In this document: positions 1 through 5,665 of the stretch, one piece after another
Position numbering within the stretch: position 1 is the stretch's first letter
How the letters are laid out: each line of letters starts with the position of its first letter
IMG/VR virus record: IMGVR_UViG_2534682307_000021
Length of the DNA stretch: 5,665 nucleotides
From: a virus
Taxonomy: Duplodnaviria; Heunggongvirae; Uroviricota; Caudoviricetes
Strand: one strand, 5' to 3'
The notes under the pieces: model-generated
Seen by the model: the letters and a program-made list of their open reading frames with translations, nothing else
The model's database searches: none
What the model was told of the DNA's origin: nothing
Made by a program: the position numbers and the translations under genes

Positions 1-58
1 AGTCGATCACCCTGGACACCGCCCCCCGTCTCATTCGTAGAAAATTTTGCTTTTCAAA

Positions 59-80
59 AAAGTTACACGAAAAGTTACAC
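59..80 (+). promoter_or_regulatory. Two direct 10-bp iterons AAAGTTACAC (59-68, 71-80) directly upstream of the terS-like gene; candidate operator or TerS/pac recognition element
   Basis: Exact 10-bp direct repeat with 12-bp start-to-start spacing, 13 nt upstream of the GAGG RBS (93-96) and ATG 103. The same motif recurs inside the downstream gene at the same 12-bp phase. Confidence 0.4.
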
Positions 81-102
81 CCCCTCAAAACGAGGTTTTT
101 GC

Positions 103-591
103 ATGGCATTAACGACCAAAAAAAAGCGGTTTGCTGATGCGTTATCAAGGGGCGCAAATCCCACGGAAGCCGCTATACATGCGGGATACAGCGAAAAGAC
201 CGCAAGGGTTAAAGGCTGGCAGCTATCCAACGATCCTGAGGTGAAAAAGTATCTTAAGGCTGTAACTTCTGATGTAACTTTTCAGGTTACAAAACCGAAA
301 AAAGTTACAAAGAAAGTTACCGAAAAAGTTACACCGGAACGGGCATCAATTAACACCATTGAGATGATGGATAACGGCCTACCCGACCCCATCAAAGCAA
401 TGGGCAGGATACTGATTGACAACATGGACACAGATCCAAAACTGGCTTTAGATGCCGCGTTTAAGCTGGCCCAGTTCACCCACCGCAAGATCGGCAGCAT
501 TGGGAAAAAAGAGGTTAAAAAACTCAATGCCGCTAGTGTCTACTCAAATCGGTTCCCCATCCCTAAGCCACCAACAGACTTAAAACACTGA
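103..591 (+). CDS. Terminase small subunit-like protein (Terminase_2 / phage P27-type N-terminal DNA-binding domain), 162 aa
   Basis: ORF with GAGG RBS 6 nt upstream. N-terminus KKKRFADALSRGANPTEAAIHAGYSEKTARVKGWQLSNDPEVKKYLK fits the conserved TerS HTH pattern (KQxRF..EY...N.T.AAI.AGYS.KTA....LL.N..V..YI) as I recall it. Size is typical for TerS. Not verified by a search. Confidence 0.7.
   Translation: MALTTKKKRFADALSRGANPTEAAIHAGYSEKTARVKGWQLSNDPEVKKYLKAVTSDVTFQVTKPKKVTKKVTEKVTPERASINTIEMMDNGLPDPIKAMGRILIDNMDTDPKLALDAAFKLAQFTHRKIGSIGKKEVKKLNAASVYSNRFPIPKPPTDLKH
262..334 (+). repeat. Array of six GTTAC/GTAAC cores at 12-bp phase inside the terS-like gene (two inverted, four direct; three full AAAGTTAC[A/C] iterons at 301, 313, 325)
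   Basis: Cores at 262, 274 (GTAAC), 286, 304, 316, 328 (GTTAC); spacing 12,12,18,12,12. Encodes a (x-V-T-x)n stretch AVTSDVTFQVTKPKKVTKKVTEKVTPE. Last iteron AAAGTTACACC (325-335) matches the upstream copy at 71-81. Confidence 0.55.
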
Positions 592-602
592 GGTAGCGAA
601 CT

Positions 603-764
603 ATGAGCGAATACATCACAGACCCTATTGATGTACTCACGGAAATCATGAACGACAAGCAGCAGTCGACCGAAATACGGTTACAGGCCGCCGCTGTTCT
701 GATGCCATATTTTCACGAAACACTAAACCCGTGCTTCCAGGAGGAGGAAGAAGATGATCTGTAA
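603..764 (+). CDS. Hypothetical small acidic protein, 53 aa (MSEYITDPIDVLTEIMNDKQQSTEIRLQAAAVLMPYFHETLNPCFQEEEEDDL); not in the supplied ORF track
   Basis: ATG 603 is 9 nt after GAGG (590-593). The ORF is open to TAA 762-764 and overlaps the next gene start (754) by 11 nt, suggesting translational coupling in a terS-X-capsid operon. No family recognised. Confidence 0.4.
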   Translation: MSEYITDPIDVLTEIMNDKQQSTEIRLQAAAVLMPYFHETLNPCFQEEEEDDL

Positions 765-1677
765 AAACATGAAAGGCGTGTCAGCAGTTCGCGCCGCCAG
801 CGTGCTGGCATCGTGTAAATTTAGCCATGCTGACGCTATAGAGATGACGAAAAGAAATGATCCGGCAGTATCGAAATTTCTTGAAAAATCCATCGTCAAC
901 AGAATGACTACGGATAACATGCCGTCGCTGGTGGCAGAGCCGATAGTAAGAGAGCTTGGCGAGTATATTTTTTCGCAGTCTGTACCAGGCAAGCTAATCA
1001 GCAGCGCGCTTAATCTTCCGTTTGGCGCAAAATTGCATTCAATATCAGGCAAGGGTAGTAAATGGCTTAAAGAAGCCGAAGAAATCCCTGTCAAAGAGGG
1101 AGAAGTAAACGAAAGTGCGCTAAAATTGTGCAAACTTGGCGCTATTGTGATGCTGAATAACGAGCTAATCAAATTTAGCACCCCTGGTACAAATTCAGCG
1201 ATCAGAGACTTGATCACATCGGAATCGGTGAAAGAAATAGATAAAAAATTTCTTTCCAGTGATCAGGAGGTGGCTGGCGTATCCCCTGAGGGCGTGCTTA
1301 ATGGTGCTGATGAGGCCGAAAACTTCATAGAGATTTTCAAAAAGCACATAGCGAACGGTAACACGCTTTCCACGTCGTCGCTAATATTGCCCGTAGAAAA
1401 CGCCTTACAGCTTACTGATGCTGAGTTCTGGCAGATAGAGCTTTTGAGAATACCGGTAATTGTGAGCGAACAGGCGGATCGCATGATGCTGATAGACGCT
1501 CAAAAGCTGATTATTAACGTTGAAGCCACGGTTATAACCCCAACTGATGAGGCGGTAATAAAAACCGAATCAGGGGCGGTTAGCCTTTTCCAGAATGACG
1601 CTACAGCGTTCAGGGCAATCACCTATTGCGGATGGCAAAAACTCGATAAGGCCGTCACCGTTCTGGCGAAAAGCTGA
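754..1677 (+). CDS. HK97-fold major capsid protein-like (Phage_capsid family), 307 aa, no N-terminal delta/scaffold domain
   Basis: Strong RBS AGGAGGAGG (739-747) 6 nt before ATG 754; in-frame alternative ATG at 769. Middle segment WLKEAEEIPVKEGEVNESALKLCKLGAIVMLNNELIKF and C-terminus GAVSLFQNDATAFRAITYCGWQKLDKAVTVL follow the conserved layout of HK97-family capsid proteins (compare recalled 80alpha-type YWVGEGQKIE...AFKLGVILPVTKEF and PVNLFEQDMVALRATMHVAL...AFAKL). Recognition from memory, not a search. Confidence 0.6.
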   Translation: MICKNMKGVSAVRAASVLASCKFSHADAIEMTKRNDPAVSKFLEKSIVNRMTTDNMPSLVAEPIVRELGEYIFSQSVPGKLISSALNLPFGAKLHSISGKGSKWLKEAEEIPVKEGEVNESALKLCKLGAIVMLNNELIKFSTPGTNSAIRDLITSESVKEIDKKFLSSDQEVAGVSPEGVLNGADEAENFIEIFKKHIANGNTLSTSSLILPVENALQLTDAEFWQIELLRIPVIVSEQADRMMLIDAQKLIINVEATVITPTDEAVIKTESGAVSLFQNDATAFRAITYCGWQKLDKAVTVLAKS

Positions 1678-1693
1678 TTTTTCCAGCATCTAT

Positions 1694-1719
1694 CCCGATA
1701 TGGGGATCACCATATCGGG
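1694..1719. repeat. Perfect palindrome P1: CCCGATATGG-GGATCA-CCATATCGGG (10-bp arms, 6-bp centre containing GATC)
   Basis: Read directly; the arms are exact reverse complements. Lies 16 nt after the capsid-like gene stop, with no following T-tract, so not a typical intrinsic terminator. Confidence 0.85.
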
Positions 1720-1722
1720 GAA

Positions 1723-1805
1723 GCACCTGAATCATCATTACCGTGATCAAGGGTATGTAAAGCCCACCAGCCTGATTAACGTTTAACCGGAAAAAAAGCC
1801 AGGTA
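1723..1805. repeat. 83-bp direct repeat DR-A, copy 1
   Basis: GCACCTGAATCATCATTACCGTGATCAAGGGTATGTAAAGCCCACCAGCCTGATTAACGTTTAACCGGAAAAAAAGCCAGGTA; 81/83 identical to copy 2 at 2260-2342. Confidence 0.85.
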
Positions 1806-1813
1806 TCCAATCT

Positions 1814-1835
1814 CGATATGGGGATCACCATATCG
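1814..1835. repeat. Palindrome P2: CGATATGG-GGATCA-CCATATCG (second copy of the P1 palindrome, 8-bp arms)
   Basis: Same arms and centre as P1; lies 8 nt after DR-A copy 1. Confidence 0.85.
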
Positions 1836-1899
1836 GGATACGGCGGTAACTGGTTGATATTTTCGAAATTCGCCAGCGGCGAACATCGGGGAAACCAGC

Positions 1900-1918
1900 C
1901 TAACCCGTTGATTCTTCC
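1900..1918. repeat. 19-bp conserved box, copy a (CTAACCCGTTGATTCTTCC)
   Basis: 18/19 identical to copy c and 16/19 to copy b; abuts the hairpin at 1918-1944. Confidence 0.7.
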
Positions 1919-1944
1919 CAATTTCCACAGACTGCGGAAATTGG
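1918..1944. repeat. Inverted repeat / hairpin CCAATTTCC-(9 nt)-GGAAATTGG
   Basis: 9-bp perfect arms with a 9-nt loop, read directly. Confidence 0.75.
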
Positions 1945-2026
1945 CGCGGTAACTTACTGAGATTAAAGCAAAGCGCAAAATTGCGTTGGCTGGTGGGCCT
2001 GATGCCGATAACTGGTTGGAATTGTT

Positions 2027-2050
2027 CCATAGTGCAAAATTGCACTATGG
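2027..2050. repeat. Palindrome CCATAGTGCAA-AA-TTGCACTATGG (11-bp arms)
   Basis: Read directly. Shares the core CAAAATTGC with a weaker palindrome at about 1971-1983 (GCGCAAAATTGCG). Immediately precedes box copy b. Confidence 0.75.
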
Positions 2051-2051
2051 C

Positions 2052-2070
2052 CTAACCCATTGATTATTTC
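2052..2070. repeat. 19-bp conserved box, copy b (CTAACCCATTGATTATTTC)
   Basis: 17/19 identical to copy c; followed by palindrome CCCCCA-T-TGGGGG (2076-2088). Confidence 0.65.
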
Positions 2071-2105
2071 GAAAACCCCCATTGGGGGATGTTGGGAAAG
2101 TAAGA

Positions 2106-2124
2106 CTAACCCATTGATTCTTCC
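2106..2124. repeat. 19-bp conserved box, copy c (CTAACCCATTGATTCTTCC)
   Basis: Followed by palindrome CCTCAA-T-TTGAGG (2130-2142). A further palindrome TGGTCAT-A-ATGACCA lies at 2174-2188. Confidence 0.7.
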
Positions 2125-2259
2125 ACAATCCTCAATTTGAGGAGATCGGAAACATCACCCTTCAAATTCTGAATGGTCATAATGACCACGCAGACCATCA
2201 AGGCAACCACAACGAACATCGTTACGGTTGGAGCTTTTACCCCACTGGGGAAAAGGTAC

Positions 2260-2342
2260 GCACCTGAATCATCATTACCGTGATCAAGGGTATGTAAAGG
2301 CCACCAGCCTGATTAACATTTAACCGGAAAAAAAGCCAGGTA
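2260..2342. repeat. 83-bp direct repeat DR-A, copy 2
   Basis: 81/83 identical to 1723-1805 (mismatches at 1764/2301 and 1781/2318). Followed by a degenerate P copy (2343-2364, GTGGGGATACCCATATCGGGG) and preceded by palindrome CCCCA-C-TGGGG (2241-2251). Confidence 0.85.
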
Positions 2343-2425
2343 GGTGGGGATACCCATATCGGGGAACATCCACCAGCTTCATAACGGATGGCCGGAAAAT
2401 GATAACGGTTAAAGCGTGTTGATCT

Positions 2426-2455
2426 TTGTTCGTGGTTGTTCGATATTGTTCGTGA
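2426..2455. repeat. Three tandem 10-bp iterons TTGTTCG-NNN (TTGTTCGTGG, TTGTTCGATA, TTGTTCGTGA)
   Basis: TTGTTCG at 2426, 2436, 2446 at exact 10-bp (one helical turn) phasing; a weaker copy lies just upstream (about 2416-2424). Confidence 0.7.
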
Positions 2456-2458
2456 AAC

Positions 2459-2482
2459 GGTGTAGTTAATGGTGTAGTTAAT
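2459..2482. repeat. Perfect tandem duplication of 12-mer GGTGTAGTTAAT
   Basis: Two identical adjacent 12-mers, followed by an AT-rich tract (2483-2575) containing palindrome GATAG-TTAT-CTATC (2556-2569). Confidence 0.75.
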
Positions 2483-2655
2483 TTCGCTGTTTTTGACGGA
2501 GTTGTTATTTGTAACATAGTGAAAAATAAAGACTAATCAATGAAATGTTATAAATGATAGTTATCTATCATGTGGAGTAGATTGGTCAGGCAAATAAGCT
2601 CTTGTCAGCGGCAGGGCGTTCTGCCGATAACCGTAACCGAAGATGATAACTGACA

Positions 2656-2976
2656 ATGGGTAAAACGAACGACTGGCTGGACTTTGATCAACTGGCGGAA
2701 GAAAAAGTTCGCGACGCGCTAAAACCGCCATCTATGTATAAAGTGATATTAGTCAATGATGATTACACTCCGATGGAGTTTGTTATTGACGTGTTACAAA
2801 AATTCTTTTCTTATGATGTAGAACGTGCAACGCAATTGATGCTCGCTGTTCACTACCAGGGGAAGGCCATTTGCGGAGTCTTTACCGCCGAGGTTGCAGA
2901 AACCAAAGTGGCGATGGTGAACAAGTACGCGAGGGAGAATGAGCATCCATTGCTGTGTACGCTAGAAAAAGCCTGA
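2656..2976 (+). CDS. clpS: ClpS, ATP-dependent Clp protease adaptor (N-degron recognition), 106 aa
   Basis: Translation [51 protein letters not shown]... matches E. coli ClpS as I recall it; conserved position directly upstream of clpA. Confidence 0.95.
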
Positions 2977-3006
2977 ATGCAGGCATAAAAATTGGGGGAG
3001 GTGCCT

Positions 3007-5283
3007 ATGCTCAATCAAGAACTGGAACTCAGTTTAAATATGGCTTTCGCCAGAGCGCGCGAGCACCGTCATGAGTTTATGACCGTCGAGCACTTGTTAC
3101 TGGCGCTGCTCAGTAACCCATCTGCCCGGGAGGCGCTGGAAGCGTGTTCTGTGGATTTGGTTGCGCTCCGTCAGGAACTGGAAGCCTTTATTGAACAAAC
3201 CACACCCGTTCTGCCTGCCAGTGAAGAGGAGCGCGACACACAGCCGACGCTGAGTTTTCAGCGTGTACTGCAACGTGCGGTCTTCCATGTCCAGTCCTCC
3301 GGTCGCAATGAGGTTACCGGTGCAAACGTTCTGGTCGCTATCTTTAGCGAACAGGAGTCGCAGGCGGCATATCTGTTGCGTAAACATGAAGTCAGCCGTC
3401 TCGATGTGGTGAACTTTATCTCTCATGGCACGCGTAAAGACGAGCCGACACAGTCTTCTGATCCTGGCAGCCAGCCAAACAGCGAAGAACAAGCTGGTGG
3501 GGAGGAACGTATGGAGAATTTCACGACGAACCTGAATCAGCTTGCGCGCGTGGGCGGAATCGACCCACTGATTGGTCGTGAGAAGGAGCTGGAGCGTGCT
3601 ATTCAGGTTCTCTGCCGTCGCCGTAAAAACAACCCGCTGCTAGTGGGGGAATCTGGTGTCGGTAAAACCGCGATTGCAGAAGGTCTTGCCTGGCGAATTG
3701 TTCAGGGCGATGTGCCGGAAGTGATGGCTGACTGTACGATTTACTCTCTCGATATCGGTTCTCTGTTAGCGGGCACAAAATATCGCGGCGACTTTGAAAA
3801 ACGTTTTAAAGCGTTGCTCAAGCAGCTGGAGCAGGACACTAACAGCATCCTGTTTATTGATGAGATCCACACCATTATCGGTGCGGGTGCAGCGTCTGGT
3901 GGTCAGGTTGATGCGGCTAACCTAATCAAACCGTTGCTCTCCAGCGGTAAAATTCGCGTAATTGGTTCGACAACCTATCAGGAGTTCAGCAACATTTTCG
4001 AGAAAGACCGTGCTCTGGCGCGTCGCTTCCAGAAAATTGATATTACTGAACCGTCGATCGAAGAAACTGTTCAAATCATCAATGGCCTGAAACCGAAGTA
4101 TGAAGCACACCACGACGTGCGTTATACCGCAAAAGCGGTGCGTGCGGCGGTAGAGCTGGCGGTGAAATACATTAACGATCGTCATCTGCCGGATAAAGCC
4201 ATTGATGTTATCGACGAAGCGGGCGCTCGCGCACGTCTGATGCCGGTAAGCAAACGCAAGAAAACCGTTAATGTGGCGGATATTGAGTCCGTGGTGGCCC
4301 GTATTGCACGCATTCCAGAGAAGAGTGTTTCTCAGAGTGACCGCGATACCCTGAAAAACCTCGGCGATCGCCTGAAAATGCTGGTCTTCGGTCAGGATAA
4401 AGCCATTGAGGCGCTGACTGAAGCCATTAAGATGGCGCGTGCAGGTTTAGGTCACGAACATAAACCGGTCGGTTCGTTCCTGTTTGCCGGCCCTACCGGG
4501 GTCGGGAAAACAGAGGTGACGGTACAGCTTTCGAAAGCTTTGGGCATTGAGCTTCTGCGCTTTGATATGTCCGAGTATATGGAACGCCATACTGTCAGCC
4601 GTCTTATTGGTGCGCCTCCGGGATACGTTGGTTTTGATCAGGGCGGTTTGCTGACTGATGCGGTCATCAAGCATCCACATGCGGTGCTGCTGCTGGACGA
4701 AATCGAGAAAGCGCACCCGGACGTGTTCAATATTCTGTTGCAGGTGATGGACAACGGTACGCTGACCGATAACAACGGACGCAAAGCGGACTTCCGTAAC
4801 GTGGTACTGGTGATGACCACTAACGCCGGGGTACGGGAAACTGAGCGCAAATCCATTGGTCTTATCCACCAGGATAACAGCACCGATGCGATGGAAGAGA
4901 TCAAGAAGATCTTTACACCGGAATTCCGTAACCGTCTCGACAACATTATCTGGTTCGATCATCTGTCAACTGACGTGATCCATCAGGTGGTGGATAAATT
5001 CATCGTCGAGTTGCAGGTTCAGCTGGATCAGAAAGGTGTTTCTCTGGAAGTGAGCCAGGAAGCGCGTAACTGGCTGGCCGAGAAAGGTTACGACCGGGCA
5101 ATGGGCGCACGTCCGATGGCGCGTGTCATCCAGGACAACCTGAAAAAACCGCTCGCCAACGAACTGCTGTTTGGTTCGCTGGTGGACGGCGGTCAGGTCA
5201 CCGTCGCGCTGGATAAAGAGAAAAATGAGCTGACTTACGGATTCCAGAGTGCACAAAAGCACAAGGCGGAAGCAGCGCATTAA
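3007..5283 (+). CDS. clpA: ClpA, ATP-dependent Clp protease ATP-binding subunit (AAA+ unfoldase, two nucleotide-binding domains), 758 aa
   Basis: Translation from ATG 3007 ([24 protein letters not shown]...) matches E. coli ClpA. Two Walker A motifs ([16 protein letters not shown]). RBS GGGGGAGG at 2994-3001. The ORF-track start at 2992 is rejected because it would place the RBS inside the coding sequence. Confidence 0.95.
3502..3513 (+). promoter_or_regulatory. Internal Shine-Dalgarno (GGAGG 3502-3506) plus in-frame ATG (3511-3513, Met169) within clpA; candidate internal initiation site for the short ClpA isoform
   Basis: SD-like GGAGG 4 nt upstream of an in-frame ATG at codon 169. E. coli clpA is reported to produce a shorter ClpA65 product from an internal start. 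Confidence 0.45.
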
Positions 5284-5307
5284 TCTGATTGTCAGGTAGG
5301 TTGGTGA

Positions 5308-5345
5308 AGTCCGTAATCTCGAAAGAGGTTACGGACTTTTTATTT
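5308..5345 (+). terminator. Rho-independent terminator of clpA
   Basis: 13-bp stem AGTCCGTAATCTC / GAGGTTACGGACT (one G-U pair), GAAA tetraloop, then TTTTATTT; begins 25 nt after the clpA stop. Confidence 0.8.
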
Positions 5346-5497
5346 ATGGGGTGGAACGGTGAAAACCCTATTTTTGGAGGTGAAGGTAATTTGTTGATAA
5401 TTAGTGCTGCTGGAAAAGGTAAGGATAAAAAAGGGTGACAGCAGGAAAATGAGATGGTTTTGCTTTATTAACAACGGGCTAAACGTGTAGTATTTGA
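5346..5497 (+). promoter_or_regulatory. AT-rich putative CRISPR leader
   Basis: AT-rich sequence between the clpA terminator and the first repeat. Possible -35/-10 pair (TTTATT 5464-5469, TAGTAT 5488-5493, 18-bp spacer) is weak and unverified. Confidence 0.35.
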
Positions 5498-5585
5498 GTT
5501 CACTGCCGTACAGGCAGCTTAGAAATTCACTGGTAACATACTCCACCCGCCCACCATGTTCACTGCCGTACAGGCAGATAAAATG
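5498..5585 (+). CRISPR. Orphan type I-F CRISPR mini-array: 28-bp repeat, 32-bp spacer, degenerate terminal repeat; no cas genes in window
   Basis: Repeat 1 (5498-5525) GTTCACTGCCGTACAGGCAGCTTAGAAA matches the E. coli/Yersinia type I-F repeat, including the CTGCC-GTACA-GGCAG Cas6f hairpin. Spacer 5526-5557 TTCACTGGTAACATACTCCACCCGCCCACCAT. Repeat 2 (5558-5585) matches the first 20 nt, then diverges (23/28). Location downstream of clpA fits the known E. coli I-F locus position. Confidence 0.85.
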
Positions 5586-5595
5586 CGAAAAAAAA

Positions 5596-5623
5596 GCCCG
5601 TACTTTCGTACGAGCTCTTCTTT
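5596..5623 (-). terminator. Bidirectional intrinsic terminator, strongest on the minus strand
   Basis: Minus-strand RNA: GCUCGUAC-GAAA-GUACGGGC followed by U8. Plus strand: same stem with one mismatch followed by TCTTCTTT. Implies a minus-strand transcription unit ending at about 5628. Confidence 0.7.
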
Positions 5624-5628
5624 AAATA

Positions 5629-5642
5629 TGGCGGTGAGGGGG
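5629..5642 (-). other. 14-nt match to the 3' end of tRNA-Ser(GGA) (CCCCCTCACCGCCA on the minus strand); not an intact tRNA within the window
   Basis: Plus strand TGGCGGTGAGGGGG equals the reverse complement of the recalled serW/serX 3' end. Sequence then diverges (ACCGCCTGAAATAAA, no T-loop TTCGAA) and instead forms hairpin GGCGGT-GAGGGGG-ACCGCC (5630-5648). Confidence 0.3.
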
Positions 5643-5665
5643 ACCGCCTGAAATAAATCTGACTT

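Follow-up and report, generated by a model that had tools for sequence, protein, structure and literature searches.

A probable packaging and capsid-interference end of a classical PICI beside clpS in Escherichia coli, with Stx-type lambdoid phages as likely helpers

The window, that is, the whole stretch of 5,665 nucleotides that was analysed (IMGVR_UViG_2534682307_000021), holds in its positions 1-2570 the right-hand end of a 9.47-kb island (Table 1). Three open reading frames are found there exactly as an earlier note on this DNA had described them, and they encode a small terminase subunit (TerS), an acidic protein of 53 aa (orf53) and a homolog of phage major capsid proteins. To the right of the iterons of the island the order is cos, AGTTAC repeats, terS, orf53 and capsid homolog, and transcription of the island is rightward. 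The starts of these genes had been described as overlapping, which is correct for orf53 and the capsid gene (an overlap of 11 nt, behind an AGGAGGAGG) and not for terS and orf53, which are separated by a gap of 11 nt, with a GAGG that overlaps the stop codon of terS.

Table 1. Features at the right-hand end of the island, in coordinates of the window
Feature	Position	Strand	Remarks
Right part of putative cos region	1..50	+	Block conserved with Stx1 phage
Two AGTTAC repeats, 12 nt apart, between cos and terS	56..81	+	Candidate cosB-like TerS binding sites
terS, small terminase subunit, 162 aa	103..591	+	Pfam Terminase_2, phrog_641
Five AGTTAC and GGTTAC, both orientations, 12-nt phase	258..339		Candidate TerS binding array
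orf53, 53-aa acidic protein, net charge about -11, EEEEDDL tail	603..764	+	TerS-profile similarity
HK97-fold major-capsid-protein homolog, 307 aa, without protease domain	754..1677	+	PF05065, AlphaFold/Foldseek
Non-coding right arm	1678..2549		Palindromes, direct repeat, hairpin units, integrase arm-type repeats
attR core ATAAATGATAGTTATCTATCA	2550..2570	+	Right island boundary; chromosomal DNA and clpS (2656) beyond

A classical PICI of 9,468 bp is delimited by its att cores and by comparison with the empty site of K-12, with yljB/cspD on one side and clpS on the other. The attR core is a direct repeat of ATAGATGATAGTTATTTATCA at positions 13082-13102 of the island-bearing locus (L001), the cores being 21 nt long. 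In the empty K-12 site the core occurs only once, and in the alignment this site matches the window identically from 2550 on. The integration point is the 3' end of yljB, between cspD and clpS, and the integrase is of the tyrosine type, with Arm-DNA-bind_3 and Phage_integrase domains (Pfam). The island had been thought to end at 1677, which does not hold, given that the approximately 870 bp of non-coding DNA up to the attR core still belong to it.

As the earlier note had supposed, the island continues leftward beyond the window, and this part contains the genes for the tyrosine integrase and AlpA, Icd-like and DUF4222 genes, the primase gene and the iterons. The AlpA-type regulator (L001 15355-15579) matches PF05930 Phage_AlpA with an E-value of 3.4e-16 and 59.3 bits against a cut-off of 21, and the primase-replicase of 584 aa has D5_N/DUF5906/Pox_D5 domains (Pfam). 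Directly 3' of the primase stop codon, iterons of the GCCCTCTACC type, three direct and three inverted (L001 18951-19178), form a putative origin of replication. From the open reading frames and the annotation, no terL, portal or protease gene is present between terS and the capsid gene, where the absence had already been remarked, nor elsewhere in the island, and the annotated gene list of the island holds no lysis, tail or lambdoid regulatory genes. No PADLOC model matched the three module proteins or a 257-aa protein of the island, and scans for promoters and terminators gave numbers of sites no higher than in shuffled sequences.

The published core of a PICI consists of integrase, AlpA, primase-replicase, a homolog of capsid-morphogenesis proteins and TerS, with a median size of 9.5 kb (de Sousa et al., 10.1101/2022.09.14.508007). 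The content of the island and its size of approximately 9.5 kb match this set and this median and, therefore, it is not the novel reduced element that had been considered possible. The broader proposal of a phage satellite rather than a standard prophage is supported by the integrase, AlpA, primase and iterons. The island is thus a further example of an established kind of satellite and no new kind of element.

The assignment of TerS, for which a Terminase_2 fold had been expected, is clear. Its N-terminal 55 residues match Terminase_2 (PF03592) with 42.4 bits against a cut-off of 26.1 (E 1.4e-10), and positions 1-156 of its 162 residues, effectively the full length, match phrog_641 with an E-value of 1.5e-43. 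The protein is 47% identical to the TerS of the Stx1a phage Stx1_14040, whose gene adjoins a terL, and the segment GLPDPIKAMGRILIDNMDTDPKLALDAAFKLAQFTH is near-identical in the two proteins. The product of orf53 resembles the central (core) helices of TerS at the level of profiles only. It matches positions 87-126 of the TerS profile phrog_641 with an E-value of 3.5e-7 (4.9e-9 for its homolog in the divergent relative L008) and is aligned by hhalign to TerS residues 90-130 (E 6e-4), while pairwise BLASTP against the island or phage TerS gave no match. It is kept as an open reading frame of 51-53 aa in eight variants with identities down to 53%.

For the 307-aa protein, the sequence profile and the structural model agree on the HK97 fold that had been predicted for it. 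The match to PF05065 reaches 28.4 bits (cut-off 24.2), and the AlphaFold model has a pLDDT of 87.6 and a pTM of 0.84. Foldseek searches of PDB and BFVD gave as best matches nothing but capsid proteins of the HK97 fold and encapsulins, with E-values down to 2e-11; among the 250 PDB matches at E <= 0.001, all 50 that were listed are capsid or encapsulin shells. The top matches include the capsid proteins of Bxb1, Muddy, 80alpha/SaPI1 and HK97, the procapsid chains of SaPIbov5 (7rwz) and encapsulins. In an exhaustive profile search the protein merges into capsid proteins and protease-capsid fusion proteins, and it is 25% identical, over 338 columns, to residues 291-625 of the 645-aa Peptidase_S78-capsid fusion of the likely helper, an Stx1 phage. 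The absence of a delta domain that had been claimed is only partly borne out: the protein is without the protease and the greater share of the fusion's N-terminal half, but an N-terminal part of approximately 80 residues with six predicted helices, aligned to fusion residues 291-370, has been kept. The protein is a candidate for capsid morphogenesis or interference.

The 307-aa protein has the whole HK97 fold and, at its N terminus, a helical extension, and some right-arm DNA is common with a true cf-PICI (L003). Both points speak for a capsid-forming type of PICI, in which this protein would form a shell belonging to the satellite and only tails or a few parts would come from the helper. The earlier note had leaned in this direction. 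This explanation is highly unlikely, given that the genes that define cf-PICIs, namely those for portal, prohead protease, head-tail adaptor/connector, HNH and TerL, are all missing from the island and all present in L003. Moreover, a shell without a portal could be neither filled nor joined to a tail unless the helper portal was used, which would amount to a mixed capsid as in the favoured explanation.

Of 5,426 complete E. coli genomes, 220 carry the module at its entire length, and none of the matches is a partial copy. O157:H7 FRIK2455 and strain 2014C-3061 are among the carriers, the latter with an identical module. It occurs on differing integrase and replicase backbones and at three or more integration sites, and the same gene order recurs in elements that are only 48-53% identical (L008). 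Purifying selection acts on all three genes, with dN/dS values of 0.13 for terS, 0.19 for orf53 and 0.16 for the capsid homolog relative to one module copy of 85% identity (L014). These data weigh against the explanation that the module is a remnant of a degraded prophage, that is, left-overs of a head module from which deletions removed terL, portal and protease, with no function of their own. The RefSeq labels (phage terminase small subunit and phage major capsid protein) are in line with a remnant, as is the fact that the capsid homolog corresponds to no more than the C-terminal half of a protease-capsid fusion of phages. Nonetheless, a compact module that is intact in so many genomes, under selection in each gene, repeated in order in such divergent elements and carried by PICI backbones that differ in integrase and replicase makes a remnant extremely unlikely, as do the clean att repeats with their empty-site counterpart and the lack of tail, lysis and lambdoid regulatory genes. 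The three genes are, instead, likely the end of an ordinary classical PICI that serves DNA packaging and capsid interference, and this PICI most likely hijacks a Stx-type lambdoid helper.

The closest phage relatives of TerS and of the capsid homolog belong to the same group, that of the Stx1a-converting, Stx2c-converting and PPompW phages, in which the head module has the order HNH, terS, terL, S78 protease/capsid fusion and portal. From these relationships, the most likely helpers are EHEC lambdoid phages including the Stx1a- and Stx2c-converting and PPompW phages. All of the 60 module-carrying genomes that were listed contain between one and nine further matches to a composite query, which should be helper-type terS/terL loci since the median for the module by itself is a single place per genome. 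Phylogeny confounds this co-residence of module and helper-type prophages, given that the carriers belong for the most part to STEC lineages, in which such prophages abound. Inside the terL of a helper-type prophage of strain 90-3040 lies a PICI whose module proteins are identical, and it hits a P-loop-like coding segment there (...LIPKKNSKST...); this strain is the only one among the 5,426 genomes with a terL-integrated variant.

A non-coding block of approximately 85 nt is common to the island (L001 19968-20060), the Stx1 phage (L004 7706-7795) and the divergent satellites L008 and L010, and it extends beyond the left edge of the window by approximately 45 nt, as far as a G9 run. [quoted passage not shown] The counterpart of this helper-type 3' cohesive end in the window is CGCCCCCCGT at 20-29, in which nine of the ten bases match. 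Judged by sequence, the window begins inside a helper-like cos, a near-copy of the cos core of the helper group. The module thus starts with the cos site at the left edge of the window rather than with terS.

The motif AGTTAC is enriched and phased, and its repeats that follow cos are specific to the island. Ten copies are found in the window against 1.75 expected, a number reached by none of 200 shuffles, and seven of them lie within 61-332. Both copies between cos and terS are also present in L012 and L014. The array within terS sits in the linker and encodes VT..VT.., and its repeat cluster differs from that of the 85%-identical L014 at only one of 96 nt, compared with 49 of 489 nt across the whole gene, which argues for a constraint on the DNA itself. 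At the equivalent place the helper phage has five copies of GTTAAC, and the relative L010, which is without terS, carries such phage-type GTTAAC repeats after its cos. Repeats of the AGTTAC type were not found in L008, which has a TerS, so the repeat model is limited to the lineage of the window, L012 and L014. The two motifs are one base apart, and the recognition helices of the two TerS proteins are nearly the same (KTARVKGWQL in the island and KTARVKGSQL in the phage); given this similarity, a distinct DNA specificity does not follow.

Arrays of repeats within terS are a common mark of pac sites, such as those of P22, SPP1 and pac-type SaPIs. It could, therefore, be argued that packaging is by the headful mechanism, with TerS reading the AGTTAC array in its own gene as pac and the upstream block being no cos, and it fits such a mechanism that the repeats in terS are the most strongly constrained DNA of the module. 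This is quite unlikely, given that the related phage uses cos with a defined 10-nt 3' overhang inside the block common with the island, and that the upstream block is kept in four divergent elements, one of which has no terS. In the helper type, furthermore, an HNH gene adjoins terS, and HNH has been tied to the initiation of packaging in a family of cos-type phages (cf-PICI paper).

The favoured explanation of cos-type packaging by a helper can be put as a sequence of steps. A helper of the Stx1a/Stx2c/PPompW type would induce the island, which would excise and replicate as concatemers. The island TerS would bind its own AGTTAC array beside cos, while its central and C-terminal parts, near-identical to those of the helper TerS, would recruit the helper TerL and HNH. 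These would cut the island cos and package the island DNA into heads made by the helper and fitted with helper tails. By analogy with Ccm of SaPIbov5, it is possible, as a tentative suggestion, that the capsid homolog co-assembles or competes with the helper capsid protein, and could thereby alter the size of the heads or poison them. A role of orf53 in modulating the assembly of the small terminase, for instance by disabling the helper TerS as Ppi does, is also drawn from analogy and is unlikely. It is somewhat unlikely, too, that the whole module represents an uncharacterised piracy of HNH-dependent cos phages, Shiga-toxin-converting ones among them, which would combine the helper cos core, an own TerS with its AGTTAC array, a stand-alone mimic of the TerS core with an acidic tail that disables or re-programmes the helper TerS, and a capsid paralog without protease that alters the heads.

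With regard to capsid size, in EcCICFT073 the deletion of c1499, which encodes a capsid homolog, had no effect on interference with the phage, and full-size capsids are used (PMC6092414). A PICI of E. coli can thus have a capsid homolog without any redirection of size, which speaks against a Ccm-like role. No sequence relation was found between c1499 and the capsid homolog of the island.

That all three proteins mimic parts of helper proteins, and that PICIs are known to interfere with their helpers, would also suit an island devoted to interference, with TerS, orf53 and the capsid homolog acting as decoys that disturb the assembly of incoming or resident Stx-type phages and with little or no transfer of the island. 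This is very unlikely. Integrase, att sites, replicon and cos site have all been kept, and the occurrence of the module in many lineages at several integration sites points to mobility; in addition, the PADLOC models gave no match, and interference and transfer do not exclude each other in PICIs.

Compared with classical Gram-negative PICIs (Fillol-Salom et al. 2018, PMC6092414; SatelliteFinder model, de Sousa et al. 2023), the island has the same five components, the same size of approximately 9.5 kb, the same rightward direction and site-specific integration, and these elements likewise carry no lysis, tail, portal or TerL genes. The order of terS before the capsid gene is singled out for one common variant only among the PICI variants of SatelliteFinder (10.1101/2022.09.14.508007). 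The island differs by the extra TerS-core-like gene of 53 aa, and it is known from sequence alone. A pair of terS and capsid homolog in a small island had been reported earlier for the Pasteurella multocida PICI PmCI172, which makes small capsids for which its own homolog of the major capsid protein was proposed to be responsible (PMC6092414). Its host and helper are different, with long contractile tails on the helper particles (PMC6092414) as opposed to the siphophage-type genes of the phages implicated here (PMC7946995), and a cos-type arrangement is not described there; this comparison is one of published descriptions.

EcCICFT073, the E. coli PICI that encodes RppA, resembles the island in its int-alpA-pri type of backbone and likewise carries homologs of helper capsid proteins (c1499 and c1500; PMC6092414). 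Its cos sites (L011 2559 and 3309) flank rppA, so that cos adjoins the gene of its reader there and that of its putative reader in the island. EcCICFT073 has no TerS, and RppA re-programmes the TerS of lambda and phi80, whereas the island has its own TerS; the cosN of the former is lambda-like and the cos of the island is Stx1-phage-like. BLASTP of RppA (L011 2660-3091) against the island TerS gave no significant alignment, and the profile matches of orf53 and of the capsid homolog point to TerS and capsid families rather than to an Rpp homolog.

SaPIbov5 is a cos-packaged satellite, as proposed for the island, and has an HK97-fold homolog of the helper capsid protein, Ccm being 24% identical to that of its helper and the island protein 25%. 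It belongs to a Gram-positive system and carries the helper cos and no TerS, and the redirection of size is established for Ccm but a conjecture for the island. In pac-type SaPIs (SaPI1, SaPIbov1), an own small terminase redirects the helper TerL, as proposed for the island, and a small second protein, Ppi, blocks the helper TerS, which may offer an analogy for orf53; these satellites use headful packaging, while the site of the island is of the cos type with a helper that needs HNH. The cf-PICIs of the EcCIEDL933 type resemble the island in their HNH-dependent cos helpers, their int-alpA-rep type of backbone and part of the right-arm DNA. They encode capsid, protease, portal, connectors, HNH, TerS of the P27 family and TerL, whereas of these the island has only a TerS (Terminase_2/phrog_641) and the capsid homolog.

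Given that it is an ordinary PICI in kind, which matches the five-component definition and the median size, the island leaves the understanding of satellites unchanged. What is new is the likely helper group, the placement of cos, the AGTTAC repeats, the resemblance of orf53 to TerS and the distribution of the module. Its specific value lies in a concrete pair of satellite and helper in EHEC, in which the helpers likely include Stx1a- and Stx2c-converting phages, in an island cos that could be placed to within a few bases by means of the published virion termini of a related phage, and in three module genes that stand out as clean candidates for interference and for a redirection of packaging. 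If the piracy described above were true, approximately 4% of complete E. coli genomes, mostly STEC, would hold an element that possibly lowers the production or spread of Stx1a and Stx2c phages. The island would have a bearing on the epidemiology of Shiga-toxin phages if it lowers their yield or spreads along with them. A cos combined with an own TerS would, if true, join the four packaging solutions described so far, namely the helper cos only (P4 and cos-type SaPIs), Rpp, a pac-type TerS with Ppi, and the complete packaging module of cf-PICIs.

The right arm is rich in repeats. It contains palindromes at 1692-1719 and 1810-1837 and a degenerate one at 2345-2363, a direct repeat of 88 nt (1718-1805 and 2255-2342), repeated units of TAACCCATTGATT and a hairpin, and integrase arm-type repeats at 2417-2489, the TGTTCG/GGTGTAGTTAAT repeats being found again beside attL (L001 13181-13253). 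It is taken as non-coding because its open reading frames have no PHROG match. Rfam gave no match in 1-2700, its matches in the whole window being CRISPR repeats downstream of clpA and chance matches below the threshold. The idea that the right arm is a slot for cargo was dropped, given that the 788-aa open reading frame that follows the module in L012, an AIDA/pertactin autotransporter, lies past the last DNA common with the island and is, therefore, probably chromosomal. A cos of the lambda type was also sought: the cosN GGGCGGCGACCT occurs twice in EcCICFT073, flanking rppA, and is absent from the island save for a chance match inside the primase gene, so the right-arm DNA common with EcCICFT073 is not cos. 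Pieces of the right arm recur at the right ends of EcCICFT073, of a cf-PICI and of other PICIs, those in common with EcCICFT073 including 72 nt at 100% identity.

The window is E. coli chromosomal DNA, and positions 1-2655 match O157:H7 FRIK2455, O103:H2 strains and others at 100% identity. The rest of the element, which the earlier note had rightly placed to the left of the window, was read from the FRIK2455 region that holds the whole island (L001), where integrase, AlpA and primase genes are found (Table). The empty site of K-12 carries a single copy of the att core, at the end of yljB, and integrase arm-type repeats lie inside both island ends. With a non-coding stretch of about 870 bp (1678-2549) included, the island measures 9,468 bp, and its end, previously put at 1677, is about 900 bp further, at the right att core.

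Table. Features of the island and its right flank, in window or L001 coordinates.
Feature	Location	Strand	Description
att core	L001 13082-13102		ATAGATGATAGTTATTTATCA
Tyrosine integrase	first gene of island (left)		Arm-DNA-bind_3 and Phage_integrase
257-aa gene	after integrase		no known function
AlpA	after 257-aa gene		PF05930, E 3.4e-16
Icd-like and DUF4222 genes	after AlpA		
Primase	after DUF4222 gene		584 aa; D5_N/DUF5906/Pox_D5
Iterons	L001 18951-19178		three direct and three inverted, 3' of primase
Three small genes	between iterons and the window's module		
terS	window 103-591	+	162 aa; small terminase
orf53	window 603-764	+	53 aa
Capsid homolog	window 754-1677	+	307 aa; HK97-fold
att core	window 2550-2570		ATAAATGATAGTTATCTATCA
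clpS	window 2656-2976		
clpA	window 3007-5283		

Classical PICIs have been defined by integrase, AlpA/MerR/Stl, primase-replicase, capsid morphogenesis and small terminase genes, with a median size of 9.5 kb (10.1101/2022.09.14.508007). Judged from its sequence, the island equals this definition in gene set and size, and it has every PICI feature that can be assessed computationally; the proposal of a satellite was therefore right and that of a novel reduced element wrong. The capsid-forming identity suggested alongside fails, because portal, protease, connector, HNH and TerL genes, which define cf-PICIs, are absent from the island, in contrast to the true cf-PICI L003.

The description of the right-hand module as three genes is borne out with small corrections. 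Each gene is preceded by a Shine-Dalgarno sequence, as read from the DNA, and the coupling by overlapping starts holds for orf53 and the capsid gene (11-nt overlap) but not for terS and orf53, which are 11 nt apart. The product of terS matches Pfam Terminase_2 over its N-terminal HTH (42.4 bits, cut-off 26.1) and phrog_641 over its full length (E 1.5e-43). The capsid homolog matches PF05065 (28.4 bits, cut-off 24.2), and its AlphaFold model (pLDDT 87.6, pTM 0.84, from an alignment of 30 sequences) retrieved capsid and encapsulin shells exclusively among the Foldseek matches listed (E down to 2e-11), including Bxb1, Muddy, 80alpha/SaPI1, HK97 and the SaPIbov5 procapsid. All three genes are under purifying selection, with dN/dS values against an 85%-identical copy of 0.13 (terS), 0.19 (orf53) and 0.16 (capsid homolog).

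Eight variants, the most distant at 53% identity, keep orf53 as an ORF of 51-53 aa; this conservation and the dN/dS value show that orf53 is a real gene. Pairwise BLASTP of its product against TerS gave no match; against the TerS profile phrog_641 it aligns to positions 87-126 (E 3.5e-7, and 4.9e-9 for the homolog in the divergent satellite L008), and with hhalign it falls on TerS residues 90-130 (E 6e-4). The protein resembles a small terminase reduced to its central helices, in which the DNA-binding domain is missing and an acidic tail follows. The parallel with Ppi or Rpp suggests a possible function in the assembly of small terminases, where the protein might, for instance, join the TerS of a helper in mixed oligomers that are inactive.

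When TerS and the capsid homolog were searched by tblastn against 50,697 phage records, the nearest phage relatives of either one lay in a single set of phages, the probable helpers: Stx1a-, Stx2c- and some Stx2a-converting phages and the PPompW prophages of EHEC. In one of these, Stx1_14040, the head module is ordered HNH (PF01844), terS, terL, a 645-aa Peptidase_S78/Phage_capsid fusion and portal. The two TerS proteins are 47% identical, with a near-identical centre (GLPDPIKAMGRILIDNMDTDPKLALDAAFKLAQFTH), a shared C-terminal NRF.P.PP motif and different linkers. For the capsid homolog, the aligned part of the fusion (25% identity) is residues 291-625, made up of the capsid half and about 80 residues upstream, with the protease left uncovered. 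The claim that the homolog lacks a delta domain is for this reason only partly true, since these first 80 or so residues are kept and form six helices in the model; the protease is indeed absent. An exhaustive profile search revealed a small family of such stand-alone proteins of 315-330 aa, with about 15 cluster representatives below 1e-30, which then merges into ordinary capsids and protease-capsid fusions. The interest of the island lies mainly in this testable link to Stx-converting phages; a literature search of incomplete coverage found no paper tying a PICI to Stx phages.

Island and phage resemble each other more closely in the non-coding DNA directly upstream of terS than in terS itself. 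The conserved block, a run of 8-11 G, about 30 nt and then CCYGGACACCGCCCCCC.TCTCA...AGAAAA, also occurs in two far more divergent satellites, L008 and L010. The genome record of Lys8385Vzw, an induced Stx1 phage, begins and ends within this block (...GGACACCGCCCCCCCT / CTCACGCAGAG...), and a PhageTerm analysis assigned this phage to the cos packaging type with 3' cohesive ends (PMC7946995). The island counterpart of these termini, CGCCCCCCGT, lies at window 20-29, from which the window is judged to start in the middle of the island's predicted cos. In EcCICFT073 two lambda-type cosN copies flank rppA, so that the packaging site is again beside the gene of its reader. Two small genes directly before the cos (L001 19613-19972, immediately to the left of the window; 64 aa, and 53 aa ending ...EVEGLISLLGE) are both kept in L008 and L010, gave no significant family match and may be part of the packaging module.

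The window contains 10 copies of AGTTAC where 1.75 are expected, and 0 of 200 shuffles reach that count. Seven copies lie within 61-332 in a 12-nt phase, two of them upstream of terS and five in the terS linker, in both orientations, where they encode VT..VT repeats. The repeat DNA itself is evidently constrained, given that a 96-nt repeat segment differs from the 85%-identical copy by one change, compared with 49 of 489 nt over the whole of terS. In the phage, GTTAAC is found five times in the stretch from cos to terS, and in L010, which has the capsid homolog and lacks terS and orf53, the conserved cos block is followed by GTTAAC-type repeats resembling those of the phage (2891-3054); presumably L010 relies on the helper's own TerS. 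These patterns fit the AGTTAC repeats as a candidate cosB-like array recognised by its cognate TerS, with the caution that island and phage TerS have near-identical recognition helices and that L008, with a different TerS, has no AGTTAC-type repeats.

The module (1-1677) is present at full length and at least 95% identity in 220 of 5,426 complete E. coli genomes, mostly O157:H7, O26, O103, O111 and O121, and no partial copies were found among them. It also occurs on other PICI backbones; that of L012, beside yejM, has a different integrase and a replicase of the AAA_25 type. In strain 90-3040 (NZ_CP027459.1; L015 2347-12848), a PICI whose TerS, orf53 and capsid-homolog proteins are identical and whose integrase differs sits inside terL of a helper-type prophage, at the codons for ...LIPKKNSKST..., with a 17-nt overlap between the terL halves; terS of this prophage has an internal stop, and the terL-PICI junction occurs in one of the 5,426 genomes. 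O145:H28 RM12581 (L002, 556-11500) has at the cspD/clpS site an allelic PICI with the same integrase and AlpA proteins, where terS, orf53 and the capsid homolog are replaced by an unrelated 629-aa ClpP-protease/capsid fusion (Phage_capsid_4) and a 93-aa phrog_1561 gene. RppA and the capsid homolog c1499 of EcCICFT073 are unrelated to the window's TerS and capsid homolog, respectively. The right-hand module therefore appears to be an exchangeable, helper-matched part, swapped between otherwise similar islands. A composite query of the module with helper terS/terL matched 2-10 places in each of 60 listed carriers, compared with a median of one place per genome for the module alone, indicating that these carriers also hold helper-type terminase genes; such genes occur in about 23% of all genomes, and their association with the module is confounded by phylogeny.

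Anatomy, folds, homologies, the shared cos core, constrained repeats and purifying selection are shown by the analysis. In the mechanism proposed, a helper with the Stx1a/Stx2c/PPompW head type would induce the island, which would excise and then replicate. Island TerS would bind its own AGTTAC array, its helper-like core and C-terminus would bring helper TerL/HNH to the island cos, and helper heads would then be filled with island concatemers. The capsid homolog might act like Ccm of SaPIbov5, which is 24% identical to the capsid protein of its helper and occupies the pentamers in small capsids, a tentative parallel that we rate somewhat short of probable. The sole tested E. coli precedent, c1499, had no detectable part in interference, and PmCI172, which like the island has terS and a capsid homolog, makes small capsids (PMC6092414). 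SaPIbov5 and EcCICFT073 share the cos-type packaging inferred for the island and pac-type SaPIs its possession of a TerS, so that the island would seem to join features that are elsewhere separate; it differs from the Rpp system in having no detectable Rpp homolog.

The right arm (1678-2549) has no credible ORF and no Rfam match. It contains a 26-nt palindrome (CCCGATATGGGGATCACCATATCGGG) twice, with one degenerate copy, an 88-nt direct repeat with copies 537 nt apart, and three units of TAACCCATTGATT followed by a variable hairpin. Some of its segments, among them a 72-nt stretch of 100% identity, are also found at the right ends of EcCICFT073, a cf-PICI and other PICIs. Downstream of clpA, two CRISPR-DR4 (RF01317) matches on the plus strand, 60 nt apart (5498-5525 and 5558-5585; 50.1 and 29.7 bits, gathering score 35), look like the remnant of a short CRISPR array.

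Follow-up and report, generated by a model that had tools for sequence, protein, structure and literature searches.

Why is a short DNA element repeated both in front of and inside the gene for a small terminase subunit (TerS) on a phage satellite? The DNA analysed here (the window, 5,665 nucleotides) covers the right-hand end of a PICI-like satellite of 8.5 kb from Escherichia coli O157:H7, after which clpS-clpA follows. A sequence-only reading had described the element as a phased iteron array and had proposed packaging recognition or autoregulation as its role, possibly as the means of redirecting a helper packaging machine. In our best reading, the repeats would form a bipartite, cosB-like predicted TerS recognition array through which the satellite is packaged with a specificity of its own.

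The satellite and its host genomes

The satellite is inserted between yljB/cspD and clpS, and its genes include int, an alpA-like HTH gene, a primase gene, terS and an MCP-like gene (layout annotated at L001 9270-17677). Judged by the genes alone, this is the layout of a Gram-negative PICI, with int, the alpA-type regulator and the primase co-oriented, the packaging genes at the 3′ end, tail and lysis genes absent, and a size within the 8-20 kb of such islands. IMG/VR matches to the satellite include contigs of 8.4-8.5 kb. The packaging and capsid genes are limited to terS, a 53-aa ORF and the MCP-like gene; the 53-aa ORF matches PHROG 641, and a BLASTP comparison of it with TerS gave no match. 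Because the satellite encodes cos and terS and neither HNH nor terL, it must borrow both of the latter. Satellite-bearing E. coli genomes number 220. Five genomes hold the satellite plus three to four Stx-type HNH-TerS-TerL modules, O157:H7 strains 7.1_Anguil and FRIK2455 are examples of carriers of both elements, and the gene order HNH-cos-terS-terL is found in phage relatives (L085-87, L090 and L092) and in a satellite variant (L082). The TerS proteins compared below fall into clades A (that of the window), B and C, and the TerL proteins of clade-A and clade-B phages are 65% identical.

Arrangement of the repeats

As the sequence-only reading had reported, AAAGTTACAC occurs exactly at 59-68 and 71-80, and six GTTAC/GTAAC cores lie inside terS, the first two of them inverted (GTAAC at 262 and 274; GTTAC at 286, 304, 316 and 328). 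The features of the region are as follows.

11-37, plus strand: conserved cos core CCTGGACACCGCCCCCCGTCTCATTCG, a block common to all TerS clades, between HNH (or the last upstream gene) and terS
20-29, plus strand: decamer CGCCCCCCGT, presumed cosN nicking site, the counterpart of a mapped 10-nt 3′ cohesive end, CGCCCCCCCT
38-57, plus strand: A/T-rich spacer TAGAAAATTTTGCTTTTCAA from the cos core to the first repeat, with a AGAAAAAAT-like tract kept across clades
58-68, plus strand: putative proximal recognition element 1, AAAAGTTACAC, non-coding, present in every clade-A relative between -30 and -50 relative to the ATG
70-80, plus strand: putative proximal recognition element 2, AAAAGTTACAC, one 12-bp step after element 1 and likewise non-coding
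103-591, plus strand: terS, small terminase subunit, 162 aa (PF03592, PHROG 641, AF2 model)
261-270, minus strand: distal element, inverted copy 1, TGTAACTTCT (reverse complement AGAAGTTACA), codons A-V-T-S
273-282, minus strand: distal element, inverted copy 2, TGTAACTTTT (reverse complement AAAAGTTACA), codons D-V-T-F
283-292, plus strand: distal array, degenerate direct copy CAGGTTACAA, codons Q-V-T-K
300-309, plus strand: distal element, direct copy 1, AAAAGTTACA, codons K-K-V-T
312-321, plus strand: distal element, direct copy 2, GAAAGTTACC, one mismatch
324-334, plus strand: distal element, direct copy 3, AAAAGTTACAC, the same as the upstream non-coding copies

The cores fall into three sub-arrays (62/74; 262/274/286; 304/316/328) separated by steps of 188 bp (74 to 262) and 18 bp (286 to 304), so that the 12-bp step holds only within each sub-array and the single phase earlier claimed for all copies is wrong. 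The cores at 286 (GGTTACA) and 316 (AGTTACC) belong to degenerate copies, and the extended repeat unit is AAAAGTTACA(C). TRF delimits two 12-bp arrays, at 58-80 and 298-333, and the upstream pair is 84% complementary to 258-282 and 85% identical to 310-335. The motif amounts to 7-8 copies of a short element that adjoin cos on the terS side.

These copies are strongly clustered. Eight GTTAC/GTAAC cores lie within 277 bp, compared with ~0.6 expected from the average of the 34.6-kb locus (Poisson P ~2e-7), and the whole window holds 25 compared with 8.5 +/- 2.6 in shuffled sequence, although a V-T dipeptide encodes GTWAC 50% of the time a priori, so that the five-base core alone exaggerates the enrichment. 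The exact AGTTACA heptamer occurs seven times in the 34.6-kb locus, six of them within window positions 61-333.

A cos core next to the repeats

The block that all clades share aligns as CTGGACACCGC(C/G)CCCC(C/G)TCTCA; the left part of the cos region, G-run included, lies just beyond the window (L001 15975-15986). The virion ends of the Stx1 phage Lys8385Vzw map to a 10-nt 3′ cohesive end, CGCCCCCCCT (PMC7946995), and the ends of the phage record, which terminates in ...GGACACCGCCCCCCCT and begins with CTCACGC, were checked. This mapped end sits inside the conserved block, and the satellite's decamer is a one-mismatch copy of it. The first repeat begins 29-30 bp to the right of the decamer, and the offset of the repeats from the cos core is fixed across clades. 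Judged from these alignments, packaging here is of the cos and not the pac type, and would use an HNH-type module and probably yield 3′ cohesive ends. The earlier proposal of a pac site within terS, which would entail headful packaging and imprecise, terminally redundant ends, does not agree with relatives that are cos phages with defined cohesive ends, nor with the cos core in the window itself.

Since the upstream pair is only 22-45 bp ahead of the ATG, RNA polymerase or ribosomes could be stopped by a protein that occupies it, or one that occupies the copies within terS. The repeats might then be transcriptional or translational operators, serving autoregulation by TerS, as the earlier reading had offered in the alternative, or a late regulator of the satellite or its helper, in place of packaging. 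We consider this rather unlikely as the sole function, and both roles may coexist. The upstream copies had been assigned to a 'promoter region', a label left unsupported because a promoter scan of 1-800 returned no sigma-70-like site, and the one terminator-like match (minus strand, 96-79) is within shuffle expectation. True prophages hold the same element inside the late operon, between HNH and terS, where a promoter is unneeded. Operators also leave unexplained the fixed offset from the cos core across clades, and the fact that a helper-type phage, the Stx1 phage, clusters equivalent repeats beside its virion end, with 5 of the 17 GTTAAC sites of its 51 kb within 153 bp of the cos end. The presumed cosB fragment of the Stx phage corresponds to MT225100 1-230.

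The small terminase and the motif switch

The terS product matches Pfam PF03592 (Terminase_2) over residues 3-57 (42.4 bits, cut-off 26.1) and PHROG 641 'terminase small subunit' over its full length (E = 1.5e-43). The family profile gives weak matches to solved TerS structures, namely Pam5 TerS (21di; E = 0.0011) and SF6 G1P (3zqp, 2cmp; E = 0.05-0.06, above the usual 0.001 cut-off). An HTH DNA-binding domain (residues 1-56) is followed by a disordered linker (57-84) and a helical oligomerisation domain (96-146). In the AF2 monomer model (pTM 0.33) the C-domain at 96-146 is helical, and residues 57-84, which the repeats encode, have pLDDT <50 and are predicted to be disordered. Small terminases of this family form rings of 8-10 subunits with the DNA-binding domains on the periphery. 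Homology suggests such a ring for the satellite TerS too, in which neighbouring HTH motifs would be spaced by roughly one turn of DNA, the spacing seen in SF6-type rings (PMC4737164). SF6 TerS is the nearest relative among solved structures, and its DNA-binding domain reportedly shows no sequence preference when it binds pac DNA (PMC4737164); HK97 TerS reads DNA through its channel and not by HTH wrapping (PMC11331095). Readout of a 10-bp element by the HTH is therefore an assumption.

The element changes with the clade of TerS. The cos core recurs in clades B and C, where the elements found at the corresponding offset read GTTAAC, and GTTAAC repeats are also carried by the Stx-type prophages of the genomes that hold the satellite. 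No GTTAAC was found near the satellite cos site, and no AGTTACA cluster in the Stx1 phage. In clade C and at locus L097, an additional in-gene GTTAAC lies in the linker, ~200 bp downstream. At residue 39, in the recognition helix, the GTTACA clade has W, C or Y where the GTTAAC clades have S, and at residue 6 it has K/R where they have Q. Across the aligned proteins, the motif switch is seen to track residue 39 of the HTH recognition helix. The C-terminal tails differ (...PPTDLKH in the satellite versus ...LVVNNDNEGNG in the Stx-type proteins), which counts against our reading.

Were the elements read by something other than TerS, for instance TerL, the helper's HNH nuclease or a host protein that bends DNA, they would be part of the cleavage site. 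HNH-dependent cos phages do need three proteins at cos (PMC11331095; bioRxiv 2022.09.08.507074), yet the covariation makes this reading improbable. Although TerS is the only one of the three that the satellite encodes, with TerL and HNH absent, its motif is not the one found in the co-resident phages; the type of motif follows the changes in the TerS recognition helix; and what all clades have in common is the cos core, where a shared TerL and HNH would be expected to act.

Conservation at the DNA level

The clade-A set comprises 14 loci (11 distinct sequences), from satellites and true prophages, and its diverged relatives (53-65% TerS identity) were obtained via exact-protein look-ups. At least one copy of AAAAGTTACAC lies at -30 to -50 in 14 of the 14 loci examined, and those that bear it include prophages with HNH-terS-terL-protease/MCP-portal. 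Direct in-gene copies, at +182 to +224, are likewise present in all 14, and inverted in-gene copies, at +155 to +170, in 10 of 14; the latter were lost in four E. coli loci whose TerS is ~62% identical to that of the window. Variants P0003 and P0004 lack one or two in-gene units, which, together with these four loci, indicates that individual copies are dispensable.

The sequence-only reading had argued for selection on the DNA itself and had named freely varying synonymous codons in homologues, and a lack of upstream copies, as what would refute it. Both comparisons bear the argument out: upstream non-coding copies are kept in all homologues for which upstream sequence is available, and, in homologues at 53-65% protein identity, synonymous codons are identical in 205 of 237 comparisons (86%) in the repeat region versus 878 of 1737 (51%) elsewhere (Mann-Whitney over columns, P = 2.4e-5, a value that is approximate because the sequences are related). 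Valine is encoded by GTT in 16 of 16 direct copies and by GTA in 11 of 11 inverted copies, and by a mixture of four codons elsewhere; the codon that precedes inverted GTA-ACT always ends in T, though the residue varies among A, D, S, R, G and L.

These patterns bear on two further readings. The repeats might be a protein-only feature, a flexible (K)VT-rich linker produced by 12-bp slippage with the DNA motif as a by-product; a tandem 12-bp (4-aa) repeat whose copy number differs between close relatives would fit this, as would the frequency with which V-T yields GTWAC by chance. We nevertheless find it very improbable. In every relative, the non-coding copies upstream agree with those inside the gene across 10-11 nt, the synonymous sites are frozen, the inverted copies use the complementary codon set (GTA-ACT) after a T-ending codon whatever the amino acid, and the predicted disordered linker has a sequence unrelated to those of the sister clades B and C. 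A constraint on the RNA, in which translation or stability would be controlled by an mRNA hairpin of inverted and direct in-gene copies or by their pairing with the 5′ UTR, has the inverted repeats I1-I5 in its favour, as well as a minimum-free-energy fold of 40-345 that pairs ~262-282 with 300-320. This fold is only a local hairpin with a modest z-score (z = -2.0), 5′ UTR-gene pairing is missing from both the minimum-free-energy and the centroid folds, the four E. coli loci without inverted copies keep the direct ones with identical codons, and pairing does not explain tandem direct copies or non-coding upstream direct copies; RNA folding was thus rejected as the main explanation and carries very little credence with us. 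The use of the repeats as replication-origin iterons of the satellite, for which direct repeats on a primase-encoding element and the earlier word 'iteron' might speak, was rejected as close to negligible: iterons bound by Rep would be expected in or beside an initiator gene or an AT-rich origin, whereas ~1.1 kb, with three small genes and the cos site, separates the primase gene from the array downstream of it, further copies near the primase are absent, the same array stands at cos-terS in complete prophages, and 'iteron' is a misnomer because nothing ties the repeats to replication.

A scan of one-genome-per-species contigs with the TerS alignment gave distant relatives only (best-segment identity <=56%, none of clade A), with matches mostly confined to the N-terminal DNA-binding domain and the best reaching 33% over residues 3-131. 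Scans of IMG/VR and metagenomes gave near-identical satellites, clade B and clade C, and no new intermediates. Among deposited phage genomes, tblastn with the TerS of the window and that of a Hafnia prophage found no clade-A phage, and there was no virion with mapped ends for the GTTACA clade.

A proposed satellite-specific packaging address

Adjacency to the cos core and the change of motif with TerS clade fit recognition by TerS and a satellite-specific packaging address. We therefore retain that part of the earlier proposal, packaging recognition and a redirected helper machine, and replace its pac site by a cos site. The repeats are probably recognition elements for the satellite's own small terminase, with a role like that of the R sites of lambda cosB. 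The satellite would carry a helper-type cos cleavage core, with the decamer at 20-29 followed ~30 bp to the right by the proximal AAAAGTTACAC pair and, ~190 bp beyond that pair, by a distal array, in which two copies are inverted and three to four are direct. The distal array is overlaid on the part of terS that encodes the disordered linker, and this gives rise to an xVTx peptide repeat in the protein.

We infer that a helper phage induces the island, which replicates, and that TerS binds the elements via its N-terminal HTH domains. The TerS-DNA complex would recruit the helper TerL and HNH nuclease, which would nick the cos core, presumably at 20-29, and packaging would run rightwards. Most likely, the helper motor would in this way load island DNA instead of phage DNA, by means of the AAAGTTACA motifs around and in terS. 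Stx-type lambdoid prophages have a homologous module and the same cos core but GTTAAC repeats, so each TerS would address its own DNA only, with the satellite as a competitor for the motor that both use.

More tentatively, and with slightly less than even confidence, we suggest how this arose. A one-base change of the recognition core from palindromic GTTAAC to GTTAC-A, together with S39 to W/C/Y, may have made an orthogonal address with which satellites share the helper's cos cutting and exclude the helper's TerS; half of the address would be overprinted on terS, with selection on the DNA site dictating the (K)VT linker repeat, and TerS bound to its own gene might also feed back on its expression.

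Comparison with known packaging systems

The closest parallel in layout is lambda cosB (R3, R2, R1; read by gpNu1/TerS), where short repeats for the TerS HTH also lie directly right of the cos nick, from cosN to terS, in both orientations. As would be expected of a cosB-type site, the short multi-copy element is conserved within clade A, and GTTAAC takes its place in clades B and C, where the recognition helix has changed as well. The two differ in TerS family (PF03592 here, Nu1 in lambda), in cohesive ends (3′ and 10 nt here, taken from the related Stx1 phage, versus 5′ and 12 nt), in the HNH-type module of the present system, in the distal elements, which here lie inside the terS coding sequence, and in IHF, for which no consensus match was seen here by eye between the proximal and distal arrays.

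Among satellites, SaPIbov5 is reportedly a cos SaPI that carries the capsid homologue Ccm, as Carpena and colleagues are said to have described in 2016. SaPIbov5 and the cf-PICIs resemble the present element as satellites of HNH-cos phages with a satellite-encoded homologue of the helper major capsid protein; SaPIbov5 differs in lacking terS, and cf-PICIs in having a full capsid and terminase gene set. E. coli PICIs of the EcCICFT073 type, which use Rpp, keep a helper-like cosN with a different cosB, and packaging is thereby redirected to the island (Fillol-Salom 2019, PMC6739421). Those islands lack terS, and their Rpp heterodimerises with lambda-type TerS; the present island encodes a complete TerS of another family, PF03592, with an HNH-cos module, and redirection of the Rpp type was rejected on that ground. 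SaPIs with TerS-S and a SaPI pac site likewise combine their own TerS homologue, a satellite-specific site and the helper TerL, and SaPIs of that type differ in being headful (pac) and in also encoding Ppi (Ubeda 2007 and Chen 2015, in bioRxiv 2022.09.08.507074).

Two phage systems share single traits with the array. SPP1/SF6 pac has a TerS of the same Pfam family (G1P is PF03592) and bipartite repeat boxes ~200 bp apart, with pacL in the promoter region upstream of gene 1 (terS) and pacR inside it (PMC4737164). In SPP1 the cut, pacC, falls between the two parts and packaging is headful, unlike here, where the predicted cut is left of both parts, and SF6 differs further in the reported non-specificity of its DNA-binding domain (PMC4737164). 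HK97 is an HNH-dependent cos phage with 10-nt 3′ overhangs and a TerS site a few tens of base pairs downstream of the cut (Chechik 2024, PMC11331095), and its TerS binds 15 bp downstream of that cut. The HK97 site is a single 15-bp one, read by a TerS of another family while DNA threads the ring, and has no repeat array (PMC11331095).

Significance

If the predicted role is correct, the array defines a DNA address for a TerS family for which no published recognition site was found in the literature, including any cosB or TerS site for BP-4795- or Stx-type HNH-cos phages. It would represent a third Gram-negative satellite route to a cos motor, with own TerS, own cosB and a helper-type cosN, in addition to the two known routes, Rpp and full capsid-forming islands, and a clean natural case in which an embedded DNA site shapes the protein sequence of its host gene. 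It would bear on island mobilisation, and possibly on Stx-phage interference, in O157:H7; interference with phages by the satellite is not evident from its sequence. Directly testable predictions would follow, among them motif swaps, synonymous recoding and W39S. The TerS family is used by the long-tailed phages that convert enterohaemorrhagic E. coli to Stx1a, Stx2c and in some cases Stx2a, and the module is present in ~1,250 of 5,426 complete E. coli genomes.

The satellite and its small terminase

Over its first 2,650 bases the window matches chromosomes of E. coli O157:H7 and O103:H2 at 100% identity. Positions 103–1677 belong to an island of 8.5 kb, flanked by yljB/cspD and clpS, and make up its right end; the island has genes for an integrase, an HTH regulator, Icd-like and DUF4222 proteins and a primase, three small ORFs, terS, a 53-aa ORF and an MCP-like gene, after which clpS and clpA follow. 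This layout is of the Gram-negative PICI type, and no tRNA gene lies within the window. The terS/cos region is present in 220 of 5,426 complete E. coli genomes (at least 95% identity over at least 80% of its length).

Features of the window
11–37, cos core CCTGGACACCGCCCCCCGTCTCATTCG
20–29, decamer CGCCCCCCGT, one mismatch to the mapped Lys8385Vzw cohesive end
59–68 and 71–80, upstream repeats AAAGTTACAC, non-coding
103–591, terS
262 and 274, GTAAC cores in terS, inverted form
286, 304, 316 and 328, GTTAC cores in terS, direct
603–764 (+), 53-aa ORF directly after terS, matching positions 89–125 of the PHROG 641 (TerS) profile, E = 3.5e-7
754–1677 (+), MCP-like protein, 307 aa, HK97-fold major capsid family, PF05065, PHROG 617

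The satellite encodes a small terminase of PF03592/PHROG 641, and neither TerL nor HNH. In its AlphaFold model an HTH domain (residues 1–56) is confidently predicted, the linker 57–84, which the VT repeats occupy, has a pLDDT below 50, and the C-domain is helical. The 53-aa ORF has no BLASTP match to the window's own TerS; ORFs of 49–51 aa also directly follow terS in relatives L253, L255 (terL next), L256 and L089, a correspondence of position. The MCP-like protein, which has no protease half, shares 24% identity with residues 291–625, the MCP half of the 645-aa protease–MCP fusion that Stx-type phages encode. Capsid genes are reportedly common among Gram-negative PICIs, and the satellite's may act as a Ccm-like factor for capsid size or interference.

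A repeat array constrained at the DNA level

The repeat sequences and coordinates of the sequence-only reading match the window exactly, but its statement that all copies share a 12-bp phase was wrong: that spacing holds only within three sub-arrays (62/74; 262/274/286; 304/316/328), with steps of 18 bp (286 to 304) and 188 bp (74 to 262) from one sub-array to the next. The cores are enriched, with 25 GTTAC/GTAAC in the window versus 8.5 +/- 2.6 in dinucleotide shuffles, and 8 within 277 bp versus 0.6 expected from the average of the surrounding 34.6-kb locus (Poisson P about 2e-7). The full unit, AAAAGTTACA(C), is longer than the GTTAC core, and the repeat stretch contains six of the locus's seven exact AGTTACA heptamers. 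TRF reports two 12-bp arrays (58–80 and 298–333), and the upstream pair is 85% identical to 310–335 and 84% complementary to 258–282.

We compared 14 loci (eleven distinct sequences; TerS 53–100% identical to the window's), comprising satellites and prophages from E. coli, Hafnia, Salmonella and metagenomes. Upstream AAAAGTTACAC at -30 to -50 from the start codon and direct in-gene copies at +182 to +224 occur in all 14, and inverted in-gene copies at +155 to +170 in ten. When seven deep lineages were aligned by codon and pairs with the same amino acid were scored, the same codon was used in 86% of pairs (205/237) in the repeat region versus 51% (878/1737) in the rest of the gene (synonymous codon difference over columns, Mann–Whitney P = 2.4e-5). 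Valine is GTT in 16/16 direct and GTA in 11/11 inverted copies, with the four codons mixed elsewhere; in inverted copies threonine is invariably ACT, and the codon before GTA-ACT ends in T whichever residue it encodes (A, D, S, R, G or L), so that TGTAACT, the complement of AGTTACA, is preserved. Synonymous-site conservation in homologues, the check proposed earlier, thus came out in favour of selection on the DNA, with codons held and upstream copies kept.

The two inverted copies are lost in four E. coli loci (L084, L257, L258 and L260; TerS about 62% identical), three of which are satellite variants with five to six upstream copies, one of them inverted, while L257 is reduced to a remnant that keeps one upstream copy. 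Slippage can explain the copy-number variation, but it cannot account for the non-coding copies, the complementary codon sets and the conservation across lineages.

Further features were noted in relatives. In the satellite variants L082–L084 an HNH gene lies directly upstream of cos–terS–MCP, the intergenic region is expanded, with 5–6 AAAAGTTACAC copies among which is the palindrome AAAAGTTACACGATGTAACTTTT, and both inverted in-gene copies have been lost; the upstream array is expanded much alike in L258 and L260, an AlpA-family gene rather than HNH precedes terS in L259 and L260, and TerS of L082–L084 and L258–L260 is about 62% identical to the window's. The L257 remnant (5001–5474) has cos–terS without an MCP gene, directly upstream of a type I restriction–modification operon (hsdM, hsdS, hsdR). 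In the Salmonella contig L088 (1532–6785), terS of the window's type and a 288-aa ORF precede a gap of about 1.7 kb without a called gene where terL is expected, and then protease–MCP fusion and portal genes; either disruption of terL or the insertion of a satellite into a prophage may account for this arrangement. The first ~12 codons of terS (window 103–140), which span the A-run ACCAAAAAAAAG, likewise show high synonymous codon identity (0.71–0.88 versus about 0.5 elsewhere); translation initiation or another DNA element could constrain them.

A presumptive cos site beside the array and a motif that changes with TerS

In true prophages of Hafnia alvei with TerS of the window's clade (clade A, GTTACA repeats), the order is HNH, terS, terL, protease/MCP fusion and portal. 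Among deposited phages the nearest, with a TerS 46% identical to the window's, are the Stx1a, Stx2c and some Stx2a converting phages with long tails, BP-4795, 2851, YYZ-2008 and PPompW prophages, and their gene order is the same. All these relatives carry, between HNH and terS, the block (G-run)...CGATCGC.CTGGACACCGC.CCCC.TCTCACGCA.AGAAAAAAT (A2, our alignment of the cos region). Virion sequencing of the Stx1 phage Lys8385Vzw identified 3' cohesive ends of sequence CGCCCCCCCT (PMC7946995), and its deposited record ends in ...GGACACCGCCCCCCCT and starts with CTCACGCAGAG.... Because the window's decamer matches this mapped end at all but one base, the first GTTAC element begins about 30 bp right of a presumptive cos nick, the place taken relative to the cut by lambda cosB (PMC6739421) and the HK97 TerS site (PMC11331095).

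The G-run is located just left of the window, where the cos region continues past the edge (window 1–37 and 15975–16000 of L001, the 34.6-kb locus). It consists of 10 G at L001 15975–15986, about 45 bp upstream of the decamer. Its conservation in every clade points to a cosQ-like or left-arm element.

The cos core is unchanged across TerS clades while the repeat motif changes. In Stx-type phages (clade B) the corresponding position relative to the core is taken by AGTTAACATGTTAACT, followed by three further (A)TGTTAAC copies; of the 17 GTTAAC in the 51-kb genome of the Stx1 phage, 5 lie no more than 153 bp past the virion end. In Citrobacter-type prophages (clade C, TerS identity about 30%) that position is taken by GTGTTAACGTGTTAAC, which spans the start codon, and 9/11 loci also have (T/A)GTTAACA about 217 bp into the gene, within a variable linker; in locus L097, GTTAACCC occurs twice upstream and a third time in the linker. 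As these in-gene GTTAAC copies show, the bipartite layout of a proximal pair and, about 200 bp away, linker-codon elements is found again with another motif. There is no AGTTACA cluster in the Stx-type phage genome and no GTTAAC near the satellite's cos site. The motif covaries with TerS: the GTTACA clade has W, C or Y at residue 39 of the HTH recognition helix where all GTTAAC clades have S, and residue 6 is K/R versus Q.

Recognition, helper and alternative readings

TerS is the most economical reader of the repeats, since the satellite, which carries the private motif, encodes TerS and neither TerL nor HNH. Another reader is possible but less parsimonious. The repeats could have an additional role as a regulatory operator, although no promoter was found in window 1–800 and prophages carry the element inside late operons. 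An mRNA hairpin between inverted and direct in-gene copies is present in the RNA fold (z = -2.0), but it leaves unexplained the upstream copies, the tandem direct copies and the loci without inverted copies. Replication iterons are ruled out by the array's position and its occurrence in prophages, and a peptide-only repeat by the non-coding upstream copies, frozen synonymous codons and complementary codon sets.

These comparisons give good support to the proposal that TerS would recognise the array as DNA and that the array would thereby provide a packaging address particular to the satellite. The core of the earlier packaging-recognition proposal is thereby retained through codon conservation, cos adjacency and motif–TerS covariation, while its 12-bp phase and its suggestion of a pac site are not. 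TerS oligomers would bind the proximal pair and the distal, in-gene array; adjacent HTH motifs of a TerS ring lie about one DNA turn apart (PMC4737164), with which the 12-bp spacing within sub-arrays would be compatible. Helper TerL and HNH would then be recruited to nick at about 20–29, and packaging would proceed rightwards. Satellite and phage genomes would be addressed separately, because the resident Stx-type TerS presumably reads GTTAAC, while sharing the enzymes that cut and translocate.

Stx-type modules are plausible helpers, and five genomes contain both these and the satellite. TerL of clade-A and clade-B phages is 65% identical. The satellite TerS is closer to clade A than to Stx-type TerS in its DNA-binding domain, and its C-domain (60–66% identical to Stx-type TerS, 51–59% to clade-A phage TerS) is about equally close to both. 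The helper assignment stays putative because the C-terminal tails of satellite and Stx-type TerS differ.

Among known systems, the array would work like lambda cosB and, in function, like the altered cosB of EcCICFT073-type PICIs. The island falls outside the Rpp system, as it encodes a full TerS of another family. The element resembles SaPI TerS-S redirection but is cos, not pac. The upstream and in-gene layout is like SPP1 pacL/pacR, but SPP1 is cut between the two, whereas the presumed cut here lies outside both parts. We found no description of TerS sites for this HNH–cos phage group in the searchable literature, and no GTTACA-type TerS among deposited phages.

Neighbouring sequence

The roughly 1-kb non-coding stretch from the island end to clpS (about 1680–2650) contains two short tandem repeats (2426–2455, period 10, 3 copies; 2459–2482, period 12, 2 copies) and several spurious ORFs with YGDPH/YGYPH-like peptides in common, pointing to REP/BIME-like dispersed repeats or debris of att sites. 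Outside the window, another island bounded by an integrase lies downstream of clpA (L001 21803–34650); it contains remnants of IS1 and ISL3 and encodes a KAP NTPase, YfjI and a protein resembling inovirus Gp2.

Follow-up and report, generated by a model that had tools for sequence, protein, structure and literature searches.

Small terminases (TerS) of the Terminase_2/phrog_641 type, such as the structurally solved proteins of Pseudomonas phages PaP3 (6W7T) and NV1 (7JOQ) and of Bacillus phage SF6, are the closest described relatives of the small gene product discussed here, with which they have in common a hairpin and the motif DP..L..MND......R..AA..L. In PaP3 and NV1, TerS residues 64-105 form an alpha4-alpha5 hairpin that constitutes, together with a beta-strand at residues 107-121, the oligomerization core of the nonamer, and this core is followed by an acidic disordered tail (PMC7672466).

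Small proteins acting on phage packaging have been described in several systems. In staphylococcal pac SaPIs, which also carry their own TerS, the small satellite protein Ppi is described as binding the helper TerS and blocking it (10.1101/2022.09.08.507074). TerI, a phage protein of about 65 aa belonging to the TERi system of Listeria phage phi10403S, binds TerS directly and controls packaging; its gene, placed antisense within the early lytic module, is expressed during lysogeny, and two anti-TerI immunity proteins are required alongside it (10.1101/2025.02.27.640495). The Rpp proteins (RppA, RppB and RppC; 144-153 aa) of Escherichia coli cos PICIs, for example EcCICFT073, mimic one part of TerS, the winged-HTH DNA-binding domain of the lambda Nu1 type, form a heterocomplex with TerS and redirect packaging to the island (PMC6739421). 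In the Vibrio PLE, the small satellite protein Gpi acts on the helper packaging motor, binds TerL and works with packaging specifiers encoded by the satellite (PMC11417361).

The window analyzed in this work is a whole stretch of 5,665 nucleotides from the IMG/VR virus record IMGVR_UViG_2534682307_000021. Between a terS gene and a capsid-like gene it carries an open reading frame of 53 codons, which we call mini. Like TerS, mini is encoded in a packaging module, and its product has an acidic disordered end as does the PaP3 TerS. It differs from TerS in having no HTH, no beta-barrel strand and no basic GKKE...KF...PP tail, in its length (53 aa against 130-220 aa) and in being an extra gene placed after terS. 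Whereas Ppi is described as satellite-specific, mini also occurs in complete phages beside their own terS. Unlike terI, it belongs to the late packaging operon and directly follows terS, and no relation of TerI to the TerS fold has been reported. Unlike Rpp, it lacks a DNA-binding domain and derives from the oligomerization hairpin of a TerS of the Terminase_2 type. Gpi acts in an unrelated helper family and offers no evidence of a TerS-like fold. Scans of mini against Pfam and PHROGs returned no match of the Ppi, TerI or Gpi type. Rather than lying outside the packaging operon of a target phage, as would be expected of a terminase inhibitor, mini is found in complete siphophages with terS on one side and terL on the other. 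Nor does it compare with the satellite proteins for capsid-size redirection or scaffolding (CpmB, Sid, Ccm and Rcm), since it shows neither homology to scaffold or capsid proteins nor a constant association with a capsid gene. A literature search returned no description of a hairpin paralog adjacent to terS; what is new is the homology of mini to the TerS hairpin and its strict linkage to terS, seen in phages and in satellites of two architectures.

The island and its putative helper

The right half of the window holds E. coli clpS (2656-2976) and clpA (ending at 5283), and the serW region lies at the window end. The left 1.7 kb form the 3' end of a 9.4-kb island (approximate length) whose insertion site in E. 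coli O157-type genomes is flanked by cspD/yljB and clpS. In the O157:H7 strain FRIK2455, where the island occupies this site, all its genes lie on one strand and begin with an integrase, a hypothetical gene, an HTH regulator, an Icd-like gene, small ORFs and a DUF4222 gene; toward the 3' end come a primase-family gene, three small ORFs, terS, the 53-aa ORF and a gene annotated as 'phage major capsid protein', and the FRIK2455 gene list contains no lysis or tail genes. In the coordinates of locus L001, the integrase (9270-10493) is followed by the HTH regulator, the Icd-like gene and the DUF4222 gene, and the primase (13190-14944) by three small ORFs, terS, mini and the capsid-like gene. Because of this one-strand order from integrase to capsid-like gene without lysis or tail genes, the element carrying mini is a PICI-type phage satellite, known here by its gene architecture and its site. 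It is not the same island as EcCIEDL933, a capsid-forming PICI that was considered and proved to be a different element. Rpp is absent from the island, which carries its own terS instead. Of 5426 complete E. coli genomes, 220 harbor the terS-mini-capsid module at an identity of at least 95%. Promoter and terminator scans found nothing above chance inside the operon. Repeats of AAAGTTAC were also observed in the window, at 56-81 and 258-339.

Compared with the TerS of Stx1a-, Stx2a-, Stx2c-converting and other lambdoid EHEC prophages, the island TerS shows an overall identity of 46-49%, which rises to about 70% across the hairpin and the first part of the tail. In these Stx-type phages the gene order is HNH, TerS, TerL, a 645-aa fused protease-scaffold-capsid protein and portal. 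The capsid-like protein of the window aligns to residues 290-625 of this fusion, that is, to its C-terminal capsid part. On these sequence similarities, the Stx-type phages with a phrog_641 TerS are the likely helper of the island. They carry no mini between terS and terL, and a stand-alone mini was found in none of 50,697 deposited phage records, so that mini must be dispensable for this type of terminase in general.

A conserved gene between terS and the capsid-like gene

On the forward strand of the window, mini extends from an ATG at 603 to a TAA at 762-764 (603-764) and encodes the 53-aa protein MSEYITDPIDVLTEIMNDKQQSTEIRLQAAAVLMPYFHETLNPCFQEEEEDDL, with a pI of 4.05 and 13 acidic for 2 basic residues. 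A Shine-Dalgarno sequence, GAGGT (591-595, forward strand), precedes the ATG by 7 nt, overlapping the terS stop codon (589-591), and an in-frame stop at 594-596 leaves only two codons of room upstream of the start. At the other end, the capsid-like gene starts with an ATG at 754 and overlaps mini by 11 nt (754-764); its own Shine-Dalgarno sequence, GGAGG (743-747, forward strand), is located 6 nt before this ATG and inside the tail codons of mini. Since GGAGG is encoded by the codons of E47-E49, the acidic tail of the E. coli protein doubles as the ribosome-binding signal of the next gene. An earlier prediction made from the window alone had announced an acidic 53-aa ORF with a plausible ribosome-binding site, an 11-nt overlap with the start of the capsid gene and a C-terminal EEEEDDL, and each of these elements can be read directly from the sequence. 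The same prediction called the ORF unannotated; RefSeq/PGAP in fact already has it as WP_000006076.1, a hypothetical protein, and lists it under the match in the best 25 of the 220 module-carrying E. coli genomes.

The window contains 54 ORFs of at least 30 aa and a length of 53 aa is thus unremarkable by chance; mini is judged real because of homology and conservation, not of ORF length. Close homologs in E. coli display 74-98% identity (E 1.8e-26 to 1e-8). Serratia aquatilis encodes a 54-aa ortholog at the same position, between TerS and a capsid homolog sharing just 45% identity with the capsid-like protein of the window, and Serratia fonticola islands with a different replication module carry mini as well. 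Across eight distinct E. coli module sequences, dN/dS amounts to 0.20-0.22 for mini, compared with 0.14 for terS and 0.15 for the capsid gene: mini is under purifying selection. The only defective copies encountered were one frameshifted sequence on a metagenome contig (L111/P0008) and one lineage with an altered, non-acidic 3' end (L034 type). Mini is a genuine conserved gene whose reading frame is kept across genera. The frame conservation that the original prediction had proposed to look for in related islands is indeed found in E. coli, in Serratia and beyond, and it was right to regard the ORF as an authentic small satellite gene with coupled translation.

The acidic tail EEEEDDL (741-761, forward strand) is predicted to be disordered: in the AF2 model the mean pLDDT is 50-55 over residues 41-53 and falls below 50 at residues 49-51. 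The net charge of the tail ranges from -3 to -9 in 22 of 25 distinct minis, opposite to that of the cognate TerS tails, which is +4 to +8 in all 15 that could be scored. Among retrieved motif-bearing proteins of at most 70 aa, 50 of 67 end in acidic residues, the remainder being mostly fragments of other classes or frameshift variants. One candidate explanation, tail acidity as the sole by-product of the downstream Shine-Dalgarno sequence, was rejected, as acidity is kept in phage minis whose next gene begins 25-114 nt away. Because the tail is still acidic in this phage clade, where there is no near downstream start, its acidity is under selection in its own right.

Homology to the oligomerization hairpin of small terminases

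Profile comparisons relate mini to TerS. In PHROGs, mini aligns to positions 89-125 of the 162-position profile for 'terminase small subunit', phrog_641 (E 3.5e-7), the very family to which the adjacent terS belongs (E 1.5e-43); the other PHROGs touched by mini have no known function, and a Pfam scan gave no match, PF03592 included. Alignment of a profile of 20 minis with one of 16 TerS by hhalign places residues 1-46 of mini on residues 88-135 of TerS with a probability of 98.5% and an E value of 4e-15, which designates positions 364-507 of the forward strand as the terS segment homologous to mini. A pairwise BLASTP of mini against the island TerS found no match, and the similarity surfaced only with profiles and with a Smith-Waterman comparison whose score of 41 was reached in 7 of 2000 shuffles. 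The similarity of mini to the hairpin of its own TerS is marginal (z 4.5), and that to the hairpin of the helper-type TerS is not detectable (z 1.2).

Wider searches point in the same direction. A tblastn search of the 50,697 phage records with mini yielded 24 weak matches, 21 of which fall inside small terminase genes (20 annotated as small terminase subunit, and the GenBank copy of Bcep176 gp80, whose RefSeq counterpart is annotated as TerS). An exhaustive search of 1.84 billion proteins with the mini profile returned 108 matches that share the motif DP..FL..VMND.......RI.AA.ALMPYFH and belong to three classes: full TerS, with a Terminase_2 HTH, a linker, the motif and a basic GKKE...KF...PPKL tail; HTH-less proteins, in which a GGRPxG arm precedes the motif and the same basic tail as in full TerS; and stand-alone minis of 40-75 aa, nearly all with an acidic tail. 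The named database members are all 'hypothetical protein', with the exception of one 'terminase small subunit, partial' from Zoogloea. The best match of mini among PDB sequences is the NV1 TerS (7JOQ) at residues 81-101, VVLEIMNDPNEKGGIRLKAAQ, with an E value of 0.043; this stretch is part of the alpha4-alpha5 hairpin.

The conserved core of the hairpin extends from D7 to H38 (621-716, forward strand; DPIDVLTEIMND......IRLQAAAVLMPYFH), and its invariant or near-invariant columns are D7, P8, L12, M16, N17, R26, A29, A30 and L33. AF2 models mini as a helix at residues 8-16, a loop and a second helix at 23-41, with a pLDDT of 76 overall and of 91-92 over residues 11-30, and these two helices correspond to the hairpin helices H96-105 and H112-126 modeled for the island TerS. 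A Foldseek search of the PDB with the mini model produced E values above 1 throughout, the NV1 and PaP3 TerS standing at ranks 4 and 11; a hairpin of 40 residues is too small for a significant result in a fold search. The N-terminal HTH is missing from mini, which starts at the hairpin and shows only two helices in the AF2 model, and so is the C-terminal region of TerS with its beta-strand and basic GKKE...KF...PP tail, a presumed TerL contact, in place of which 15 residues ending in EEEEDDL follow the hairpin. Mini was not filed as a TerS because it shares the hairpin and neither the HTH nor the C-terminal region. As judged from sequence comparison and structure prediction, it is a stand-alone paralog of the TerS hairpin devoid of a DNA-binding domain.

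The mini motif also resembles HEAT/alphaRep repeats (E 0.15-1.9; long multi-repeat matches were also obtained) and occurs at the C-terminus of AEP-primase-like proteins, and on account of these occurrences it may be a generic interaction module that is not specific to TerS. Proteins with a tandem double hairpin exist as well and are candidates for Rosetta-stone fusions; their contigs are too short to include a terminase context.

Origin of mini

The island terS (103-591, forward strand; PF03592, E 1.4e-10) encodes 162 aa modeled by AF2 with a pLDDT of 78. The protein comprises a Terminase_2 HTH at residues 1-59 (5-59 in the AF2 model), a disordered linker of KVT repeats at 60-95, the hairpin at about 96-126 and a C-terminal basic tail, GKKEVKK...RFPIPKPP, that contains a helix in the model. 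Two simple origins for mini were considered and rejected. The first, a split terS of which mini would be the C-terminal half, conflicts with the hairpin-like segment that the upstream TerS keeps in every alignable pair, although in the TerS of the L017, L030, L031, L112 and L113 type the match is partial and limited to the second helix; the basic tail present in all 15 scorable TerS also speaks against it. The second, a recent duplication of the adjacent terS, conflicts with the identities measured over the 35 core columns, which average 56% between minis, 38% between a mini and the hairpin of its own TerS and 35% between a mini and the hairpins of other TerS. As minis are closer to one another than to their own TerS, they form an old, maintained lineage. 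Sequence identities among minis correlate with those among TerS (rho 0.43), and mini and its cognate TerS co-diverge by this measure.

Genomic context across phages and satellites

About 140 further loci were gathered by searches with the mini profile and by exact-protein look-ups, each occurrence of the motif being classed as a mini or not by its bounding in-frame stop. They contain some 25 distinct true minis, from Escherichia, Serratia, Pseudomonas and Burkholderia-type elements. A terS-family gene lies directly upstream of all distinct minis with upstream sequence except one (L116), and in 25 distinct pairs the distance from the terS stop to the mini start is 0-12 nt: 8-12 nt in an enterobacterial clade (GC 0.45-0.51) and 0 nt, the stop codon abutting the ATG, in a GC-rich clade (GC 0.55-0.60). 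In E. coli islands the pair occupies two chromosomal sites.

The gene downstream of mini varies. In E. coli, Serratia and related satellites it encodes a capsid-like protein of 307-331 aa and is spaced by -11 to +11 nt. The representative in the window (754-1677, forward strand; 307 aa, HK97 fold) matches PF05065 (E 1.3e-6) and positions 386-610 of 626 in phrog_617; a search of genome contigs with this protein returned a single locus, and an alignment of the capsid against viral contigs recovered the same E. coli islands only. At eight other loci (L013, L014, L030-L034 and L112), mini is followed by terL at a distance of 25-114 nt. Complete HK97-like phages display the order HNH-TerS-mini-TerL-portal-protease-MCP-connectors-tail, as illustrated by L166, which is L032 with long flanks: this complete temperate siphophage encodes a DnaB helicase, holin, HNH, TerS, mini, TerL, portal, ClpP protease and MCP, and then adaptor, head closure, neck, tail terminator and tail tube proteins. 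The closest non-island relative of the pair in the window belongs to the L013 module (TerS, mini, TerL and S78 protease), which shares the head architecture of the Stx-type phages; identities to the window proteins amount to 59% for its TerS and 57% for its mini.

A second satellite architecture was found in a Pseudomonas serbica PICI (L250), with the order int, AlpA, primase/helicase, integrase-like gene, capsid, a 67-aa ORF, TerS and mini, followed by defense-like cargo (an AAA_15/SMC_N ATPase and Abi_2); its TerS is of the HTH-less arm type. Locus L017 has the same order from capsid to mini, followed by unrelated genes. Since the terS neighbor is constant and the downstream gene varies, mini belongs with terS and not with the capsid gene, and the capsid-gene overlap is a local feature of enterobacterial satellites. 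Neither is mini specific to satellites, as it also occurs in complete phages between terS and terL.

Possible functions of mini

The homology of mini to TerS, its linkage to terS, the purifying selection acting on it and the opposite charges of the two tails lead us to consider it as a packaging (terminase) accessory acting with TerS; we give this reading a probability of roughly 0.55, and binding to TerS and an effect on packaging are what we infer within it. The protein would be made from the terS transcript by tight translational coupling. An ancestral copy of the TerS hairpin would have lost the HTH and the basic tail and would carry a short disordered acidic tail instead. Mini would bind its cognate TerS, its hairpin packing against the TerS hairpins in or on the ring; alternatively or additionally, its acidic tail may engage the basic tail of TerS. 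Such binding could tune the assembly or the specificity of the TerS-DNA-TerL initiation complex, and in satellites the terS-mini pair would represent a two-part, satellite-specific small terminase that redirects the TerL and HNH of the helper to satellite DNA. Co-assembly into the TerS ring is not guaranteed, because the beta-strand that completes the PaP3 and NV1 rings is missing from mini, and the lone mini of L116, with no terS upstream, is a point against a TerS partner. A bolder version, which we advance tentatively, holds that mini does co-assemble with TerS through the shared hairpin into mixed rings or capped oligomers: HNH-cos phages would then possess a two-gene small terminase, and the terS-mini cassette of satellites would build its own initiation complex and poison the TerS ring of the helper. 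If true, packaging would be hijacked by mimicry of an oligomerization element, as opposed to the mimicry of a DNA-binding domain in Rpp, and this would be a new mechanism.

The main rival, a terminase poison or decoy by analogy with Ppi, TerI and Gpi, is unlikely, even though several observations fit it. The mini hairpin would enter the TerS ring of a competing phage (for the satellite, its helper) or cap it, or else the acidic tail would block TerL or the DNA-binding surface, the cognate TerS being spared. Satellites are described as pairing their own terS with a small inhibitor of the helper terminase, either Ppi (10.1101/2022.09.08.507074) or Gpi (PMC11417361), and the 65-aa phage protein TerI blocks packaging through its binding to TerS (10.1101/2025.02.27.640495). 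Dominant-negative subunits are classically built in this way, as a copy of the oligomerization element without HTH; the island mini has no counterpart in its helper, since helper-type Stx phages do without it; and in the P. serbica PICI mini adjoins defense-like cargo. What weighs against a decoy is the position of mini in complete phages, between terS and terL: being tightly coupled to its own terS, a mini of a phage operon looks more like a partner than like a weapon, barring immunity of the cognate TerS. Moreover, the similarity of mini to the hairpin of the helper TerS is at chance level (z 1.2) and its own TerS is only a distant relative (z 4.5). More doubtful still is the idea that mini is itself a hairpin-only small terminase resembling the core of T4-type TerS, with its own ring and an acidic tail contacting TerL. 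The acidic disordered tail that follows the oligomerization core of the PaP3 TerS (PMC7672466) would be a precedent for such a tail, and HTH-less TerS-like proteins with the hairpin do exist, both directly upstream of terL (a 71-aa protein at L153) and beside mini (L250); these proteins nevertheless keep the basic GKKE...PP tail and not an acidic one, a terS-family gene already precedes mini, and most phages with a phrog_641-type TerS manage without mini.

The original prediction had seen in the position of the ORF, between packaging and capsid genes, a hint at a factor for capsid assembly, scaffolding or capsid-size redirection that would work with the capsid-like protein encoded downstream. 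Small capsid-remodeling proteins are well known from satellites and the capsid-like gene is found within 11 nt of the end of mini in the enterobacterial ones. This role is nonetheless largely refuted by synteny and we consider it very improbable: terS is the constant upstream neighbor and the capsid gene a local one, terL comes next in phages, and at L250 and L017 the capsid gene lies upstream of terS, mini being the last gene of the module. The suggestion also found no echo in Pfam and PHROGs, where mini matches no scaffold or capsid family, its sole homology being to the TerS hairpin. We give hardly any credence to the last possibility, according to which mini would be a non-functional relic of a terS duplication, or would be translated only to couple the downstream gene. 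The very short length of mini, the tail codons doubling as a Shine-Dalgarno sequence in E. coli, the frameshifted metagenome copy (L111/P0008) and the non-acidic 3' end of the L034 type could be taken as signs of it; a relic, however, is at odds with a motif kept across Gamma- and Betaproteobacteria at a mean core identity of 56%, with a dN/dS of about 0.2 and with minis that are nearer to each other (0.56) than to their own TerS (0.38).

Implications for packaging and satellite mobility

Small terminases are usually treated as single-gene homo-oligomers. Although the mini family is small and has no Pfam model, a conserved second gene combining the ring hairpin with an acidic tail would add a component to the initiation of HNH-cos packaging, and in satellites it would point to a new route for the capture of helper terminases. 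As the helper-type phages include Stx-converting prophages of EHEC, the biology of mini bears on the mobility of the island in O157-type strains.

Repeats in and around the terS gene

The small-terminase gene terS (103..591, +) is marked by a repeated 9-mer, AAAGTTAC(A/C), of which two copies lie just upstream of the gene (positions 56-81 of the window) and about six more lie within it (258-339), the intragenic copies occurring in both orientations. The KVT...KVT repeats of the TerS linker are encoded by these intragenic copies. Analogous peptide repeats, with the sequence KVNK, are carried by two related TerS proteins (P0034 and P0081). The 9-mer repeats are candidates for a TerS recognition site of the pac or cosB type, which may reside within the terS gene itself.

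The non-coding region that separates the capsid-like gene from clpS (1690-2400) is also dense in repeats. The palindrome CCCGATATGGGGATCACCATATCGGG is found three times (1692, 1810 and 2336), an 88-nt direct repeat is present in two copies sharing 95% identity (1718-1805 and 2255-2342) and repeats of 47-72 nt occupy the interval 1846-2152. These sequences could represent cos, ori or att elements, or the remnant of a tandem insertion.

Genomic surroundings of the module

Among the loci retrieved with the small 53-aa hairpin protein encoded directly after terS (603-764, +), one contig carries an internal stop within terS and another a frameshift in the gene of the small protein (L106, from a food metagenome, and L111, OBYO01001005.1). 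The two defects come either from errors in assembly or from rare copies of the E. coli module that have decayed.

The GC-rich phages and the Pseudomonas serbica PICI (L250) share a conserved protein of 430-463 aa that resembles tyrosine integrases (phrog_1). In the phages, its gene falls between about 3.1 and 6.8 kb on each of the loci L161, L165, L166 (a complete temperate siphophage) and L196; it is located 3.4-4.8 kb upstream of the small hairpin gene and therefore also upstream of the HNH-terS module. The corresponding gene of the Pseudomonas serbica PICI (6282-7580) immediately precedes the capsid gene, and a separate terminal integrase is present as well. At the end of the same PICI, on chromosome OZ336862.1, the genes directly 3' of the small hairpin gene (L250 10506-15132) comprise a gene pair coding for an AAA_15/SMC_N ATPase and a 242-aa partner, plus an Abi_2 gene; they look like anti-phage defence cargo carried in the accessory region of the satellite.

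Two satellites in tandem were observed inside a prophage late operon of Serratia fonticola (contig NODE_13, 136-160 kb; L003 and L004), each possessing terS, the small hairpin gene and the capsid-like gene. The gene order of the region is TerL_nuclease, S78 protease, integrase, second island, Phage_capsid and portal, an arrangement that looks like that of the helper-embedded satellites of PMC10111431. In E. coli O157:H7 strain FRIK2455, which carries the island of the window, a second integrative element (L001 21803-33700) lies downstream of clpA and serW and starts right after the right end of the window; it encodes an integrase, YfjI, an inovirus Gp2-like protein and a KAP NTPase, and it contains an IS1 remnant.

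The TerS hairpin in other proteins

In TerS-like proteins of 70-140 aa devoid of an HTH, the hairpin and the basic GKKE...PP tail either are preceded by a basic arm of the GGRPxG type or stand alone (L153 289-504; L250 9581-10000; proteins P0044, P0051, P0064, P0109 and P0110). The L153 gene adjoins terL, directly upstream of it, and in the Pseudomonas serbica PICI the 'TerS' ahead of the small hairpin protein is of this HTH-less type.

In another family, of 175-500 aa, a basic N-terminal arm (MPRGSKPGERRGGRQ) precedes a tandem pair of hairpin motifs with a linker between them, and a DDPFGF region follows (P0022, P0030, P0033, P0035, P0036 and about 15 more; loci L238 and L239).

Finally, proteins of about 260 aa carry the hairpin motif at their extreme C-terminus, with only 3-7 residues beyond it (loci L114, L115, L123, L129, L144, L146, L152, L154, L156, L158, L160 and L202). 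Their N-terminal part weakly resembles AEP primases (PF22548, E-value 8e-5, below the Pfam cut-off). The TerS hairpin thus also serves as a module appended to a replication-type protein.

Follow-up and report, generated by a model that had tools for sequence, protein, structure and literature searches.

An array of composite IHF-dyad modules related to phage roi/rha genes at the right end of an Escherichia coli phage satellite

The window analysed here (the whole stretch of 5,665 nt) is 100% identical to strain 2014C-3061 and includes the right end of a ~9.5-kb phage satellite (PICI) that is inserted between yljB/cspD and clpS. The gene order is int, HTH, Icd-like, DUF4222, primase, TerS, capsid, the tract described below (positions 1678-2655) and clpS; the island encodes no Rha-family protein. 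The tract is the heterogeneous, non-coding end of this E. coli satellite: the RefSeq annotation places zero CDS in it, and the four ORFs of at least 63 aa within or overlapping it have no Pfam match. A preliminary description had listed ten palindromes or hairpins at this locus and called their density unusual. All ten are present where it placed them, and the density is borne out by comparison of 1678-2655 with 1000 dinucleotide-preserving shuffles: nine palindromes with arms of at least 6 bp were observed against 2.2 expected (P<0.001), six against 0.58 with arms of at least 7 and two against 0.01 with arms of at least 10. The excess is confined to 1678-2260, with chance level in 2343-2655, the capsid ORF and clpA. 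The palindromes fall into four classes, namely attR together with a native hairpin, a terminal block, conserved partner-less palindromes and a core of six modules (Table 1).

The right boundary of the island is defined by the attachment site. Its core, ATGATAGTTAT(C/T)TATCA, is identical at window 2554-2570, at L001 7347-7363 and in attB, and in the empty site it shares sequence with the end of yljB. The arm-type repeats at 2417-2489 are common to both att arms, with 74% identity to the 73-nt block that adjoins int at attL (L001 7442-7514); they also occur in the PICIs L002 and L003 and cover the rightmost part of the tract only. An att/recombination region, as proposed in the preliminary description, thus accounts for the rightmost ~150 bp (core and arm repeats) and for nothing further left. 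The 106 bp at 2550-2655, which contain the hairpin upstream of clpS, are found in 5,425 of 5,426 E. coli genomes, and 5,400 genomes have this native 106 bp alone. Set against island-free genomes, two of the ten palindromes (2609-2626 and 2554-2571) are not island-borne.

Table 1. Features of the tract between the capsid gene and clpS (window positions).
Feature	Position	Strand	Sequence and details
P1 palindrome, copy a	1694-1719		CCCGATATGGGGATCACCATATCGGG; GATC-centred; 17 nt past the capsid stop codon; arms 10, or 12/13 pairs
88-nt direct repeat, copy a (D1a)	1718-1805		95% identity to 2255-2342; Chi complement CCACCAGC at 1764-1771
P1 palindrome, copy b	1810-1839		palindrome 1814-1835, arms 8
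Module 1	1843-1898	-	head TAACTGGTTGATA 1847-1859; dyad TTCGCCAGCGGCGAA 1869-1883, centre 29.0 nt from head
Module 2	1897-1948	-	head TAACCCGTTGATT 1901-1913; dyad CCAATTTCCACAGACTGCGGAAATTGG 1918-1944 (12/13 pairs), centre 30.0 nt from head
Module 3	1946-2002	-	degenerate head TAACTTACTGAGA 1950-1962; dyad CGCAAAATTGCG 1974-1985, centre 29.5 nt from head; then Chi GCTGGTGG at 1989-1996
Module 4	2005-2051	-	head TAACTGGTTGGAA 2009-2021, 2 mismatches; dyad CCATAGTGCAAAATTGCACTATGG 2027-2050 (arms 11), centre 29.5 nt from head
Module 5	2049-2104	-	head TAACCCATTGATT 2053-2065; dyad CCCCCATTGGGGG 2076-2088 (arms 6), centre 29.0 nt from head
Module 6	2103-2158	-	head TAACCCATTGATT 2107-2119; dyad TCCTCAATTTGAGGA 2129-2143 (arms 7), centre 29.0 nt from head
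Conserved block with head-less palindromes	2160-2254		TGGTCATAATGACCA 2174-2188 (arms 7); AACGAACATCGTT 2211-2223; CCCCACTGGGG 2240-2250 (arms 5)
88-nt direct repeat, copy b (D1b)	2255-2342		Chi complement at 2301-2308
Degenerate third P1 copy	2340-2363		TGGGGATACCCATATCGGG
Integrase arm-type repeats of attR	2417-2489		TTGTTCG-type, three copies; GGTGTAGTTAAT, two copies
att core	2554-2570		ATGATAGTTATCTATCA; common to attB, attL and attR; right boundary of the island; palindrome 2554-2571, arms 7
Native hairpin	2609-2626	+	CGGCAGGGCGTTCTGCCG; upstream of clpS, outside the island; arms 6

The terminal block (1694-1839 and 2255-2363) consists of an 88-nt repeat and the palindrome P1, which are duplicated in this lineage; D1b occupies the position that the repeat has in other PICIs. 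The P1 element (TATGGGGATCCCCATA and variants) is found close to the right ends of L002 and L003 and at many of the 33 other PICI ends, and exists as two symmetric alleles, GGGGATCCCC and GGTGATCACC. No phage counterpart of P1 was found. The right end of another PICI, L002, is ~85% identical to the conserved block at 2160-2254, whose palindrome TGGTCATAATGACCA was scored 15 times over 33 arrays; a search for a phage counterpart of 2155-2262 found none. Protection from RecBCD by a Chi cluster was considered for the four Chi octamers of the tract but rejected, since the arrays carry Chi at genome-average density (0.2 per kb over 24.7 kb). L003 carries a run of Chi octamers.

The core of the tract (1843-2158) is an array of six co-oriented tandem units of ~54 bp. 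Each combines a head, which carries the IHF consensus WATCAANNNNTTR on the minus strand, with an A/T-rich spacer and a dyad whose centre lies 29-30 nt from where the IHF motif starts. The sequence of the dyad changes from module to module, and the spacing is kept in all six regardless of arm length. The IHF consensus is perfect in four modules and degenerate in modules 3 and 4; the 321 bp of the array hold four perfect matches on the minus strand and zero on the plus strand, and the remaining ~4.7 kb of the window one match per strand. The array lies outside any gene, with its heads in differing reading frames. The repeated part is a 13-19-nt motif with 64-72% unit identity; TRF called no tandem array over the module region and a CRISPR model search of the tract gave no match. 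On these grounds, a CRISPR-like or type III antitoxin RNA array was rejected, near-identical repeats being absent. An integron attC relationship was discarded by reading: several heads have GCCTAAC (RYYYAAC), but other heads misfit, an inverted GTTRRRY partner is lacking and the units repeat in direct orientation. The preliminary description mentions neither the tandem ~54-bp modules nor the IHF consensus nor the homology to phage roi/rha genes.

Five of the six modules match, in antisense, the same codon position in five alleles of phage Rha-domain genes annotated as roi, rha or 'DNA-binding protein'. Module 1 corresponds to the Phage_pRha 'DNA-binding protein' gene of Stx2_EH2201 (81% over 43 nt; phage dyad CGCCATTGGCG), module 2 to the Phage_pRha gene of Stx1_14040 (86.5% over 37 nt), whose dyad CAATTTCCACAGTCTGTGGAAATTG lies by reading at about the same offset, module 5 to roi of VT2-Sakai (87.5% over 40 nt; phage dyad CCACCATTGGGGG) and module 6 to roi of phage JLK-2012 and other Stx phages (91% over 58 nt). 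In module 3, AGCAAAGCGCAAAATTGCG is a 19-21-nt stretch identical to the antisense of a P13374-type rha gene, and the Sf101 rha gene has AGCTCAAAGTTGAGCT at the equivalent place. For module 4 no phage counterpart was found, and an exact 14-mer scan of viral contigs for its dyad gave chance matches only; the related dyads GTGCAAATTTGCAC and GCGCAAAATTGCGC occur in other arrays. The matched phage genes carry Phage_pRha, with HK022 roi and the Stx1_14040 gene scoring just under the Pfam gathering threshold. No solved-structure relative of the Roi N-terminal domain was found by sequence.

The geometry of the modules recurs in the phage genes, where the head-to-dyad distance is 29.0 nt in 80 of 80 fetched roi loci (18 distinct site alleles). 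In HK022 roi, a 5+1+5 dyad is centred at nt 135 and the sole IHF-consensus match lies at nt 152, from which coordinates a distance of 29.0 nt is calculated. Of the five phage genes examined, three contain no palindrome longer than the dyad. Furthermore, the phage site coincides with a hypervariable protein segment with invariant flanks on either side, and the modules keep only this ~54-nt site segment and never the adjacent highly conserved coding sequence. The modules are homologous to a composite cis element that lambdoid phage genes carry within their Rha-domain coding region, and different modules correspond to different phage alleles.

Similar arrays stand at the ends of many E. coli PICIs that differ in att site and packaging module (e.g., L002, L003 and Nissle 1917), and they are mosaic between islands. 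One module type is present in 929 of 5,426 complete E. coli genomes (17%), and a genome carries modules at 1-6 places, without exception at the ends of satellites or within phage genes. Among 33 non-redundant PICI ends the spacing peaks at 29.0 nt, with 25 of 31 head-palindrome pairs between 28.5 and 31 nt. Up to six head-phased modules were scored in other arrays, and over the arrays 64 modules are forward and 5 reverse. A PICI dyad, CGACCTCCTCAATTTGAGGAGGTCG, is longer than the phage copy and extends well past it. A small ORF that precedes the arrays in other PICIs was placed at a single locus by a genome contig search. In the literature we found no prior description of the array and nothing linking Rha, Roi or IHF sites to PICIs.

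Sequence variation between the dyads indicates the level at which they are maintained. In an in-register alignment (A2), five of eight dyad pairs covary, and 21 double-change cells compare with 6.9 in shuffles, a number reached by none of 500 shuffles. One-sided (G·U-type) changes are absent, as are G·U pairs in 152 cells, and mismatches of the G·T (36) and A·C (40) kind are about equal. Both strands fold equally well, with equal z-scores. The G·U-free covariation and the equal folding of the strands point to selection on the dyad at the DNA level. The compensatory changes by which a structured non-coding RNA, as envisaged in the preliminary description, might be recognised are present at five of eight pairs, but free of G·U. 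That reading is further weakened by the absence of a mismatch bias, by an Rfam scan of the tract without a match up to E = 1 and by a terminator scan that found none in the tract.

Clerget and Boccard reportedly found in 1996 that HK022 Roi binds inside its own gene beside an IHF site and that IHF stabilises the complex. The rha genes of phi80 and P22 are IHF-dependent. The likeness of the modules to regulator genes suggests that the satellite may bind or counteract the regulators of many phages. Each dyad would be an operator for a dimeric Rha-family protein, its binding stabilised by adjacent IHF as reported for HK022 Roi; if so, the satellite would carry a platform to which early regulators from many phages, helpers or competitors, would bind. 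We give an even chance to the reading of the tract core as a DNA platform on which phage Rha/Roi regulators of several alleles bind together with IHF. The likeliest consequence, though a speculative one, would be that after island replication the array titrates these regulators, and such titration would perturb their IHF-dependent autoregulation. Alternatively, the array might let the island sense which phage is active. It is possible, if rather doubtful, that PICIs maintain a library of operator modules, mosaic and evolving, that were taken up from the autoregulatory sites of many phage Rha/Roi-family (and possibly KilA-N-family) regulators. Acting at the DNA level and assisted by IHF, the library would serve as a decoy or sensor by which one satellite could recognise or sabotage a wide range of helper and competitor phages. 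The evidence favours the multi-site protein-binding region of the preliminary description, mostly for reasons other than those offered there.

One feature, the co-orientation of the modules, is explained more naturally by an RNA model than by the DNA platform. Since the modules are co-oriented (64 to 5), the rightward transcript of the island would be antisense to the phage genes, and by late-operon read-through each module of such an antisense or structured RNA array could give a hairpin-bearing segment that is complementary to the mRNA of one roi/rha allele, so that the regulators of several phages would be silenced or destabilised. All phage-gene matches are antisense to the plus strand of the window, which is the terS and capsid strand, and no intrinsic terminator lies between the capsid gene and the array. 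Moreover, the homology runs past the dyad into head, spacer and tail, and the predicted plus-strand RNA fold is strong (z = -5.9). However, the array targets the hypervariable part of the gene and not its near-invariant neighbour, so that one module would be needed per allele. Folding is no weaker on the minus strand than on the plus strand, the covarying pairs are G·U-free, mismatches show no strand bias, island dyads are extended past the phage sequence and no Rfam family was matched, which makes the RNA array unlikely. Loops of 0-2 nt in 37 of 88 distinct array palindromes (42%) also speak against it, though the share in shuffled sequence is similar (~37%). The modules might instead be non-functional debris, i.e., scars left where satellites and phage roi/rha genes repeatedly recombined or underwent gene conversion, with palindromes simply carried over from the phage sites. 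Identities to phage genes between 81% (43 nt) and 91% (58 nt), together with the one identical stretch in module 3, would be compatible with such an origin, as would the mosaicism between islands and the 88-nt direct repeat flanking the array in this lineage, which hints at rearrangement. Yet debris would hardly retain the site segment alone, preserve geometry and orientation over 33 arrays, maintain and sometimes extend dyad symmetry by compensatory changes and reach 17% of complete E. coli genomes with one module type; we regard it as improbable.

The location of the tract directly after the terS-capsid module raises the question of a packaging or replication site, with cosB- or pac-like TerS sites plus IHF, or of an origin. 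Lambda cosB likewise combines protein sites with an IHF site (PMC9026076), and EcCICFT073 has two cos sites (PMC6092414); the tract for its part has a duplicated 88-nt block. Nevertheless, a search of the tract for lambda-, P27- or P2-type cosN (at most 2 mismatches for the 12-nt lambda cosN, at most 4 for the longer P27 and P2 sequences) found none, and a cos site in the 88-nt repeat was rejected as no cosN-like sequence is present there. In array-bearing PICIs, cosN lies elsewhere: two cosN sites flank the Nu1/Rpp-like gene of L002 upstream of the array, and the P27-type cos of L003 lies outside the modules. Arrays accompany both Terminase_2-type and Nu1/Rpp-type packaging modules, dyads that all differ misfit with one TerS and an IHF site is missing from the published PICI cos (PMC9026076). 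Directly after the primase gene, outside the window, there are iteron-like repeats. Neither the pac nor the origin reading of the preliminary description is supported, and a packaging or replication function of the array is very unlikely. Host repetitive extragenic elements of the REP/BIME/RIP type bear a superficial likeness to the array in that extragenic palindromes alternate with an IHF consensus. REP elements occupy hundreds of places per genome, whereas the modules are restricted to 1-6 places at satellite ends or in phage genes, and so do not fit the REP/BIME/ERIC families considered in the preliminary description. By reading, the dyads contain no REP consensus; they also differ mutually and have phage genes as their homologous sequences, which leaves a host repeat with a negligible chance.

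The putative DNA platform shares features with several known systems. HK022 roi has the same composite, an IHF consensus and a dyad centred 29-30 nt away, and the modules are directly homologous to several roi/rha alleles; in contrast, the satellite element lies outside genes and in six tandem copies, each with the dyad of a different allele, and the satellite has no Rha-family protein. The P2 regulator Cox binds DNA of the satellite P4 and thereby switches the satellite on. Similarly, an early DNA-binding protein of the helper phage is predicted to recognise sites on the PICI, but P4 has the sites of one helper protein at a promoter, whereas the terminal array has many different putative operators and no regulated promoter was identified in it. 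P4 has been compared with PICIs before (PMC6092414). Clustered sites, some of them IHF-assisted, that sequester a regulator (putatively so in the satellite) are also known from datA (DnaA plus IHF) and plasmid iteron/inc arrays. These have one site for one protein, while the satellite array has different sites matching different alleles of a phage protein family. Lambda-type cosB (R3-I1-R2-R1) and PICI cos-rpp resemble the array in combining sites for winged-helix proteins with an IHF bend near packaging genes, but the array has no adjacent cosN, its R-like sites are unrepeated, and arrays are separate from cosN in L002 and L003. From BIME/RIP, which also interleave extragenic palindromes with the IHF consensus, the array differs in copy number, sequence, genomic distribution and origin.

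The ways in which Gram-negative PICIs detect their helper phages and act against them are only partly understood; the known mechanisms are proteins such as Rpp and AlpA. With a conserved and widespread array that mirrors sites internal to several phage regulator alleles, satellites would be seen to interact with phages on a further, DNA-encoded level that is new. Such an array could also explain why Rha/Roi proteins have a hypervariable segment and possibly why these phage genes depend on IHF, which is poorly understood. If PICIs indeed keep a library of captured operator modules, this would drive the hypervariability of the matching phage-gene segment, and the array would be a protein-binding analogue of a spacer array.

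E. coli strain 2014C-3061 matches the window at 100% identity, and RefSeq features in the 33 kb around the match place a ~9.5-kb island between yljB/cspD and clpS. The island carries an integrase, a hypothetical gene, an HTH regulator, a YlcI/YnfO-family gene, an Icd-like gene, DUF4222 and a primase, followed by three small ORFs, the small terminase (terS), a 53-aa ORF and a capsid-family gene; genes are ordered in this way in Gram-negative phage-inducible chromosomal islands (PICIs; PMC6092414). The tract between the capsid gene and clpS (1678-2655) is the non-coding right end of this island plus ~100 bp of native DNA. RefSeq annotates no CDS in it, and ORFs of at least 63 aa in or overlapping it have no Pfam match. 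At least 80% of the tract is present in only 36 of 5,426 complete E. coli genomes, while 2550-2655 is found in 5,425 of them.

Alignment of the empty site with both island junctions defines an att core common to all three, hence the palindrome at 2554-2571 is, as judged from this alignment, the att core with inverted core-type half-sites. The comparison with island-free E. coli proposed in the preliminary description shows two of the ten palindromes not to be island-borne: this core, which the empty site shares, and a hairpin that belongs to the native clpS leader. Repeats upstream of the core recur beside int at attL and in other islands, which identifies them as arm-type integrase sites. The att reading applies only to this right-most part of the tract, ~150 bp with the core and the arm-type repeats.

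Features of the window and of related islands (window positions unless a locus is named; L002, L003 and L269 are other PICI loci)
Feature	Position	Remarks
Small terminase (terS)	103-591	Terminase_2 (Pfam, PHROGs)
53-aa ORF between terS and capsid gene	603-764	matches middle of phrog_641, positions 89-125
Capsid-family gene	754-1677	Phage_capsid (Pfam, PHROGs)
P1, three copies	1694-1719, 1810-1839, 2340-2363 (degenerate)	GATC-centred palindrome
88-nt direct repeat	1718-1805, 2255-2342	95% identical; brackets central part
Chi octamers in tract	1764-1771 (-), 1989-1996 (+), 2301-2308 (-), 2370-2377 (-)	
Arm-type repeats	2417-2489	TTGTTCG-type x3, GGTGTAGTTAAT x2
Common att core ATGATAGTTAT(C/T)TATCA	2554-2570	empty site and both junctions
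Native clpS-leader hairpin	2609-2626	
phrog_1561 gene	L002 11588-11869; L003 10142-10426; L269 2028-2309	
Perfect lambda cosN x2, opposite orientation	L002 10645-10656 (+), 11512-11523 (-)	upstream of array

Several observations concern the remainder of the island and window. The 53-aa ORF matches the same small-terminase PHROG as terS and may be a TerS fragment or duplication. Repeated AAAGTTAC and GTTAC motifs lie just upstream of terS (56-81) and within it (262-335), where they encode KKVT-type repeats; they are a candidate pac or TerS recognition site of a Terminase_2-type island without cosN. Direct repeats TAAAAGCCCTCTACCCCATCTACC directly after the primase gene, outside the window (13217-13327 of L001, the island with its flanks), are likely the iteron set of the island's replication origin. 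At the far end, two type I-F CRISPR repeats (5498-5525 and 5558-5585, 32 nt apart; 50.1 and 29.7 bits, Rfam CRISPR-DR4) lie between clpA and tRNA-Ser; the window holds no cas genes, and the pair looks like an orphan mini-array. Positions 5627-5665 lie within tRNA-Ser (serW, minus strand), and ARAGORN finds no tRNA because the window ends inside this gene. A MicC-like Rfam match near the window end (33.9 bits, far below the gathering score of 90) is presumably due to the truncated tRNA-Ser gene or to chance.

The preliminary description had listed ten palindromes in the tract and considered their density unusual. All ten are present at the positions given, and 1000 dinucleotide-preserving shuffles bear out the density: palindromes with arms of at least 6, 7 and 10 number 9, 6 and 2, against 2.2, 0.58 and 0.01 expected (P<=0.001 each). 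The excess stems from 1678-2260 alone; palindrome numbers in the capsid ORF and clpA match chance. Between the copies of the 88-nt repeat lie six tandem, co-oriented units (modules 1-6, 1843-2158), whose dyad centres are 43.5-59 nt apart (54-55 nt in two of five intervals). A unit identity of just 64-72% explains why TRF misses them. Units start with (C/G)TAACNNRTTGAT(T/A), which on the minus strand is the IHF consensus WATCAANNNNTTR, and continue through an A/T-rich spacer into a unit-specific palindrome. Irrespective of arm length, 29-30 nt separate the palindrome centre from the motif's first base in every unit. The perfect IHF consensus occurs four times in the 321 bp of the array and is absent from its other strand.

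Such arrays are a general PICI feature, conserved and widespread at right ends. The same type is found in an O157:H7 island at roxA/phoQ (L002), in a different clpS island (L003; palindrome-rich stretch ~1.6 kb) and in Nissle 1917. A 17-mer from the terminal block (88-nt repeat plus P1) retrieved 54 IMG/VR loci, corresponding to 33 non-redundant ends. Among them, the distance between head and dyad has a sharp peak at 29.0 nt, modules are co-oriented (64 vs 5) and arrays are mosaics from a limited module set. Many other PICIs have a single terminal block directly before the arm-type sites, so that in the window the upstream copy is a lineage-specific duplication. A single module type is present in 929 of 5,426 genomes, with 1-6 sites per genome, and this distribution excludes a dispersed repeat of the REP/BIME type. 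In many PICIs, the end of a conserved 93-aa phrog_1561 protein without assigned function coincides exactly with the first module head (…CGGCGGTAAC…); in the window its gene is reduced to the last ~11 nt (1840-1850). Chi octamers, in both orientations, number 9, 12 and 19 in three PICIs of 9.5-11 kb (L001 7364-16873, L002 1433-12400, L003 1061-12200), ~4-8 times the E. coli average of ~1 per 4.6 kb; PICI arrays in general show no Chi enrichment.

The array consists of phased modules of IHF consensus and dyad that are homologous to an intragenic element of several Rha-family alleles. Window 2101-2157 matches roi of JLK-2012 and other Stx phages in antisense (91% over 58 nt) at codons ~40-58 of a Phage_pRha + KilAC protein. 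At the same codon position, three other alleles are each matched by one further module: VT2-Sakai roi (87.5% over 40 nt), the Stx2_EH2201 gene (81% over 43 nt) and the Stx1_14040 gene (86.5% over 37 nt). A fifth shares 19-20 identical nucleotides with P13374-type rha and resembles Sf101 rha, where a different palindrome occupies the same place. No phage counterpart was found for module 4, the 2160-2254 palindromes or P1. Phage_pRha is present in all matched genes and in HK022 roi, with HK022 roi and the Stx1_14040 gene just below the Pfam gathering threshold. The dyad at the matching spot is allele-specific, and three of the five genes compared contain no palindrome longer than this dyad (arms 8, 10 and 12). 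The IHF consensus lies 29.0 nt from the dyad in all 80 fetched roi loci (18 distinct site alleles); in the Stx1_14040 allele the distance, by reading, is ~30 nt, as in its window counterpart.

According to protein alignment, the site DNA encodes the only hypervariable stretch of the protein, between invariant flanks; among phage Roi/DBP N-terminal domains (alignment A1) this peptide spans residues 43-63. Since palindrome and IHF site themselves encode it, cis element and protein segment necessarily co-vary. The putative recognition helix also varies among alleles (RHDNVKRT, RHDKVKQS, QHKDVKRS, RPDSVKRT). HK022 roi is yet another allele, with its dyad CTGCATTGCAG centred at nt 135 and its sole IHF-consensus match at nt 152. 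Roi reportedly binds inside its own gene next to a closely linked IHF site, and IHF is said to stabilise the complex. Title and subject of that report (Clerget & Boccard 1996, J Bacteriol 178:4077) are confirmed by PMC3430580 and PMC4587872. An array palindrome outside the window, GAGTTGCAGATCTGCAACTC, resembles GAGTTGCAGATTTGCAACTC within a KilA-N gene (E = 5), a weak hint that the module principle may extend to another protein family.

The dyads could act as DNA or as RNA. When 15 island modules and four phage gene sites are aligned in register (A2), five of eight dyad pairs are changed on both sides. Double-change cells number 21, whereas shuffles give 6.9 (none of 500 reaches 21); one-sided (G·U-type) changes are absent, and slid registers score far lower. 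The dyads are under selection for symmetry. Symmetric substitutions include AGCGCAAAATTGCGCT vs AGCTCAAAATTGAGCT and, in P1, GGGGATCCCC vs GGTGATCACC. Some island dyads extend beyond the phage copy (e.g., CGACCTCCTCAATTTGAGGAGGTCG), hence selection for symmetry operates within the island itself. Imperfect palindromes have G·T mismatches about as often as A·C ones (36 vs 40), folding is equally strong for the two strands (z = -5.9 and -5.5), and neither a terminator-like site nor an Rfam family was found in the tract. Loops of 0-2 nt occur in 37 of 88 distinct array palindromes (42%, including most recurrent ones; ~37% when shuffled), on its own weak evidence for a DNA role. The covariation without G·U, the equal folding and the missing Rfam family speak against the structured non-coding RNA considered in the preliminary description, and double-stranded sites for dimeric proteins are favoured by these sequence patterns. 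The main rival is an antisense RNA, in which the island's rightward transcript would be complementary to phage genes; all modules have the orientation for this.

A pac or packaging role is not supported. Packaging modules of the Terminase_2-plus-capsid type as well as the Nu1/Rpp type are found alongside arrays. The cosN pair in L002 flanks a Phage_Nu1-like gene annotated as small terminase, probably an Rpp homologue, and echoes EcCICFT073, published with two cos sites. L003 has a P27-type cos away from its modules (11879-11947; 87% identical to the annotated phiP27 cos, ~91% to termini of several Burkholderia phages), a cos type that, from these matches, seems common to distant hosts. The window tract contains no cosN-like sequence, and the published PICI cos lacks an IHF site (PMC9026076). 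Together, these points argue that the array is not the packaging site. A multi-site protein-binding region, as suggested in the preliminary description, is still the favoured reading, but mostly on grounds other than those proposed there.

The single-copy phage element is old knowledge; what appears undescribed is its occurrence in satellites as a tandem, multi-allele, extragenic array. Full-text searches found no literature linking Rha, Roi, IHF sites or palindrome arrays to PICIs, and a targeted check of three works (a study of PICIs, a review of PICI packaging and a recent survey of non-coding elements) found no such link. By analogy with HK022 roi, we infer that each dyad is a putative operator for its corresponding Rha/Roi-type protein, with IHF alongside. 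A replicating island would present thousands of such sites. Speculatively, the array might titrate early phage regulators and disturb their IHF-dependent autoregulation, or regulator binding to the array might instead serve as a helper-specific signal.

Follow-up and report, generated by a model that had tools for sequence, protein, structure and literature searches.

The stretch of DNA analysed here (the window, 5,665 nt) is 100% identical to copies in many E. coli O157:H7/O103/O121-type genomes. Its left part, up to about position 2550, is the right (attR-proximal) end of a phage satellite of the PICI type, about 9 kb in size, which is inserted between cspD/yljB and clpS. In the identical locus of strain FRIK2455 (O157:H7) the first genes of the island code for an integrase, a 257-aa hypothetical protein, AlpA, an Icd-like protein, a DUF4222 protein and a primase, and these are followed by a small terminase, a 53-aa ORF and a capsid-family protein. 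The island is assigned to the PICIs by this gene order, by its AlpA, Terminase_2 and Phage_capsid domains, by a repeated att core, and by the existence of an empty site in island-free strains, the yljB region of which matches the window from about 2550 onwards (2550-2600). Between the last satellite gene and attR lies the array that is the subject of this study, so that it falls within a non-coding stretch of about 870 bp. The features of this part of the window are as follows.

103-591: small terminase gene (terS), Pfam Terminase_2
754-1677: gene for the capsid-family protein
1694-1719 and 1812-1837: palindrome CCCGATATGGGGATCACCATATCGGG, bracketing the left D1 copy
1718-1805, + strand: left copy of the direct repeat D1, 88 bp
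1845-2157, + strand: the entire array of six composite units in one orientation, each with an IHF-type box and a palindrome
2160-2254: conserved block of about 95 bp after the last unit, holding the palindromes TGGTCATAATGACCA and CCCCACTGGGG
2255-2342, + strand: right copy of D1, 95% identical, then a half palindrome at 2345-2363
2418-2450: TGTTCG repeats
2456-2479, + strand: tandem GGTGTAGTTAAT repeats, found also next to int at attL
2553-2572, + strand: attR core AATGATAGTTATCTATCA, the right boundary of the island

Each end of the island has the att core (AATGATAGTTAT.TATCA) together with arm-type repeats, namely two copies of GGTGTAGTTAAT and the TGTTCG repeats. The two kinds of repeat are probably arm-type sites of the integrase and not part of the array; a comparable doubled motif has been described for PICI attP (PMC10111431).

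A preliminary description of the DNA had reported three copies of a 19-bp box, each adjoining a different palindrome. These boxes are confirmed on the + strand at exactly 1900, 2052 and 2106, a count of three matches that was not reached in any of 200 shuffles, and the four palindromes reported with them are found at 1918-1944, 2027-2050, 2076-2088 and 2130-2142. The three copies are real, but the total is six, as there are diverged boxes at 1845 (GGTAACTGGTTGATA), 1948 (GGTAACTTACTGAGA) and 2007 (GATAACTGGTTGGAA). Each box does have a palindrome of its own; the pairing has to be changed in one case, since the diverged box at 2007 precedes the palindrome at 2027-2050, which is therefore assigned to that unit and not to the box at 2052. 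The spacing had been called irregular. Units of about 50 bp follow each other at start-to-start distances of 44-59 bp, but within the units the geometry is fixed, the centre of the palindrome being 29-30 nt past the T of TAAC in six out of six. These three additional units and the fixed geometry had been overlooked, as had the homology to phage roi genes that is described below. The six units, all on the + strand, are:

1845-1891: unit 1; box GGTAACTGGTTGATATTTTC at 1845-1864, with a perfect IHF consensus at 1847-1859; palindrome TTCGCCAGCGGCGAA at 1869-1883
1900-1946: unit 2 (first of the boxes previously reported); box CTAACCCGTTGATTCTTCC, with a perfect IHF consensus at 1901-1913; palindrome CCAATTTCCACAGACTGCGGAAATTGG at 1918-1944, 13-bp arms with one mismatch
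1948-1994: unit 3; diverged box GGTAACTTACTGAGATTAAA; palindrome (A)GCGCAAAATTGCG(TT) at 1972-1987
2007-2051: unit 4; diverged box GATAACTGGTTGGAATTGTT; palindrome CCATAGTGCAAAATTGCACTATGG at 2027-2050, perfect, 11-bp arms
2052-2098: unit 5 (second box previously reported); box CTAACCCATTGATTATTTC, with a perfect IHF consensus at 2053-2065; palindrome CCCCCATTGGGGG at 2076-2088
2106-2157: unit 6 (third box previously reported); box CTAACCCATTGATTCTTCC, with a perfect IHF consensus at 2107-2119; palindrome TCCTCAATTTGAGGA at 2129-2143

A chance origin of the six-unit array is excluded for statistical reasons. In 5000 dinucleotide-preserving shuffles of 1841-2200 the mean number of anchors was 0.07, compared to 6 observed, and that of strict units was 0.0004, compared to 5 observed; a palindrome of this kind at the 29-30 nt offset is found at only 0.9% of the window positions. 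The array is thus real, strongly non-random and, as detailed below, conserved. Palindrome arms measure 5-7 bp in most units, with arms of 11-13 bp and A/T-rich centres in several array units.

The box had not been recognised as a known element. Read on the minus strand, however, it is AATCAATGGGTTA and fits WATCAANNNNTTR (also written YAANNNNTTGATW), the classical, textbook IHF consensus. Perfect matches to WATCAANNNNTTR occur four times on the minus strand within 273 bp (units 1, 2, 5 and 6), and the whole window has six, compared to 0.29 expected; units 3 and 4 miss the consensus by at least two positions, as counted by hand. The differences between box variants in the window and in related loci (CCCR, CTGG, ACCG, GTTA, ATCA) fall on N positions of the consensus. 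Strong IHF sites have an A/T-rich stretch on the WATCAA-proximal side, and the spacers TTTTCGAAAT, TTTCGAAAA and CTTCCACAAT seem, by inspection, to be A/T-rich on this side. The boxes of the array may, on the strength of their sequence, be regarded as putative IHF-binding sites.

Other classes of element do not account for the array. Rfam, applied to the whole window, gave only CRISPR-DR4 at 5498-5585 and nothing in the array, in agreement with the earlier opinion that this is neither CRISPR nor a simple tandem repeat; a CRISPR array is dismissed because of the degenerate boxes, the unit lengths of 44-59 nt and the lack of a CRISPR match in the array. The REP consensus has no match in 1680-2400, even with three mismatches allowed. 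Intrinsic terminators were not found on either strand of 1600-2700, and promoter-like sites there are weak only.

Two copies of D1 flank the array in this island, while in other PICIs the right copy occurs alone. This duplication suggests that the array segment was gained by recombination. In most other PICIs, a 93-aa gene, phrog_1561, ends with the TAA of the unit 1 box as its stop codon; of this gene the window retains only the last ~14 nt, preceded by the second D1 copy and its palindrome; the junction between this remnant and the repeat looks recombinational. The phrog_1561 product was considered as an array-binding protein and rejected, as the gene is absent from this island. The ~95-bp block that follows the last unit is present in most PICI right ends examined and absent from EcCICFT073 and L006. 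Minus-strand ORFs over the array (107, 89 and 37 aa) were dismissed as protein-coding genes because they are not conserved between islands. A hydrophobic ORF of 37 codons runs on this strand from about 2219 to 2106 and ends, by hand reading, at a TAG within box 6. An exception to the lack of conservation is the 37-codon frame over the array, which stays open in several islands.

By its own terms, the preliminary description would have been refuted if the boxes were not conserved in homologous islands, but like arrays end several other PICIs on the right. They consist of 1-8 co-oriented units and share one location, between the last late gene and attR, across PICIs that differ in packaging/late module and integration site. 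The capsid-forming island beside phoQ in EDL933, with late genes for an HK97-type capsid, portal, HNH, P27-family TerS and TerL, has seven strictly detected units. Arrays are also found in a second capsid-forming island (portal, HNH, P27-family TerS, TerL) beside yrbL, and in islands beside yejO/narP and phoQ that carry capsid and decoration genes of the lambda type. The model PICI EcCICFT073 has a three-unit array, and a close relative of the present island at yejO keeps a single unit in the same place. Unit number and order are highly mosaic among arrays; the unit 1 type is the opening unit in most of them, and a relative of unit 2 is present in cf-PICI L003 at 6004. We found no description of the array in the PICI papers examined.

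The location of the array after the packaging genes, and the fact that IHF sites belong to cosB of lambda, could point to a packaging signal of the satellite (a pac or cos accessory site). This is largely refuted, and we consider it extremely unlikely, because the array is common to three packaging systems (Terminase_2 TerS in this island; P27-family TerS with HNH and TerL; lambda-type cos/Rpp) and because the two lambda-type cosN of EcCICFT073 flank rppA, outside the array. The array in the window contains no cosN-like sequence and is not a cos site itself. Seven AAGTTAC copies located in and before terS are the likely pac repeats of this island.

Recombination sites had also been proposed. 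We see no sign of site-specific recombination between the boxes, and the att core and arm-type repeats lie 300-450 bp to the right. A related possibility is that the array is an accessory part of the att architecture, where IHF bends near attR assist in assembling the intasome for excision or integration. The array invariably lies next to attR and places IHF-type sites on the arm opposite int, which is also their position in the lambda P arm. Some 300 bp, however, separate its end from the arm-type repeats, and some 400 bp separate it from the core, well beyond the usual attP size (300-700 bp from the core for the array as a whole). Furthermore, arrays range from 1 to 8 units, two families of arm repeats (GGTGTAGTTAAT and GTTATACG) are found with the same units, and neither the palindromes nor the roi homology would be explained. 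On this evidence an att function is improbable.

A blastn comparison with GenBank phages returned window positions 2101-2157 as the sole matching piece, located inside roi on the opposite strand. Unit 6 is identical at 53 of 57 positions to roi codons ~36-57 of phage JLK-2012 and Stx1a phages, again on the opposite strand. Unit 5 is identical at 40 of 46 positions to another roi allele (helix KVKQSIERL, palindrome CCACCATTGGGGG), and unit 2 is partly like roi. Units 1, 3 and 4 have no known cognate roi allele, a point that we count against the operator reading developed below, together with the departure of units 3 and 4 from the IHF consensus; the class of unit 3 occurs in arrays only and contains a stop codon when read by hand in the roi frame. 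Roi, a lambdoid phage protein of the antirepressor family, consists of a Phage_pRha HTH domain and a KilAC/ANT domain. Relatives of its N-terminal domain are encoded in 546 GenBank phage records, and no solved structure was found to resemble this domain by sequence.

A pattern scan of IMG/VR with the box, together with two scans with diverged boxes, yielded about 150 loci which fall into two classes: single units inside roi-like ORFs of 240-300 aa, and groups of 2-7 strictly detected units that are always co-oriented and non-coding. Some 15 palindrome types occur among them. A 15-base pattern looked for in genome contigs gave chance hits only, spread over unrelated phyla. Within 1.4 Mb of loci, the palindrome is centred at 28.5-30 in 86 of the 117 distinct anchored sequences that have a palindrome of at least 5 bp. 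In one other PICI array, the three main palindromes of the roi type stand next to each other.

So as to avoid ascertainment via the box, Roi homologues were gathered by protein similarity. They represent four alleles, in all of which the IHF consensus coincides with the codons for I-N-x-L-G and the palindrome has a constant offset, even though the residues encoded there vary (PPALQH, NPPMVV, LPQIEV, LPALQV). This is evidence for a probable constraint at the DNA level on the unit inside roi, as the palindrome is kept despite amino-acid change. In distant Roi homologues the IHF box is missing and the palindrome is kept: those of Klebsiella phage ST340-VIM1phi10.1 and Hamiltonella phage APSE-8 have TCCTCAATTTGAGGA, and that of Pseudomonas phage LESphi2 has CCTGCAATGCAGG, with codons CCT and GCA that were judged to be non-preferred for the host. 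The roi gene of 933W has a degenerate site only, which we count against the operator reading.

The roi gene of HK022 contains TAAATCATTGATT followed by CTGCAATGCAG, with the palindrome centre at 29. Roi is described in published work as a DNA-binding protein linked to IHF; with regard to the related rha genes, Friedman's work is given as the source for the same phenotype, and a link between Rha and IHF is described as well. In full-text literature we found no paper that joins PICI and Roi, or Roi protein and IHF. A 1996 study by Clerget and Boccard in J Bacteriol is reported to have described binding of Roi to a site in its own gene that is closely linked to an IHF site, in a complex that is reportedly stabilised by IHF. 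The IHF consensus and palindrome inside HK022 roi agree well with such a site.

The class of the palindrome tracks the putative recognition helix encoded just upstream. Six classes are found, three of which are given here; the three other helix-palindrome pairs fit the same pattern.

helix NVKRTIE[TM]L: palindrome CCTCAATTTGAGG
helix NV[KR][VI][SA]I[DE]RL: palindrome CCTGCA.TGCAGG
helix KVKQSIERL: palindrome CC(C/A)CCATTGGGGG

Because helix and palindrome are both encoded within 60 nt, the covariation could reflect linkage and not recognition, but linkage does not explain why the palindrome is symmetrical in every class.

The covariation is also relevant to a reading in which the array is structure-forming DNA, its hairpins or cruciforms serving in priming, in replication or as substrates of a junction-specific enzyme, and IHF only aiding extrusion. 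Such a role is suggested by the 11-13-bp arms with A/T-rich centres in several array units, and by palindromes that remain symmetrical in spite of free variation in their sequence. The covariation with the Roi helix would nevertheless be unaccounted for, the 5-7-bp arms of most units are too short for stable extrusion, and mapped PICI origins are situated beside the primase gene (PMC10111431). We consider this reading very improbable.

The homology to roi can also be read at the RNA level, the array being transcribed and acting as RNA. If it were transcribed on the + strand with the PICI late operon, each unit would be antisense to about 50 nt of roi mRNA and would silence the roi of the helper; if on the minus strand, it would form the hairpin-rich 3' region of a short transcript starting in the right D1 copy, and a weak promoter-like site is indeed present in D1 on that strand. 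The complementarity of unit 6 to a roi mRNA amounts to 93% over 57 nt, and units follow roi alleles even in the spacer, but units 3 and 4 match no roi allele, and the extended palindromes diverge from the roi sequence, so lowering the complementarity. The array region folds far better than shuffles (z about -4.8), but both strands fold equally well, as is expected of any palindrome, and the equal z-scores therefore provide no strand signal. G.T mismatches exceed A.C mismatches on the + strand at outer helix positions; as this mild excess is confounded by base composition and by the relatedness of the units, it was not used as evidence. The loops comprise just 1-3 nt, and there is neither an Rfam family match nor a terminator. 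Taking these points together, we regard an RNA-level element as unlikely.

We also think it unlikely, to a similar degree, that the array is non-functional debris or a recombination hotspot, either as an accumulation of roi-like fragments or with a box that is kept as microhomology for module shuffling. The highly mosaic unit number and order, the 88-bp repeat around this array with the gain by recombination that it suggests, and the resemblance of units to roi over the full ~50 nt would all agree with such an origin, and capture of phage DNA has been described for the late zones of PICIs (PMC10111431). At the loci examined, however, arrays hold only the ~50-bp site, always co-oriented and without flanking roi sequence. 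The palindromes are maintained, and in several units lengthened, in a non-coding context; even the minimal variant retains one unit at the same place; and the position is constant across PICIs with different integrases and packaging modules.

Of the possible explanations we favour, tentatively and at somewhat less than an even chance, one where the array is a set of composite operator modules for IHF and Roi-family proteins, acting as a decoy or sensor for multiple alleles. Repeated protein-binding modules, each with a conserved box and a variable palindrome, had already been suggested, and the evidence favours that suggestion. In a phage, IHF would bind to the box of the unit and bend the DNA, a Roi-family dimer would bind to the adjacent palindrome, and the complex would be stabilised by the bend; binding of Roi to the palindrome within its own gene would probably autoregulate roi. 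At its attR-proximal end the PICI would have gathered six of these modules, which share one orientation and differ in their palindromes. This array would be loaded with IHF and with whichever Roi-family protein is made by the infecting or induced helper, at roughly one module per roi class, so that Roi made early in the lytic programme of the helper would be captured together with IHF. As a result, the regulator may be titrated or reported, or a nucleoprotein structure may form which the satellite exploits. With regard to specificity, unit 6 belongs to the JLK-2012/Stx1-phage class and unit 5 to the KVKQSIERL class, while units 1, 3 and 4 are array-specific types. That PICIs keep a library of copies of helper roi operators for use as a decoy or sensor, with one IHF-assisted module per specificity class, is a more specific proposal and, in our estimate, rather less likely than not.

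Several further observations were counted against the operator reading. Arms of 11-13 bp exceed what is needed for a simple operator of an HTH dimer and hint at selection for symmetry, hairpin or cruciform potential. The roi alleles match array units even in the spacer between box and palindrome, a similarity that recent recombination or selection for RNA complementarity would also give. This island encodes no Rha, Bro or ANT protein; PICIs have been described as containing a zone of Bro/Rha-network genes (PMC10111431). The three-unit array of EcCICFT073 makes the idea of a decoy or sensor immediately testable. A known helper of this PICI is lambda, which is not known to have a roi gene, and the array would then not be essential for induction by every helper.

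To our knowledge, the mechanisms by which PICIs of Gram-negative bacteria sense and manipulate their helpers are so far all protein-based (AlpA, Rpp). If the operator reading is true, an array that mimics a regulatory site of the helper would represent an interaction between satellite and helper at the level of DNA, allowing a satellite to detect or neutralise an early regulator of many different helpers. It would also mean that roi genes carry their own operator in the codons that follow the DNA-recognition helix. The palindrome is a concrete candidate for the operator of the widespread and poorly understood Roi/Rha family.

Individual properties of the array are reminiscent of several known systems. 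The IHF sites of lambda attP (H') and cosB (I1) likewise match WATCAANNNNTTR, and they have an A/T-rich flank such as the array sites seem to have, but they are single and integrated with sites for Int, Xis or terminase, whereas those of the array are in tandem, each with a different dyad. RIP/BIME-1 elements of E. coli also combine the IHF consensus with palindromes and are repeated in the genome; the array differs in having no REP consensus, in its short and variable palindromes, and in being found in phages and satellites only and not at the ends of chromosomal operons. The same logic of a conserved box beside a variable dyad is seen in the nut sites of lambdoid phages (boxA and a phage-specific boxB hairpin), but these act as RNA, with a 5-nt loop and another box sequence, and no boxA-like sequence was seen by eye in the array. 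The likeness to CRISPR arrays, where a repeated box alternates with variable segments that match phage genes, is superficial, as the array has degenerate boxes, variable parts in the form of palindromes that differ in length, and no cas genes; the CRISPR remnant of the window lies elsewhere, at 5498-5585. The datA locus, a DnaA titration cluster, is generally known to sequester a regulator at many sites with IHF as cofactor, which is the function proposed here; the array has no sequence relationship to it, and its sites would be keyed to several foreign regulators. The closest counterpart is the reported intragenic Roi/IHF site of HK022, which has the same anatomy and belongs to the same sequence family (IHF consensus, palindrome centred 29 bp away). 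Homology and box-palindrome geometry are shared with this site, but the location within a roi coding sequence is not: the phage site exists as one copy in coding sequence, on the complement of the coding strand, whereas the window has six tandem non-coding copies with different palindromes in a satellite without roi. The array is best described as a new arrangement, in tandem, non-coding, satellite-borne and of multiple specificity, of the known IHF-assisted Roi site.

Two copies of an 88-bp direct repeat, 95% identical to each other, bracket the array, and the left one is accompanied by a palindrome (window positions throughout, unless a locus is named):

1718-1805, 88-bp direct repeat, left copy
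2255-2342, 88-bp direct repeat, right copy
1694-1719 and 1812-1837, palindrome CCCGATATGGGGATCACCATATCGGG, with the left copy

In other phage-inducible chromosomal islands (PICIs) the right copy is the sole copy, and a 93-aa gene holds the position that is taken here by the left copy and CCCGATATGGGGATCACCATATCGGG. This arrangement suggests that the array segment was obtained through recombination of two satellites.

Most PICI right ends examined have a conserved block of ~95 bp after the last array unit, within which a small reading frame starts:

2106-2254 region, minus strand, conserved block and 37-codon frame MFVVVALMVCVVIMTIQNLKGDVSDLLKLRIVEESMG

The frame, which ends at a TAG within box 6 (the box of the last unit), is uninterrupted in several islands (L005, L008, L358), and has no obvious ribosome-binding site; it could specify a small membrane peptide, or else be a non-coding element.

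Further towards the attachment site lie the following:

2418-2479, two GGTGTAGTTAAT copies and TGTTCG repeats, predicted arm-type sites for the integrase
2553-2572, att core AATGATAGTTAT.TATCA
L003 (capsid-forming PICI) 6640-6660 and L359 (EcCICFT073) 4165-4185, extra IHF-consensus match, AATCAATGGGTTG and AATCAATGGCTTG respectively, opposite orientation

The GGTGTAGTTAAT pair and TGTTCG repeats (locus L001, 5440-5575, as well as the window) are found at the island's two ends; islands at yejO and yrbL combine an array of the same type with a different arm repeat (GTTATACG twice). The extra match, near the att core in phoQ-site islands, is possibly the true intasome IHF site.

A palindrome of 13–15 bp is kept within roi-family genes even in distant hosts (phages of Klebsiella, Pseudomonas and Hamiltonella; L355, L356, L357), where the IHF box is missing. 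That it varies in step with the putative recognition helix suggests that this antirepressor family generally carries a self-encoded operator.

AAGTTAC occurs seven times between positions 60 and 332 (0.56 expected), in both orientations, five copies lying within the small-terminase gene and two directly upstream; these are probably the satellite's pac/TerS recognition repeats.

Two repeats beginning GTTCACTGCCGTACAGGCAG are located 3' of clpA:

5498-5525, type I-F CRISPR repeat 1 (Rfam CRISPR-DR4, 50.1 bits)
5558-5585, type I-F CRISPR repeat 2 (CRISPR-DR4, 29.7 bits)

The window contains no cas genes, and the pair appears to be an orphan CRISPR remnant of two repeats.

In the model PICI EcCICFT073, rppA sits between two inverted, perfect lambda cosN sequences:

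L359 2559, plus strand, cosN
L359 3309, minus strand, cosN

These fit the published cos1 and cos2, and an inverted pair likewise surrounds rppA in the related islands L005, L006 and L008.

Follow-up and report, generated by a model that had tools for sequence, protein, structure and literature searches.

The stretch of DNA analysed here (the window, 5,665 bp of a virus record) contains clpS at 2656–2976, preceded by a module of short direct repeats and an AT-rich tract. For gene context we used L001, a 32-kb locus of an O157:H7 genome that is identical to the window over a 401-bp query (window 2300–2700). The gene order in L001 is cspD, yljB, a tyrosine integrase, an AlpA-family regulator, an Icd-like protein, a DUF4222 protein and a 605-aa primase-helicase (D5_N/Pox_D5) described as P4-alpha-like, followed by the small terminase TerS, a capsid-family protein, a non-coding stretch, clpS and clpA. 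The integrase carries an Arm-DNA-bind_3 domain (Pfam PF13356, residues 8–95, E = 1.2e-16) ahead of the catalytic Phage_integrase domain (PF00589), the regulator is a 69-aa protein matching Phage_AlpA (PF05930, E = 7.9e-18), and TerS matches Terminase_2. Related IMG/VR loci were retrieved using the 24-mer of the tandem 12-mer pair as the search pattern, so that the invariance of the 12-mers among these loci is partly an ascertainment effect. A scan of genome contigs with the integrase gave one useful relative, from Shigella (L005), and L003/L004 are a cf-PICI at the same clpS site with 96% identical Int and 81% identical AlpA.

The repeats are of two kinds. TTGTTCG has exactly three + strand copies in the window, at 2426, 2436 and 2446, and Tandem Repeats Finder reports both a 10-bp array at 2426–2455 and a 12-bp tandem, GGTGTAGTTAAT twice, at 2459–2482 with 100% identical copies. 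A sequence-only reading of this DNA had pointed out the three heptamers at 10-bp spacing, the perfect tandem 12-mer and an AT-rich region downstream; the motif search and Tandem Repeats Finder confirm the first two, and the low GC is real (0.20–0.28 across about 2480–2579), but the AT-rich DNA is the spacer that leads from the repeats to an att core and not an element of its own. By itself the number of heptamers is unremarkable (3 observed versus 1.23 expected, with 24 of 200 shuffles reaching 3), whereas the phasing TTGT-N6-TTGT-N6-TTGT appeared in 0 of 200 shuffles of the 32-kb locus. The helical phasing of the array is not chance, and the whole module of phased repeats and 12-mer pair is kept in many independent islands. 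The features are as follows, with invariant positions counted across 11 distinct family-A attR arms:

2379..2425, + strand: moderately conserved island DNA forming the outer P-arm flank, no site assigned; 34 of 47 positions invariant.
2426..2452, + strand: three direct TTGTTCG repeats at 10-bp spacing, a putative array for an AlpA-family directionality factor/regulator; 25 of 27 positions invariant, in a block outside the search pattern.
2459..2482, + strand: perfect tandem 12-mer, GGTGTAGTTAAT twice, the probable P-arm arm-type sites for the integrase N-terminal domain.
2483..2553, + strand: AT-rich variable spacer from the arm sites to the core, GC 0.20–0.33; 31 of 71 positions invariant.
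2554..2570, + strand: att core, attR copy, ATGATAGTTATCTATCA, the island/chromosome crossover site; a 17-mer common to attB, attL and the circle junction, 17 of 17 positions invariant.
2571..2655, + strand: chromosomal 5′ region of clpS, the B′ side of attR; identical to the BL21 clpS upstream sequence.

A scan with the IHF consensus found a one-mismatch IHF-like site in the spacer at 2535–2547, in a window whose overall count of such matches is not significant. An Rfam search at E ≤ 0.1 gave no RNA family in or near the repeat region, and blastn of the arm against a phage collection gave no match.

The boundary of the island was located by comparison with complete Escherichia coli genomes. 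The 401-bp query has matches in 5,425 of 5,426 of these, with coverage of at least 80% in only 365, and window 2300–2549 is carried by only those 365 of 5,426. In the 28 listed island-free rows, BL21(DE3) and CFT073 among them, the alignment starts at query position 251, which is window 2550, while many O157:H7 and O103:H2 genomes match the island part of the window at 100% identity. In BL21, clpS directly follows yljB with no island between. The sequence-only reading had left it to such an alignment to decide between island and core genome, and had staked its proposal on the segment not being the ordinary clpS upstream region of island-free E. coli; run against those genomes, the alignment identifies island DNA up to 2553, absent there. 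A PICI-type satellite of ∼9 kb occupies the space between yljB and clpS, and window 1–2553 is its right end.

Comparing attB (BL21), attL and attR defines a 17-bp core, ATGATAGTTATCTATCA, at window 2554–2570 and L001 7120–7136. In it, TTAT is enclosed by the inverted half-sites TGATAG/CTATCA. The core overlaps the stop codon of yljB, and its bases are also present in the island-free attB. Due to this comparison, 2416–2553 can be assigned to the island, 2554–2570 to the crossover core, and everything from 2571 onward to the chromosome. Since island DNA stops at 2553, the last 22 bases of the repeat segment (2554–2575) are core plus 5 bases of chromosome. The attL copy of the core has a T at position 12, and across the four sites this position is T in attP and attL versus C in attB and attR, a pattern that fits strand exchange taking place to the left of position 12.

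The other end of the island carries a matching module in direct orientation, located in L001 7137–7303, the interval that separates the attL core from the int ATG. Two GTGTTCG units 10 bp apart adjoin the core (7141 and 7151) and are followed by an AT-rich stretch, then by a phased array of four units (7214–7250; cTTGTTCGcc aTTGTTCGtc acaGTTCGcc cTTGTaCG), then by GGTGTAGTcAAT GGTGTAGTTAAT, and after a further 23 nt by the int ATG. With at most one mismatch allowed, the 12-mer is found in the 32-kb locus only at 7257/7269 and 16160/16172, and 7 of the 12 matches to KTGTTCG lie in the two arms (7141, 7151, 7214, 7224, 16127, 16137 and 16147).

Joining window 2379–2553 to L001 7120–7310 gives a predicted attP, and a sibling of the island is on record in the excised form. 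NZ_CP148328.1 (L050), found in PLSDB, is a 10,790-bp circular E. coli record with genes for int, alpA, an Icd-like protein, a DUF4222 protein, a primase and capsid proteins. Its order is the P arm (TTGTTCG three times, GGTGTAGTTAAT twice, spacer), the core ATGATAGTTATTTATCA, the P′ arm and int, and it is identical to the predicted attP at 324 of 370 columns. The 12-mer pairs of this record are 232 bp apart, flank the core and lie immediately upstream of int. A similar layout is seen in the excised cf-PICI vB_KppS-Ant, whose Int is 47% identical: tandem GTGTATAAACAT/ATGTATAAACAC pairs stand 233 bp apart upstream of int, TGTTC-like repeats precede each pair, and the second pair lies 19 nt before the int start codon.

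The arrangement is the attP architecture of phage P4, for which we read the annotated 'attP arm sequence repeat' features of NC_001609 on the int-sense strand. From the first tandem pair (GTGGGGGCACAA AAGGGGGCATAT in P4, GGTGTAGTTAAT twice in the island), an AT-rich spacer of 53 nt in P4 and one of 71 nt in the island leads to a core of 20 bp and 17 bp, respectively; 112 nt and 120 nt further on stands the second tandem pair (TTGGGGGCATAA TTGGGGGCATCT in P4, GGTGTAGTcAAT GGTGTAGTTAAT in the island), which is separated from the int ATG by 15 nt in P4 and 23 nt in the island. In both elements, the core thus has a tandem pair of 12-bp arm repeats on either side, the pairs being in direct orientation. 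Both also encode an integrase with an Arm-DNA-bind_3 domain, the NCBI product name of P4 Int citing the arm-type DNA-binding domain, and a Vis/AlpA-family excision factor. Just upstream of its 12-mers the P4 P′ arm, like that of the island, has units at 10-bp phase, three TCCG units in P4, and both elements have the replication iteron TGTTCACC after the primase gene (crr in P4). The two differ in the sequence of the arm repeat, which is of the GGGGGCAT type in P4 and GGTGTAGTTAAT in the island, and in the core, a tRNA-Leu-derived 20-mer in P4 versus a 17-bp intergenic yljB/clpS site. P4 further has extra arm repeats (3621 and 3915), none of which were seen in the island, whereas the island, a satellite of the PICI type, has terS and a gene for a capsid-like protein but lacks sid, psu and delta.

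A second parallel is the attL of KplE1 (CPS-53; PMC2951348). The core there is followed first by RDF sites, then by three RDF sites in a block at 10-bp phase, then by Int arm-type sites and the int ATG, and the predicted order in the island is the same. There the TorI (RDF) sites have been defined experimentally as GTTCG/GATCG/GTCCG, and the phased block, GTTCG, GTTCG and GATCG, immediately precedes the IntS arm sites and the intS ATG; this attL overlaps the int promoter, and IntS and TorI both repress intS (PMC2951348). IntS has the same domain architecture as the island Int and matches Arm-DNA-bind_3, and the core-proximal sequence TTATCAGTT is common to the two systems. At the level of sequence they are distant, with IntS 22% identical to the island Int, and TorI and the island AlpA weakly similar (27% identity over 44 residues). 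The arm sites of KplE1 carry TAAA instead of a tandem 12-mer, and the island has phased arrays on both arms, KplE1 having been compared at attL.

Which protein binds which repeat can be approached through the divergence of the relatives. Three att-site families whose Int proteins are about 77% identical have the 12-mer GGTGTAGTTAAT, while a tqsA-site island has GGTGTAGTCACT twice, an rcnR-site island has (A/T)TGTGTGGTCAG twice, and vB_KppS-Ant has two GTATAAACA-type 12-mers. In L046, L048 and L049, whose 12-mer variants were found independently of the 24-mer search pattern, both copies change together as Int diverges. Between families with the same 12-mer, Int residues 31–90 are 83–97% identical, compared with about 61% for AlpA. 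From the co-variation with Int, the conservation of Int 31–90 and the P4 annotation, we infer that the 12-mers are the arm-type sites of Int.

Families differ more in the phased array (TTGTTCG, TTGTTCC, TTGTTTC and others), which also occurs without 12-mers, as TTGTTCN arrays upstream of the capsid operon (L003 6232, L005 16982 and L042 7633) and as phased arrays between int and alpA (L005, L013 and L038). RDF sites are generally head-to-tail direct repeats one helical turn apart, and the dual-purpose RDFs Apl of phage 186 and Cox of P2 act at att sites and at promoters (PMC7498355). Apl and Cox resemble the present case in having repeat arrays both at att arms and, in the relatives of the island, at promoter-proximal sites; they belong to sequence families other than that of AlpA, whose binding here is putative, and PICI AlpA proteins are described as activators, not repressors. 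It is known that alpA is required for PICI excision and induction. As an array of RDF sites, the module offers at least three direct repeats in an att arm, spaced by one helical turn (four units in the attL arm), and an island-encoded small protein of the winged-helix RDF family (the 69-aa AlpA), with the caveat that RDF sites usually occupy one arm only and phased arrays are present here on both. Taking the TorI sites, the head-to-tail rule for RDF sites, the TCCG units of P4, the need for alpA in excision and the promoter-proximal arrays together, we assign the TTGTTCG array to the AlpA-family protein, which would act on it as directionality factor and regulator; we consider this somewhat better than an even bet.

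These observations lead us to read 2416–2575 as the attR junction of a ∼9-kb PICI-type satellite, made up of the attP P arm, the 17-bp core and 5 chromosomal bases, with a probability of about 0.9. The segment has what characterizes an arm of a P4-type heterobivalent tyrosine integrase: it adjoins a short core common to attL, attR and the empty attB, the arm-type repeat is present on both attP arms, the encoded integrase has an N-terminal arm-binding domain, the repeats co-vary with integrase and att site independently of other modules, and the excised circle joins both arms across the core (NZ_CP148328.1). In the mechanism we propose, the integrase would contact the 12-mer pairs of both arms through its N-domain and the inverted TGATAG/CTATCA half-sites of the core through its catalytic domain, and this bridging of arm and core would build an intasome in which the DNA is bent across the AT-rich spacer, possibly with the help of IHF. 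The TTGTTCG repeats would serve as head-to-tail sites for the AlpA-family directionality factor, which may bend attR and attL for excision. Since the relatives have the phased array at promoter-proximal positions as well, one protein could couple excision to the activation of island genes. At attL the probable int promoter and the int ATG enclose the module, which for that reason probably autoregulates int too, as in KplE1; for AlpA acting at this module, at least transcriptionally, the idea is weakened by EcCICFT073, in which the activity of the int promoter (Pint) is unchanged by AlpA.

The sequence-only reading had taken the segment for an iteron-type replication origin, and there are several points of contact. 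Like PICI and P4 origins, the repeat region has short direct repeats adjoining an AT-rich tract, here of 20–28% GC; P4 itself has its iterons divided between two regions, ori and crr, with three 10-bp 'type 2' repeats standing in tandem in the former; and TGTTC is common to TTGTTCG and the TGTTCACC iteron. On these grounds the segment might be an origin, or the counterpart of P4 crr as an additional cis-replication region, where the primase/initiator binds the repeats and melts the AT-rich tract. This does not stand up against the rest of the locus, however, where P4-type iterons lie elsewhere. Nine TGTTCACC/GGTGAACA repeats with AT-rich stretches between them occupy L001 12432–12652, outside the window and directly 3′ of the primase gene, and the whole 32-kb locus has 11 copies of TGTTCACC versus 1.13 expected; a search for TGTTCACC-type iterons in the repeat region found none. 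TGTTCACC is the annotated 'ori type 1 repeat' of P4, present in ori and in crr, the latter just after the alpha gene. PICI origins lie 3′ of the rep gene and consist of an AT-rich region with a set of iterons on each side (PMC6092414), and origin function has been shown for EcCICFT073. By comparison with PICI origins and P4 ori-crr, the 12432–12652 cluster has the features of a true origin, whereas the TTGTTCG and 12-mer repeats are ∼3.7 kb from the primase gene rather than 3′ of an initiator gene, do not form two iteron sets flanking an AT-rich region, and do not co-vary with Rep. Mosaic islands separate the two associations. L003 has a DUF927 Rep and SSB, with the iteron AACCCGCA after rep, and yet has the identical module, TTGTTCG three times and the 12-mer twice, on both arms; in L034 a 98% identical primase is accompanied by an integrase and arrays of family B; and in L018, L039 and L042 the attR module is of family A and the primase 47% identical, L018 being the one locus of the three in which an integrase of family A was detected. 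Because of these islands, we conclude that the module follows the integrase and att site and not the replication protein. The AT-rich tract is moreover a variable att spacer that ends in the crossover core, and the type 2 repeats of P4, CCACTTAAAG, are unrelated in sequence. The predicted origin of the island is the TGTTCACC cluster after the primase gene and not the TTGTTCG/12-mer segment, for which an origin function is very improbable. Slighter still is the chance that the repeats are a pac/cos recognition site for the small terminase at the island end: TerS is encoded by the island and the long stretch of non-coding DNA that follows the packaging genes does contain the repeats, but the AAAGTTAC boxes in and before terS are the better pac candidate.

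A different alternative keeps the att site and exchanges the ligands, with TTGTTCG as the arm-type sites of the integrase and the 12-mers binding the AlpA-family factor. The lambda P′ arm, with its three tandem arm-type sites at about 10-bp spacing, offers a model for this exchange, and the presence of TTGTTCG-type arrays on both arms is likewise what arm-type sites would show. We nevertheless regard it as unlikely. P4, whose integrase has an arm-binding domain of the same family, has annotated tandem 12-mer arm repeats in exactly these positions, the experimentally defined TorI sites of KplE1 are phased sites of the GTTCG type, the 12-mer pairs co-vary with Int, and the 12-mers are confined to the att arms whereas TTGTTCN arrays are also promoter-proximal.

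The remaining alternative concerns transcription and is compatible with the att role: a promoter in the P arm could face outward, driving clpS-clpA when the island is integrated and int when it is circular, with proteins bound at the repeats modulating it. The island separates clpS from yljB and all other upstream DNA by 9–15 kb, and the sole consensus promoter match facing clpS is TTGACG-16-CATAGT at 2493–2520 on the + strand, the −35 TTGAC of which is kept in 10 of 11 distinct family-A arms. A search of the + strand from the capsid-like gene to clpS found no terminator-like site, and read-through into clpS on induction is therefore conceivable. Against the promoter, the match is only 9/12 and such matches are no more numerous than in shuffled sequence, the −10 hexamer varies (CATAGT, CATAAT, CTCAAT and CGCAAT), and the element is absent from family B and C arms; we think it improbable. 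Sigma-70 scans of attR, attL and attB gave matches not above shuffled expectation, due to which the int and clpS promoters could not be placed, and a literature search on the yljB or clpS promoter returned nothing useful. A native clpS promoter or regulator site was also considered and rejected, as the sequence upstream of ∼2550 is absent from island-free E. coli. The fallback offered by the sequence-only reading, a binding-site array in the clpS promoter region, survives in part: there is an array at the island junction, and its sites are predicted to serve recombination and not clpS regulation.

Read as an attR junction, the segment corrects a tempting misreading, in that repeats beside AT-rich DNA need not be an origin, and it places the island boundary to the base, at 2553/2554. 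An attR arm is an ordinary feature of such elements and unsurprising to specialists in site-specific recombination. The comparison does define recombination sites for an integrase family of many E. coli PICIs and cf-PICIs, at yljB/clpS and at least four other attB sites, which can be used in satellite annotation and in int-attP integration vectors. For the host, about 7% of complete E. coli genomes, including those of O157:H7 and O103:H2, have clpS parted from its upstream DNA by an island of about 9–15 kb. What remains most interesting is a testable idea, namely that AlpA is both activator and excision factor by way of phased GTTCG-type arrays, which provides a testable model of AlpA-driven excision. 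Extended to the AlpA proteins of Gram-negative PICIs and cf-PICIs in general, the proposal is that they act as activator and RDF by binding (T)TGTTCG arrays at both att arms, between int and alpA and upstream of the packaging operon, a further possibility being a link of clpS-clpA expression to island state through the P-arm module and an outward promoter; in this general form we hold it as tentative, at a little under even odds. If it is true, one phage-induced AlpA would trigger excision and late transcription together, and this would explain how excision proceeds without a separate xis gene although int transcription is unchanged by AlpA.

The iteron cluster of the island lies outside the window, directly 3′ of the primase gene, at positions 12432–12652 of L001, the O157:H7 locus that carries the whole island. 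It consists of nine iterons, TGTTCACC or GGTGAACA, with AT-rich DNA between them. These iterons are identical to those annotated as ‘ori type 1 repeat’ in phage P4, and the cluster is probably the island origin. The corresponding cluster of the sibling island L050 is found at 5557–5777. In L003, the cf-PICI at the same clpS site, Rep iterons (GCGGGTTA / TAACCCGC) are clustered 3′ of rep and again, ∼8 kb away, in non-coding DNA near the right end (13240–13420), a pairing that recalls the ori/crr pair of P4.

Phased arrays also occur in loci of related islands, away from the att arms, and in the P′ arm of P4:

L003 6232–6258; L005 16982; L042 7633 (− strand); L005 11322–11280 (− strand); L013 1322 (− strand); L038 9460: phased TTGTTCN arrays without 12-mers
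L047 (P4 record) 3966–3995, int-sense strand, P′ arm: three (T)TCCG units in exact 10-bp phase

The arrays that lack 12-mers are located either 5′ of the cf-PICI capsid operon or in the int–alpA gap, and the array at 6232–6258 in L003 is followed 17 nt on by TTTACA-N17-TATGTT. In P4, the (T)TCCG units, which carry no annotation in the record, sit immediately 5′ of the annotated tandem arm repeats; this P′ arm array parallels the TTGTTCG array of the window attR arm. The att core (window 2554–2570; in L001 within the region 7049–7136) overlaps the stop codon of yljB (24 codons); upon island integration yljB is regenerated at attL, yet it is split from clpS.

The window contains several further repeat families:

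58–80 and 258–335: AAAGTTAC boxes with a 12-bp period, in direct and inverted orientation
1840–2150: about six direct repeats of ∼19 nt each, e.g. CTAACCCATTGATTCTTCC and GGTAACTGGTTGATATTTTCG, separated by differing perfect palindromes, e.g. ATAGTGCAAAATTGCACTAT, CCAATTTCCACAGACTGCGGAAATTGG, AACCCCCATTGGGGGAT and AATCCTCAATTTGAGGAGAT
1718–1805 and 2255–2342: direct duplication of 88 nt, 95% identical, copies 537 bp apart
1691–1840, 1718–1805 / 2255–2342 and 2345–2363 (region as a whole): palindrome CCCGATATGGGGATCACCATATCGGG, more than one copy
5498–5525 and 5558–5585: CRISPR repeats (GTTCACTGCCGTACAGGCAG...), two copies, type I-F-like; Rfam CRISPR-DR4, 50.1 and 29.7 bits

In a consensus scan, four of the ∼19-nt repeats proved to be perfect IHF sites (− strand, at 1847, 1901, 2053 and 2107), and the repeat/palindrome array at 1840–2150 had no Rfam match. 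Each 88-nt copy contains a promoter-like site, TTTACA-16-AATGAT, on the − strand, and the non-coding stretch harbouring the duplication varies between strains, with O157 PV15-279 lacking 240 bp of it. The AAAGTTAC boxes, located within terS and just 5′ of it, are candidates for a pac site or an operator for the island small terminase. Between clpA and tRNA-Ser, the two CRISPR repeats and a single 32-nt spacer make up the array.

The sibling island L050 (NZ_CP148328.1) was deposited as a 10.8-kb non-mobilizable ‘plasmid’; in its entirety the record represents a PICI in excised, circular form, whose attP lies where the ends of the record meet.

Follow-up and report, generated by a model that had tools for sequence, protein, structure and literature searches.

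An orphan type I-F CRISPR4 mini-array with a spacer against cas1f in an Escherichia coli O157:H7-type chromosome

The closest described relatives of the element analyzed here are the orphan type I-F CRISPR arrays of E. coli. According to passages in two reviews (PMC5972030 and PMC8616872, citing Almendros et al. 2016, Nat Microbiol 1:16081), these arrays are expressed constitutively, have mostly spacers that match I-F cas genes, and elicit interference and primed adaptation against plasmids that bring in such genes. A passage of the review PMC8616872 adds that gain of cas-targeting spacers may have caused cas gene loss, and an excerpt of PMC3903273 uses the name CRISPR4.1-2, from the nomenclature of the Mojica group, for the single array of cas-less strains. 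The phenomenon was described and tested experimentally in 2016 (Almendros et al.; as related in parts of PMC5972030 and PMC8616872); the original sources are Almendros, Guzman, Garcia-Martinez, Mojica 2016 and Diez-Villasenor et al. 2010, which we follow through excerpts of PMC5972030, PMC8616872 and PMC3903273. A sequence-only reading of the DNA studied here had pointed to reports of orphan I-F arrays with anti-cas spacers, and such statements are indeed present in the passages of PMC5972030 and PMC8616872.

In strains with a complete I-F locus (LF82, UTI89, FDAARGOS_1284), the order is clpA, leader, CRISPR4.1, cas1f, cas3f (cas2-3), csy1-3, cas6f, serW, leader, CRISPR4.2 and infA; the clpA-proximal array of FDAARGOS_1284 has three spacers. 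Vercoe and colleagues reportedly found in 2013 that self-targeting spacers lead to chromosomal deletions in the type I-F system of Pectobacterium atrosepticum. Mini-arrays and solitary repeat units on mobile elements provide a further comparison; as described in part of PMC8616872, these have one spacer, a full and a truncated or degenerate repeat, and Cas proteins encoded elsewhere.

We analyzed a window of 5,665 nt, which is the whole stretch of DNA presented above, with an 88-nt mini-array downstream of clpA. This array does not differ in kind from orphan CRISPR4 arrays in general. It has the same clpA-infA locus, the same repeat and a homologous leader, its genome is without I-F cas genes, and its spacer matches a stretch of an I-F cas gene that has the proper PAM beside it. 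It is an element of an already described kind at an already described locus, of which the window shows the O157:H7 allele. Compared to the complete I-F locus, the leader is homologous, the first repeat is identical and the place after clpA is the same, whereas the six cas genes, all older spacers and both the second array and its leader are missing, and the spacer targets the operon itself. The P. atrosepticum system shares with this locus a spacer against own DNA and loss of the targeted region in survivors; by analogy, the orphan state probably arose in this way. However, the target here is the cas operon, and the product is an allele found in ~43% of complete genomes rather than a laboratory escape mutant. 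Unlike mini-arrays of mobile elements, the array in the window is chromosomal, retains its native leader at the ancestral CRISPR locus and is not directed against a competitor element. Relative to the passages of the two reviews (PMC5972030 and PMC8616872), our additions are modest: an allele-specific match, and the finding that the O157-type copy is intact whereas those of the K-12 and STEC276 types are decayed.

The mini-array and its chromosomal setting

Over positions 2550-5665, the window is 99.9% identical to O157:H7 EDL933, and over 1-2700 and 5284-5665 it is 100% identical to O157:H7 strains such as FRIK2455; judged from these identities, it is E. coli O157:H7-type chromosome. The mini-array sits in a roughly 3-kb chromosomal clpS-clpA block between two mobile elements and is carried by neither of them (Table 1).

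The left part of the window (1-2570) is not macB/cspD as in EDL933, being instead the right end of a 9447-bp element located between yljB and clpS (L006, 7103-16549). This element is bounded by a 21-bp direct repeat, the right copy of which occupies 2550-2570, and encodes an integrase, an HTH regulator, an Icd-like protein, a primase, a small terminase and a capsid-family protein. It is like a phage satellite (PICI-like). Its junction was present in only 48 of 5426 genomes. The segment of about 870 bp between the capsid-family gene and the right att repeat (1678-2549) contains no RefSeq gene; within it are only short unassigned ORFs, e.g., 1776-2045 and 2320-2517, both on the minus strand and with no Pfam match.

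On the other side, about 136 nt separate the window end from the start of a tyrosine integrase gene, with IS1, YfjI-family, inovirus Gp2-type and conflict-system genes after it. We take this island at the truncated serW to be the serW-integrated island of O157:H7. Its DNA begins at 5643, the alignment with K-12 and O55:H7 (both with intact serW) breaking after 5642. ARAGORN detected no tRNA in the window. Minus-strand Rfam matches at 5579-5665, to MicC (33.9 bits; gathering threshold 90) and to Thr_leader (24.5 bits; gathering threshold 55), were rejected as far below threshold, and they overlap the stem-loop of the serW terminator.

Table 1. Features of the window and of the predicted CRISPR RNA
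Feature	Position	Strand	Description
Small terminase	103-591		Pfam Terminase_2; 9447-bp satellite-like element
Capsid-family protein	754-1677		Pfam Phage_capsid; 9447-bp satellite-like element
clpA	3007-5283	+	Context gene 5' of the array; RefSeq annotation of the O157:H7 FRIK2455 locus, mapped onto the window
Intrinsic terminator of clpA	5306-5339	+	Between clpA and the CRISPR leader; 15-bp stem, then T-run; inverted repeat
CRISPR4 leader	5340-5497	+	AT-rich; from alignment with cas-positive leaders
Repeat 1 (R1), canonical type I-F	5498-5525	+	28 nt, GTTCACTGCCGTACAGGCAGCTTAGAAA; Cas6f hairpin CUGCC-GUACA-GGCAG
Single spacer, anti-cas1f	5526-5557	+	32 nt, TTCACTGGTAACATACTCCACCCGCCCACCAT
Terminal repeat (R2), degenerate	5558-5585	+	28 nt, GTTCACTGCCGTACAGGCAGATAAAATG
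Predicted mature crRNA, if Cas6f is supplied	5518-5577	+	60 nt: 8-nt 5' handle CUUAGAAA, 32-nt spacer and 20-nt 3' hairpin handle
Bidirectional terminator of serW	5588-5623	-	Terminator scan; conserved beside serW in K-12 and cas-positive strains
Remnant of the tRNA-Ser serW 3' end	5629-5642	-	14 nt; left junction of the genomic island; from alignment

The sequence-only reading had placed a canonical I-F repeat, one 32-bp spacer and a degenerate terminal repeat at 5498-5585, and all three parts were recovered at exactly these coordinates. A repeat search of the window yielded a 20-nt exact direct repeat with a start-to-start spacing of 60 nt; this spacing and the 32-nt spacer correspond to the period of type I-F arrays. 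R1 matches the 28-nt consensus, scores 50.1 bits against Rfam CRISPR-DR4 (RF01317), above the gathering threshold of 35, and is identical to the repeats of the array beside cas1f in cas-positive E. coli. R2 equals R1 over its first 20 nt (5558-5577) and diverges over the remaining 8 nt (ATAAAATG). Its score of 29.7 bits (E = 1e-4) lies under the same gathering threshold, as befits the degenerate terminal copy that had been proposed. A source for the 8-nt tail was not found in the cas-positive loci examined. Both repeats are predicted to form the same hairpin (-8.6 kcal/mol each; fold .....(((((.....)))))........), which is of the Cas6f type, with a 5-bp stem, a 5-nt loop and its end at repeat position 20. 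A chance repeat was considered and rejected on the basis of the Rfam score, the 60-nt spacing, the identity of R1 with the repeats of cas-positive arrays and the homologous leader.

The array starts 214 nt after the clpA stop (5283), downstream of this gene as first read. A short AT-rich leader had likewise been proposed, and the GC content of 5340-5497 is 37%, compared to 53% in clpA. This segment is homologous to the leader in cas-positive strains; its repeat-proximal ~110 nt are nearly invariant between the window, the clpA-proximal I-F array of these strains and an E. ruysiae-like contig. Both features of a type I-F leader, AT richness and homology to leaders of active arrays, are therefore present. 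A 68-aa minus-strand ORF at 5340-5546, which overlaps leader and array, was judged to be spurious. No promoter in the leader passed a strict sigma-70 scan and no convincing candidate was seen by eye, a result that counts against the reading of the array that we favor below. The terminator of serW is bidirectional, and a plus-strand CRISPR transcript could end there as well.

The spacer and its match to cas1f

In 5426 complete E. coli genomes, the 32-mer matched two types of places, namely the mini-array of other strains and a gene annotated as cas1f. The spacer is the antisense of cas1f codons 35-45, with 31 of 32 nt identical in E. coli strains that keep I-F (E = 6e-6 against 28 Gb). A part of PMC3506596 gives GG as the PAM for I-F in E. 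coli, placed leader-proximally on the target strand, which equals CC 5' of the protospacer. CC directly preceded the cas1f protospacer in every case (E. coli, E. ruysiae and a metagenome contig). Like anti-cas orphan CRISPR4 arrays, the array in the window thus has a spacer that matches an I-F cas gene beside an I-F PAM. The sequence-only reading had offered the anti-cas target as a candidate, to be checked against I-F cas genes with an adjacent GG and to be given up if none matched; cas1f was matched, with GG present on the target strand.

The sole mismatch to E. coli cas1f alleles is at spacer position 4 (window 5529), where the spacer has A and cas1f has G, a synonymous difference in a serine codon (AGT/AGC). 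In contrast to this 31/32 match, cas1f of Escherichia ruysiae is matched at 32 of 32 nt with a CC PAM (the same 34-mer, in species-representative genomes). An exact search with CC plus the spacer returned one metagenome contig (L007), also a 32/32 match, on which clpA is followed by a 12-spacer array, cas1f, cas3f and csy genes; its clpA is 96.4% identical to clpA of the window. When a 142-nt cas1f query carrying the A of the spacer was used, the best match across the 241 cas1f-positive E. coli genomes was 141/142, and no perfectly matching allele was found among these 241 of the 5426 complete genomes. The synonymous G at protospacer seed position 4 occurs in all 241 I-F operons, in the lineages of ~98.7% and ~91.6% identity alike, and in the divergent E. 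coli cas-F lineage position 10 is mismatched as well. Compared to other orphan CRISPR4 arrays, the O157-type allele is thus distinguished by a spacer that equals E. ruysiae-type cas1f and is 1 nt off all sampled E. coli cas1f (with the additional mismatch in the divergent lineage).

We also considered that the 32 nt might be a colinear remnant of a deleted cas1f. This was rejected, as the sequence is inverted relative to the native gene, is exactly 32 nt long, lies between repeats and starts right after the PAM; its inversion, exact length and position between repeats imply an acquired spacer rather than a deletion fragment. Another reading, the usual starting assumption for a CRISPR spacer, is an ordinary phage or plasmid memory whose likeness to cas1f is incidental, and the database comparisons that had been suggested for the spacer bear on it directly. 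A search of 50,697 phage records returned no match at E values up to 10, and 72,556 plasmids gave only chance-level matches of 17-26 nt, one of them being itself a cas1f gene, whereas cas1f is matched at 31-32 of 32 nt with the correct PAM. Such a memory is so improbable that it hardly needs to be entertained. In the spacer search of E. coli genomes, up to four genomes had two matching places, and one match was on a plasmid. These genomes might contain the anti-cas1 spacer and cas1f together, or a duplicated array.

Orphan status and occurrence among E. coli genomes

As had been read from the letters, no cas gene is present within the window. Beyond it, in the 100%-identical O157:H7 genomes, the tyrosine integrase and the serW island were found rather than cas genes. 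An I-F operon was detected in 241 of the 5426 complete E. coli genomes, and the same count was obtained with the 8.1-kb operon (megablast) and with csy1-cas6f (sensitive blastn). The exact spacer was present in 546 genomes. Together, the 241 cas1f genomes and the 546 exact-spacer genomes are 787 distinct genomes with one place each, i.e., the overlap is zero, and neither the cas1f fragment, the 8.1-kb operon nor csy1-cas6f was found in any of the 546, an absence that holds down to roughly 65-70% DNA identity. Because cas genes are missing from the window, its flanks and the exact-spacer genomes, the array is a true orphan.

The sequence-only reading had allowed for intact I-F cas genes just beyond the window or elsewhere in the genome, which the array would then serve. 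With an integrase-led serW island as the flank in genomes that are 100% identical over 1-2700 and 5284-5665, and with no member shared by the 241 cas-positive and the 546 spacer-positive genomes, a non-orphan array is very unlikely. Having no adjacent cognate cas genes, the array falls outside the class of complete I-F systems. Its location is that of anti-cas orphan CRISPR4 arrays, the clpA-infA locus in a genome without I-F cas genes; here, an island separates it from serW and infA. All copies of the E. coli-type I-F operon are chromosomal and occur at the clpA-infA CRISPR4 locus only. In cas-positive FDAARGOS_1284 (L001, 6279-7586), csy1 contains an internal stop and carries a pseudogene annotation, and strain SZQ1 has only about half of the I-F operon. 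The I-F systems of the 241 genomes counted as cas-positive need not all work.

Among the 5426 complete E. coli genomes, 2331 (43%) had the 88-nt mini-array. Copies with at least 99% identity to that of the window were found in 535 genomes (O157:H7, O145:H28 and others). A larger group of 1509 genomes, with 95-99% identity, is exemplified by the K-12 type, in which the spacer carries T6A and R2 carries G17A. With 1-2 changes, the O157 spacer occurs in K-12 and about 43% of the complete genomes. The remaining class (328 genomes, 90-95% identity) is exemplified by the STEC276 type, with a 4-nt deletion in the anti-cas1 spacer. The G17A change is predicted to destroy the R2 hairpin (from -8.6 to -1.4 kcal/mol), which is intact in the O157-type copy; in the latter, the neighboring serW is disrupted by the island. 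In addition, O55:H7 DEC5D has a 1-nt deletion in the spacer. The occurrence of decayed copies in many lineages argues against strong species-wide selection for function.

Several orphan arrays have gained further spacers. In strain 504239 (L005, 1440-1530), an extra leader-side spacer matches cas3f at 31 of 32 nt with a CC PAM, and STEC276 (L009, 283-470) has two extra leader-side spacers against cas3f, on opposite strands and each with 1 mismatch to a B1-type or E. ruysiae-type allele. These anti-cas3f protospacers lie about 1.5-2.2 kb from the cas1f protospacer and have CC PAMs. Their leader-side position implies that the extra spacers are newer than the anti-cas1 spacer. I-F priming yields bidirectional, both-strand acquisition near the primed protospacer, and the pattern of the anti-cas3f spacers indicates indirectly that the anti-cas1 spacer has on at least one occasion guided priming. 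The best matches of these extra spacers are to different cas-F lineages (B1-type E. coli or E. ruysiae-like), which hints at meetings with more than one I-F variant. Strain 504239 also contains tandem units of ~175 bp between the orphan array and serW (L005, about 1700-2320); each unit consists of the serW terminator, the serW 3' end and RtT-like sequence, and an RtT sRNA is annotated there.

Origin, expected behavior and meaning of the array

We consider it likely that the array is an orphan I-F CRISPR4.1-2 left after loss of the cas operon, with a spacer from the system's own cas1f, and that it is inert alone and acts against cas genes when an I-F operon enters. The I-F adaptation machinery would have taken the spacer from cas1f of its own system. 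In an O157:H7-type cell, without I-F Cas proteins, the array would be inert. If an I-F cas operon enters, Cas6f may cut the transcript after 5517 and 5577, at the base of both hairpins. The site of Cas6f/Csy4 cleavage is the 3' base of the repeat hairpin, and the ends of the predicted crRNA follow from this established site. Incoming Csy proteins would then load the 60-nt crRNA, the Csy-crRNA complex would bind the CC-flanked protospacer in the incoming cas1f, and Cas2-3 would degrade the carrier DNA and/or primed adaptation would add anti-cas spacers; for expression, interference and priming, this scheme draws on the literature. What the sequence comparisons show directly is how the array is built, its target and PAM, its orphan status and its distribution among genomes. 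The 8-nt tail of R2 would be irrelevant, because it could only become the 5' handle of a nonexistent spacer.

The outcome may depend on the cas1f allele. In type I-F, the seed comprises positions 1-5, 7 and 8, position 6 being unpaired, and from these seed positions different results are expected: direct interference with E. ruysiae-type cas1f, which is matched perfectly, and weaker interference, mostly priming, with E. coli alleles, which have the seed mismatch at position 4. What counts against the favored reading is that all 241 E. coli alleles differ from the spacer, with the mismatch falling in the seed. Moreover, since E. coli-type I-F operons occur only at the same chromosomal locus, an operon that came back naturally through homologous replacement would displace the orphan array.

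Some of these observations would also fit a neutral fossil, i.e., the scar of an autoimmune event whose survivors deleted the cas operon, with no selected function now and an O157 copy that has just not decayed yet. Degenerative variants are common (the K-12-type R2 hairpin, the 4-nt spacer deletion in about 328 genomes and the 1-nt deletion in DEC5D), a fact that weighs against the favored reading, and allelic replacement at the single operon locus would bypass the array. The sole spacer stands right after the leader-proximal repeat, and repeat identity ends at R2 position 20, shortly before the serW terminator; this arrangement could stem from a deletion in which the target and everything older were lost. 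A passage in PMC8616872 is compatible with such a history, as it states that cas-targeting spacers may have caused gene loss. On the other hand, the 88-nt array has been kept in about 43% of genomes and is pristine in 535 of them, in several serotypes. Other lineages gained anti-cas3f spacers after the anti-cas1 spacer, though possibly before cas loss, and interference by native orphan arrays has been published (according to passages in PMC5972030 and PMC8616872). We regard a neutral fossil as unlikely. It is compatible with the same anatomy and concerns present selection, not capability. We also rejected the idea that the two arrays of a complete locus recombined to form the orphan array, given that serW lies between them in cas-positive strains, yet is kept beside the orphan array.

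If the favored reading of an anti-cas orphan array is correct, bringing an I-F system of E. coli or E. ruysiae into O157-type (perhaps K-12-type) strains would be expected to result in self-destruction or in priming against the cas plasmid. The array is also a stable typing marker, with minor practical value. A more tentative idea, which we hold to be rather doubtful, is that the O157-type spacer is the unmutated original, matching an E. ruysiae-like cas1f base for base with its PAM. If so, the persisting E. coli I-F operons would be escape variants of a species-wide anti-cas "vaccination"; alternatively, this "vaccination" would have been raised against a foreign, E. ruysiae-like operon. Orphan arrays would then differ in competence, the O157 copy being intact, the K-12 copy having a broken 3' hairpin, and the STEC276 copy having a frame-shifted spacer along with newer anti-cas3f spacers. 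The allele-specific seed mismatch could provide a modest, testable example of a cas gene escaping through a synonymous mutation. In its wider meaning, such an array would be a CRISPR memory against CRISPR itself, which would block the regain of a constitutively active immune system that would limit horizontal gene transfer.

Follow-up and report, generated by a model that had tools for sequence, protein, structure and literature searches.

The right edge of the window (the whole stretch of 5665 nucleotides analysed here) contains, at positions 5588–5665, what is almost certainly (probability of about 0.96) the junction, on the clpA and integrase side, of a genomic island that belongs to the SRL-PAI/OI-43/OI-48 family and was inserted site-specifically in the 3′ end of the tRNA-Ser(GGA) gene serW. 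This island has a 14-bp att core that recurs as a direct repeat, and the 14-mer at 5629–5642 is the copy nearer to the integrase. The junction is that of OI-43 and is already known; the window agrees in every respect with the published descriptions. A preliminary description of this DNA had proposed an att remnant left by integrase-mediated insertion at serW, and that proposal is borne out by direct repeats, an integrase gene, an intact distal serW and empty sites. The window itself reaches 23 bp into the island; integrase, cargo and far junction were read from matching public genomes.

The window represents the clpS–clpA region of an Escherichia coli O157:H7-type genome, with the clpS ORF at 2656–2976 and the clpA ORF at 2992–5283. 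Positions 2550–5665 are 99.94% identical to strain EDL933 and positions 2550–5642 are 98.5% identical to K-12. A 381-nt junction probe (5285–5665), which ends with the 23 island bp, finds 100% matches in many E. coli O157:H7 genomes, including EDL933, FRIK2455 and CEC13091. The complete 5665 bases are matched at ∼100% only by FRIK2455, FRIK2533, FRIK2069 and SS TX 313-1, and the best match is FRIK2455, with one mismatch in 5665 bases.

Breakpoint in serW and the island beyond it

Read from left to right, the edge of the window consists of gcgaaaaaaaa gcccgtac tttc gtacgagc tcttcttt, which holds the minus-strand terminator, followed by the bases aaata, TGGCGGTGAGGGGG, ACCGCC and tgaaataaatctgactt. 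The element TGGCGGTGAGGGGG (5629–5642; CCCCCTCACCGCCA on the minus strand) corresponds to the last 14 nt of serW, which is encoded on the minus strand. It is present once in the window, as an exact match, with a chance expectation of 0.02 even when two mismatches are allowed. Position 5629 aligns with the last base of the annotated serW of K-12 and the identity lasts for exactly 14 bases; collinearity with K-12 is unbroken from clpA through the terminator and into serW and ends at 5642. In O157:H7 genomes with an empty site, homology to the window likewise ends exactly at 5642. An exact 14-nt match to the 3′ end of tRNA-Ser(GGA), followed by divergence from the tRNA, had been noted in the preliminary description, and alignment with the K-12 clpA–serW–infA region, which is collinear through the terminator and 14 nt into serW, confirms both observations.

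The remnant comprises the 3′ strand of the acceptor stem, the encoded CCA and adjoining bases and falls short of a complete cloverleaf. ARAGORN found no tRNA in the whole window, in agreement with the presence of only a 14-nt fragment of serW. The first 23 bp of the island (its left terminus, on the integrase side, plus strand) occupy positions 5643–5665, as delimited by the end of empty-site homology at 5642. The breakpoint is therefore written as 5642|5643; strictly, it lies somewhere inside the 14-bp identity, and the true crossover point may be anywhere within 5629–5642. The integrase-proximal repeat has been named ser′W, or cryptic serW (PMC3064760).

Most O157:H7 genomes that carry the left part of the window match it at ∼100% from position 1 to exactly 5642 and then continue into tRNA-Ser; in O157:H7 TX 376-2, a match of ∼100% over 1–5642 is followed by an intact serW and infA. 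Because such empty-site strains match to 5642 and then have an intact serW, the junction represents a precise insertion polymorphism. With a 321-nt probe covering the clpA flank and the island end, at a coverage of at least 80%, the junction was found in 254 of 5426 complete genomes. Many further genomes match only the terminator and island part of this probe (from about probe position 97) at another locus, and these would appear, from their sequence, to be serX-borne copies such as OI-48.

In the matching genomes, EDL933 included, an integrase gene starts 138 bp past the end of the window, in accord with the earlier suggestion that a mobile element begins at the right edge. It encodes a tyrosine recombinase of 400 amino acids with the Pfam domains Arm-DNA-bind_3, Phage_int_M and Phage_integrase, which make it P4-type. 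The integrases of the EDL933 and FRIK2455 islands are identical at 399 of 400 residues, and the island enzyme shares 34% identity with IntA of the K-12 element CP4-57. In both EDL933 and FRIK2455 the 14-bp direct repeat TGGCGGTGAGGGGG is exact at the two island ends; in EDL933, the left and right junctions are identical over the 14-mer only. The right-hand copy, 72.8–87.6 kb to the right of the junction, forms the 3′ end of an intact serW. In EDL933 this is a tRNA-Ser with anticodon GGA (L004 39294–39381, predicted by ARAGORN) that adjoins infA, and in FRIK2455 an intact tRNA-Ser(GGA) is annotated beside infA. Rightward extension in genomes matching the window thus reveals both an intact serW and an integrase-containing element, the two features that the preliminary description had anticipated there.

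Directly downstream of the rebuilt serW is an island-borne minus-strand terminator, consisting of GCGCAUGUUA, a loop, UAACAUGCGC and a U run (EDL933 L004 39247–39293, with the same sequence in FRIK2455 L007 just left of 23424). It would take the place of the terminator at 5588–5623 in the window, which would explain why serW tolerates the loss of its original terminator.

The island cargo differs between the matching genomes. OI-43 of EDL933 measures 87,561 bp and carries ure (urease), ter (tellurite resistance), iha and Ag43-like genes, together with many IS elements and a yeeU/cbtA module. The island of FRIK2455 measures 72,777 bp (1089546–1162323 of the record, L006/L007) and, instead of ure/ter/iha, carries cdiBAI, tet(B), aph(3″)-Ib and aph(6)-Id (strAB) and sul2. 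Its cdiBAI genes are accompanied by several orphan cdiA-CT/cdiI modules, and its tet(B) region lies between two ISVsa5-family IS4-like transposase genes. The two islands share ∼16 kb of end segments at 91–99.5% identity, while their cores differ. FRIK2069, FRIK2455, FRIK2533 and SS TX 313-1 are all listed with these resistance genes (PMC10731853). Judged by sequence matching, an island of the FRIK2455 CDI/resistance type is the best candidate for the sequence that follows the window.

The element in the source strain might be degenerate or truncated, with the 14-mer the dead scar of an ancient insertion that can no longer excise, a state that we regard as improbable. The integrase gene lies outside the window and islands of this group are full of IS elements and pseudogenes. 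Internal island deletions are frequent, and strain 95S cannot excise its island because the upstream junction has been lost (PMC3064760). The upstream repeat is intact in the window, however, and the genomes that match the window have a full-length integrase that differs from that of EDL933 at a single residue. Furthermore, excision of OI-43/OI-48 was observed in every tested strain with both repeats, including EDL933 and Sakai (PMC3064760).

Recombination site and proposed mechanism

The junction of the serW island is spanned by an inverted repeat (5630–5648) that consists of GGCGGT (5630–5635), GAGGGGG (5636–5642) and ACCGCC (5643–5648) and forms a 6-bp stem in the predicted fold. This GGCGGT/ACCGCC hairpin arises from the junction itself, which joins an arm contributed by the tRNA to an arm contributed by the island. 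In reconstructed form, attP has the sequence ...TAATC TGGCGGT GAGGGGG ACCGCC TGAAAT..., with the same arrangement in both island variants, and its 7-bp spacer lies wholly within the attP/attB identity. Core-type sites of tyrosine recombinases generally bracket the overlap region in this way, and GGCGGT and ACCGCC are likely to act as such integrase binding sites, with a 7-bp overlap between them. The reconstructed attP also contains four ATGGCATAC motifs in one orientation, two in each arm, where they form a tandem pair with 12-bp spacing. The pairs are located at L001 8478–8500 at the left end of the island and L004 39217–39239 at the right end, ∼118–130 bp and 65–77 bp from the att core, respectively, and are identical in the EDL933 and FRIK2455 islands. 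These motifs are candidate arm-type integrase binding sites.

A CTGACT hexamer at 5659–5664 (plus strand) could be the −35 element of an integrase promoter, with a TATAAT −10 element 16 bp further on, outside the window. The corresponding promoter-like site in EDL933 (L001 8375–8402) has 10 of 12 matches and points into the integrase gene; the promoter call is weakly supported, since the one site found equals the chance expectation of 1.0. From sequence patterns and comparison, we infer where strands are exchanged, which sequences serve as core sites, arm sites, overlap and integrase promoter, and also the replacement terminator and the placement of the integrase.

In the proposed mechanism, the attP core of the circular island is identical to the last 14 bp of serW, TGGCGGTGAGGGGG, and the P4-family tyrosine integrase would exchange strands inside this 14-bp identity, probably in the 7-bp GAGGGGG segment. 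The enzyme would probably be positioned by the ATGGCATAC arm-type sites in both arms of attP. On integration, the chromosomal 14-bp tRNA end and its terminator would be pushed to the clpA side, which is the view that the window presents, while the island's own 14-bp copy and the island-borne terminator would complete serW on the infA side. The tRNA would thus remain functional. The reverse reaction between the 14-bp repeats excises the island and restores serW, as published for OI-43 (PMC3064760).

The K-12 elements leuX-intB/KpLE2 and ssrA-intA/CP4-57 have an integrase of the same family and domain architecture, and their insertion likewise takes place at the 3′ end of small RNA genes, with duplication of that end. 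The orientation differs. In K-12, the intact leuX (end at 4496489) is immediately followed by intB (start at 4496750), with both genes on one strand, and intA is at the start of CP4-57. In the serW island, by contrast, it is the 14-nt remnant that neighbors the integrase, and the intact serW is found at the other end, which carries yeeU/cbtA/DUF4942. Because the integrase adjoins the remnant, the att core has the opposite polarity relative to int from that in the K-12 islands. Published maps of OI-43/48 already place int beside the cryptic ser′W (PMC3064760).

The orphaned terminator and the junction hairpin

The terminator to the left of the remnant was located by a pattern scan as a rho-independent terminator on the minus strand at 5588–5623, with a 16-pair stem followed by a T run. 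Its GC-rich core corresponds to 5596–5615, with a GAAA loop, and its U8 tail to 5588–5595. The RNA fold has an energy of −20.4 kcal/mol on the minus strand versus −9.3 kcal/mol on the plus strand; the K-12 allele, in which two stem positions are changed, folds with −21.3 and −9.4 kcal/mol, respectively. In the window allele and the K-12 allele alike, full pairing (with one G–U wobble) is achieved only on the minus strand, which indicates that the terminator works on that strand. A 91-nt minus-strand segment has a fold z-score of −5.97 relative to shuffled sequences. The strong minus-strand terminator of the preliminary description therefore stands, with its stem running from 5623 to 5588 into the T run and with a fold that favors the minus strand. 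K-12 has a terminator at the matching position, directly downstream of serW (tRNA-Ser(GGA), minus strand), which is followed by infA. The terminator in the window is the original terminator of serW, now parted from its tRNA gene by the island.

There is a slim chance that this arrangement has acquired a role of its own. The serW terminator and the junction hairpin might have been co-opted, either to form the 3′ end of a minus-strand RNA that exits the integrase end or to insulate the CRISPR4 remnant and clpA against transcription from the island; or else the unusual polarity might make integrase expression independent of read-through from the tRNA promoter and in this way affect the frequency of excision. 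A search for promoter-like sites at the left end of the island found no minus-strand promoter that would feed the orphan terminator.

Slimmer still is the prospect that the junction hairpin and the orphan terminator constitute the 3′ part of a functional minus-strand sRNA or cis-regulatory element. The strong minus-strand fold (z = −5.97) is in keeping with such an RNA, and a permissive Rfam scan returned sub-threshold minus-strand matches to MicC (5579–5665, 33.9 bits, E = 0.0027) and to the Thr leader (24.5 bits). Both scores are far below the gathering scores of 90 and 55 bits, respectively; the MicC alignment rests on the generic terminator stem and U run, and the terminator is fully accounted for as that of serW in the uninterrupted locus. 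We rejected the MicC and Thr leader identities as generic terminator stem and U-run similarity below the gathering scores. At gathering thresholds, only the CRISPR repeat passes in the window.

The alternative offered in the preliminary description, a coincidental resemblance to a tRNA end within an unrelated hairpin, has virtually no standing: the 14-mer does provide one arm and the loop of the 6-bp hairpin GGCGGT-N7-ACCGCC, and ARAGORN reports no tRNA in the window, but the chance expectation is only 0.02 matches, the 14-mer recurs at the far boundary of the island, and the unbroken alignment from clpA through the terminator into serW with K-12 and with empty-site O157:H7 genomes ends after the 14th base, so that collinearity and the flanking direct repeat exclude it.

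Related islands and neighboring features

Membership of the serW island in the SRL-PAI/OI-43/OI-48 family is indicated by a breakpoint within the last 14 bp of serW, by perfect 14-bp repeats (the right copy lying outside the window, in EDL933 and FRIK2455), by a P4-family integrase beside the cryptic tRNA remnant in the matching genomes, by a reconstituted tRNA-Ser(GGA) at the far junction in EDL933 and FRIK2455 and by a presence/absence polymorphism with a precise empty site in TX 376-2. Perfect 14-bp TGGCGGTGAGGGGG repeats that flank OI-43 and OI-48 were reported by Bielaszewska et al. (2011; PMC3064760). According to the same study, these repeats correspond to the final 14 bp of serW/serX and do not differ from those of the Shigella SRL PAI, and the OI-43/OI-48 integrase is 99% identical at the nucleotide level to that of the SRL PAI. 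Complete excision of OI-43 via the repeats, with serW restored, occurred in 1.8 × 10⁻³ of cells (PMC3064760).

The closest counterpart of the window is OI-43 of EDL933, the tellurite-resistance and adherence island, which occupies the same site between clpA and serW/infA and has the same 14-bp repeats and the same integrase; its twin OI-48 in EDL933 sits at serX. EDL933 differs from the window in that it lacks the left 2.5 kb, which belong to a phage satellite upstream of clpS, and the genomes that match the whole window differ from OI-43 in that their island cargo is other than ure/ter/iha. A CDI/SSuT integrative element at serW has also been described (PMC9997748), and an element equivalent to this SSuT/cdi element (O157:H7 CEC13091 and EC869) is present in FRIK2455. 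A 57-kb variant with conserved flanks, PLE804-1, has been reported in FRIK804. The SRL PAI differs in host and cargo (fec, oxa-1, cat, aadA1 and tet) and is usually found at serX. In Sakai, SpLE1 is at serX and serW is intact (PMC3064760). Integration of the SRL PAI by its integrase at serX as well as at serW is credited to Turner (2004) in PMC2297512, and the integrase is described in the SRL PAI literature as required for precise excision (deletion).

The 14-mer is a marker of a serW locus that is occupied by a mobile island. In O157:H7 lineages, the serW island brings one of two sets of functions: urease, the Iha adhesin and tellurite resistance, or contact-dependent inhibition (CDI) toxins together with resistance to streptomycin, sulfonamide and tetracycline. 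Precise excision needs two sites, one of which is the integrase-side repeat in the window, and because the repeat is present and empty-site alleles occur in near-identical strains, the locus is useful as a typing and stability marker. The result confirms and annotates a known feature and leaves current understanding unchallenged.

Between clpA and the serW terminator, the window contains two further features. The rho-independent terminator of clpA (5306–5339, plus strand), with 15 pairs followed by a T run, is located 23 bp past the clpA stop codon. An orphan type I-F CRISPR mini-array at 5498–5585 comprises a perfect 28-nt repeat (5498–5525; Rfam CRISPR-DR4, 50.1 bits), a 32-nt spacer (5526–5557) and a second repeat with a degenerate 3′ end (5558–5585; 29.7 bits). 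K-12 has the same mini-array, with a nearly identical spacer. In a 2016 paper from the Almendros group, the spacers of such orphan arrays reportedly target I-F cas genes. The mini-array corresponds to CRISPR4.1-2 of the clpA–infA 'CRISPR-III' locus (Almendros et al., 2014; PMC3903273).

The left part of the window (1–2570) is the right end of a ∼9.45 kb phage satellite that has inserted at the 3′ end of the small yljB gene, upstream of clpS. Its genes encode an integrase, an Icd-like protein, a primase, a small terminase (103–591) and a capsid-like protein (754–1677), and an imperfect 21-bp direct repeat, ATARATGATAGTTATYTATCA, bounds it on both sides, with the right copy at 2550–2570. The satellite is present in only 47–48 of 5426 complete genomes, and EDL933 and K-12 lack it. 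In strain F8798, the same satellite integrase accompanies other cargo (SSB, ProQ/FinO, PerC and Q antiterminator), and window positions ∼1727–2549 are shared. As the segment 1727–2549 is also found in genomes that lack the capsid module, it was considered as a separate small element, an assignment that we rejected; because F8798 pairs the same integrase with different cargo, the segment is the conserved right arm of the satellite family. The stretch of ∼870 bp from the capsid-like gene to the right att repeat has no annotated genes, and its minus-strand ORFs gave no PHROG matches. Within it lies an 83-bp direct repeat (1723–1805 and 2260–2342), the two copies of which are 97.6% identical and 537 bp apart.
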